39,792 nt of DNA from Cardiobacteriaceae bacterium (GTDB lineage: Bacteria > Pseudomonadota > Gammaproteobacteria > Cardiobacteriales > Cardiobacteriaceae), in contig JAUMZX010000001.1 of the NCBI GenBank assembly GCA_030527905.1, forward strand, positions 1 through 39,792, given 5' to 3'. The number at the start of each line of letters is the position of its first letter. The stretch's first letter is position 1. A program made the position numbers and the translations under genes. This document shows positions 1-39,792 of this stretch, in pieces. The notes under the pieces were generated by a model that saw only the letters and a list, made by a program, of their open reading frames with translations, ran no database searches and was not told the DNA's origin.

Positions 1-55
1 CTCAAAGGCCGTAGAATCGCTCAAAAAAGAGAAGACGACCATTGAGTCATCTTTG
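1..55. repeat. Terminal 55-nt direct repeat (circular assembly overlap), left copy
   Basis: Bases 1-55 are identical to 39738-39792 and a reading frame runs through the junction; 55 is a common assembler k-mer. Confidence 0.97.
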
Positions 56-532
56 CGCGAGACAAGGCAGAATGCCGAGAACCTCACAAAGGAAAACCAA
101 AGTTTAAAAGTCAGCTTGCAGAATAAGCAAGAGGCAAAAGCCGCCGAGGAGAAGAAGGCCCAAGAGGTTAAAGCTCAGCAGGTAGCTCAAGCTAAAGAAG
201 CTGCAAAGACCACACCACAGCCAGTAGCTGTCGTACAAGCGGCCGCTCCAGCTGGGTGCCAAGCCATTAGTTCGATCCTGCTTGCTAATGGTATATCACA
301 GGCCGATCTACCTTTTGCGCTACAGATTGCACAGAAGGAGTCAAGCTGCAACCCTAACGCAGTAAACCCTAATGGTGGGGCATGTGCCTACTTCCAGGAG
401 TTGCCTTGCGGTAAGTGGGGCGGTACAGGTAACATCGCTGGCCACGTCCGGGGTGCAGACGCCTATGCCAAGGGTCGCTACGGTGGTTGGGCACAAGCCT
501 GGGCCGCGTGGCAGGCTAAACGCTGGTGGTGA
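53..532 (+). CDS. C-terminal part of a membrane-anchored lytic transglycosylase (SLT/Rpf/Apf-like); gene spans the circular junction
   Basis: Coiled coil, Ala/Pro linker, then ESSCNPNAVN (catalytic Glu motif), GAC.YFQELPC.K and GRYGGW..AW..WQAKRWW, typical of lysozyme-like transglycosylase domains. Frame continues from 39571. Confidence 0.85.
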   Translation: MRETRQNAENLTKENQSLKVSLQNKQEAKAAEEKKAQEVKAQQVAQAKEAAKTTPQPVAVVQAAAPAGCQAISSILLANGISQADLPFALQIAQKESSCNPNAVNPNGGACAYFQELPCGKWGGTGNIAGHVRGADAYAKGRYGGWAQAWAAWQAKRWW

Positions 533-815
533 GTCTGCGACTCGCGCTCGGATAGCAATCCGAGGTAAGAACCGCAGGTGCTAGCCAGTGAGCTAGTTAA
601 ATGTCAAGAAAGATGCAGCCTACCGAGGCTTTGGCTCATAACCTTGTGTCTCGGCTTATTAATACCCTAGGGAGGCACGCATTTGTGCCAACGTTATCTC
701 CGCGGTTAAGGTGAGTGAATGGCCCTCTACAATGAGAAGAAGGGTCTGCCGTCTACGGCTCCGGCGAATAGAGCCGTTCAAGTCCAGATGCTAGCCTAAA
801 GCTGGCGGGGATATA
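533..815 (+). ncRNA. Putative structured RNA (~280 nt), family unknown
   Basis: Intergenic. Helices CTGCG/CGCAG (535-539/573-577), CTCGGAT/ATCCGAG (547-553/558-564), CCGAGGC/GTCTCGG (623-629/648-654), TATCTCCGC/GCGGGGATA (695-703/805-813), plus four further hairpins. Confidence 0.65.
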
Positions 816-831
816 AAGGAAGGAGAAGAGG

Positions 832-948
832 GTGAATATACCCATAATGGAGTATGAGCCCGCTGACAAGGCGGAGATTTGGCTAGTTAATAGCCGACTA
901 TCAAGTATAGAGTTGGAGGAGCTTTGTGCAGAATTTGACGAAGATTAG
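832..948 (+). CDS. Small acidic hypothetical protein (38 aa)
   Basis: GTG start after AGGAGAAGAG; MNIPIMEYEPADKAEIWLVNSRLSSIELEELCAEFDED; overlaps the next gene start. Confidence 0.55.
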   Translation: MNIPIMEYEPADKAEIWLVNSRLSSIELEELCAEFDED

Positions 949-1702
949 CCAGCAAGAGTTTGGTCCACTACCCAAGATCCTTATTTACGATCTGGAAGTA
1001 AGCGCGACCCTTGGCTGGACGTATGGCTTGTGGAAAACTAACGTGCTAAAGGTTGAGCGAGACCCCGAGATTATGTGTTTCTCATATCAATGGTTTGGCG
1101 AGAAGGACATTCACCATGTAAGCCAGAGAGATATGGGCGAGAAGAAGGTAGTTAAAAAGCTTTGGGAGTTGTTTGATGAAGCAGACATTCTCGTAGCCCA
1201 TAACGGCCGGAGGTTTGACCAAAAGGTAAGCAATGCGATGTTTATCCGTCATCACCTTACGCCGCCTAGCCCATATAAGACAGTAGACACCTTACAAGTT
1301 GCGCGGTCAGTTGCACGCTTTAATAGTAATAGCCTCAATAGTCTCGGTGAACTACTATTAGGGGAGGGTAAGACTGAGTCCACTTACGCAGATGTTTGGT
1401 ATAACTGCCTTATCAAGAACGACAAGGAGGCGTGGGCGACCATGGAGAAGTATAACAATAAAGACGTTGAAGTGCTTGCCGGCTTGTATGCTGAGCTGCG
1501 CCCATGGATCCATAACCACCCCAATATTGGCGACCATACAGGTATTGATGGTATCTGCCCTAAATGTGGCAGTGACAATATTCGTAAAGATGGCAGCTAC
1601 CGTAAGCGCTCAGGCCGTGTACAACGTTACAAGTGCCTACATTGCGGCGGCTGGTCGAGTGAGGCTAGTGTAAAGAAGGAGGGTAGATTGGTTAATGTAT
1701 AG
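926..1702 (+). CDS. DEDD/RNase H-like 3'-5' exonuclease with C-terminal zinc ribbon
   Basis: YDLE (ExoI), HNGRRFD (ExoII), YNNKDV (ExoIII), CPKC...CLHC; RBS GGAGGA. Confidence 0.88.
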   Translation: MQNLTKISQQEFGPLPKILIYDLEVSATLGWTYGLWKTNVLKVERDPEIMCFSYQWFGEKDIHHVSQRDMGEKKVVKKLWELFDEADILVAHNGRRFDQKVSNAMFIRHHLTPPSPYKTVDTLQVARSVARFNSNSLNSLGELLLGEGKTESTYADVWYNCLIKNDKEAWATMEKYNNKDVEVLAGLYAELRPWIHNHPNIGDHTGIDGICPKCGSDNIRKDGSYRKRSGRVQRYKCLHCGGWSSEASVKKEGRLVNV

Positions 1703-1937
1703 CAATAAAACTCCTTTAAGCCGAGATGTTGAGTGTTATGTTTGCGGCGAGATGGAGCTAACGGATCGGGATTTCTTGCCGCCTAACTGGATTATAAGCT
1801 GGGACTATGCCTGGACTATCTGCCCTACTTGTCTTACTAAGATAGAGAAGCAGTTGGGCTATGAGCTAGACTACTTTATGAAGGGCGCAGAGCCTGACCC
1901 AATGGAGCAATTTAAACAGGAGGACTTCTTCTTATGA
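1695..1937 (+). CDS. Hypothetical protein, probable Zn finger
   Basis: CYVC and CPTC motifs; overlaps neighbours in operon fashion. Confidence 0.7.
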   Translation: MYSNKTPLSRDVECYVCGEMELTDRDFLPPNWIISWDYAWTICPTCLTKIEKQLGYELDYFMKGAEPDPMEQFKQEDFFL

Positions 1938-2098
1938 TACGAACATTAATTGAATATGTACGTGTTATTCTCGCATTTCCCGTTGCAGTATTGGCGTTTC
2001 TTGCCTACGGGGTGATGATTACGCTAGCAGTTGTCACTGTCCTTATTGGCGGCGAACCATATGAGCAAGGAGTAGCAGACGTAAAGGAGACACTATGA
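1934..2098 (+). CDS. Small membrane protein (54 aa)
   Basis: ATGA coupling at both ends; MIRTLIEYVRVILAFPVAVLAFLAYGVMITLAVVTVLIGG... is hydrophobic. Below the ORF track cut-off. Confidence 0.7.
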   Translation: MIRTLIEYVRVILAFPVAVLAFLAYGVMITLAVVTVLIGGEPYEQGVADVKETL

Positions 2099-2376
2099 CA
2101 AATATTGACGATGTAACAGCTGAGCGAGGTAAACGTTACGGAGACTACCCGGGCCACGCCGAGGTTAGTCAAGGTATCAAGGCAATCCTATATGGCGCAT
2201 TGCAGCGCAATGGTAATGTCGATGTTAGTAAGCTTGACGATGATATTAAGGAGACACTAGAGATGATTGCCCATAAACTTGGCCGTATCGTTAACGGTGA
2301 CCCTTATTACGCAGACAGCTATATCGATATTGCAGGATATGCTAAACTAGTAGGAGATCGATTGAATGACCTATAA
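2095..2376 (+). CDS. DUF6378-like phage protein
   Basis: ERGKRYGD...MIAHKLGRIVNGDP.YADSYIDIAGYAKL pattern; RBS AAGGAG. Confidence 0.8.
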   Translation: MTNIDDVTAERGKRYGDYPGHAEVSQGIKAILYGALQRNGNVDVSKLDDDIKETLEMIAHKLGRIVNGDPYYADSYIDIAGYAKLVGDRLNDL

Positions 2377-2542
2377 ACAAGAACTAACCAAGCGCCTAGA
2401 GGAGGCTACAACCATCGAGGAGAAACTCAAGATTATTGAGGAGGCGCAGCAACACTTTGAGACTAATAATAAACAGCGGCGTATAGTGAACGGCGAGATT
2501 GTAGACCCCGCCGAGAAATTTCAATGTTTTGGATGTAGCTAG
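2366..2542 (+). CDS. Small helical protein (58 aa) ending in DPAEKFQCFGCS (terminal CxxC)
   Basis: RBS AGGAG; fills the gap between two genes; manual translation MTYKQELTKRLEEATTIEEKLKIIEEAQQHFETNNKQRRIVNGEIVDPAEKFQCFGCS. Confidence 0.75.
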   Translation: MTYKQELTKRLEEATTIEEKLKIIEEAQQHFETNNKQRRIVNGEIVDPAEKFQCFGCS

Positions 2543-2543
2543 T

Positions 2544-2858
2544 ATGGAAACAGTATTAATCGATTATCGAACAACAACCAACCCAGCCGTTGAGCATATC
2601 GCGGCGATATTGATGGCTCACGACTACCAGGTGTCGGTTTACAACGTAGATGACGACCCAGACGGTAGTGTTATCAAAGACCTAGATGAGCGGAGATTCC
2701 CTTACGATGAAGTACGCCAGCACTACGGCGAGGATCCCATCGGCTACTGGGCAAGGGAAATACCTAAAGAGACTGACCTCAAGTATGCTATCGTGGATAA
2801 CTTTAACGACGCGACAAAGTTTAAGTGCCCAACATTAGTGGTAGGTTTCAATGACTGA
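2544..2858 (+). CDS. Hypothetical protein (possible degenerate HAD-like fold)
   Basis: ORF track, ATG at 2544 chosen; VLID start and AIVDN end only weakly recall HAD motifs. Confidence 0.6.
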   Translation: METVLIDYRTTTNPAVEHIAAILMAHDYQVSVYNVDDDPDGSVIKDLDERRFPYDEVRQHYGEDPIGYWAREIPKETDLKYAIVDNFNDATKFKCPTLVVGFND

Positions 2859-2893
2859 ATATATAAGTAACGAACGCATCGAGGAGATTGCAG

Positions 2894-3163
2894 ATGAATA
2901 TTTTGAAAAACGTAGTCGACAAGGCGCTGAAGAACAGGATTAAAAACCTTGAAATCGACAACGCCAAGTTGGTTGAGCAGCTCAAATGGTGCAAAGCCCG
3001 GGTTGAAGTACTCGAGGAGTCAAACGCCGACTCGGTTGAGCTTGCCCGCCAACATGTGCTACTCTCTAATAAAGAGCAACTACTCATTGCAGAGCGTAAG
3101 GCATTGGATGAGTACCAGAAGCACCTGCTTGACCTCGCCATCTTTAAAAGAGATGCTCAATAA
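2894..3163 (+). CDS. Hypothetical coiled-coil protein
   Basis: RBS GAGGAG before ATG 2894; ends right before the terminator. Confidence 0.7.
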   Translation: MNILKNVVDKALKNRIKNLEIDNAKLVEQLKWCKARVEVLEESNADSVELARQHVLLSNKEQLLIAERKALDEYQKHLLDLAIFKRDAQ

Positions 3164-3164
3164 G

Positions 3165-3192
3165 AAAAGCCCCCAATAACTGGGGGCTTTTT
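3165..3192. terminator. Bidirectional intrinsic terminator between the two converging arms
   Basis: AAAAGCCCCCA-ATAAC-TGGGGGCTTTTT, with A and T tracts on either side, between convergent stop codons. Confidence 0.92.
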
Positions 3193-3414
3193 CTATTTGT
3201 TGCTAGCCTTAGCTGCGACAGTGACAATACCTGCCGATTGCAGACCAAGTGCGATACCGCTATAGATATCAAGACCTTGAAAGCCGAGATACCCAGCAGC
3301 TGCGCCGGTGGCGACTGCGAGGATGAGCTTACCAAGCCCACCCCATTCTTTCTTATTAAGCATATCAAATGCCTTAACAATTGCAGGGATAATAAATAGG
3401 TTCAATGCTTCCAT
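3193..3414 (-). CDS. Holin
   Basis: 73 aa, 2-3 hydrophobic segments, basic C-terminus, directly after the endolysin. Confidence 0.75.
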   Translation of the reverse strand: MEALNLFIIPAIVKAFDMLNKKEWGGLGKLILAVATGAAAGYLGFQGLDIYSGIALGLQSAGIVTVAAKASNK

Positions 3415-3416
3415 GA

Positions 3417-4502
3417 TTAGTCCTTCTTTAAAATACCTTTAAAGGCCTCTAGTAGGCTCTGTAAGAGGTTTCTAATATCTTTTAGTATAGTTGTACTATC
3501 TTCGTCTTTAGCGCTCTCTACTGGGCTATCAGAGGGCTCTACGCGCGTTTCTGGCTCAACCTCTGGCTCTGGTGTAGGCTCAGGCGCGGCGGCGCGATCT
3601 TCGATGTGGTGAATTTCAGGAGTCGGCGTCTCTTTAATCCGTTGCAACTCTTTATACTCATCACTCTGTCGTAGGTCATCTGCTACCATCTGCCAGTTCC
3701 AGCCATTGCGGATTTGGTTTCGGTAATGTTCAATGCCGCCTTCATCTGCATCGCGCTCGAGGGTCTCTTTGTAGAGACGTTTAATCTCATTAGTCTCACT
3801 ATCAAAAGCTGCTTGTAGCTCACGGGCCTTAGCTTTAGCCTCTTCTACACGTCGGGCTTGTACTTGCTGCCCTTCAGTTGAGGAGAGGAGATCTTGCTTA
3901 ATTTGTTCCCAGTTCCACCCTGCATCAATCTGCTTGAGGTAGTGAGCAATAGCGCCCTCGTCAACGTTGCGGTCAAGGATTTGGCGATACAAACCATTGA
4001 GGAAGTTGATCTCATCACTACGGTCACGCTGAGCTACGATATTCTCAACGTAAGTACGGACACGATAGATGTTATACCCACCTACTCGCCAACCTGCGTT
4101 TAATGGATCGACGTCAGCGGCGTATACAATACCTGCACCGAAGTTAGCAGCGCGCTGTCCACTTGGCGCTACGTTTTCTTCAAAGACAGTACCGTCACCC
4201 ATGTAAACCCCGATATGGCCATAACCGCCACCGTCATAGGGCCAGACAAGGATATCGCCCCGCTTAAGGTCGCCTACTCGGTCAGCAATGCCTTGCGCTA
4301 CAAGTGCTTCGCCAAAGTCTTTTGCATGTCCACGAGCGGCAAACGGAGACGGCACTTTTTCGCACATCTCAGCGAGGAACCACTTAATGAGGCTCACGCA
4401 TTGCCCGGTTAAATAGCCTTGGCTATTGTCTGATTCTCCAGCTGGGAAGAAGATCCCAATGCGCTGGCTTGCCCAATCTTGAGCGTTAGCTGCTAATGCC
4501 AT
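3417..4502 (-). CDS. Endolysin: CHAP-type amidase plus two DUF4214-like repeats
   Basis: GQCVSL (Cys), GDILVW, GYGHIGVY (His); two LY..(I/T)L.R..DEG.I.HY..QI..GWNW repeats; Pro/Glu linker. Confidence 0.87.
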   Translation of the reverse strand: MALAANAQDWASQRIGIFFPAGESDNSQGYLTGQCVSLIKWFLAEMCEKVPSPFAARGHAKDFGEALVAQGIADRVGDLKRGDILVWPYDGGGYGHIGVYMGDGTVFEENVAPSGQRAANFGAGIVYAADVDPLNAGWRVGGYNIYRVRTYVENIVAQRDRSDEINFLNGLYRQILDRNVDEGAIAHYLKQIDAGWNWEQIKQDLLSSTEGQQVQARRVEEAKAKARELQAAFDSETNEIKRLYKETLERDADEGGIEHYRNQIRNGWNWQMVADDLRQSDEYKELQRIKETPTPEIHHIEDRAAAPEPTPEPEVEPETRVEPSDSPVESAKDEDSTTILKDIRNLLQSLLEAFKGILKKD

Positions 4503-4510
4503 TCATTCTC

Positions 4511-5230
4511 CTAAATGTTTATACAACTAGAGTCACCAGCTATCTTGTACATGCGCCTATAGGCCGAGTCTTGCTCGGTCTCATATTTCCAGGCCACCCA
4601 AGATGTTTGATTACCTGAGTCGTCTTTTATGTCTACACAGTTAAGTACAGGGCTTTTACCATCCGCGCCGTTTTGGCCGTTTACTCCATTAGTACCGTTC
4701 GCGCCATCAACCCCAGCTGCGCCAGTATCACCCTTGCACTTACCGCTCGCACAATATTTAGCAACAGCTAAAGCGACTTGATCATCGCTCGCGCTCTTAC
4801 CATCTGTGCCTTTACATTTACTACCATCACAATAACTAGCCACTGCTGTCATTACTTGGGCGCTAGTGGGGAATTCGGAGCATTTATTAGTTGAGCAGTA
4901 AGCTTTAACCGCTACTTGTATCTCGCTATTTGAGGGGGTTCTCCCATCCTTACCATTAGAGCCTAGCACTTGGCCAACATTACGTGACTCGCCGCTTGAG
5001 TAATAGACGACGAGGTCACCGTTTTTGTCGACCTGGGCATTAGTAATACTAGTTACTGGTTTTTCTACCTTAGTTCCGCCCGAGATAGTTACCGATTGGC
5101 CCGGCTCGAGGGTGAGGCTTTTAAACAGTGTATAGCCGCTAAAAACCAAGCTGAGTACCATCATTAAAGACAATATCTTTAACAGTTTATCTCGTTGGAG
5201 CCAGCGTATTGTCGTTTTAATAGTAGTCAT
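4511..5230 (-). CDS. Membrane-anchored collagen-like protein with Cys repeats (lysis cassette)
   Basis: Start at 5230 (ATGA overlap with upstream gene); N-terminal TM; three AV..YC....C repeats; Gly-X-Y run. Confidence 0.8.
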   Translation of the reverse strand: MTTIKTTIRWLQRDKLLKILSLMMVLSLVFSGYTLFKSLTLEPGQSVTISGGTKVEKPVTSITNAQVDKNGDLVVYYSSGESRNVGQVLGSNGKDGRTPSNSEIQVAVKAYCSTNKCSEFPTSAQVMTAVASYCDGSKCKGTDGKSASDDQVALAVAKYCASGKCKGDTGAAGVDGANGTNGVNGQNGADGKSPVLNCVDIKDDSGNQTSWVAWKYETEQDSAYRRMYKIAGDSSCINI

Positions 5231-5511
5231 CTCAGCAACCCCCCACTGCCTCGGCTGAGTAGGGCGATGAGTATCGGTATAAACGATGTAATCACTGCAC
5301 CTACTACGAGCCTGAATAGCCAACGGTTTCTATCTCTTGCCTCGGCTGCGTCGTCTTCCAGGTCTTTTACTCGGGCCTCAATGTCTTTTTTGTATAGGTC
5401 GAGCGCGTAGACCGGGACATATGTCGCAGCTTTGCGGGTTTCATGGAGGTCTATAGCCTGCTGAATGGCTTCTTTGACCTCCCAACGGTTCATTGTTTCA
5501 TTCTCTGCCAC
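5227..5511 (-). CDS. Small membrane protein (coiled coil plus C-terminal TM), lysis-associated
   Basis: WLFRLVVGAVITSFIPILIALL hydrophobic helix; position at head of the lysis cassette. Confidence 0.7.
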   Translation of the reverse strand: MAENETMNRWEVKEAIQQAIDLHETRKAATYVPVYALDLYKKDIEARVKDLEDDAAEARDRNRWLFRLVVGAVITSFIPILIALLSRGSGGLLR

Positions 5512-5515
5512 AATT

Positions 5516-8500
5516 CTACCATCCAGATTTTTGCTTATGTTTTTGTTTAGAGGACTTGACGACTCGGTTCAACTGTATTTCGCGCTGGGCTGCAGCCTTT
5601 CGTTGTTCGCTCGTCAACTCAAAGCCGTCGTAAGCCCCCTTCACCTTGCTATTATACTCATTGATAATGGACTGGGCTCTATTGCGATTACCCTCTTGCA
5701 ATGCTTGTTTCGCGTTGTCGTAAGCCTCTTTACGGTTAGGTATCTTATTGGTGCGCTGGAAGTACTCGGTAGCCTGCTCGCGGGCCTTTGATGAGTCTAA
5801 GCTCTCAATCTTTTGTTGCTGAGATTCCTTAACTGCACTGAAGCTACCCTCTTTAAGCCATTTCTGGCCATTCTCAGTAGTGTACTTACCGAGGATTGCC
5901 GCCTTAAGAGCATTGCCTCGGTCTTGGTTTTGAACAAAGCGAGTATTGCCTTTGTCGTTCTTCACAACACCTTCCTCTATTGATTTAAGGCCTTCAGTTG
6001 TGCGCTTAGCTTGCGTACCGGCCGGTACTATAAGTTGCCAGTTCTTGTCCCAAAACTCTTTAATGCCTTCGCCTTTATCTTTCTTAGCTAGTGCGCCGAG
6101 AAGTCCTGGATTTTTGTTGCCATCGCCGAATAAGAGGGTCATTGCAGGTGAGCGACGGAATTTGTTCTTCTGGTCACGCTCGTAGCTCTTCTCATCCTTG
6201 CCTTCGATGTTTGTCCAGGCCTGGATTTGGTCGTAGAATGGGATATGGTCAGTTTCCTTCATACCAATGAATTGGCCGAGGGTTGCCTGCACACCCCATG
6301 CGGTAGCGCCCATTGCAACAAGCTTGCCCATATCATTAGCGGCTAGTCGGTAGTTGCCGTTCTTTACGTCCTTAATAGGTTTGAGACCCATACGAATAAG
6401 GAAGCCGGCTTGTTTACCATCAAATGTCGCTAACTGGGTAAGAGTACGCATACCAGGCCCGTTAAAGGCTGCAGGTGCATCTACCTTACTAGTAATGAAC
6501 TGAGTATCAACTGTCGCTTTAGTACCGTACTCCATCGCTTTCTTTTGCACGAAGTCTTGGGCGGCTTGACCAGTTAGGCCAGCTTCATTAGCCCATCGCT
6601 CCCACTTAGCGCCGTTGAGTTTGAGCCCTTTAGCTTTAGCGCCGGCGTAGGCTTGAGCGCGCATGATGTTGTCCATTGTAGACACCATCGACATTAAGCC
6701 ATCAGACGCTTTGTCGAACGCTTTGCCGGCCTTACTTTGGGTTAAACCATTAAGGTCTTTAAGGCCTGTACCCTCATCAAGGACGCCGGAGAGTTTAAGC
6801 TCTTTGCGGCCCTCTTTACTTGCAAGCATCCGTGCACCATTCACTATACCGACACCTGCCCACTTAGGGTTAAGGTTACCAACTGTAGCGATCTCCTGGG
6901 TAATCTGGCGTAGTGCAGTAAGTGGAGACAAACCAAGCGTAGCCATTGCATTTACCGCCCGGATAGCACCGGTTGATTTCTTAAACGCGTTATGGCCGAA
7001 CTGAGAGTCGAAAGCCTTCTCAATATTGCTTTGATTCTTGCCCTTAATCTGGTTAATGTAGTTATCTAGAAATCCGGCGTAGGCTTCAAAGTTCTTATGC
7101 TCTGCTGACGCCAACTTAAGCTGGGTGCTCACACTCTCAATCTTACGGAGTGACGGCTCGATATACTTGGCGCGGTTGATACCGTCAAAGTAAGTGCCAA
7201 GCACCTTCCAGACGTCGCGGCTGTATTCCTCGTCGCCTTTCTTACGTGACTTAAGCGAACCGATGCCAAGCTCACCCTTAGCCAGCTGCGATTCATCAAA
7301 CAGGTTAGCTAGGCCCTGAGGGTCATGCTCTCTCATATGAGGGAAGTAAAACTCCTTAATAGTGCCAAAGCCATTCTCTTCTAGCCAGGGCTTGACCTCA
7401 TCAAGCATTTGACGCACTTCTTTAGCGGCTGTCTCATGCCCGGGGATATTGAAGTCTTTGCGCCTACCCTCCCAGTAATCGATAAGGTTGTCTAGCACCT
7501 CACGATTATGGGCATCTTTACCAAGCATCTTCTGTACATCGCCAAGCCGTTTTGCTACCTCTTCATTGGCTACAGCTGCCTTACCTGTACCGTTCACCAC
7601 CTCGCTAAATAGCCCGGCGCGTTCAGTGTTGAGTCCACCTTTATCAAATATCACACTAGGTGAAGTTATACGAGCTAGAGCCATCTGAGTATCAGAAATC
7701 TTGCTAATACTCTCCTTGGCATGTTCAAGATCCTTGATGTTTAGCTGGTTAGCCAACTCTTTACGAAGAGTCTCGCCGTTGCGTTCAAGGGCAATCTTTA
7801 GCTCCTCTGGGTTCTGAGTCTTTGAGACCTCCTGTAATGCATATGTAGTCTTGCCGTCATATTTCTTAGCCTCAGCAAGGTTCTGCTCAGCCAGTTGGCG
7901 ATGTTCTGCAAGTTTAGCTTCATCTACTTGACGGAATGTCTTTGGGTCGCTATGGATCAGCTCGTTAGTATCTGCTACGATCTCTTGAGCGCGCTCATCC
8001 ACCCGTTGCTTCATCGCATTAAGTTCTTGCACCTGAGGAAGGTCACGTGCGCGAGTCTCCTCTAGCTCTTGCAAGTCCCTAGTATACTGCTCATCTAAGC
8101 GTTGGCGCTCAATCTCTTGACGTGGGCCAGGCATATCATTAACGGCTGCGAGTCGCTCTTTATAGGCTGCATCCATTTGAGCATGTGCCTGATTATAAGT
8201 GTTGTCGTTCATCAAGTTTTCAAGCTTAGCATCGATCTCACGTCCCATGTCAGCTGCTTGCACAGCTGCGTTGCGCACCTCTTTGGGCATCTGTTCGTCA
8301 CCAAGGATCTGGCCGATAGACTCAACGTCATGGCGTGCTTTATAGAAAGCATCATGTAGAATATCAGTAGCGCCCTCGTCTAGCCTCTTGAGGTATTCTT
8401 CTGCGCCTTTACTATCGTTAGGCAGACCGTTATTCTCGAAGCCCTTACGAGCTTGGGCTAGCTTCTCATCAACTTGCTTACGAAATTCAGAGTCTGCCTC

Positions 8501-9748
8501 ATAAGCCATCTTCTCTTGCTCGGTGAGGCCTTTAGGTGTCTCACCTGGCTTGAGGTCTTGGTTAAGCTTAGCGATCTCCTCAGGGCTCTTCGGGCCGTTC
8601 ACCTCGTCGTTGATATCGTCTAATGGGTTACGTTCACGATTAAGAGATTCAGCTTCACGTTGAGCTTTTAGTTCTTCTGACTGCCGGCGGTATAGTTCGG
8701 CGTTAATCTCTTTGTTCTGTGGGTCTAGCGCGCTGGCTTTGTTTAGCTCTTCATTACTTAAACCTTCATAGCGGCTAGTAGGCAGCGTAGAAATATCGCC
8801 TATAAGCTCTTGAGAGGCGTTCTGGTGGCTTGCGCCACTCGAGTTGATATCTAACTCATCTTCGCTAGTTTTAGCGCTTGTAGGGGGTTCTACAGCGTCA
8901 CTTTCGCTGCGTAGATTCGGGTCTTCTGCGCCCTTGCCGCGGAGTTTGCCGATGCCATAGCCTAAACCTTCGAGGCTACCCTGGAAGATTGCGCCAGTGG
9001 CAGCTTGTTCGCCGGCTTTTTGCCAGGCCTTATTAATATCACCTGTCTTGCCATACTCTTGGAGAAAACCTTGGGCTGCATTTGCACCACCTTGAGCGGC
9101 TACCTCTTTAGCAATTTGGCCAGCTAGTGCTTTACCTGTAAGCTCAGCGCCATCTACTGCCAGACGAGTAGGGTTGATAAACCCAGTAAGAGTGCTACCT
9201 GCGTCAATAGCGTCACCAGTAATAGTTGCCCAATCTCGAGCGTCGCCCTTACCTTGGCCGATCCTGTCGCCAGCCTCCTTAGCTTTGGTTGTGTCCTCAA
9301 TATTCTTACCAGTAATATCCTTTTGGTCCCGTATCCACTTACGGGCACCTTCTGCGGAGTCCATAATGGCCTTGCCGGCTTTCGCGTTGGCGTCCTGGTC
9401 GAATGCATTAACGATCTGGTTAGATGCAAGAGCTGCCGCTTCACCTGTATCGACTACTGCGCTAGCTAGTTTCCCTGCGCCTTGCTGAATACCAGCGCCT
9501 ACGCCTTTAGCGGTATCGCCAATCCACTTAAGGCCGTTACCTAGCCAATCGTTTTTCTTCTTTTCCTCTTCCTCTTTCTTTTTCTTTTCTTCTTCTTGGC
9601 GTTTCTGTTCCTGTTGTTGCTTCTGTTCTTCCTCATAGGTTAGCGAGCTGTCAGGATTCCACCCGTTATCATAGCGGTTACCCTCATCGTCGGCACGAAC
9701 TTGGCTCCATCGCCCACCGTAGATTTGCTTCCATTCGTCTTCAGTCAT
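5516..9748 (-). CDS. Large internal virion (DNA ejection) protein, 1410 aa
   Basis: Very long, helical, Ala/Gly/Lys-rich; last gene of a podovirus-like tail module. Function inferred from synteny. Confidence 0.72.
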   Translation of the reverse strand: MTEDEWKQIYGGRWSQVRADDEGNRYDNGWNPDSSLTYEEEQKQQQEQKRQEEEKKKKEEEEKKKNDWLGNGLKWIGDTAKGVGAGIQQGAGKLASAVVDTGEAAALASNQIVNAFDQDANAKAGKAIMDSAEGARKWIRDQKDITGKNIEDTTKAKEAGDRIGQGKGDARDWATITGDAIDAGSTLTGFINPTRLAVDGAELTGKALAGQIAKEVAAQGGANAAQGFLQEYGKTGDINKAWQKAGEQAATGAIFQGSLEGLGYGIGKLRGKGAEDPNLRSESDAVEPPTSAKTSEDELDINSSGASHQNASQELIGDISTLPTSRYEGLSNEELNKASALDPQNKEINAELYRRQSEELKAQREAESLNRERNPLDDINDEVNGPKSPEEIAKLNQDLKPGETPKGLTEQEKMAYEADSEFRKQVDEKLAQARKGFENNGLPNDSKGAEEYLKRLDEGATDILHDAFYKARHDVESIGQILGDEQMPKEVRNAAVQAADMGREIDAKLENLMNDNTYNQAHAQMDAAYKERLAAVNDMPGPRQEIERQRLDEQYTRDLQELEETRARDLPQVQELNAMKQRVDERAQEIVADTNELIHSDPKTFRQVDEAKLAEHRQLAEQNLAEAKKYDGKTTYALQEVSKTQNPEELKIALERNGETLRKELANQLNIKDLEHAKESISKISDTQMALARITSPSVIFDKGGLNTERAGLFSEVVNGTGKAAVANEEVAKRLGDVQKMLGKDAHNREVLDNLIDYWEGRRKDFNIPGHETAAKEVRQMLDEVKPWLEENGFGTIKEFYFPHMREHDPQGLANLFDESQLAKGELGIGSLKSRKKGDEEYSRDVWKVLGTYFDGINRAKYIEPSLRKIESVSTQLKLASAEHKNFEAYAGFLDNYINQIKGKNQSNIEKAFDSQFGHNAFKKSTGAIRAVNAMATLGLSPLTALRQITQEIATVGNLNPKWAGVGIVNGARMLASKEGRKELKLSGVLDEGTGLKDLNGLTQSKAGKAFDKASDGLMSMVSTMDNIMRAQAYAGAKAKGLKLNGAKWERWANEAGLTGQAAQDFVQKKAMEYGTKATVDTQFITSKVDAPAAFNGPGMRTLTQLATFDGKQAGFLIRMGLKPIKDVKNGNYRLAANDMGKLVAMGATAWGVQATLGQFIGMKETDHIPFYDQIQAWTNIEGKDEKSYERDQKNKFRRSPAMTLLFGDGNKNPGLLGALAKKDKGEGIKEFWDKNWQLIVPAGTQAKRTTEGLKSIEEGVVKNDKGNTRFVQNQDRGNALKAAILGKYTTENGQKWLKEGSFSAVKESQQQKIESLDSSKAREQATEYFQRTNKIPNRKEAYDNAKQALQEGNRNRAQSIINEYNSKVKGAYDGFELTSEQRKAAAQREIQLNRVVKSSKQKHKQKSGW

Positions 9749-9762
9749 TTATTTCTCCTCTC

Positions 9763-10581
9763 TTATCCATAGTAATATGCTTTCCATGCGTTGCCTCCGC
9801 GTTGGTTTTGGGGCACGTATTTCCAGAAATCAGTTGCAAACTGACTTGTATTGCCGCCTGCGCTTCGGTACGCGTCACGAGCTAGCTGAAATATCGCAGG
9901 GCTAATATTACGGCCGCTTTGAATAGCGCCTGCAATAATACCCTGAGCTGCCGCGTTAGGGTTGATAGCTCGGCCTCCACCTCCGCTGCCTCCTCGTGCA
10001 TAGCTTACGCGGCCACCTCCACCTCCGCCACCTGAGTAGCGGGCCGCACTTGCAGCTACCGCCTGGGCGCGGTTGATGGCGTTCTGACTAGCTGTAAATG
10101 CTTGAGTTGCCTCACGTTCGCTACGCTGAAAGTTCCGATTCTTCTCATTCTCACCTGCAGTAAACTCTTGTCCTGCAAGCATTTGATTCCAGCTATTGAG
10201 CGCATCCTGTTGGCGGTCTACGCGGCCCAGGGCATTTGTACGTAGCTCTTTGTCTAGATCAGCTAGCCGTCCTTGGAGTTGCATACCTTCATCGTTTTGC
10301 TGAAAGTCGGCTTGCATCAAGGCGGGGAGCGTCTTCTCGGCTTCGTGTCGGGCTTGCTCATGGGCTGGTATACCACTAAAGGCTAAGCCTCTACCTGTCG
10401 CCTGGTTATTGATTGCATTGTAAGCGTTACCACGGGCTGCATAAATACTGGCACGTTGGGCATCATACTTTTGGCCTAGGTTACCGATTTGTTGATTGAT
10501 GACATTGCGCGACCCTTCGTAAGCGGGGTTTAAGTCACCGATCGACTCTTGGATTGTTTGAACTTTAGGCGCTGTTGCCAT
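9763..10581 (-). CDS. Internal virion (ejection) protein
   Basis: Gln/Ala-rich helical protein with ARGLAFSG-like motif and Gly-rich linker; synteny. Confidence 0.65.
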   Translation of the reverse strand: MATAPKVQTIQESIGDLNPAYEGSRNVINQQIGNLGQKYDAQRASIYAARGNAYNAINNQATGRGLAFSGIPAHEQARHEAEKTLPALMQADFQQNDEGMQLQGRLADLDKELRTNALGRVDRQQDALNSWNQMLAGQEFTAGENEKNRNFQRSEREATQAFTASQNAINRAQAVAASAARYSGGGGGGGRVSYARGGSGGGGRAINPNAAAQGIIAGAIQSGRNISPAIFQLARDAYRSAGGNTSQFATDFWKYVPQNQRGGNAWKAYYYG

Positions 10582-10593
10582 CGTCTATCTCCA

Positions 10594-11574
10594 TTAACTA
10601 ATATTATTCTGATATTCGTAAATACGGAACATTAAGTATCCCGAGTCTATCCCAGTAGGTTGGCCGTATGATGAATTGTCGACCTCTACTATCGGGGTTA
10701 TTTTATCATGTGTAATCTCTAGAAAGCCCAAGAAGTTTAAGCCTCCATTCATACCAGCCCCGCGGGCTTGCCACCTTGTATTGATCGAGTGACGAGTAAG
10801 GTAGTCATAAGCTTGGCGATTGCCAGGAATGTCGAATGATTCGCCACGGATACGCCACTTTGTCCTGGCTGGGGCGACACCTTGTACTCGTATCTGAGTC
10901 TCTATGACACGAGGTAAACAGAAGGCGAACTTGTCTGAGTGGAATACCCATGGGTGATCTGTCTTTACCGGTATGAGCTGTAAGTCATACTGGAGAAATT
11001 CACCGTGCACTGCCGCTTGTTCCATTGTTGCATTCAGCTTAATAGTGTTTGCTCCATGATCATAGGTTGTGTAGAGAGATATTGGGCCAGCCGATGAGTC
11101 TACAAGTCCTCGCACACCTCTAAATACATATGTGCCACGAACTAGATATTTACCAGTTAGGCCAGACGGTATCTCCAGTATCGAGACGTTACTACCCGGA
11201 GCCATATTCATTGTACCAGTTAATCGTTTAGCGATTATTTCACACTTACCGGTTGACCTAAATAGAAAGTTTTTGTCTCGATGGTATATCCTATAGTGTA
11301 CTGTACCCTTAAAGCGAGCGCCGCCGAACTGAGGGGCTTTAGCGAACCAAAGCTTGCCGTTCTCAGTAAATACGTTGAATTGGTCGTACGGCGAGCGCCC
11401 ATATATCCAGGGCTGGTTAGGATACTCTAGCCACGCGCTAAAGTAGTCGCCGTCCTCTATGTCGTCAAGCGCGGTAGTTGTAGGGAGACTAACATCAAGC
11501 TCCTTGCTGTCCTCTTTAAAGTCGGTCGGATACCAGAAGTCGCTGTGGAATATAAAGTTATCCGGGTTAATCAT
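10594..11574 (-). CDS. Virion/tail protein, beta-rich, internally duplicated
   Basis: F(I/V)FHSD motif recurs (FIFHSDF, WVFHSDK); lies in the tail module. Confidence 0.6.
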   Translation of the reverse strand: MINPDNFIFHSDFWYPTDFKEDSKELDVSLPTTTALDDIEDGDYFSAWLEYPNQPWIYGRSPYDQFNVFTENGKLWFAKAPQFGGARFKGTVHYRIYHRDKNFLFRSTGKCEIIAKRLTGTMNMAPGSNVSILEIPSGLTGKYLVRGTYVFRGVRGLVDSSAGPISLYTTYDHGANTIKLNATMEQAAVHGEFLQYDLQLIPVKTDHPWVFHSDKFAFCLPRVIETQIRVQGVAPARTKWRIRGESFDIPGNRQAYDYLTRHSINTRWQARGAGMNGGLNFLGFLEITHDKITPIVEVDNSSYGQPTGIDSGYLMFRIYEYQNNIS

Positions 11575-11795
11575 CGTACTGTAGTTTCCTCTACAACATC
11601 TTTATCGGGGATAGTGATTGCGATAATGTCATGATCCCCATTAACGGGGCGGCCGATTAGAAGTCGGCGCGTCCCCGCTGAGTCCTTACTTATCTTAGTC
11701 CGTGACTCATTCTGGAGCTGTTCAAAGTTCTTATTAATCGTATTGACTAATGTCGCATCATCCATCCCGGGTGTTAGCTGAATAAGAGATAACAT
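11571..11795 (-). CDS. Small virion protein
   Basis: Coupled to neighbours; INKNFEQL motif common in tail/fibre N-termini. Confidence 0.65.
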   Translation of the reverse strand: MLSLIQLTPGMDDATLVNTINKNFEQLQNESRTKISKDSAGTRRLLIGRPVNGDHDIIAITIPDKDVVEETTVR

Positions 11796-12334
11796 TACAG
11801 CTTCTCCGTTACCTGGACGTGCACCTCACCATCGAACGAGAGATTCCAGGGGAAGATATTACCGCCTGAGATAAAGATCTTACCATCTCGCTTCTCACCA
11901 TTTACTACTAGGTGGCCTGAATAGTGGCCGAAGTAGGTGCAAGTAACGATAATATTATCAATCGTACGCCCTACAGGTGCGGGGAAGCTTCCAAGCCCTG
12001 CACGGCGACCGTTAGCCTCAATGAGCAAACCAACGTGTCCTGGGCCGTTATGGTCGTTCTGAGTGCCGGTGACAGGAATAGTACGACTATAGGTCTTAAT
12101 TCCGCCCATATCGGTTACTGTCCAGCCGTTATCGTCAATGTATTGGCGGAGGGCCAGTTTATCTTTAGTGATTGAATTGTCGGCGATCTTCTCACGAGTC
12201 ACTGCCGAGTTTTTGAGGTTAGCGGCATCAATATTACCGTTAAACTCGTTGTAGATAGTACCAAAACGGTTATTGAGGTCGTTTGCTACCGCCTCAGTAC
12301 CATCTTGTAATTGTGAATAACTAATTAATCCCAT
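11795..12334 (-). CDS. Short tail fibre/needle-like protein
   Basis: N-terminal anchor (ANDLNNRF), AVTREKIADNSITKDKLA repeat, beta-rich C-terminus. Confidence 0.65.
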   Translation of the reverse strand: MGLISYSQLQDGTEAVANDLNNRFGTIYNEFNGNIDAANLKNSAVTREKIADNSITKDKLALRQYIDDNGWTVTDMGGIKTYSRTIPVTGTQNDHNGPGHVGLLIEANGRRAGLGSFPAPVGRTIDNIIVTCTYFGHYSGHLVVNGEKRDGKIFISGGNIFPWNLSFDGEVHVQVTEKL

Positions 12335-14725
12335 TTATAACCTCTTTGCTTTATAACTAAATTGTGCACCGACAAAGGCCACGCGGTTTTCTACACCATT
12401 GCGGAATACTCGTAGTTGCCAGTATCGTGCATACCCTGAGTAGCTTTGTCGCTTTGGCTTAAACGACCTGCTACCACCGTAGAGTGTACCATCACCCCAC
12501 TTGAATTGTCCCCACCTTGCACCATTAACAGAGAGTACTTGCTCTTTAATCTTTGGCGCATCAGCGAAGTCTTTATCCATTGCGAGGCCTACCTTAAAGG
12601 TAGAGTCAACACCCTGGAATATCGGGTAAAAGCGCTTAAGTCGCTTACGTTGCATTGGGCTACCCATACTATCGTACTTGAACCGATATTCAAAGTCGAT
12701 TGGCGCACCCATGTCATGGTAAACTTGCGTCTCGGCGTAGTAACTCATCCCCACGTAAGAGTTGAACACTGCGAGTTGTCCATGGTCATCTGCATCATCA
12801 TAGTAAATTGCGCGGTCTCCATAGACACCAGTATCGTATTCAATATCCTTTAATGGTTTATTGTAGATAATACATGTATCGTTAACTGTCGAACCGCTAG
12901 AGGCCAAGTAAAAGCGTATCTCATCTCTATACTTGGTTGCGTCTATATCAGTAATGCGCGGACATCCATCAATTAATGGAGTAATAGCATCTGAGATACG
13001 AATGTCACTCGAACCGTTAAACATAAACAGCCCGGCATCGCCTACAAAGTAGATTGCGTTCTCATCCTGTACTACTCCGCGCCGTGCAATAGCGCCCTTA
13101 AAACCGGTAGATTGCCGCATATTGAACGATGCTTCATCGTACCCACTAATAATGTACTTGCCGTCCTGAGTAAAGACTACTAAGTTGTCCTGGAATGAGC
13201 AAAGCTTAACCACTGGTGAACCGTTAAATGGCCGCGGGATAGTAAAGAAGCTTGTACTCCTCCATTCGTTATACCATTGCTCACTTGGCTTGGTCGGTAT
13301 CTTGCCTGTTGGATCCCACGCCGGATTGCCAGGAGCTTCCGAGAAGCGGATCGTATTAGGTAGGCCAGCTACAACGCCCCACATACGGTCTTTATGAAAC
13401 ATCACTTCGCGTAGTACGGGCAGTTCGGTATCTACAATGCGGCCGACACCAGTATCGATAATCTCTACATCGTCAATCCAGAAATCCTCACCAGTTGAGA
13501 CAAACTCGAGACTATTGACATCCAGTTCGGGCCAGTAGTAAAACTCGTGGCTGTCCCATGAGGTTGTCATCTGCTTTTGATAGCCTGCAATTGGGCGGAG
13601 CTGAGTATTGACACTCACGAATACTTGAGATGTACCAGCTGCACTAACGGATGAGAATTTAATCTTATAACGTTTACCTTTAGCGAGTTGAACATCACTC
13701 TTAGTGTAGCGTTGTCCGACGCCGGTAATCTTGAGCGATGCAGGAGCTGATTTATATACCGTCGTATCTCGTGTTACGCTACCTTGCCACCGCACGGTTG
13801 GGAGGTCGAAGTTGCCGTTATCTACAATATTGGTGCGATCTTGAGGCGGTGTGCCATCCCAGTAGCGTAATTCATCGTGGCCGTTAGCCCAAAACATCTT
13901 ACCGTCACCATTAGCAAAGCTATACTCGCTAGCTTCTGAGGATAAACCGCTTATGATCTCACGCCATTTACCGGCTGCCTCATCTGCATAATAGAGGGTG
14001 TTGTCATATACGGCGACAGTACGGTTGTTGCGATTATCCAGGTTAAAGCGATATGCGCCTTTGAGCTTTTTCTCAGGCGCTGTAAACAGCCTATAACGTA
14101 GCATCTTACCAGCAATGGGAGTGTTCACTGTCCAGGCTGCAGGAGTCCATCGAGCTTCGGGAGTACTATTAACTAGGCCAATCTCGTAATACTTGAGCGA
14201 GTCATCTTGGGGCTTAAGTGCAATCCAGTATTTCTTACTTGTCTTAATCTTTGGCGGGTTGATAAAACGACAAGTAACCCAATCACCGCTATCGCCAATG
14301 TCTCCATTAAGGAATGAACTTACTGATAGACGATTACCGGGTAGGCCGTTTGCATCCTCTAGGATTTCTACTGTTACTGGGCCAGTAGCACCGCCGGGGT
14401 TTTTAATATCAATATCAAGGCGAGTAATACGTTGGTCTACGTTAGCAGTAAACGGTTGCAAAAGAAAAGCGTTATCTCTATTTATCTTAAACCGCTGAGT
14501 AACAGTAGCTACATTGCCCAGTGCTTGAAACTCGCCCAAGGGTTCAATATGCAAAGAATGGCCGCGCCTAGTTGACACGGCCACGCGGCGGGAATCCTTT
14601 TGTTGGGCTTTGAGGCGAAAGTTCTTACTAAAAGGACTCTTACCCTCCTGAAGGAGGTCGACTGGCGTAACAAGGTCGATACCTCCTAGATTTAGCTGGG
14701 TAGCAATTTTAACTTGCTGCGCCAT
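12335..14725 (-). CDS. Tail nozzle/stabilisation protein (P22 gp10 / tail tubular B-like) with inserted carbohydrate-binding-like domains
   Basis: 796 aa beta-propeller-like, after the adaptor; CBM4/9-like insert NIVDNGNF...FWIDDVEI. Confidence 0.75.
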   Translation of the reverse strand: MAQQVKIATQLNLGGIDLVTPVDLLQEGKSPFSKNFRLKAQQKDSRRVAVSTRRGHSLHIEPLGEFQALGNVATVTQRFKINRDNAFLLQPFTANVDQRITRLDIDIKNPGGATGPVTVEILEDANGLPGNRLSVSSFLNGDIGDSGDWVTCRFINPPKIKTSKKYWIALKPQDDSLKYYEIGLVNSTPEARWTPAAWTVNTPIAGKMLRYRLFTAPEKKLKGAYRFNLDNRNNRTVAVYDNTLYYADEAAGKWREIISGLSSEASEYSFANGDGKMFWANGHDELRYWDGTPPQDRTNIVDNGNFDLPTVRWQGSVTRDTTVYKSAPASLKITGVGQRYTKSDVQLAKGKRYKIKFSSVSAAGTSQVFVSVNTQLRPIAGYQKQMTTSWDSHEFYYWPELDVNSLEFVSTGEDFWIDDVEIIDTGVGRIVDTELPVLREVMFHKDRMWGVVAGLPNTIRFSEAPGNPAWDPTGKIPTKPSEQWYNEWRSTSFFTIPRPFNGSPVVKLCSFQDNLVVFTQDGKYIISGYDEASFNMRQSTGFKGAIARRGVVQDENAIYFVGDAGLFMFNGSSDIRISDAITPLIDGCPRITDIDATKYRDEIRFYLASSGSTVNDTCIIYNKPLKDIEYDTGVYGDRAIYYDDADDHGQLAVFNSYVGMSYYAETQVYHDMGAPIDFEYRFKYDSMGSPMQRKRLKRFYPIFQGVDSTFKVGLAMDKDFADAPKIKEQVLSVNGARWGQFKWGDGTLYGGSRSFKPKRQSYSGYARYWQLRVFRNGVENRVAFVGAQFSYKAKRL

Positions 14726-14733
14726 TCATCCTC

Positions 14734-15357
14734 CTATATTTGCAAATTACGCATCTTAACGGGGCCAAATGCATCGCGCATACCAAAGCGAGTAACCATC
14801 TCTTGCAATTGAGCTTGATACTGGTTCTCCACCTGAGTAGATAGATCAATATCCTCGTTACGGTCATGCACACGACGGAGTGCGCCAAGAATAAGCAGCT
14901 CGGTAAACTCTTCGGGAATATCGGGCTTGTCAGTATCTTGGGCCATTGTATTTGGCGTCTTATAATAATACGTATATAGTTTATATTCTTTATCGGTTGG
15001 GGCGTCTAATAGAATGTTGCCGGCGTATTCAGTCCAGTAGCCAGGTGTATTGGGTTTGTTATTCATCGCATCTGCGAATTGCATGAAGAAATCACGGTAT
15101 TCTCGCTTCATTCGAAAGAAGTTAGGCACACCGCTCATTGCATGCATCTCTACCCGGCTAACGTCATCTGGCAGCTTAATGATAGACGTACTAGCGGGTA
15201 CATCACCAATAAAGATCTTTTCCATAAATGGTAGTTCAAATTGGTTGAATATATCCCGCTGGGCGTCATTTAAGAAGTTGTCAATGATTTCTGGCTCGTA
15301 ATCTTCATCATCCAGCTTATCTATCATCACCCGCTTGCGTAAATCGGCGAGTGTCAT
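14734..15357 (-). CDS. Head-tail adaptor (tail tubular A / P22 gp4-like)
   Basis: MTLADLRKRV...FLNDAQRDI and DKPDIPEEFTELLILGAL pattern. Confidence 0.8.
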   Translation of the reverse strand: MTLADLRKRVMIDKLDDEDYEPEIIDNFLNDAQRDIFNQFELPFMEKIFIGDVPASTSIIKLPDDVSRVEMHAMSGVPNFFRMKREYRDFFMQFADAMNNKPNTPGYWTEYAGNILLDAPTDKEYKLYTYYYKTPNTMAQDTDKPDIPEEFTELLILGALRRVHDRNEDIDLSTQVENQYQAQLQEMVTRFGMRDAFGPVKMRNLQI

Positions 15358-15365
15358 TTAAACTC

Positions 15366-15851
15366 CTAGAGACCGGTTGGCACGACAACAGTCGGGATCA
15401 CATATGCGGAGTTAGATTGTACCGTAACCGATACGTTGCCGGCGTTGTCAATGCGGATAAACGACCCGTCAGCAGTATTAGGGTTACCCGCTTTGTATAT
15501 TGGGGCCATCGTAACATGAACACCATCACGATAGCCCTCTGGTAGACGGAACAGGACAACAGTGCCTGGGGACCCGCCCGGCATCTGGCTAAACTCACCC
15601 GGCCCCTTGACAAGCAGAATGCCGTTGTATCGGCGGTACAACCATTCACCCCTAACAGTGGCCTGTTTTTGCCATTTCGTATCACTTTCACCAAGCTTCG
15701 GTACGTTGCCGCCCTGGCCACCTATACCACCAGTAGATGATGTAGCCATCATTGAGTAACTGCCACCATTTGGCACGAGCACAACGCCGAGGCTATCGCT
15801 TGGTGCGCTATCAGCAATATTGCTCACGCTAAATCTGCCAAGATTTTCCAT
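15366..15851 (-). CDS. Putative fibre/receptor-binding head domain protein
   Basis: LYRRYNGIL...LFRLPEGYR...IRIDNAGNV pattern seen at the C-termini of phage fibres. Confidence 0.6.
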   Translation of the reverse strand: MENLGRFSVSNIADSAPSDSLGVVLVPNGGSYSMMATSSTGGIGGQGGNVPKLGESDTKWQKQATVRGEWLYRRYNGILLVKGPGEFSQMPGGSPGTVVLFRLPEGYRDGVHVTMAPIYKAGNPNTADGSFIRIDNAGNVSVTVQSNSAYVIPTVVVPTGL

Positions 15852-15860
15852 TATATTCTC

Positions 15861-17195
15861 CTATTTAACTACTATTTGCTTATATCTGTTTGTATTTAGT
15901 TCGATACTATCGATTTTGCCCGTCTCTATTACATCAGGGCGGTATCGATCAATGTTTAATGTTTCGGCTACATAAGCGCTTGCGCTTACGTAATCAGGTT
16001 TATATTGTTTGTATTCAATGCTGTATACGCTGGGATCTAATAAGTTGTTAGTCCGCGTTGTTGTTAGCCGCAAAGTTATCGGCGCTGGCTTCAACGTCAA
16101 TACCTTGGGCTTCGGTATAAATATAACACTCGGGCTGCTAATACTGACCCTTATATTTACCCCCTCGGGCTGTATGAGAGCCGCTGTATGGGCAGTTAAG
16201 GCTGGGGATGATATAGTTATCCTCTCCGTTATTCTATACGGTATGAGGGCGTATACGGGGCCTATATGGGTCAATGTAGGCGGTCTGATTGTTAGACGCT
16301 CCGTAACTTGTACGGGGCGTAGTTCACCTGGTTTTGGCGGTATATAGGTAAGTGTAGGCTTCGTTTTAAATACGAGATGCACCCAACCGCGCCTACCTTT
16401 AAGGTCATACCTTGGGCCGCTACCAGTAAGAGCAGGCGATTTAATCGTCAAGCGTTCGGTCGACCTACTCCCGGTAAGGCTATAAACTTTAGGTTTGGGA
16501 TTTATATATGCACCGCCGGCGGGGAAACCTCCCATTGGTGCACCTGTCGCAAAATCATTAGCTAACGTATACGCCAACGGAGCTGGGCTAAAATCACTAG
16601 CAATAGCTGGCGGTAGTGGCAATGTACTTGCAGATACGACATTAACCCGTACCGTTCCACCGGCTGCCATACTCAACCCGTTCGCGCCCCTTGAGTTGTA
16701 CTCCCACCTACTCTGAGATACTGCTATATCCCAACCATTGGGTTCACTAGTGCCGTCTTCCCAGGCTTTAGCCCTTAGCCATGTTCCCTCAGCCCTGAAC
16801 CTGAACCATGTCCATACTCCAGCTCTAAGGGTCTTGTCGCTATACACCTCGAGGCCACGCTCGACATTGTCGTCTAGCCGTAGACGCTGCGAACTATTTT
16901 GGTGATATACAGACAATACATACCCTGTTGCCACTCGTTGCCCCATGCCGGGGTCTATAAAGCTCGACCCGCGCACCATCATGAGTCCCTGCTTGTGGAC
17001 GCTGTACTCGAACTTGGCGCGTATCAATAGCTCTACATTGTCCTCGCCCTGAAAGCCTTTAAGCCCTAGATAGTGGTCGGCAAACGAGTCTGACTTTAGG
17101 ACTATTTCATCGTTCTCAGCGTAATACTTACCGTTCCCCCAGTGCTCTTTGTAAAAGGGGGACAGATTAGGGAATCTATCGGCAAAAAAACGCAT
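15861..17195 (-). CDS. Virion protein with lectin-like N-terminal domain and tandem beta-strand repeats
   Basis: WTWFRFRAEGTWLRAKAWEDGTSEP.GW motif; TER(L/I)TI..P.LT repeats. Confidence 0.6.
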   Translation of the reverse strand: MRFFADRFPNLSPFYKEHWGNGKYYAENDEIVLKSDSFADHYLGLKGFQGEDNVELLIRAKFEYSVHKQGLMMVRGSSFIDPGMGQRVATGYVLSVYHQNSSQRLRLDDNVERGLEVYSDKTLRAGVWTWFRFRAEGTWLRAKAWEDGTSEPNGWDIAVSQSRWEYNSRGANGLSMAAGGTVRVNVVSASTLPLPPAIASDFSPAPLAYTLANDFATGAPMGGFPAGGAYINPKPKVYSLTGSRSTERLTIKSPALTGSGPRYDLKGRRGWVHLVFKTKPTLTYIPPKPGELRPVQVTERLTIRPPTLTHIGPVYALIPYRITERITISSPALTAHTAALIQPEGVNIRVSISSPSVIFIPKPKVLTLKPAPITLRLTTTRTNNLLDPSVYSIEYKQYKPDYVSASAYVAETLNIDRYRPDVIETGKIDSIELNTNRYKQIVVK

Positions 17196-17198
17196 AGG

Positions 17199-17945
17199 CT
17201 ACCCCGCTACTATTTCATAGTTCACGCTGAAATACGGTGGCAAATGTTTAACTGGCACATTACTTGATGAATCGTTTGGATTATCCGTTTTTGTATGCAG
17301 ATGAAAACCCCACTGATTGCCGGCATTCACTGCTCCTGATAAGTTGGTCACCGGGCTCATCTTTTGACTCATCCATGTATTGGTTTGATAGTTGTTAGGA
17401 GCTAAGTTTATTTCGGCGCTTCCACCGCGCTGCCCAACCAAGCCACCGATTGGTGTCCCATAAGGGAATCTACCCCTTAAGTCGGCCAATTTAAACGTAT
17501 TAGGGCCTGTTCTTTCGCCATATGACAGATATTGCTCAACAAGCGCTGCAAGTATAGGATACTGCTCCACTCGATAACCATCTGCGCCATTCATGAATAG
17601 ACGCCCAGGCGTCGGGGTTTCCCTCATGGTCATGAATATATCACCGACGTTTGCACCATTCTCACGATATATACCACGGTAAAGCAATGATCCGGCAGGA
17701 AATGTCTTTGATGCAGTACCCCGCATACCGCGCTCGACAATTAGCGTATTGCTTTCGTGATGGGATACATATACTATTTCACAGTTAGCAAGCGTAGGGA
17801 ATTTATCCGCAGGCGCTAGAGTTATGTAATACCCGAAAAAGTCAGCCTCGCCAAAGCTTCTAAAATCATCTGGATCTATCTCAATAGTCTTTTGCCCTGC
17901 TGGCAGTACCGCCTTTAATGTTGTTGATGCGAGACTACCGTTCAT
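17199..17945 (-). CDS. Phage tail-collar domain fibre protein
   Basis: VGDIFM...PGRLFMNG...YPILAA...TFKLADLRGRFPYG...GQRGG...HLPPYFSVNY is the tail collar signature. Confidence 0.82.
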   Translation of the reverse strand: MNGSLASTTLKAVLPAGQKTIEIDPDDFRSFGEADFFGYYITLAPADKFPTLANCEIVYVSHHESNTLIVERGMRGTASKTFPAGSLLYRGIYRENGANVGDIFMTMRETPTPGRLFMNGADGYRVEQYPILAALVEQYLSYGERTGPNTFKLADLRGRFPYGTPIGGLVGQRGGSAEINLAPNNYQTNTWMSQKMSPVTNLSGAVNAGNQWGFHLHTKTDNPNDSSSNVPVKHLPPYFSVNYEIVAG

Positions 17946-17946
17946 A

Positions 17947-18300
17947 TTAAATGTCCTCTGCCTTCAGTTGTACTCCAGTAAGGTTGGCTGTGCCGCCCTG
18001 GGTCACCGCTTGACCTGCGATGTCAGTTACAAACAACATTTCAGTGCCGTCAACGTATGCAACATGTGTAGCTGTGCCAGTTTTTGTGACGCTAAGGTTA
18101 TTTGCCGGTTTGAGGGTGACCACTCGCTCGCCAGCTGTCGGGAATGTTTGCGATGACGTAGAGTATGAACCCTCGCCAAGCTTTTGGCTATTAGCGGTAT
18201 TGTAGTCGTTCGTGTAGGATGGAAGGATTAGTACCTTATTGGCAGTGTTTATTTTTGCTAGTAGCGCGTTCCATGCGCTATTATTTACCCATTTTGTCAT
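17947..18300 (-). CDS. Small virion structural protein
   Basis: Thr/Gly/Ala-rich beta protein (TGTATHVAY) in the structural operon. Confidence 0.65.
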   Translation of the reverse strand: MTKWVNNSAWNALLAKINTANKVLILPSYTNDYNTANSQKLGEGSYSTSSQTFPTAGERVVTLKPANNLSVTKTGTATHVAYVDGTEMLFVTDIAGQAVTQGGTANLTGVQLKAEDI

Positions 18301-18302
18301 TG

Positions 18303-18701
18303 TTAATTCACCTTATAAGCCGTCGGATAGAGTGACGACACTCGCAGCTTTGCCACGTTAAGTTGTTTACCGGTAAAGAGTGTAGGATCGGAGCTAGTAA
18401 AACCAAGTGAGTTGCCTATTTTTACAAGCCCTTTATCTGTGTGCAGTATAAATAGGTCGGGCATTTTATAACCATTACTACCGTACGCGGACGTCTCAAT
18501 AATTTCGAACAACGACCCCGCTCCAGGCCCTTGGTACAATCGTCTGATCATCTCTCCGTTGAACCATATTTTTTCGGGGCTGGCTGGATATACCTGGCCG
18601 CACAAGACACCAATAGCATTGTATATGTCCATGCCGTTCAGCTTGCAGTCTACCCTGAGCCCTGTCAGCTCTATAGCTTCGACCATACTTTCTGTTATCA
18701 T
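18303..18701 (-). CDS. Hypothetical virion-associated protein
   Basis: RBS AAGGAG; first gene after the capsid terminator. Confidence 0.65.
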   Translation of the reverse strand: MITESMVEAIELTGLRVDCKLNGMDIYNAIGVLCGQVYPASPEKIWFNGEMIRRLYQGPGAGSLFEIIETSAYGSNGYKMPDLFILHTDKGLVKIGNSLGFTSSDPTLFTGKQLNVAKLRVSSLYPTAYKVN

Positions 18702-18717
18702 TATTATCTCCTTATCT

Positions 18718-18750
18718 AAAAATAAGCCCCCTCCGCTTGGGAGGAGGCTT
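18718..18750 (-). terminator. Intrinsic terminator after the major capsid gene
   Basis: Minus strand AAGCCTCCTCCC-AAGC-GGAGGGGGCTT followed by ATTTTT. Confidence 0.85.
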
Positions 18751-18764
18751 TAAGGTTGAGTTTG

Positions 18765-19652
18765 CTATTTAACAGTAATCTCAACAACGTGGTCGGGTCG
18801 GATGACCTTTGCGCCAAAGAGTGTCGAACCAACAACGTAATCGATGCCCTGGATCTTATCGCGGCCGTCTTCAGTCTTAGTGAACTGAGCGAGACCCTTG
18901 ACAGCGCTCTTGTGCATGATGTAAGCAACATCCTTATTGCCATTCTGCTTGATGACGTTAGTCACGTAAACAGGCATGCCGAAGATTTCACCAACGAGGC
19001 CGTGCTGCGTCTTCACGATGCCCTTTTCACCAACACTTGCGTAGCTGGTAAACTCAGGGATCTTACGCAAAGCAGCGCGAACCTTACCGTTAACGAACAG
19101 TGCACGGTTATCCTCTGGGACGTTGGCTGCATCTAGTTTGCCAAGAGCATCAACAATATCGCTGTAAGAGAATTGACCAGCGGCTGCAGTCGTTTGCTTG
19201 AGGATATCCGACGCAGCTTGAATCTTACTAATAACCTCAGTGTCATGAGCTTTAGCAATCCAGCGGCCGAGGCGCTCAACATACAGCGCGCGGAATTCGT
19301 ACTTGCTTTGAGCTTTCGCAACATCCTGGACACCAACTGGCTTGCGGAGGTAGCGGTCGATGAGCACGTCAACGTAACGAGTTTTGATGCCGTCGATCGC
19401 CGTAGCGGTGCCGTTGGTTGTGGTGTTAGTGTTGACATCGGTGTCGATCTCGTCCATGAATGGCACGTGGATCATATCACCGTAGTTAACAGCCTCGCCG
19501 AGGTTTGAGTGGTCGATGAAGTTCCAGAGTACGAGGTTATCGGTACGGTTTTTCTCTACTTCTGGGGCCCAAATTTGGGGTACAAAAGGCTTAGTAGTAG
19601 GCGTGCCATCTACCGCGCCAGTGCCCTTAGTGGGCGTAACATAGTTAGCCAT
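18765..19652 (-). CDS. Major capsid protein (HK97 fold, P22 coat-like)
   Basis: FVPQIWA, GDMIHVP, LDAANVPEDNRALFV, GEIFGMPVYVTN, FGAKVIRPD motifs; follows the scaffold; terminator downstream. Confidence 0.92.
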   Translation of the reverse strand: MANYVTPTKGTGAVDGTPTTKPFVPQIWAPEVEKNRTDNLVLWNFIDHSNLGEAVNYGDMIHVPFMDEIDTDVNTNTTTNGTATAIDGIKTRYVDVLIDRYLRKPVGVQDVAKAQSKYEFRALYVERLGRWIAKAHDTEVISKIQAASDILKQTTAAAGQFSYSDIVDALGKLDAANVPEDNRALFVNGKVRAALRKIPEFTSYASVGEKGIVKTQHGLVGEIFGMPVYVTNVIKQNGNKDVAYIMHKSAVKGLAQFTKTEDGRDKIQGIDYVVGSTLFGAKVIRPDHVVEITVK

Positions 19653-19665
19653 TTATTTATTCCTT

Positions 19666-20364
19666 TTAGTTTGTTAGTTTGTCTATTGCAGCAATGTATT
19701 CAGGTGAGCCAATTTCATACTTGGCCAGTACATCCTGAATAGTAATTACCGTTGGGGTTTGATCAGTAGCGTGGGCTTGAGTGCCCTGCTGGAGTTGTTG
19801 ATTGATAGACTCCCTTTCCTCTCGGCGGATTTGCTCCGGATCTACTTGGGGTTTATTCCGGCTCGACTCTAATACGGCTAAATCATACAGAGTGTCGAGG
19901 TCGTGTCGTAGGTTATTTGCATATTCTACGCCGTATTTAGTAGCTTTGTCCTTTACGATGTCATACATTACCGCTTCGAGATTGCGGTCACGTCCTTGCT
20001 CGCCAAAGAATCGCTCAACTTGTCGCTCGTACTTCAAGTTAGCAACCTCTGCGCGCAAATCGTCAGTAGGCTCGCTGGTATCTGCTAATTGTTTTGCGCT
20101 ACGGAATGAGCGCTGGTTATCCAGAGCAATTTTAAGGGCTCGTTTTGTGTCTTCGCTAGCGTTATCAAGATCAAAGCCTTGCGCCTTCGCGAATTTACTT
20201 AGCCCGTTATCTGCTGGCTCGCTTTCTTGGGCGGGCTCAGCTACTACATCTTGCTCTACTGGAGCTTGAGAGGTAGTATCGCTAGAGATATCCGCCGGTT
20301 CGTTAACGCTAGTAGGCTCTTGATCGAGGCTAGCATCATTGGTTCCGGTAAGGGAATCTTCCAT
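19666..20364 (-). CDS. Capsid scaffolding protein
   Basis: Acidic disordered N-terminus, helical; lies between portal region and capsid. Confidence 0.78.
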   Translation of the reverse strand: MEDSLTGTNDASLDQEPTSVNEPADISSDTTSQAPVEQDVVAEPAQESEPADNGLSKFAKAQGFDLDNASEDTKRALKIALDNQRSFRSAKQLADTSEPTDDLRAEVANLKYERQVERFFGEQGRDRNLEAVMYDIVKDKATKYGVEYANNLRHDLDTLYDLAVLESSRNKPQVDPEQIRREERESINQQLQQGTQAHATDQTPTVITIQDVLAKYEIGSPEYIAAIDKLTN

Positions 20365-20474
20365 TCTAGTGTACTCCTATTAGTTTGTCTTCAACCTCGC
20401 CTCTTTTAAGGGGGACGTAGGAGGGACAGGGGCGAAAACCCTCCTACGCTGTACATCTTACAATGCCTGCGGAA

Positions 20475-20753
20475 TTATTGGATACTAAAACCTTCAATAT
20501 AAAGGCGGATTGTATCGAGACCCACATTGCGTTGTAAAAGATACGCCAGCTTCTCGGGCTCAAACTCGAGCTGCTGCGTTGTCTTTCCGTCAACGGTTGG
20601 CACTTCCTTATATATCTCAATAGGCCCGGCAGCTAATGTAGAATTTACATCCTTTTGCAGGTCGATGTAGCCCATTAGCTCTTTATAGGCTTCCGTCTTG
20701 GAGAATTGATCCCATTGCTTGGCGATTTTCTCCCATTTGTTGCTCTCTTCCAT
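20475..20753 (-). CDS. Hypothetical protein (portal-adjacent)
   Basis: RBS GAGGT; conserved position downstream of the portal. Confidence 0.75.
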   Translation of the reverse strand: MEESNKWEKIAKQWDQFSKTEAYKELMGYIDLQKDVNSTLAAGPIEIYKEVPTVDGKTTQQLEFEPEKLAYLLQRNVGLDTIRLYIEGFSIQ

Positions 20754-20794
20754 TTATTACCTCGATCGAGTAGACACTTGGCTACGCACAAGTA

Positions 20795-22648
20795 CTACCG
20801 TAAACGGGTAGAGACTTGTTCTGCCCGCACCCTTCTAATGTTGTTATCGTTACTATTAGCTCCCCCGCCGCCTTGTCTGCCGGTTTGGGTTCGCTTATTG
20901 AATGAATCACCGCCTCCTTGAGCTGCGGCTGCTCCTAGCAGATATTCCTCAGCGCCCGGGGCTAGCGATGCGCCGCTTTGTACGAGGCTTGGATCAACTG
21001 GTTGGCCATCGGGGCCCATCATTGGTTGCGGCACAGTAAGCATCTCGTTAATATCATCCTCGGTCATATACTTGCTAAAGAGAGTCTTGTACATATTACG
21101 CAGGAAGGCTTCCTGGTTGACGAGGGGGTTTTGAAGGCTGAACTGAGCGGCTGTCTGCATTGCCTGGCTGAGCATTGCAATCTCAGCGTCTGCGGTGCTT
21201 TCTAGTACAACCTTTGGCTGATATTCACCAAAGTAAACATCTGGGCTGTAGACCTGCCAGGTAATTTGGTTATGGTCAGTCATCCGTACCGGAGTATCCT
21301 CTTTAACAAACAGCTGGATCATCTTAAACAGGATTGAGCCTACCTGACTAAGGCCGCCGTCCTCTAATGACTGCATCTTAACGTTCGTGCGAGCGTCTGA
21401 TTGCTCTATCTGGTTAGAAATCTCAGTAGCAGTTGTACGACTATAGCGTTGGCTAATACCCTGGACGGCTGCATCGGCGGCTACTGCAGTGCGCATTTGC
21501 TGAGTAAGGCGGCTAATCTCGGCATCAGCGGCTGAGCTAATGTCGTTCTTCTCAATTGGAGTAAGTGCACCCTTGGGAATCGGGAATATAGCGCCTGGTG
21601 CGGATTGGATGCGCTCAGCTAGGTGTTGGTACCGTGGTTCAATCTGCCACATGTTGTTCAACACATAAGCAATATTGTCACGCTTCTGGCTCGCTGTATC
21701 GTTGAGCATCTCCTGAGTCTTGATAATGACTTCAGCGATACCTTTACCGTAGAATAGGCTCGTATCAACGTAGTTTCTGGCTACTGCAAACGGTAGAAAG
21801 CCTTTAATGGCGGGGATTTTCACCTTTATTAGGATGATCTCGCCGTCTAAGTCCATTGGCAGCTCTTTTTTAGACTCTTTTCGGGCATAGGGGTTGTCTT
21901 CTTCTAAGATAACAACACTACGATTAGCTACCATCACGTGTTTCTTCTCAGTCCAGTAGTCGATAACCTCTACCTGCTCGCTAATGGCGTCTTTCCCGTA
22001 AGTAGAGCCGATCAACATCTCCTTGATGTCTTTATCCATCTCCTCGCCATCGTTAACACCGTAGACCTTGTCGAGGTTTTTGTACTTATTATCTACTCTA
22101 CCAGTCTCTACATCTACCTCCATCTGAGACTTGAGCTGTTCTAGGCTTGTGAGGTAGCGATATCCTGCGTAGCGCGGGTAACCTGGCTCTTCTGGGTTGT
22201 TGATGTGGCGCGCAGCTGGGTCAACAAAGAAATCGTTTAGGGGAATATTCTGGATAAGTGGGCGATCTTTTAGCCAACTAAAGGCTAGAACGCCTGTACC
22301 ATATAGGGCCATATCCTTAATCCAGCTAATCATCTTATCGGTCATATTGTTGATTGACCAGTAATAGTTGACAAGCCCATTTAAAGCCTCAACGCTTTGC
22401 TCTTGCTCTTCGTGTAACGGCCAATATTTAAACCGCGGCTTTGTTTTGACGTATGAGGATACGAGAGCTTCTACGATTGAGAAGGTCTCAGGTACAAACT
22501 CATCAGCTTGACCTGCATACCCCCTAATTGTTCTAATGCCGTTGTAAGACTTGAATGCATTTGCCCAAATCTTTTTGTAGTGGGACTCGGTGTACATCCG
22601 CGCCTTGTTAAAGCGCTTAGTCACCTCTTGTAGTGTTTTATCATCCAT
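20795..22648 (-). CDS. Portal protein (P22-like)
   Basis: 617 aa after TerL; MALYGTGV, DFFVDP, FYGKGIAE, TTATEI motifs. Confidence 0.92.
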   Translation of the reverse strand: MDDKTLQEVTKRFNKARMYTESHYKKIWANAFKSYNGIRTIRGYAGQADEFVPETFSIVEALVSSYVKTKPRFKYWPLHEEQEQSVEALNGLVNYYWSINNMTDKMISWIKDMALYGTGVLAFSWLKDRPLIQNIPLNDFFVDPAARHINNPEEPGYPRYAGYRYLTSLEQLKSQMEVDVETGRVDNKYKNLDKVYGVNDGEEMDKDIKEMLIGSTYGKDAISEQVEVIDYWTEKKHVMVANRSVVILEEDNPYARKESKKELPMDLDGEIILIKVKIPAIKGFLPFAVARNYVDTSLFYGKGIAEVIIKTQEMLNDTASQKRDNIAYVLNNMWQIEPRYQHLAERIQSAPGAIFPIPKGALTPIEKNDISSAADAEISRLTQQMRTAVAADAAVQGISQRYSRTTATEISNQIEQSDARTNVKMQSLEDGGLSQVGSILFKMIQLFVKEDTPVRMTDHNQITWQVYSPDVYFGEYQPKVVLESTADAEIAMLSQAMQTAAQFSLQNPLVNQEAFLRNMYKTLFSKYMTEDDINEMLTVPQPMMGPDGQPVDPSLVQSGASLAPGAEEYLLGAAAAQGGGDSFNKRTQTGRQGGGGANSNDNNIRRVRAEQVSTRLR

Positions 22649-24404
22649 TGGTTATTTTATGCATCTTTGCGGTAGAAATTACCTTTAAGTTTGATATATC
22701 GTTATCACCCCAAGGGAATAGCTGATAAGCAATAGCTGTACTCATCACCACATCGTCATGAGAGCCTTCCTCTGCGTTCATTCTACCACGTTCATCACGC
22801 ACGTAACTGAATGACTCATTAATGAATACAATATCCTTATCTTTAATCACGCGCTCGCGTACTAGCTTGATAAGGTCATCAATCATTAAGCGCTTAGTTC
22901 GCATATCAGTCTTCCAGCCAAGGTTAACAGTAGGCGTCTCCCATTCCTTGTCATAACCTCTATCGCGTTTGTAGAGATTTGTATAGAAGGTATCGCGGAG
23001 CTTTTGTACGGTAGTAAGGCCGTGGTTGTTTACCTCTACGCCTATAAGGGCATAATTGTAATACGTGCCAAGTGCGCCTAAGATCTCGCCGAACTTGTCA
23101 GGGTCGCAATGTCCCCTCCAGCGAGCGACTACTACCATTGTTGAAACGTCTACAACAGTTGCAACGCTAAAGTCGCCGCCCTTGAGGCCTTCTGCAACAT
23201 CTGCACCAATGACGTACTCCTTATAAGGTTTAGGTTTCTCCCAAATCTTGAGTGGTGCTTTATAAGTAAAGTCATCAGGCGTTTCGTTAGGCTCGAACGG
23301 TACTCTCTCTAGCTCAAATTCCTCATAAGGACGATCCTCTAATGGAGTAATCTTGTAATAGTCGACACCCTCTAATGGGGTTGCATCCTTCTCCATCTCC
23401 TGCAAGGCTAATGGGTTGAACACGTTCTTACCACTTGAGATGAACGCCTCTTCCCATGTTGACGGGTATTCTTGGGGCAGGCGCTCAGGGGTTGCCGCGA
23501 AGTCTCTTGCTTTCCTTCTGTAGTAGGCAAGCTTCCTAGGAATAGACTCCTCGCTAACGGTAAACTTATGGCCGAGTGTTGTATGGCCTTTTTTCATCAG
23601 CTCAACTAAGAACGACTCGTAATCGTTTAATTGGCCTAAGTCCTCAAGCGTAGCATCGCGTTCATAAGTATCAAGAATCCACCAAGGGGCAAATAAAGGT
23701 TGGTAGTTATTCTTTTTATTAACTGCCGCGACATACTCTTTATGAAAGTAATTACCTCGACCTTCTGCAGTAGACTCAAGAAACACCATTGAAGGCTTCT
23801 CCATTACCTCGGCATCCGGCACGGTCTGCATAAGAGAGGCAACCAAGTCTTCTCCATTCTCCCAAGCGCCCAACTCTGAGGCGTGCAGGAAGTTGACGGT
23901 ATCTGAACGCCCTGCGGACTTGTTCTTGGCTGTCTCAATCTTAATTGCTGAGCCTAGGCCTATCTGTTTACCATTCTCATCGAACTTCTCAAATGTAAGG
24001 TCGCTTTTAGTATTATAGCGAACACTCGGTTTAAACAGGATATTAGTATTGTCAAAATAACGACGGAACATCCTATAAAGGTTGAGTGAGGACTTCTCAT
24101 CATTACCGATGATAACACTATTAATGTTAAAGTTCGTAGATGTCCACCAGTAACAAAGAGCCTCTACGGCCGTACTAAAGCCCATCTGGCGAGCCTTTAA
24201 GATGATAACCTTAACAGGGCGCTTCTCTTTAATGCAGAGTAACACGTAATCAATTAAAGCCCGCTGAGGCTCGTTAGGGACGAATGGTACAATATTGGCA
24301 AACTTATCCTTAATGTACAGGTTCACCTTAGCGAACTTGTAGAAGTCCTGTTTAATCGCCGCGATTTTCTTTAGCTGCTCTTTGGTGAGTCTAATGTCGT
24401 CCAT
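22641..24404 (-). CDS. terL: Terminase large subunit
   Basis: ILKARQMGFST (Walker A), LHASE (Walker B), ESTAEG, IGADVAEG and HDDVVM nuclease motifs. Confidence 0.96.
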   Translation of the reverse strand: MDDIRLTKEQLKKIAAIKQDFYKFAKVNLYIKDKFANIVPFVPNEPQRALIDYVLLCIKEKRPVKVIILKARQMGFSTAVEALCYWWTSTNFNINSVIIGNDEKSSLNLYRMFRRYFDNTNILFKPSVRYNTKSDLTFEKFDENGKQIGLGSAIKIETAKNKSAGRSDTVNFLHASELGAWENGEDLVASLMQTVPDAEVMEKPSMVFLESTAEGRGNYFHKEYVAAVNKKNNYQPLFAPWWILDTYERDATLEDLGQLNDYESFLVELMKKGHTTLGHKFTVSEESIPRKLAYYRRKARDFAATPERLPQEYPSTWEEAFISSGKNVFNPLALQEMEKDATPLEGVDYYKITPLEDRPYEEFELERVPFEPNETPDDFTYKAPLKIWEKPKPYKEYVIGADVAEGLKGGDFSVATVVDVSTMVVVARWRGHCDPDKFGEILGALGTYYNYALIGVEVNNHGLTTVQKLRDTFYTNLYKRDRGYDKEWETPTVNLGWKTDMRTKRLMIDDLIKLVRERVIKDKDIVFINESFSYVRDERGRMNAEEGSHDDVVMSTAIAYQLFPWGDNDISNLKVISTAKMHKITNG

Positions 24405-24519
24405 TCTTTAACCTCAGCCGTTTAAGTAGCTGATTAATCGCCGCTGACTTGTTGGGTAGACTATTAAAGAAATCTAAGTTCTCATCCCAGATATAAATAA
24501 GCTTTCTATTCTTAGACAT
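24391..24519 (-). CDS. Ribbon-helix-helix-like small DNA-binding protein (42 aa)
   Basis: Manual translation MSKNRKLIYIWDENLDFFNSLPNKSAAINQLLKRLRLKNGRH; overlaps the terS stop and terL start, filling the gap. Confidence 0.7.
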   Translation of the reverse strand: MSKNRKLIYIWDENLDFFNSLPNKSAAINQLLKRLRLKNGRH

Positions 24520-25012
24520 CTAAGTTATCCAAATCCTTTAATGCTTCCTCGATACCTATATGGGCCGTAACCTGTTTATCAACGAACATGTTATGTTCCT
24601 TACCTAATAGCTTAATGGCATTAATCTTATCGGCATCTTTTGATATATCATTTACAACAATCATTTGTAGTTGCTGTTTAAGATGTTCCGGAGTAAGACG
24701 CATCATATTCTTAGCCTCGGCGACCCACTTTTGGCAATCCTTAGTCTCCATCTTTTGTGCAGCCCACCGGCTGTAGCCTGCACGTATTGCTGATGCATAG
24801 GCGTTCGCATAACTCGGCGACTTAGGATCCATATAATAATCGATCCATTTCTCTTGTTGCTCAGTTTGAGTCCATTGACTAGCAACCTTGCCCTTATTAC
24901 GTTTACGGATACTTACACCGTCCTTGTTTTTCATTCGTTTTGTCCTACCCTCGCGCTGGGCAAGCTTTCTTTCTCTCCAATATTCTTTAGGTCTTTTATT
25001 ATCGGCCATCAT
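24512..25012 (-). CDS. terS: Terminase small subunit
   Basis: QEKWIDYY...NAYASAIRAGYS HTH and DKINAIKLLGK..MF motif; RBS AAGGAGG. Confidence 0.88.
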   Translation of the reverse strand: MMADNKRPKEYWRERKLAQREGRTKRMKNKDGVSIRKRNKGKVASQWTQTEQQEKWIDYYMDPKSPSYANAYASAIRAGYSRWAAQKMETKDCQKWVAEAKNMMRLTPEHLKQQLQMIVVNDISKDADKINAIKLLGKEHNMFVDKQVTAHIGIEEALKDLDNLDV

Positions 25013-25351
25013 GCCTCCTTTCCTAAAGAGTATATACTTTTAGTTTTGGTTAGGGATAGTGTGAGCGCAGCGAGCCGCCCCCCCTCATGTGATAGGTATA
25101 TACTCTTGGGAAGATTAGGTTATATGTTTTTTAGATGAGCATGATTCCTAAGGCCACATAGAGTATATAAATATCGAAGGGAGGAGCCCCCCGTACCCCA
25201 CCCTCCCTCATATATATTACCCAACATAATTGACTTACACACAACAACAAAAAATAATTACATATATACATGAATGCATGTGCGGGTGGCCAGGCTTGAA
25301 TACTACGGCGAGTACTAGGTATTGCATAGTACCTTGTCATGCATACCCATT

Positions 25352-25623
25352 ACTTCGCACAATATATCGCAAAGCCCAGATTGTGGCAACATCCCAGGTT
25401 TTGCATAGTTTTCGGTGGCTAGGCTTGTGGTTGGGGTCATATACTTCGCAAAATGGTGATTGTACGAACTTAACGAGATGCTTATTTTGTCGAGTCGGGG
25501 CTTACTTCGCACATCGTTAACTGTTACCAGATTTTACGAAGTTGAGGAATATTAGGCCGAGATGGGTTATACATCACGTCGAGGGTCATATCGTTACTTC
25601 ACACAAGAGTTATTTTACGAAGT
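25352..25623. repeat. Cluster of dif/Xer-like 11-6-11 sites and half-sites
   Basis: ACTTCGCAAAA-TGGTGA-TTGTACGAACT (25443-25470), ACTTAACGAGA-TGCTTA-TTTTGTCGAGT (25468-25495), ACTTCACACAA-GAGTTA-TTTTACGAAGT (25596-25623); half-sites at 25352, 25504, 25532. Confidence 0.65.
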
Positions 25624-25990
25624 ATGGGGGATATTGATCAGGTTATTAATGAGTGGCGAGGTGAGGGCTTCCCCAATACATTATATATAGTAGATGAATA
25701 TAGACCCTTATGTGTGCAGTGTATATAGGTAGATAATCGAGCAGAAGTATCAGATTTTGGGAGATTATCTCAGATATGATATAAATTTTAGGGGGTAGTT
25801 TTCGTTTCCCCGGCATTTTCGTTGCATTTTAGTGGGATAGAGGGCATTTTTATATCATATATGGTATATTTGGGTCAAAAAATGAGGTGTTTTAGGTGTG
25901 AAATATATGTATTACACAATAATTTGGGCGTGTGGGACGATTGATTGTAGGCTCAGCATGTTGGTCATACCCGGCAAATAGCCCAAAACT

Positions 25991-26155
25991 ATGAAAAAAA
26001 CATCAAATATAGTGCTAAAATGGCTATTTTACGTTAGTTTTACTGTATTTTGTGGGATATTAGACGTCGTGCAAGGGTTATGTGCGTTATTCCCTATGTA
26101 TATTCCTTATATTATTCCTATAAAGGGTAAAAAATTCCAAGTAATGAAGCATTAA
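25991..26155 (+). CDS. Possible small hydrophobic protein (54 aa)
   Basis: MKKTSNIVLKWLFYVSFTVFCGILDVV...; no clear RBS, AT-rich context, may be spurious. Confidence 0.25.
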   Translation: MKKTSNIVLKWLFYVSFTVFCGILDVVQGLCALFPMYIPYIIPIKGKKFQVMKH

Positions 26156-26573
26156 AAGAGAGGCCCGCGCGCCTGGTTGGTGGGCAATTTATACGTTTGC
26201 GGGCTATTCTATGGGCAATTATGGGTATTATTTGGTGTTTGTATATAATTATAAGCACTTATATAGCATTAAGAGGAATCGCCGCGGTTTTTATGTATGG
26301 TTATTACTATAGGTTGATGCATTTATAGGTGTTATTACTTGTATTTTGCAAGTGGTATGCACGTAGTAACAAAAAGCCTCAAAAGATATCCCGCGCCGGG
26401 CTTATTGTGACGTATTAAGCATAGGCGATTTAAGCGTCGTGACTGTGCTCATTTATGCGCGCCAAGCACTAGCAAGCATCTTTTTTATTCGGAGCGATTA
26501 TAGAGGCTCTCAATGGCCTTATACGACACTTTAGAGTTGATGATAGTAGTGTAGGTTGAGTGGAGTGTTAGAG

Positions 26574-26605
26574 AAAATAAAAAAGCCGCCGGTTGATTGG
26601 CGGTT
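26574..26605 (-). terminator. Intrinsic terminator closing the large ncRNA transcript
   Basis: Minus strand AACCGCCAAT-CA-ACCGGCGGC followed by TTTTTTATTTT. Confidence 0.85.
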
Positions 26606-26644
26606 ATTGTTTTAGTTGTTTACTTATTGTAAATGATTTACATT

Positions 26645-27340
26645 ATTTTTAGACATAAAGGAGCCCTCTACCCCTGGTTCTACTAGCGGCGAGGTTAGGT
26701 AATAACTCTTAACCACTAAACACCCGCCAACTTCTAGCTTATCAGTCACACAGTTAAACACTAGTTGTACAGCTTAGTTTAATGTTATACCTAAACTCCC
26801 GCGCTTTTCTTATAAGAACTGGGATAGGGTTCATTATTAGTCACTTGTTAGTAACTGTATCGCACTTACCTGCGCTGGCCACCTGTTTAAGAACAATCTC
26901 CTCAACGTATCACCTAAGTAGTCCGCGGCTACCCTTTTGAGGTACTTCCGGACTTTTTGTCGTACACGGCTCCTATCTCAATTTATGTACGTCCCCACTT
27001 AGATGGCGTTGTCTCTTGCACTCCCCACGATTCCCAGCCTATCAGTTGCCCGATATTCCACAAAGCGCGGCAGTTGTTCACACCATAGCACCTGAGTGAC
27101 CAGATACCACCATTTTGCAGGGTCGTGAGAAATTGAGAAAGACACGTTGCCCTTTGGCATAAACAACAACATTATAGAGTGGCTAACTTTAATCTATTAC
27201 CAAGAGTTTTCCTACTAACCTAACAAGGTGTTTGGCTCTTATGTGGTCAATTGAGGCTGGTTGATTGCATCCAGCCTGAGATTATCCGCCAGTCCGAGGC
27301 CTTGCTACTGTAGCTACTTGTAATCCTCGGCTCTAAAAAA
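26645..27340 (-). ncRNA. Large ornate structured ncRNA (~700 nt core, transcript ~810 nt), family unassigned
   Basis: No ORF of 60 aa or more in any frame; promoter upstream, terminator downstream; more than 15 helices including long-range nested pairs and pseudoknots; G-U wobbles work only on the minus strand. Confidence 0.85.
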
Positions 27341-27389
27341 ATAAAGGTACTATATAGTTTTAAAGAGACTATATATAACTCTTACTATC

Positions 27390-27418
27390 AGTATACCACA
27401 CCTGAAATATAGATGCAA
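27390..27418 (-). promoter_or_regulatory. Sigma70-type promoter for the large ncRNA
   Basis: Minus strand TTGCAT-17 nt-TATACT with extended -10 TG; start site near 27383. Confidence 0.8.
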
Positions 27419-27476
27419 CACTAAACACCAACTTTCTTACTAGAACAAAAAAGTCTAAAAATCTTTCAAAAAGTTG

Positions 27477-27504
27477 TTGACATTCAAAATATTTGCGCTA
27501 CACT
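27477..27504 (+). promoter_or_regulatory. Sigma70-type early promoter, divergent from the ncRNA promoter
   Basis: TTGACA-16 nt-TACACT with an A-tract upstream. Confidence 0.75.
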
Positions 27505-27593
27505 GAAGACAGTTAAACGAACGGCAGCCGCCGAAACGAAACGAAACCTTAACAACTCAAGTATTAAAATATTAAACGAAAGGAATAATTATC

Positions 27594-27695
27594 ATGAACA
27601 ACATTAAGAATAAACTAATTGAATCATTTAATATCTGGTGGGAGCGCCGAAAGGTTATCCGCGATATGGAGAGGCGCGATTATTCAGTTATCTAA
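27594..27695 (+). CDS. Small early protein (33 aa)
   Basis: RBS AAAGGA; MNNIKNKLIESFNIWWERRKVIRDMERRDYSVI. Confidence 0.6.
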   Translation: MNNIKNKLIESFNIWWERRKVIRDMERRDYSVI

Positions 27696-27736
27696 TACAA
27701 CTTACTTGCAAATTAAAAGTAATAGGAGATACAACA

Positions 27737-27991
27737 ATGTTAGACCAAGATTTAAACACAGCTAAAGCAGCTAACAAATTTAACTTTATCCAGATCTACG
27801 CCGATAAGGTGGAGGTTGACACTCAAGATCAATCAGTAGTACTAAGCGGGGTTGATCCGGCTCAGGTGGTGGCCGAGTTTGGTATACAAACCATCTTAGA
27901 GGAGATTGAGCTAAGCGACATCATGGACTTTGTAGACGAGCAGATGAAGCAACTTAAAGAGGACTATGAGGATGAAAAAGCTAACCGTTAG
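27737..27991 (+). CDS. Acidic hypothetical early protein
   Basis: RBS AGGAG before ATG 27737, preferred to the ORF-track start. Confidence 0.75.
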   Translation: MLDQDLNTAKAANKFNFIQIYADKVEVDTQDQSVVLSGVDPAQVVAEFGIQTILEEIELSDIMDFVDEQMKQLKEDYEDEKANR

Positions 27992-28049
27992 TGAGTATAT
28001 AGCGCTGGTATGCGATATTAACAAAGTAAAACTATAAAGGACAAAGGCG

Positions 28050-28298
28050 ATGAGTAAGGTAAAGGCGGTATTACGGGGAGTCTCGTGGATTGTAGTTATT
28101 GCAGTAGCGGTGCAGATAGCGAGCTTAGCGGTTAAGGGTGTGGCGATGGACAATCCACCACAGTATGTACAGGACGAGCGAGCTATTCAGCGGGCGCGAC
28201 TAGACGTGCACTATCATAACGACACTAAAGAACAGATGGTACAGACTAGCGAATATACTGGTAACGACTGGTGCAAGCAGTATGGGTGCGAGGATTAA
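28050..28298 (+). CDS. Hypothetical protein with N-terminal signal/TM
   Basis: Basic N-terminus then hydrophobic helix. Confidence 0.7.
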   Translation: MSKVKAVLRGVSWIVVIAVAVQIASLAVKGVAMDNPPQYVQDERAIQRARLDVHYHNDTKEQMVQTSEYTGNDWCKQYGCED

Positions 28299-28299
28299 C

Positions 28300-28500
28300 A
28301 TGTTACCTTACAGTGGATCACCTAAATTTATTGAAGACTTCGCCGATTTTGTCAACTGGACACTTGAGATGCTATACAAAGTGCCGGTAATTGGTGGAGC
28401 ATTAGCATTAGCCGGGGTTATCTTTTGGCACTTTCTCGCCTACGCAATGGTTACCTGGGCAACAGTAATGGTTATTTTACTAGTAATGGAGGTATTGTGA
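28300..28500 (+). CDS. Small membrane protein
   Basis: RBS GAGGA before ATG 28300; two hydrophobic segments. Confidence 0.7.
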   Translation: MLPYSGSPKFIEDFADFVNWTLEMLYKVPVIGGALALAGVIFWHFLAYAMVTWATVMVILLVMEVL

Positions 28501-29015
28501 ACAAAAAACAGGTAAATGCTTTCCTGAGGGTTGTGTATAAAGGCAACGACAGGCCGGCAATTACTAGCGTGTTGATTGATAAGGTGCAGGGCAGGACGTG
28601 CATTGTCGGCACTAACGGGGCAATGTTGGCACTAGTCTTTATTGACGGGCTAGATGATTATGTTGGGAAGCAAATCTCGCGGATCGACTTAGAGGCTAAA
28701 GCTAAATCAATGACAACTAGAGTGTCAGATGCGCTTGATGCGATGGCGGTTATAGACTTAGTTCGAGTAGGGCGTAAGGTGGAAACTAATTTTCCCCCTT
28801 ATATGGATATACTTACCCCATACCTAGTGAACAAGCCAGTGGGGCAAGCTCAAATGAAGTTTAACGCTGAATTTTTCAAGACAATCCAAGATATTGATGG
28901 CGGGGCTTCATTAATTGTTGACCTTTATGGGGAAATTAAACCAATGATATTTAAGAGCGAGCGCGGCATTTACGTAGTCATGCCGATGACTCTCAAAGAG
29001 CCTGACTCGCTTTAA
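28497..29015 (+). CDS. Truncated DNA polymerase III beta-clamp-like protein
   Basis: GTG after GGAGGT; DRPAITSV, VGTNGAMLA, FPPYMDIL, FNAEFF, VVMPM correspond to DnaN domain II/III motifs. Confidence 0.72.
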   Translation: MNKKQVNAFLRVVYKGNDRPAITSVLIDKVQGRTCIVGTNGAMLALVFIDGLDDYVGKQISRIDLEAKAKSMTTRVSDALDAMAVIDLVRVGRKVETNFPPYMDILTPYLVNKPVGQAQMKFNAEFFKTIQDIDGGASLIVDLYGEIKPMIFKSERGIYVVMPMTLKEPDSL

Positions 29016-29079
29016 ACCCGGCCAAGCGCTCTTATTCGGCGAGATTGCAGGACTGGAGATTCTGGTATCTCCACCAAAA

Positions 29080-29268
29080 GTGCTAGAGGCTGACGGGCAG
29101 AAAGTGGTTAGCTTTATCGTCTCCGAGGAGGACAGAAAACTCCCGGGCTACGTAGAGGCAATTACTGATAAAGCTAAAAAGCTTAAGCCAACTGTTAAAT
29201 CAAATAATCGCCAGTACTGGGCAAGTCTTTACTGGCAGAAAAAGAGGAGAATGAGGAATGACAGATAG
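29080..29268 (+). CDS. Hypothetical protein (start uncertain)
   Basis: ORF track; the frame is open back to ~28993. Confidence 0.55.
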   Translation: MLEADGQKVVSFIVSEEDRKLPGYVEAITDKAKKLKPTVKSNNRQYWASLYWQKKRRMRNDR

Positions 29269-29572
29269 CGAATTAATGGCTTATCTAGATGAGATTGAGC
29301 GCGAAGTAGACCGGGATATTTACGATCCTAATATGACAATCGCCCTAGAGGAGAAGTACAACCACTGGCGCGAGGTGTCCAAACAAATCCACGCCTTACA
29401 CCCAATGAAGCGAATAGAGACACCTGGCCCGGTTAAATGGGGCAAGACCGTTAAAGTAAAGCTTGATAACGTCCAGCGATTCTACTACAGCCACGATATG
29501 GGCGTTGGATTCATCTGGATTAACGAGATGAGCGATAGTAGTTTAGAGCCTCTAGGTGAGAATAAAAATTAA
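29258..29572 (+). CDS. Hypothetical protein
   Basis: RBS GAGGAG; overlaps the previous gene. Confidence 0.7.
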   Translation: MTDSELMAYLDEIEREVDRDIYDPNMTIALEEKYNHWREVSKQIHALHPMKRIETPGPVKWGKTVKVKLDNVQRFYYSHDMGVGFIWINEMSDSSLEPLGENKN

Positions 29573-29656
29573 AGGTAGGTAATTATATCTATTCAACATT
29601 AAAAACGATTCTACGGCCTATCAGTAGCCTTAGAACGTAAAATAGAAAGGGATCTG

Positions 29657-29881
29657 ATGAGTAAGAAAGTAACAGTTAACAAAAATACAACTAAGATGGT
29701 AGCCGCAGGGCTTGCCGGGGTGCTTCTAGTAATCCTCGGGGTTGTCGGCACACTTAAGTATCAAGGCTTTGTTAACTCGATTAAGGCGCAAGGTGTCGCT
29801 GAGTATAAGCAGGATAAGTGCGAAAACTTTAGCAAGGACAACTCTAGTTGGTTAGAATGCGAAGTAAAGCGCGCAAAGTAA
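29657..29881 (+). CDS. Single-TM hypothetical protein
   Basis: RBS AAGGG; hydrophobic helix; two C-terminal Cys. Confidence 0.72.
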   Translation: MSKKVTVNKNTTKMVAAGLAGVLLVILGVVGTLKYQGFVNSIKAQGVAEYKQDKCENFSKDNSSWLECEVKRAK

Positions 29882-30075
29882 AGAAGCAGCCAATTCTTTT
29901 CTGGGACATTATCGAGGTAAACGGCGTGAAGTATAAAGCTGGGATAACGCGCAAACAACGCGAGCAGCTCGATAGATGGGTCTACGTCTACGACGAGAAG
30001 GTTCATAAACCAGTCAAGGATGCCGCGAAGTTCATGGCCAGGGCGCATTTGAGAATAATAGAGAGTCGTCAATAG
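29848..30075 (+). CDS. Small basic hypothetical protein
   Basis: ORF track; stop lies in the terminator loop. Confidence 0.6.
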   Translation: MVRMRSKARKVKKQPILFWDIIEVNGVKYKAGITRKQREQLDRWVYVYDEKVHKPVKDAAKFMARAHLRIIESRQ

Positions 30076-30095
30076 CCGACTCTCTATTTGATTTT
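30058..30095 (+). terminator. Intrinsic terminator of the first early operon
   Basis: 11-bp stem ATAGAGAGTCG/CGACTCTCTAT followed by TTGATTTT. Confidence 0.75.
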
Positions 30096-30362
30096 GTATG
30101 CATTTTGTTCTATAAATATTACACCATAATTTAATACAAAAATCAAACTTAGTTTAGCTACTAAACTATTTTTTTAAGTTTTTGTACGTGTTTTGTTCTA
30201 AAAAATTTTAGTCAAATTGGCGTTTTTCTAAAAAAAGTCAAAAAAGTCTAAAGTGGGTAATTTCTCTATTTTTGGGGCTAAAATGGCCTATTTTGGGGTG
30301 TTTTAGTTCCAAAAGTGGGTAATTTTAGAAAAAACCTGTGGAAAATTTTAGTCAACTTGACA
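30092..30362. other. AT-rich repeat region, candidate replication origin
   Basis: Direct repeats AAAGTGGGTAATTT (30250, 30312), AAAATTTTAGTCAA (30202, 30342), TTTTGTA....TTTTGTTCTA (30092, 30180); DnaA-box-like TGTGGAAAA near 30337. Confidence 0.55.
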
Positions 30363-30721
30363 AAGTGAGGATCCGAGGGGAGTAATAATTTGATAAAACA
30401 GATACATATAGGAGCTTACGGAGTAAGCGACCAGCTTTGAGCAAGGAGCCGAACGTAAGGGAGAGAGGCGACGCAGAGAAAAGCGCAGCGAAAGACAAGT
30501 AAGTGAACGAGTAAGGACACAGAGTGGCCGACGAATGAACTGCAACTTGTTCTTGAGCAATAGCGGCGAAGACAAGTAATGGGAGTGACGTATAGGAACT
30601 TCCATTAGTTGTTGTAGCCCTTTGGAGAACGGCGAGTGATCCAAAGGTTATAACACTTGATGTTATGTAAATAACCATTAAGACAACTAAGTATTAATAA
30701 ACTAATAAACAGATTACTAAC

Positions 30722-30770
30722 AAGCCCGCGGATTCTACTAGCTAAAGAGTCGGCGGGTTTCTTTAATTTT
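30722..30770 (+). terminator. Terminator-like hairpin
   Basis: AAGCCCGC...GCGGGTTT followed by CTTTAATTTT. Confidence 0.6.
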
Positions 30771-30783
30771 CCCATTAAAGGCC

Positions 30784-30812
30784 TTGTATTTATCCATTAC
30801 TTGGAGTATAAT
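30784..30812 (+). promoter_or_regulatory. Sigma70-type promoter of the second early operon
   Basis: TTGTAT-17 nt-TATAAT. Confidence 0.8.
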
Positions 30813-30887
30813 GGTTAGTAGATAGAACGAAGGTTATAGCAGCTTAACAACTGGGCAATTATTAACTTAAAAGAGAAGATAAAATAA

Positions 30888-31052
30888 ATGGATGAAATAG
30901 AACAGATTGTAAATAGCTATGTAGAGCGCGCAAATAAGCTTGGCGTTAATGATGTAGCTAATCTACTTACCGATTCACTGGGTAGGATGAGACTTGCTAT
31001 CTTATCAGTCGAAATTCTAGAAGAAGCGAAGAGCGAGGAAGCAAATGGTTAG
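30888..31052 (+). CDS. Small hypothetical protein (54 aa)
   Basis: First ORF after the promoter; overlaps the next start. Confidence 0.6.
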   Translation: MDEIEQIVNSYVERANKLGVNDVANLLTDSLGRMRLAILSVEILEEAKSEEANG

Positions 31053-31296
31053 TGTGTGTATGTATAAGCCGGAGAATAGCAGCGGGGATAAAGGGCCCAA
31101 CCTTAAAGAGGTAGCTGATCTATTAATGGATGCAGCAGCTGCTATTTATCGGGTTAATTACGATTCAGGTGCAATGCAGGCGGTGAACTTTCACGTTAAT
31201 GAGGCATTAAAAGAATTGCGCGCATTTACTGAGCGTAAAGAGAAAGATTGCTTAACCGCCTTTAGCGGGCGAGATGGGATGGTTAAAGACGTATAA
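31045..31296 (+). CDS. Hypothetical protein
   Basis: RBS GAGGA; ORF track. Confidence 0.6.
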   Translation: MVSVCMYKPENSSGDKGPNLKEVADLLMDAAAAIYRVNYDSGAMQAVNFHVNEALKELRAFTERKEKDCLTAFSGRDGMVKDV

Positions 31297-31477
31297 GATA
31301 TCAGTACGACCAAAGCAGATTACGCTATATGTTAAAGAGTTTAACTACGGCGCTGAATGGCTTGAGTCGAACACCACCCATATGCAGCCGGCGAATTTGA
31401 CTCAGAGGAGCTGATGGATCTAGAGAAGTATATAGATCGCGCACTTAGCGTTGAGATAGATAGTATTGGAGAGTTAG

Positions 31478-31708
31478 ATGACTAAAACACATATAGTGAA
31501 GCTAATAGCGACAACTATACTGAGTATTGCTTTGGCGCTAATCTTACCTGCTATATCCTGGTTTCTTATTATGTTTATATATAACTTTAATAAGTGGGTT
31601 ACATCACTTATAGGTGGTAATGAGATGGCCGCAGCGACTATGACTGTCGTGCCATGTCTGCTAATCATAGTACGTGCAGCTCGCTTAATTGAGGACGGAG
31701 AGAATTAA
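31478..31708 (+). CDS. Two-TM membrane protein
   Basis: RBS GGAG; two hydrophobic helices. Confidence 0.7.
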   Translation: MTKTHIVKLIATTILSIALALILPAISWFLIMFIYNFNKWVTSLIGGNEMAAATMTVVPCLLIIVRAARLIEDGEN

Positions 31709-31912
31709 ATGAAGCAACAGATTCTAGAGATTTTAGATGAGTCAACAAGTAACGGCATGAAGGCTGATGATATTGTGCAGCTTTTAGAACAACGACGCCA
31801 AGATGCGATTGAGAAATGGGAAGATATTCTACAAGAGGACGAGCGAAGCGGCTACGACGTATTGTATGGTGTAGTAGATGATATGATAACAGAGGAGTTG
31901 AGCGATGAATGA
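31709..31912 (+). CDS. Acidic hypothetical protein
   Basis: RBS GGAG; coupled to neighbours. Confidence 0.72.
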   Translation: MKQQILEILDESTSNGMKADDIVQLLEQRRQDAIEKWEDILQEDERSGYDVLYGVVDDMITEELSDE

Positions 31913-32168
31913 GACATGGCGAGGATCTGCATTATGTACGCAGACAGATCCGGAAGTTTTCTTTCCACAGAACAAAGCATATATGGATGATTATAGCGGG
32001 TATGGCAGTTACAATGCGGCACGAAAGATTTGTGCAGAGTGTCCAGTTAATGGTGAATGTCTAGCTGATGCGTTGATGACTGGTGATGTAGAGTACGGCA
32101 TGCGCGGCGGGCTAACACCACGCGAGCGTATGGGTATTCTAGCTACGAAGGTGGTAATGTATGAGTGA
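31905..32168 (+). CDS. whiB: WhiB family Fe-S transcription factor
   Basis: W...ALC...DPEVFFP, ARKICAECPV..EC (4 Cys), G(MR)GGLT.RER. Confidence 0.93.
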   Translation: MNETWRGSALCTQTDPEVFFPQNKAYMDDYSGYGSYNAARKICAECPVNGECLADALMTGDVEYGMRGGLTPRERMGILATKVVMYE

Positions 32169-32550
32169 TGGAGAAAATATGATTGGAGAGCTACGGATCA
32201 AACTAAGTAATATAGAATACGCATGGCATGAGTTATCTGAAATAACATATTAACATGGAGATAAGCTTGTCGATATAGAGACAAAGATTGCCGCAGCACT
32301 ATTACATATAAATGATGCGGCCAATAATGTTCGTGATCTTATCACCAGAATAGAGAGGGAAGATGTATACAAGATAAAAATATTAGATACCGACCTATAT
32401 CTTATTCATATTAACGAGTACGAGACGACAGTAACCACAAACAAGAAAGCGGCCAAAGCCTACGATAGTGCCGATGTGTACGACGCTAAGGTGCTGGCCG
32501 AGAAGCAGGGGTTCGCATTAAGAGCGGAGGTAATTGATGCTACTAACTAA
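32161..32550 (+). pseudogene. 130-codon frame interrupted by one in-frame TAA (32251-32253)
   Basis: Overlaps the whiB stop and next start like a normal operon gene, but codon 31 is TAA and no in-frame start follows soon after. Confidence 0.55.
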
Positions 32551-32710
32551 ATACAAAGTGCAAGAGATTATTGACGACATAGAGATTAGCGTAGATGATC
32601 TAGAAAAATATTCAGGAGTTAAATTGGACGATGATAGCGCTATCTTGGTTAGCAACGCAATTGAGATGTTAAAAGAACAAATCATAGATGAACTATGGAG
32701 AGTATCATGA
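32537..32710 (+). CDS. Small acidic protein (57 aa)
   Basis: RBS GGAGGT; MLLTKYKVQEIIDDIEISVDDLEKYSG... Confidence 0.7.
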   Translation: MLLTKYKVQEIIDDIEISVDDLEKYSGVKLDDDSAILVSNAIEMLKEQIIDELWRVS

Positions 32711-32910
32711 TGGATCGCGACAGTCTTTACTATGTAGAATTGGCAGTAAGCGGTGAACCACCTAACTTTAGCAAGGGGAAGTGGGCGGAGCTTGACGATG
32801 CCGTTGATAATTTTGATTCGCTCCGAATATCTACTGCTATGAGAGAAAATGTGAATAGTAAGGGTATCGAAATACGTCTTTGGTCATACGAAGAGCGGCG
32901 AAAAAGGTAA
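32707..32910 (+). CDS. Hypothetical protein
   Basis: RBS GGAG; ATGA coupling. Confidence 0.65.
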   Translation: MMDRDSLYYVELAVSGEPPNFSKGKWAELDDAVDNFDSLRISTAMRENVNSKGIEIRLWSYEERRKR

Positions 32911-32938
32911 GATTAATAAATGTAAAAAAGGGGAATAA

Positions 32939-33415
32939 ATGAACTACAACACACCAAAACTAAACCAAGAAAATAACGACAAGTGGGCACAATTCGACAC
33001 ATTAAGTGATCACTTGCGCGGGCATTGTAAACACCGAACGGAGGAGAGTATGGCAGAATACAAAAAACATATTGGCCAAGGTAATGACATGATGGCAGAC
33101 CAGTTAGCATTGCCACATGGCGTATTCAAGGGCAACACAGTAGAGCCAGCAGCTGAGGTGCGCGGGCGAGGGCTCGAACCCCATGACTGGGAGACGCCAG
33201 AAGCTGAAGCCTTCCAGCCTGTAATGTTTGAGATGCAAGAGATGGTAGACGGGTTACCCGAGGAAGAGCTACAAACCTATAAGGATCAGATGCTTTCTGA
33301 GATTAGCGACCGTGAAGCTATCGTTGATGCTATCAACCGCCGGCTTGATACTGTAAACGCTAAGGCATACACACGCGACGTGCGTAATGCTATCACTAAG
33401 CAGGTGAAGATGTAG
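32939..33415 (+). CDS. Hypothetical protein with C-terminal coiled coil
   Basis: RBS AAGGGG; ORF track. Confidence 0.78.
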   Translation: MNYNTPKLNQENNDKWAQFDTLSDHLRGHCKHRTEESMAEYKKHIGQGNDMMADQLALPHGVFKGNTVEPAAEVRGRGLEPHDWETPEAEAFQPVMFEMQEMVDGLPEEELQTYKDQMLSEISDREAIVDAINRRLDTVNAKAYTRDVRNAITKQVKM

Positions 33416-33834
33416 TGAAACTCAGTGAATTTAGAAAGGCTGTACGGCGTTTGGGTTTGACACATTCTGGAGAAAAGCGCTGCATCTATATATCTGAAGA
33501 TGGCAATACGTGCGCATCGGTGGCGCTTCGCGTTCCGTCTGTCGCCTGTATTAGTGTCGACGGCATGAAGGATGAGAATACCAGGGCAAGGCTAATTAAT
33601 CTTGTAGCGGAATTTGCGAATACGCCACTATCTGATCGACATGAGAAAGTAATCGCCGAACATGCTAACGGATCATATGTAAAAGAAGTTACTCTACTTA
33701 TGATGGGCGAGCCTGCTCTCAGAGTTGAGATGACAAACAATTATGCTGAAGCAAACAACGGCATCTCTAGTATAGAGCGCGAATGGCTCAACAACTTCTT
33801 TGGCGATAAGATAAGTTATATTGAGGAGTATTAG
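33415..33834 (+). CDS. Hypothetical phage protein (paralog family, copy 1)
   Basis: MKLSEFRKAVRRLGL...EFANTPLSDR. Confidence 0.72.
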   Translation: MKLSEFRKAVRRLGLTHSGEKRCIYISEDGNTCASVALRVPSVACISVDGMKDENTRARLINLVAEFANTPLSDRHEKVIAEHANGSYVKEVTLLMMGEPALRVEMTNNYAEANNGISSIEREWLNNFFGDKISYIEEY

Positions 33835-33835
33835 T

Positions 33836-34021
33836 ATGACAACTGACGATTTCAGAAATAAAGTTGAGAACCTAGGCTTTAACACTTATCGCGGTAATAA
33901 TACTATCTCAATCGAGCGGTCAGGTGTAGTTGTCGCATCAATATCTATTGGTAAGTGGGCAAGATACGATTTTGGTTCGCGGAAGCTTGTCAGGGCAGAA
34001 AAGATGCCGCAATATGGATAG
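33836..34021 (+). CDS. Hypothetical phage protein (paralog copy 2, probably truncated)
   Basis: RBS GAGGAG; MTTDDFRNKVENLGF...VVASIS. Confidence 0.62.
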   Translation: MTTDDFRNKVENLGFNTYRGNNTISIERSGVVVASISIGKWARYDFGSRKLVRAEKMPQYG

Positions 34022-34057
34022 GATACATAACATTAAGGTAGAAAAAGAGAGGGTGTA

Positions 34058-34288
34058 ATGAATACTAGTTTATTTGTAGGTCTTTGTGAGGATGCAGAGC
34101 TTGAGGTAGATCTAGGTAGAAATTTAACAAGTGTCACAGCGCCAAACGGGACGCTCGTTGCGATGATTAATGAGTCAGATCACGGTCTTTACTGGATTAA
34201 TACTTATGGGATTAGTCGAGAACTAGCAATTCAAGTGACTGAAATTGTCGTACCCTATTCACTCACCTCAATTGAGGAGCGAGAATGA
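34058..34288 (+). CDS. Hypothetical phage protein (paralog copy 3)
   Basis: MNTSLFVGLCEDAEL...LVAMIN...YSLTSIEERE. Confidence 0.7.
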   Translation: MNTSLFVGLCEDAELEVDLGRNLTSVTAPNGTLVAMINESDHGLYWINTYGISRELAIQVTEIVVPYSLTSIEERE

Positions 34289-34572
34289 AAGGGGTGTTGC
34301 TAAAGAACGGCGAACTGACTAGAGTTTTCGACTATATAGACGACGAAACGATAGGCTATGAATTTCTAACATGCGGCGTTGATTTAAATACTTATCGATG
34401 GTTTGTGTCTGGGCGTAGCAACTACGTATATAGTCCGGACGGGAAAATTGAATTACGCGAGGTCACAGATGACCATCTTAAAGACATAGTAGAGAAACGT
34501 ATTAGTGAGGTTAAAAAAGAGTTGTATTGCCTAGAGGAAATTAAGGAGGATTACAGTGGCGGAAGTGATTAA
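34285..34572 (+). CDS. Hypothetical protein
   Basis: RBS GAGGAG; ATGA coupling. Confidence 0.72.
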   Translation: MKGVLLKNGELTRVFDYIDDETIGYEFLTCGVDLNTYRWFVSGRSNYVYSPDGKIELREVTDDHLKDIVEKRISEVKKELYCLEEIKEDYSGGSD

Positions 34573-34870
34573 TGATGACGTGTCTACTGCTATCCGCAAC
34601 CGAGTGCAACCAGACCCCGACTATAATGAGATGGCGGAGCGGTTAGGTGAAGTAGGTCTGTCTGTTGTGCGCCATAGCCGTAGGTGGTTCACTATTCGCA
34701 AAGAGGATACCGACATTGTAGAGGTTTACATTAACCGGTATACGGCACTTAACGGTATTGACACTGATCTCATTGCAGAAGAGGTCGGCAAGCTGCTTAC
34801 TCATAAGCGTAAGTTTGCAGAGTCGCACCAAAATAGTTGGGACGCACGATGGAACAAGAAGAGGCGTTAG
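34556..34870 (+). CDS. Hypothetical protein
   Basis: RBS AAGGAGG before GTG. Confidence 0.72.
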   Translation: MAEVINDDVSTAIRNRVQPDPDYNEMAERLGEVGLSVVRHSRRWFTIRKEDTDIVEVYINRYTALNGIDTDLIAEEVGKLLTHKRKFAESHQNSWDARWNKKRR

Positions 34871-36090
34871 AGATAATGCTTGACGGAAACTCGGTAATGT
34901 TATGTGGCGAGGGTGGATCTGGGAAATCTTTTACCCTCCGCCAGTTTATCGAGCGCAATCGTTTATTAGGGAGAAAGACGGCGGTTACAGCTACAACAGG
35001 GCTGGCCGCCTCCCACCTTAATGGGCAGACACTCCATAGCTGGGCGCGGGTTGGTCTAGGCAAAGAACTGCCAGATGATTGGCAATTTACCATTAGTAAG
35101 AAAAAGCGCAAAGAATTTCAGACTACCGCCACCCTCGTGATAGATGAAGTTAGTATGATGCCAGACTTTGTATTCGACATGTTAGACACTGTACTAAGAT
35201 GGGCTCGTAACGATAGCCGCCCATTTGGCGGGATACAGCTCGTCTTATGCGGTGATTTCTACCAGCTACCACCAGTTGAGGGCAAGTTTATTACCAATAG
35301 TAAGGTCTGGAACGAGCTAAATATCAGGGGCTGCTACCTTACTAAGGTATATCGACAAAAGGATGATCGATTACGTGACCTATTAGCTGGAGTCCGCGGA
35401 GGTAATCTCTTTAAGCGCCATATAGCTTATATCCAAAGCAGAATGGTTAAACCTGATTACCAAGTACCGCGGCTGTATTCCCTTAATAGGAAGGTAGACA
35501 GCGAAAACGCCCACCAGTTGGGGAAGCTTAAGGGTGACTCTATCTTTTACATGATGACCGAGAAAGGTGATATTAATATCATTAACGGGCTAAAGGGATC
35601 AATACAAAGCCCTGAGTTGCTTGAGCTAAAAGTCGGCGCGCCTGTTATTGCCACCAAGAACAACAGCGAGGGATTGTACCATAACGGCTCACTCGGTAAG
35701 GTTATTGCATTAGAGGATGGGCTACCAGTTGTAGACTTTCACGGTAATGAGGTTATCGTCAACCCCGACACGTGGGAAGTAAGCAATGAAGGTGTTACGC
35801 TTGGTGCAGTTACTCAAATACCGTTAAGGCTTGCATACGCTATCACAGTGCATAAAAGCCAGGGGATGACATTAGATGCCGCGGAGATTGACTTAGCTGA
35901 GGCGTTTGTGCCGGGTCAAGGATACGTCGCACTGAGCCGTGTCGTCTCTTTAGATGGTCTATACATTAAAGGGGTAAATAAGATGGCCTTCCGGATGTCG
36001 GATGAAGCGCGAATGATCGATGAAGTGTTGCAAAAGTCAAGCAAAGAAAAAACCCCGCCAAGAATGACGGGGCGAAAGAGAGAGGAGTGA
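34849..36090 (+). CDS. PIF1-family (SF1B) DNA helicase
   Basis: GEGGSGKS, TATTGLAA, TLHSW, IDEVSM, PFGGIQLVLCGDFYQLPPV, RQKD, QIPLRLAYAITVHKSQGMTLD, GQGYVALSR. Confidence 0.96.
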   Translation: MEQEEALEIMLDGNSVMLCGEGGSGKSFTLRQFIERNRLLGRKTAVTATTGLAASHLNGQTLHSWARVGLGKELPDDWQFTISKKKRKEFQTTATLVIDEVSMMPDFVFDMLDTVLRWARNDSRPFGGIQLVLCGDFYQLPPVEGKFITNSKVWNELNIRGCYLTKVYRQKDDRLRDLLAGVRGGNLFKRHIAYIQSRMVKPDYQVPRLYSLNRKVDSENAHQLGKLKGDSIFYMMTEKGDINIINGLKGSIQSPELLELKVGAPVIATKNNSEGLYHNGSLGKVIALEDGLPVVDFHGNEVIVNPDTWEVSNEGVTLGAVTQIPLRLAYAITVHKSQGMTLDAAEIDLAEAFVPGQGYVALSRVVSLDGLYIKGVNKMAFRMSDEARMIDEVLQKSSKEKTPPRMTGRKREE

Positions 36091-36139
36091 GGCCTCACTA
36101 GCAATATAGCATGTTGTAAATAATACACGACACTGGGGG

Positions 36140-36168
36140 TTGACCTATATATTGCTAGGGTGTATACT
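36140..36168 (+). promoter_or_regulatory. Sigma70-type promoter, probably giving a leaderless mRNA
   Basis: TTGACC-17 nt-TATACT; ATG begins 7 nt after the -10 with no RBS. Confidence 0.75.
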
Positions 36169-36174
36169 GAAAAC

Positions 36175-37320
36175 ATGAAGGAATTTAATTACTACAGCAA
36201 GATTGTTGGCACAACATTTGAGAACCGCCAAGATATTATTGCGCACCTTGAAGGCGACGAGAACCTCCGGGTTAGGCGAGAGCCTGAAAACCAATATGAT
36301 CCACGGGCAGTTGCGGTGGACGTAGACATTAAAGGCAAATGGTATCCAGTTGGGTATATTGCCAAAGATAAGAACAAAGACATCGCCGAAGCCTTAGACG
36401 CTGGCCGTGACATAGAAATAAAGCTGTCGGAAGTTACCGGCGGCGATAAGGGCAAGAATCTAGGCATGAATATTTCCCTTAAATACGAGAAAGAGGTATC
36501 TGAACCCATCTCTGACGCTACGAACGATCCTGTAGCCTCTCAAACACCTCAGAGTGTAAATTTGAATAACCCTACCGTGTACAAATCTAAGATACTTGGG
36601 CGGGAGATTGAAGTAGGCGTCTATAACGGCCATATCTATCTGCCGCATTACATGTCGGGTAGTCGCTTCCCCTGTAAGTTTTTTAAGCAGTTCACCGATG
36701 AAGACAAAGAGCGTGTGCTTGGCTACTACGAGCGAGAGAAGGGTGTTGAGCGCGAGGATGTAGAGAAAACCTGGGAGATGAAGGCTGATATTTCTAGGGG
36801 TTACGGTACTGCAGTTCACGCAGCGGTAGAGTTATACTACAATCACCATAAAGTTGGCGACAAGATTAAGGGCAAAGACGGGATTAATAAAGCATTCAGC
36901 AAAAACCCATTCTTCGCTCACATTGTTAAATCTCTTGTTGAAGACCTTGGGCCTGGTAAGTTTATTGCTGAGGAGTTTATCTGGCACGAAGGACTGCGCT
37001 TCTGCGGGGCTATCGATATACTGGAGGTTGTCGATAAGAATACGGTGATCATTCACGACGAAAAAACCAATGACTCTGTATTGAAGAAGGTTTACCAAGA
37101 AAAAGACAGTCCATTTAAGAAAGATGTCGACAACACTCAGCTCGGTGAGTACTGGCTACAGCTATCCTTCTATGCTTACATTCTTAAGCAGTACGGGATT
37201 AATACAAAGGAGCTGCAAATTCACCATCTAGACCCCGAGCGGCTGGTTCAAGGCAAACGGCCATGGGTACATTACAAGCACGATGTCGTTGATATATCTA
37301 AAGCATTAAAGGAGGATTAA
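36175..37320 (+). CDS. HIRAN domain plus PD-(D/E)XK exonuclease fusion
   Basis: KIVGTTF...RREPENQYDPRAVAV...VGYI (HIRAN); GTAVH, GAID, IHDEKT, YWLQLSFYA (RecB-like nuclease). Confidence 0.88.
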   Translation: MKEFNYYSKIVGTTFENRQDIIAHLEGDENLRVRREPENQYDPRAVAVDVDIKGKWYPVGYIAKDKNKDIAEALDAGRDIEIKLSEVTGGDKGKNLGMNISLKYEKEVSEPISDATNDPVASQTPQSVNLNNPTVYKSKILGREIEVGVYNGHIYLPHYMSGSRFPCKFFKQFTDEDKERVLGYYEREKGVEREDVEKTWEMKADISRGYGTAVHAAVELYYNHHKVGDKIKGKDGINKAFSKNPFFAHIVKSLVEDLGPGKFIAEEFIWHEGLRFCGAIDILEVVDKNTVIIHDEKTNDSVLKKVYQEKDSPFKKDVDNTQLGEYWLQLSFYAYILKQYGINTKELQIHHLDPERLVQGKRPWVHYKHDVVDISKALKED

Positions 37321-37626
37321 ATGCTGGGGAAGTACAAACTGTTAAACGCTAAGCTAAAAGCGACCGACAAAACGGTAGACAAGTTGCTAGATGCCAACAA
37401 AAATGCTTGGGATCAGCTCGATGCCAACAAAAGAGAGTTGAAAGACTTGCGGAAGGGGTTTAATAATATCGGTGACTGGATGCAGGACATTGACGACATC
37501 CAAATGCTCCATACAGTAGCGATTGACGAGCTGCGAGATAACGTCGCATTGATTTTAGATCACTTAGGGGTTGAAGTCGTTCAGCCTAGTGATAAGCCAA
37601 CAATTAAAAAGAAAGGGGGCAAATAA
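37321..37626 (+). CDS. Coiled-coil hypothetical protein
   Basis: RBS AAGGAGG. Confidence 0.78.
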   Translation: MLGKYKLLNAKLKATDKTVDKLLDANKNAWDQLDANKRELKDLRKGFNNIGDWMQDIDDIQMLHTVAIDELRDNVALILDHLGVEVVQPSDKPTIKKKGGK

Positions 37627-38049
37627 ATGGCACAAGATTGGCTAGTAATAGACGCGTTTCAGGGGAAGGATCGCGACACTAAGCAAATTACTGTTAAAGA
37701 ATTTAACGGTAATCAGTTCCACGTTTATATGGTAAAGGTGCAGAACCAGCCAGTAGAAGGATGGATGCAGATACTTAAGAAGCCGGGTAATGCAGTCAAC
37801 AAGGGAGATTACCTGTATGGCGACGTAATCAAGAACCAGTGGGGTAAGGCGCAGTTTAAGAAGGCACAGAAGCCGTTTGGTCACCAAGCGCCGCAGCAAC
37901 AGTCAACAACTGACGACGCTAAATACAAGGCGCTTGAGGACCGTGTAACAGCATTGGAGGCTAAGTTTGATAACCTCGCCCGGTTTCAGGGCAATGTCGC
38001 CACAGACCCGGGAGAAAGTGCTCCAGACCTTACAAACATTGATTACTAG
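37627..38049 (+). CDS. Putative ssDNA-binding protein
   Basis: Beta-rich aromatic N-terminus, Gln linker, acidic tail ending IDY; replication context. Confidence 0.55.
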   Translation: MAQDWLVIDAFQGKDRDTKQITVKEFNGNQFHVYMVKVQNQPVEGWMQILKKPGNAVNKGDYLYGDVIKNQWGKAQFKKAQKPFGHQAPQQQSTTDDAKYKALEDRVTALEAKFDNLARFQGNVATDPGESAPDLTNIDY

Positions 38050-38054
38050 TTAAG

Positions 38055-38483
38055 ATGATAGATTACCAGAAAATTATTCAGAACATTATGTTCATCAATG
38101 AAAAGTTTTCTGATGCACAATGGGTTAAAGCACAAGGGGCGGATGTACTTAGTTATACCGCCCTTAAACTTTCTGCAATGAAAGGCTACCTCGCTGAATT
38201 TAAAGAGGATGCCTTGCGCAACCTATTAAAGGCAGAACGTGAGATGGAAACGGAAAAATCGCGGGCATTCTTAAGGGCTCGAGAGAAGTTCCCAGTAACC
38301 GCCGCATCAGAAGCTAAGCACGCAGATGAACAATATATTAAAAGTAAAGAAGTGTACGCGGAGGCTAAAGTATTATATGAGCGACTCAAGTCAATCTCGG
38401 CAGACACACACGACTTCATCGACGCGATCAAAGGCCGCACGATTGAGCTACAGTCGCAGAGGAAGACCGAAGCGAATCTCTAG
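38055..38483 (+). CDS. Helical protein, possibly UvsY-like recombination mediator
   Basis: Long coiled-coil pattern with TAASEAKHADEQY; function inferred from context. Confidence 0.5.
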   Translation: MIDYQKIIQNIMFINEKFSDAQWVKAQGADVLSYTALKLSAMKGYLAEFKEDALRNLLKAEREMETEKSRAFLRAREKFPVTAASEAKHADEQYIKSKEVYAEAKVLYERLKSISADTHDFIDAIKGRTIELQSQRKTEANL

Positions 38484-38544
38484 GTTCAAGCCGGCCAAGC
38501 TAGAGTGCTCACCAGCTGCCCTAGCGCTCCAGAAGTGGGGCAGA

Positions 38545-38727
38545 ATGAAAGGTGCACGGTTAAGGGGTGTACTATCACACGCTCGCGGTAGAGGCCGTAC
38601 GTTTAGCCAAGAGGATAGGCTCAATGGTAATAGAGCCTCAGTAGCTAGTAGAGAGAAGCGCAAAGCCGAGAAACTGAAGAAGCAACAGGCGCTAGATAGG
38701 ATGCTAGATGATATCTTACAAGATTAA
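38545..38727 (+). CDS. Small basic protein (start uncertain)
   Basis: Fills the gap between flanking genes; Arg/Lys-rich. Confidence 0.5.
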   Translation: MKGARLRGVLSHARGRGRTFSQEDRLNGNRASVASREKRKAEKLKKQQALDRMLDDILQD

Positions 38728-39067
38728 TGGCAATTTCGCAAAGCTTAATGAGCACGATAACGCCAACCGAGTGAACAGGTTCGCAGGCGCCGCACTTAAA
38801 AAGAAGATGAACGAGTTAGTGTCTTCACAGGTAGAGGGTAAACCGGTAGTAGAGAAGCCTTGCAGAATTAAGTTTACTTGGTACTACTCAGGACGCCACG
38901 ACTTTGACAATATACGGTTTGGGTGCAAGTACGTATTAGACGGGATGCAACATGCAGGCGTACTACCTAACGATAACCAGTCATGGGTCAAGGGGTTTGA
39001 TGGGGATGATTTCATTAAAGTAGACAAGGGTCAGGAGGGTGTGCTTGTCGAAGTTAGATACATTTAA
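38708..39067 (+). CDS. RusA-like Holliday junction resolvase
   Basis: RHDFDNI...KYVLDGM..AGVLPNDN..WV motif. Confidence 0.85.
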   Translation: MISYKINGNFAKLNEHDNANRVNRFAGAALKKKMNELVSSQVEGKPVVEKPCRIKFTWYYSGRHDFDNIRFGCKYVLDGMQHAGVLPNDNQSWVKGFDGDDFIKVDKGQEGVLVEVRYI

Positions 39068-39362
39068 TCCTGATAATTATATGGATAGCGAGTCGGCGTG
39101 GCTTGCTTTTCGTCGTTACTGGCTAGAGGATAATCCACCACTTGATAATGGCTGCTACTTATGCGGGATATGCAATAAGTTTGTGCCATTAAATGAGGTC
39201 ACACTAGACCATATACAACCCCGTGAGGCGTCTAACACGTATGATCAGCTTAATATACAGCCGGCCCATGGTGGCTGCAACTATCGCAAGGGTAGTAAGA
39301 GGTGGAATCCGCTCGTATCACAGGAGACGCGGGATTTCTTACGGGCTTTATCTGGCATGTAG
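39039..39362 (+). CDS. HNH endonuclease
   Basis: CGIC...TLDHIQP...NIQPAHGGCNYRKG. Confidence 0.9.
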   Translation: MCLSKLDTFNPDNYMDSESAWLAFRRYWLEDNPPLDNGCYLCGICNKFVPLNEVTLDHIQPREASNTYDQLNIQPAHGGCNYRKGSKRWNPLVSQETRDFLRALSGM

Positions 39363-39434
39363 ATGTTGTAAATTCTACGCTAGACAATCCAGTTCGGTTG
39401 GTGTAGTATACTGACTAGGAAGGAGAAATGATAT

Positions 39435-39524
39435 ATGAGTAAGATCGGACAAAAGGTAGTTGAACTTTTAGGGCAAGGCTACACAATGGAAGAGATTACG
39501 GAATACCAGGGCGCTGAGCAATAG
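39435..39524 (+). CDS. Small protein (29 aa)
   Basis: RBS AAGGAG; MSKIGQKVVELLGQGYTMEEITEYQGAEQ; promoter-like TAGACA-17 nt-TAGTAT at 39381-39409. Confidence 0.5.
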   Translation: MSKIGQKVVELLGQGYTMEEITEYQGAEQ

Positions 39525-39570
39525 ACACGCGCGTGGGATTATCCTTCAAAGAACTTAAATAGGAGGTTAT

Positions 39571-39792
39571 ATTAGTAAAAACCTAGTAACGAAAGCGAAG
39601 GAGCTAGCTTTACCAGCTGCTATACTCGCGCTGGTCGTGTTGAACATTATCGCACTTAACGCGAACCATAATGTAAAACAAGCCCTAGTCCGCCAGGAGG
39701 CAAAGACTAATACAACGAAAAATGCGCTGATAGGCACCTCAAAGGCCGTAGAATCGCTCAAAAAAGAGAAGACGACCATTGAGTCATCTTTG
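39571..39792 (+). CDS. N-terminal part of the lytic transglycosylase (ATT start, TM anchor); continues at 53
   Basis: AGGAGG at 39561-39566 then ATT; (M)SKNLVTKAKELALPAAILALVVLNIIAL...; in frame with 53..532. Confidence 0.75.
   Translation, partial: MSKNLVTKAKELALPAAILALVVLNIIALNANHNVKQALVRQEAKTNTTKNALIGTSKAVESLKKEKTTIESSL
39738..39792. repeat. Terminal 55-nt direct repeat, right copy
   Basis: Identical to 1-55. Confidence 0.97.

Follow-up and report, generated by a model that had tools for sequence, protein, structure and literature searches.

GOLLD and ROOL are the two best-studied phage RNAs of their kind and were recently shown to be RNA-only cages of unknown function (PMC12286853). In published accounts, GOLLD (RF02032; PMC12286853, PMC12990946) is a phage-borne, multi-junction RNA of 700-830 nt with kissing loops and variable domains, its 3' domain being conserved and its 5' domain variable (PMC12286853), and is dispensable for phage production (PMC7567579), and ROOL (RF03087; PMC5737381, PMC12286853) is a large ornate RNA of phages and also of plasmids, with pseudoknots, which accumulates to high levels in one strain without being essential there (PMC12286853). 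It is also reported that the most abundant transcript of ICP1, a phage without tRNA genes, is an ncRNA of ~800 nt from an ORF-free gap (PMC7567579), and that the phi29 prohead RNA lies near packaging functions and oligomerises via loop-loop pairing (PMC12990946). Here, we describe a phage element that resembles GOLLD and ROOL in size, setting and loop-loop contacts, yet is recognised by neither of their models, and which we regard as a new family within this broad kind of large ornate phage RNA. The reading that we prefer, with a probability of roughly 45%, is that of a folded RNA that the phage can do without and that acts in trans on the host cell, as a decoy or a scaffold, possibly with self-assembly.

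The window, that is, the whole 39,792-nucleotide stretch analysed here, is a 39.8-kb contig corresponding to a complete circular phage, with ends that overlap by 55 nt. Its late block (terS, terL, portal, capsid and tail) lies on the minus strand and its early genes, including those for a WhiB-like regulator, a helicase, an exonuclease and resolvases, on the plus strand. On the minus strand, an ncRNA of ~730 nt is predicted at 26654-27383, with a start deduced from the promoter and an end set by conservation. The sigma-70-type promoter reported in the initial annotation (TTGCAT-17-TATACT, minus strand) is indeed present at 27418-27390 and carries a TG directly before the -10 element; it had escaped a consensus promoter scanner because its -35 hexamer matches at only 3 of 6 positions. 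This 29-nt pattern has an exact match in 22 viral contigs, and the promoter is common to all three allele classes described below. Back to back with it, a divergent early promoter (TTGACA-16-TACACT, 27477-27504, plus strand) faces the early genes, in agreement with the proposed location of the element at the point of early/late divergence. Downstream and on the same strand, the first gene of the late block, terS (terminase small subunit, 24512-25012), lies 1.6 kb away. The intervening 1.5 kb ahead of terS (25013-26570) is poorly conserved and holds short ORFs only. Direct repeats of the TACTTCGCACA type occupy 25350-25623 and palindromes 25026-25107, and the stretch is a candidate packaging or origin region.

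The coding content of the element is negligible. No ORF of at least 60 aa is found between 25520 and 27638, as had been claimed for the locus, and the longest one within the element has 57 aa. Furthermore, no ORF of at least 15 aa is common to all 10 class-A copies or to all 9 class-B copies, and the 7 ORFs common to the class-C copies are accounted for by the 97-98% identity of these 5 copies. The predicted intrinsic terminator was likewise recovered on the minus strand at 26577-26603 (hairpin 26603-26586 followed by a U tract). However, the transcript end placed at 26575 has to be moved, as conservation spans 27383 to ~26654, about 50 nt ahead of the terminator, and is followed by a U run in classes B and C. 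In most relatives, the RNA is separated from the terminator by a small gene of ~60 aa with its own TTGACA promoter (62 aa in L021, L021:5480-5668), a gene that the window, L032 and L033 lack. A tmRNA was considered and rejected: ARAGORN detected 0 tRNA or tmRNA genes in the window, and no ORF is shared within class A or B.

With a length of 730-775 nt across classes, several junctions and a loop-loop contact, the element falls within the range of 550-830 nt that characterizes GOLLD and ROOL as multi-junction phage RNAs. The Rfam scan that had been suggested for this locus gave no match to GOLLD, ROOL, introns or other families: nothing reached gathering scores in the window, where one chance match at E 6.5 was returned. 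Classes B and C had no credible match at E<=1, a partial HOTAIR_2 match (E 0.018, 26.8 bits versus a cut-off of 60) lying outside the element. The model of the conserved 3' domain of GOLLD (cut-off 150 bits), run without a true GOLLD as positive control, and the ROOL model (cut-off 99.1 bits), for which the pMP118 ROOL scored 130.4 bits in the same search, were both without match at E<=10 in the window. When the ROOL consensus blocks and the GOLLD env-38 sequence were compared by eye, no invariant block of the element was found in common. In the element, the invariant blocks are 5' and central and the 3' part varies, to the point that class C has an unrelated 3' hairpin, which is the reverse of GOLLD; it also differs from GOLLD by the absence of neighbouring tRNAs, by one long loop-loop contact of 9-12 bp and by a division into three allele classes within a phage population. 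The proximity of tRNA genes is typical of GOLLD and ROOL, if not obligatory, and is not seen here. Compared with ROOL, the element is ~150 nt longer than the average, topology being compared by eye only. The ICP1 ncRNA is similar in length, its gap is likewise free of ORFs and the phage likewise has no tRNA genes, but no sequence similarity to the element was found in the phage collection.

HOLDH (~400 nt) is a large metagenomic motif found at a distance from HINT genes; it is about half as long as the element, and its model (RF02997) has no match in the window or in the class-B genome G068, class C being covered by the Rfam-wide scan only. The link to HINT recalls the inteins, with LAGLIDADG or Hint domains, that occur in the TerL of some close relatives (P0098, P0102, P0108 and P0109), the TerL of the window being devoid of them. 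The literature searched contains no description of this RNA, and motif searches in supplements, consisting of gapped alignments and partial, were empty; a fragment may be listed in survey supplements. Between the two possibilities put forward in the initial annotation, a divergent GOLLD or ROOL and a new class, the new class is thus favoured, as neither model matches and the window has no tRNA gene. A highly diverged member of either family, beyond the reach of current models, would account for the similar size, the phage location, the kissing loops and the variable domains, and the reach of the ROOL model is limited since a true ROOL scores no more than 130 bits where the cut-off is 99. Set against the empty searches in all three classes, the reversed polarity of conservation and the missing tRNA genes, this explanation seems distinctly unlikely, and the element very probably stands outside GOLLD and ROOL.

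A search with the terminase yielded 37 loci, 34 of which have 90-97% TerL identity. In these relatives with 90-97% identical TerL, three classes of the element, which we name A, B and C, occupy one site behind one promoter, with an identity of 55-63% between classes and of 88-98% within a class. These classes had gone unnoticed in the initial annotation, as had the loop-loop contact presented below. All scans together gave 72 full-length matches corresponding to 24 unique copies, namely 10 of class A (window included), 9 of class B and 5 of class C, the latter being 97-98% alike. Among the 22 loci that span the site, 8 carry class A, 8 class B, 4 class C, 1 a truncated class C (L031) and 1 is empty (L028), the latter lacking the promoter as well as the RNA; the 20 full copies at these loci include two pairs of identical RNAs. 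As it is lost in some genomes, the element is accessory. A second core pattern retrieved 40 loci, comprising 22 family members and 18 without profile match. Outside this group, 60 loci from more distant phages, among which those with 60-72% TerL identity and several too short upstream, gave no match to the profile of the 24 copies in a search whose positive control worked; blastn of the three classes against 50,697 phage records returned nothing or matches of 33-72 nt at E 0.2-0.8, and a GTDB pattern scan and a capsid scan were both empty. The closest named phage has a TerL identity of 42%.

The window RNA is 93-95% identical to those of 7 class-A relatives, to be compared with 88-89% for portal DNA and 84-91% for terS in the same genomes, and with 72-79% over about half of its length only for the gap adjoining the element. 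Being more conserved than essential genes, the element is therefore under selection. Furthermore, the distribution of the classes follows none of the neighbouring genes: on trees that are poorly resolved, with 2 starred branches each, the number of label changes was 10 for the portal (10.4 when shuffled), 13 for terS (11.0 when shuffled) and 10 for the upstream early gene (10.2 when shuffled). Since the classes do not cluster on any of these trees, the alleles of the RNA locus appear to be freely exchanged among phages, and they are swapped as a cassette with sharp ends. The early gene at 28425-29015 is 65-69% identical to its counterparts in relatives with a 95% identical portal and is, judged by sequence comparison, a mosaic exchange adjoining the RNA locus.

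This distribution bears directly on a packaging or virion RNA that would oligomerise via its loops in the manner of the phi29 pRNA. The position upstream of terS, terL and portal on the same strand, and a loop-loop pairing specific to each class, would suit such a role. The phi29 pRNA measures ~170 nt, and the element is much longer; an RNA of this type is essential and co-inherited with the motor, whereas the element is absent from one genome (L028) and was not found in the loci of more distant phages mentioned above, several of which are too short upstream, and its class is unlinked to portal and terS alleles. A packaging RNA is hence very improbable, in comparison with the RNA acting in trans that we propose.

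The core fold, on which per-class consensus folds and helix lists agree, consists of the following elements, all on the minus strand. A 5' leader hairpin (27351-27375) is near-identical in all classes, with one compensatory A-U/G-C pair, and could instead serve as a DNA inverted repeat. The long-range helix P2, formed by 27278-27292 and by 26875-26900, the latter with a near-invariant bulge UUAAACAGG (26890-26882), is paired in 150/150 cells in class A with 3 compensatory pairs and has a homologous helix in classes B and C; in our model, it would close the main multiloop bearing P3, P4, P5 and P7, with a separate 3' domain. P3 (27254-27277) is a hairpin with 4 pairs showing two-sided change across classes and a loop that we take to be GNRA-like, and the P4 arm (27191-27252) ends with a near-invariant ACCU-UGUU-AGGU hairpin (27229-27218). 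The P5 domain (27019-27181) comprises a 13-bp helix, P5a, P5b and a class-specific GNRA hairpin; the P5a module (27119-27153) has the form GGG-CAA-CGUG[loop]CACG-A-CCC, and its loop provides one half of the loop-loop contact. The P7 domain (26903-27011) forms a three-way junction with the hairpins P8 (26961-26991) and P9 (26920-26954). P9 is 100% paired, with 3 two-sided changes across classes, and contains in most copies an internal loop of the CCUAAAG/GCCAUGG type, variant in the window, which is presumably tetraloop-receptor-like. Packing of the GNRA/receptor type is a plausible deduction. The 3' domain (26668-26827), made of the closing helix P10 and of the long irregular hairpin P11, is homologous in A and B and replaced by an unrelated AU-rich hairpin in C.

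Covariation among homologs, which had been awaited as support for the RNA, is present within two classes: compensatory pairs in correctly registered helices amount to 10 in A, 12 in B and none in C, the count excluding the second P4a row and three of the five P11 segments in A, P2a, the first rows of P4a, P4b and P10 and two inner P5 rows in B, and P2a, the first P4a row, one P5 row, P5a and P5b in C. The three classes were further compared on an alignment made from sequence alone for 12 of the 24 copies, with 85 model pairs and 500 shuffles, bearing in mind that the classes amount to three independent draws only, that the shuffle control ignores relatedness and that the model was chosen with homologs in view. 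In this test, 88% of the cells are paired, as opposed to 33-47% in slid controls, 57 cells are changed on both sides compared with a shuffled mean of 25, and covariation reaches 0.186 versus 0.108, a value attained by 0/500 shuffles. On the other hand, shuffles were not beaten for the number of pairs with two-sided change (15 versus 12.5, 55/500 shuffles) or for extra pair types (32 versus 37). The 74 pairs of the initial annotation, on the same alignment, are 69% paired with a covariation of 0.146 versus 0.127 (8/500 as high), a comparison that partly favours our model by construction because the homologs were known and some of the earlier helices are class-specific.

The inner helices proposed from the single sequence fare well across the 10 class-A copies, where the 13-bp helix is paired in 130/130 cells, the helix CAUCUAAGUGG in 109/110 and the GNRA hairpin in 60/60. 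By contrast, the long-range architecture was largely wrong, three of its helices breaking in class A: the GAGC/GCUC end helix has a C-C mismatch in 4/10 copies, and ACUGGCGG/CCGCUAGU and GGCUGGGA/UCCCAGUU pair in only 67/80 and 70/80 cells. An intermediate case is that of UUGACCAC (80/80 cells), AAACACC (68/70) and CCGCGCUUU (89/90), which are kept in class A but show no compensatory change and compete with covarying helices. As analogous alternative long-range pairings are found in class B, these helices possibly represent a second conformation.

Two mutually exclusive sets of long-range helices in A and B are reminiscent of a switch, and together with the location at the divergence point they would fit a cis-acting function, either as a regulatory leader, by which a phage protein is titrated or the early/late switch controlled, or as a single-stranded DNA structure near an origin or the genome ends. 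In one unrelated phage, a helicase gene follows the P5a module, as do, by eye, Rep-like or P-loop ORFs in others, which goes in the same direction. However, the element is followed by a U-rich end, a terminator separates it from terS, its G-U pairs and GNRA-type loops speak for an RNA read from one strand, and 730 nt with tertiary contacts far exceed the needs of a leader. We consequently hold a cis-acting role to be rather unlikely and retain the trans-acting RNA as our preferred reading.

A further feature of the fold is a predicted contact, either within or between molecules, that joins the pyrimidine-rich loop of P5a (27138-27130) and the loop of P8 (26984-26976), which are complementary in 24/24 unique copies with a different sequence code in each class. 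The uninterrupted Watson-Crick run is 9-12 in A, 12 in B and 7 in C (10 with G-U) when loops of the same class are confronted, and 3-5 across classes, where one combination, of the B loop with the A loop, reaches -10.0 kcal/mol via G-U pairs; in three class-A copies, both loops are lengthened together. When the partner loop was shuffled, the observed run was reached in 13, 2 and 93 of 5000 trials for A, B and C, respectively. When all of a 350-nt downstream window was offered for pairing, shuffled loops did equally well in 39, 49 and 20 of 200 trials; energy alone is therefore unexceptional at this scale, and the contact rests on positional homology and on its class-specific sequence. A repeat finder independently lists the same pair of loops as inverted repeat I12.

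As regards thermodynamics, the folding of 27385-26574 is better than that of dinucleotide shuffles (z -2.6), as expected for a genuine RNA, and that of 27383-26654 gave z -2.75 and -3.3 in two runs, with -1.4 for the antisense strand. The other classes fold only weakly as single sequences (z -0.75 for B and -1.5 for C), and these modest scores would be compatible with chance folding in an intergenic gap devoid of any functional RNA. Conservation beyond that of essential genes, compensatory changes and a loop-loop contact kept in three different sequences have already largely refuted this explanation, which is scarcely credible. Conservation, covariation and the lack of a common ORF uphold the prediction of a large, ornate and independently promoted ncRNA, and the element is almost certainly a real structured RNA.

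An ORF-less catalytic or selfish RNA, be it a new ribozyme or of a group I-like or group II/HYER-like type, would also fit some observations: as in large ribozymes, numerous unpaired nucleotides are invariant, the loop-loop contact is long and one loop resembles a receptor, and the alleles are exchanged as a sharp-ended cassette. Intron cores are recognisable by domain V in group II and by the ordered P-Q-R-S elements in group I. Neither a domain-V hairpin nor a P/Q/R/S order was seen by eye, Rfam gave no intron or ribozyme match, and the element stands alone behind its own promoter and not within a gene, which speaks against group I and group II introns. Furthermore, the empty allele of L028 is also without promoter and is therefore not a precise pre-insertion site, which argues against a selfish RNA. 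A catalytic or selfish nature is thus unlikely, and the host-facing RNA acting in trans remains the reading that we favour.

The P5a module is not restricted to this family. Pattern scans returned 95 distinct matches outside the family, among which a stem at least 3 pairs longer is found in 10 of the 15 matches located outside long reading frames versus 9 of the 80 located inside, one of those pairs being imposed by the pattern for first-pattern matches. An alignment of 21 examples, biased as it combines 3 family members with 18 hand-picked sequences, displays two-sided changes in the outer stem, and these examples lie in gene-free stretches of unrelated phages. Indeed, many unrelated phages and one metagenome contig carry P5a in stretches rich in hairpins and devoid of genes (L253, L321, L246, L245, L276, L282, L259, L306 (~1200), L060, L239, L240, L113 (~1500) and L205 (~1017)), probably representing several uncatalogued RNAs; Rfam on module-bearing and neighbouring loci gave chance matches only, or none. 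The P5a model finds nothing in ICP1, pMP118 and MW202692, and one 13.8-bit match inside a coding region of LBR48.

Two environmental phages share a gene-free structured element of ~550 nt (L076:1180-1740 and L237:1180-1740, the latter equal to L149) that combines a P5a module with an internal loop of the P9 type and resembles the window RNA at its 3' end, with 5 compensatory pairs between the two copies and no match in Rfam or cultured phages. The loop-loop pairing of distant P5a elements is significant only for L113 (0/200 shuffles), borderline for L076 and L237 (9 and 12 of 200 shuffles) and not significant in the other 9 of the 12 elements. The recurrence of P5a suggests a wider modular group, possibly not homologous over the full length. 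Two other observations were made in related phages: a conserved gene-free element, 69-79% identical and without Rfam match, lies upstream of the terminase in phages with ~70% TerL identity (L400:3930-4206, L405:1248-1525 and L414:2106-2286), and a 690-nt ORF-free stretch on the minus strand of a phage with 62% TerL identity (L406:2444-3131; z -4.7 with 10 shuffles, no Rfam match) is possibly another large RNA.

The phage contig (C78) was assigned to a 2-Mb bin whose RecA we judge to be gammaproteobacterial. A spacer-like match to the phage is absent from this bin, which gave two 19-nt matches at E 0.26, and on account of both points the contig may be mis-binned. Matches to the element were found in 0/40 relatives of the bin. 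The phage encodes a WhiB-like regulator at 31905-32168, despite the gammaproteobacterial look of the bin RecA, which suggests mis-binning and an actinobacterial or CPR host; 16 homologs of this protein include no informative names. Concerning expression, none of the datasets that contain the element is on record as RNA, and run X1, which covers 30/30 bins of a 19.9-kb control stretch, behaves as DNA. Runs labelled RNA-Seq (X16, X17 and X20), found via the element itself and two of them flagged as probably DNA, contain five contigs (151-161 nt) that fall entirely within the element and give neither strand nor level; the control stretch is represented by 0 pieces in X16, 8 in X20, all partial, and 42 in X17 (37 partial, 34 less than 90% alike). 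These contigs are a weak hint and were kept out of the evidence.

By analogy, three deep and freely exchanged alleles are what genes engaged in a conflict with hosts or with competitors would show, and it is on this ground that a host-facing trans-acting RNA is proposed. As its promoter is of the sigma-70 type, the element would be transcribed by the host RNA polymerase, presumably without any phage factor, soon after infection. The ~730-nt RNA would then fold into a multi-junction structure locked by the 9-12-bp loop-loop contact and would serve in trans as a decoy or scaffold that the phage does not require, with possible self-assembly as in GOLLD and ROOL, oligomerisation being a guess, as is a host defence or RNA-binding protein as the target. 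The long-lived and interchangeable alleles would reflect diversifying selection by hosts or co-infecting phages. In a bolder version, which we regard as doubtful, the loop-loop contact would be established between molecules, so that each class would build its own RNA particle and exclude the others by means of a self/non-self assembly code, polymorphic in one phage population, and the element would be the largest member of a modular superfamily of P5a-hairpin RNAs acting on the host or on co-infecting phages.

Few bacterial and phage RNAs reach such size and complexity. The three natural alleles constitute a built-in experiment, with one core fold and three orthogonal loop-loop codes, and the recurring P5a hairpin is a handle for finding further uncatalogued phage RNAs. 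Alleles of a large ncRNA that are balanced and pass freely between phages speak for a conflict with hosts or with other phages, and provide a clue to the purpose of such RNAs.
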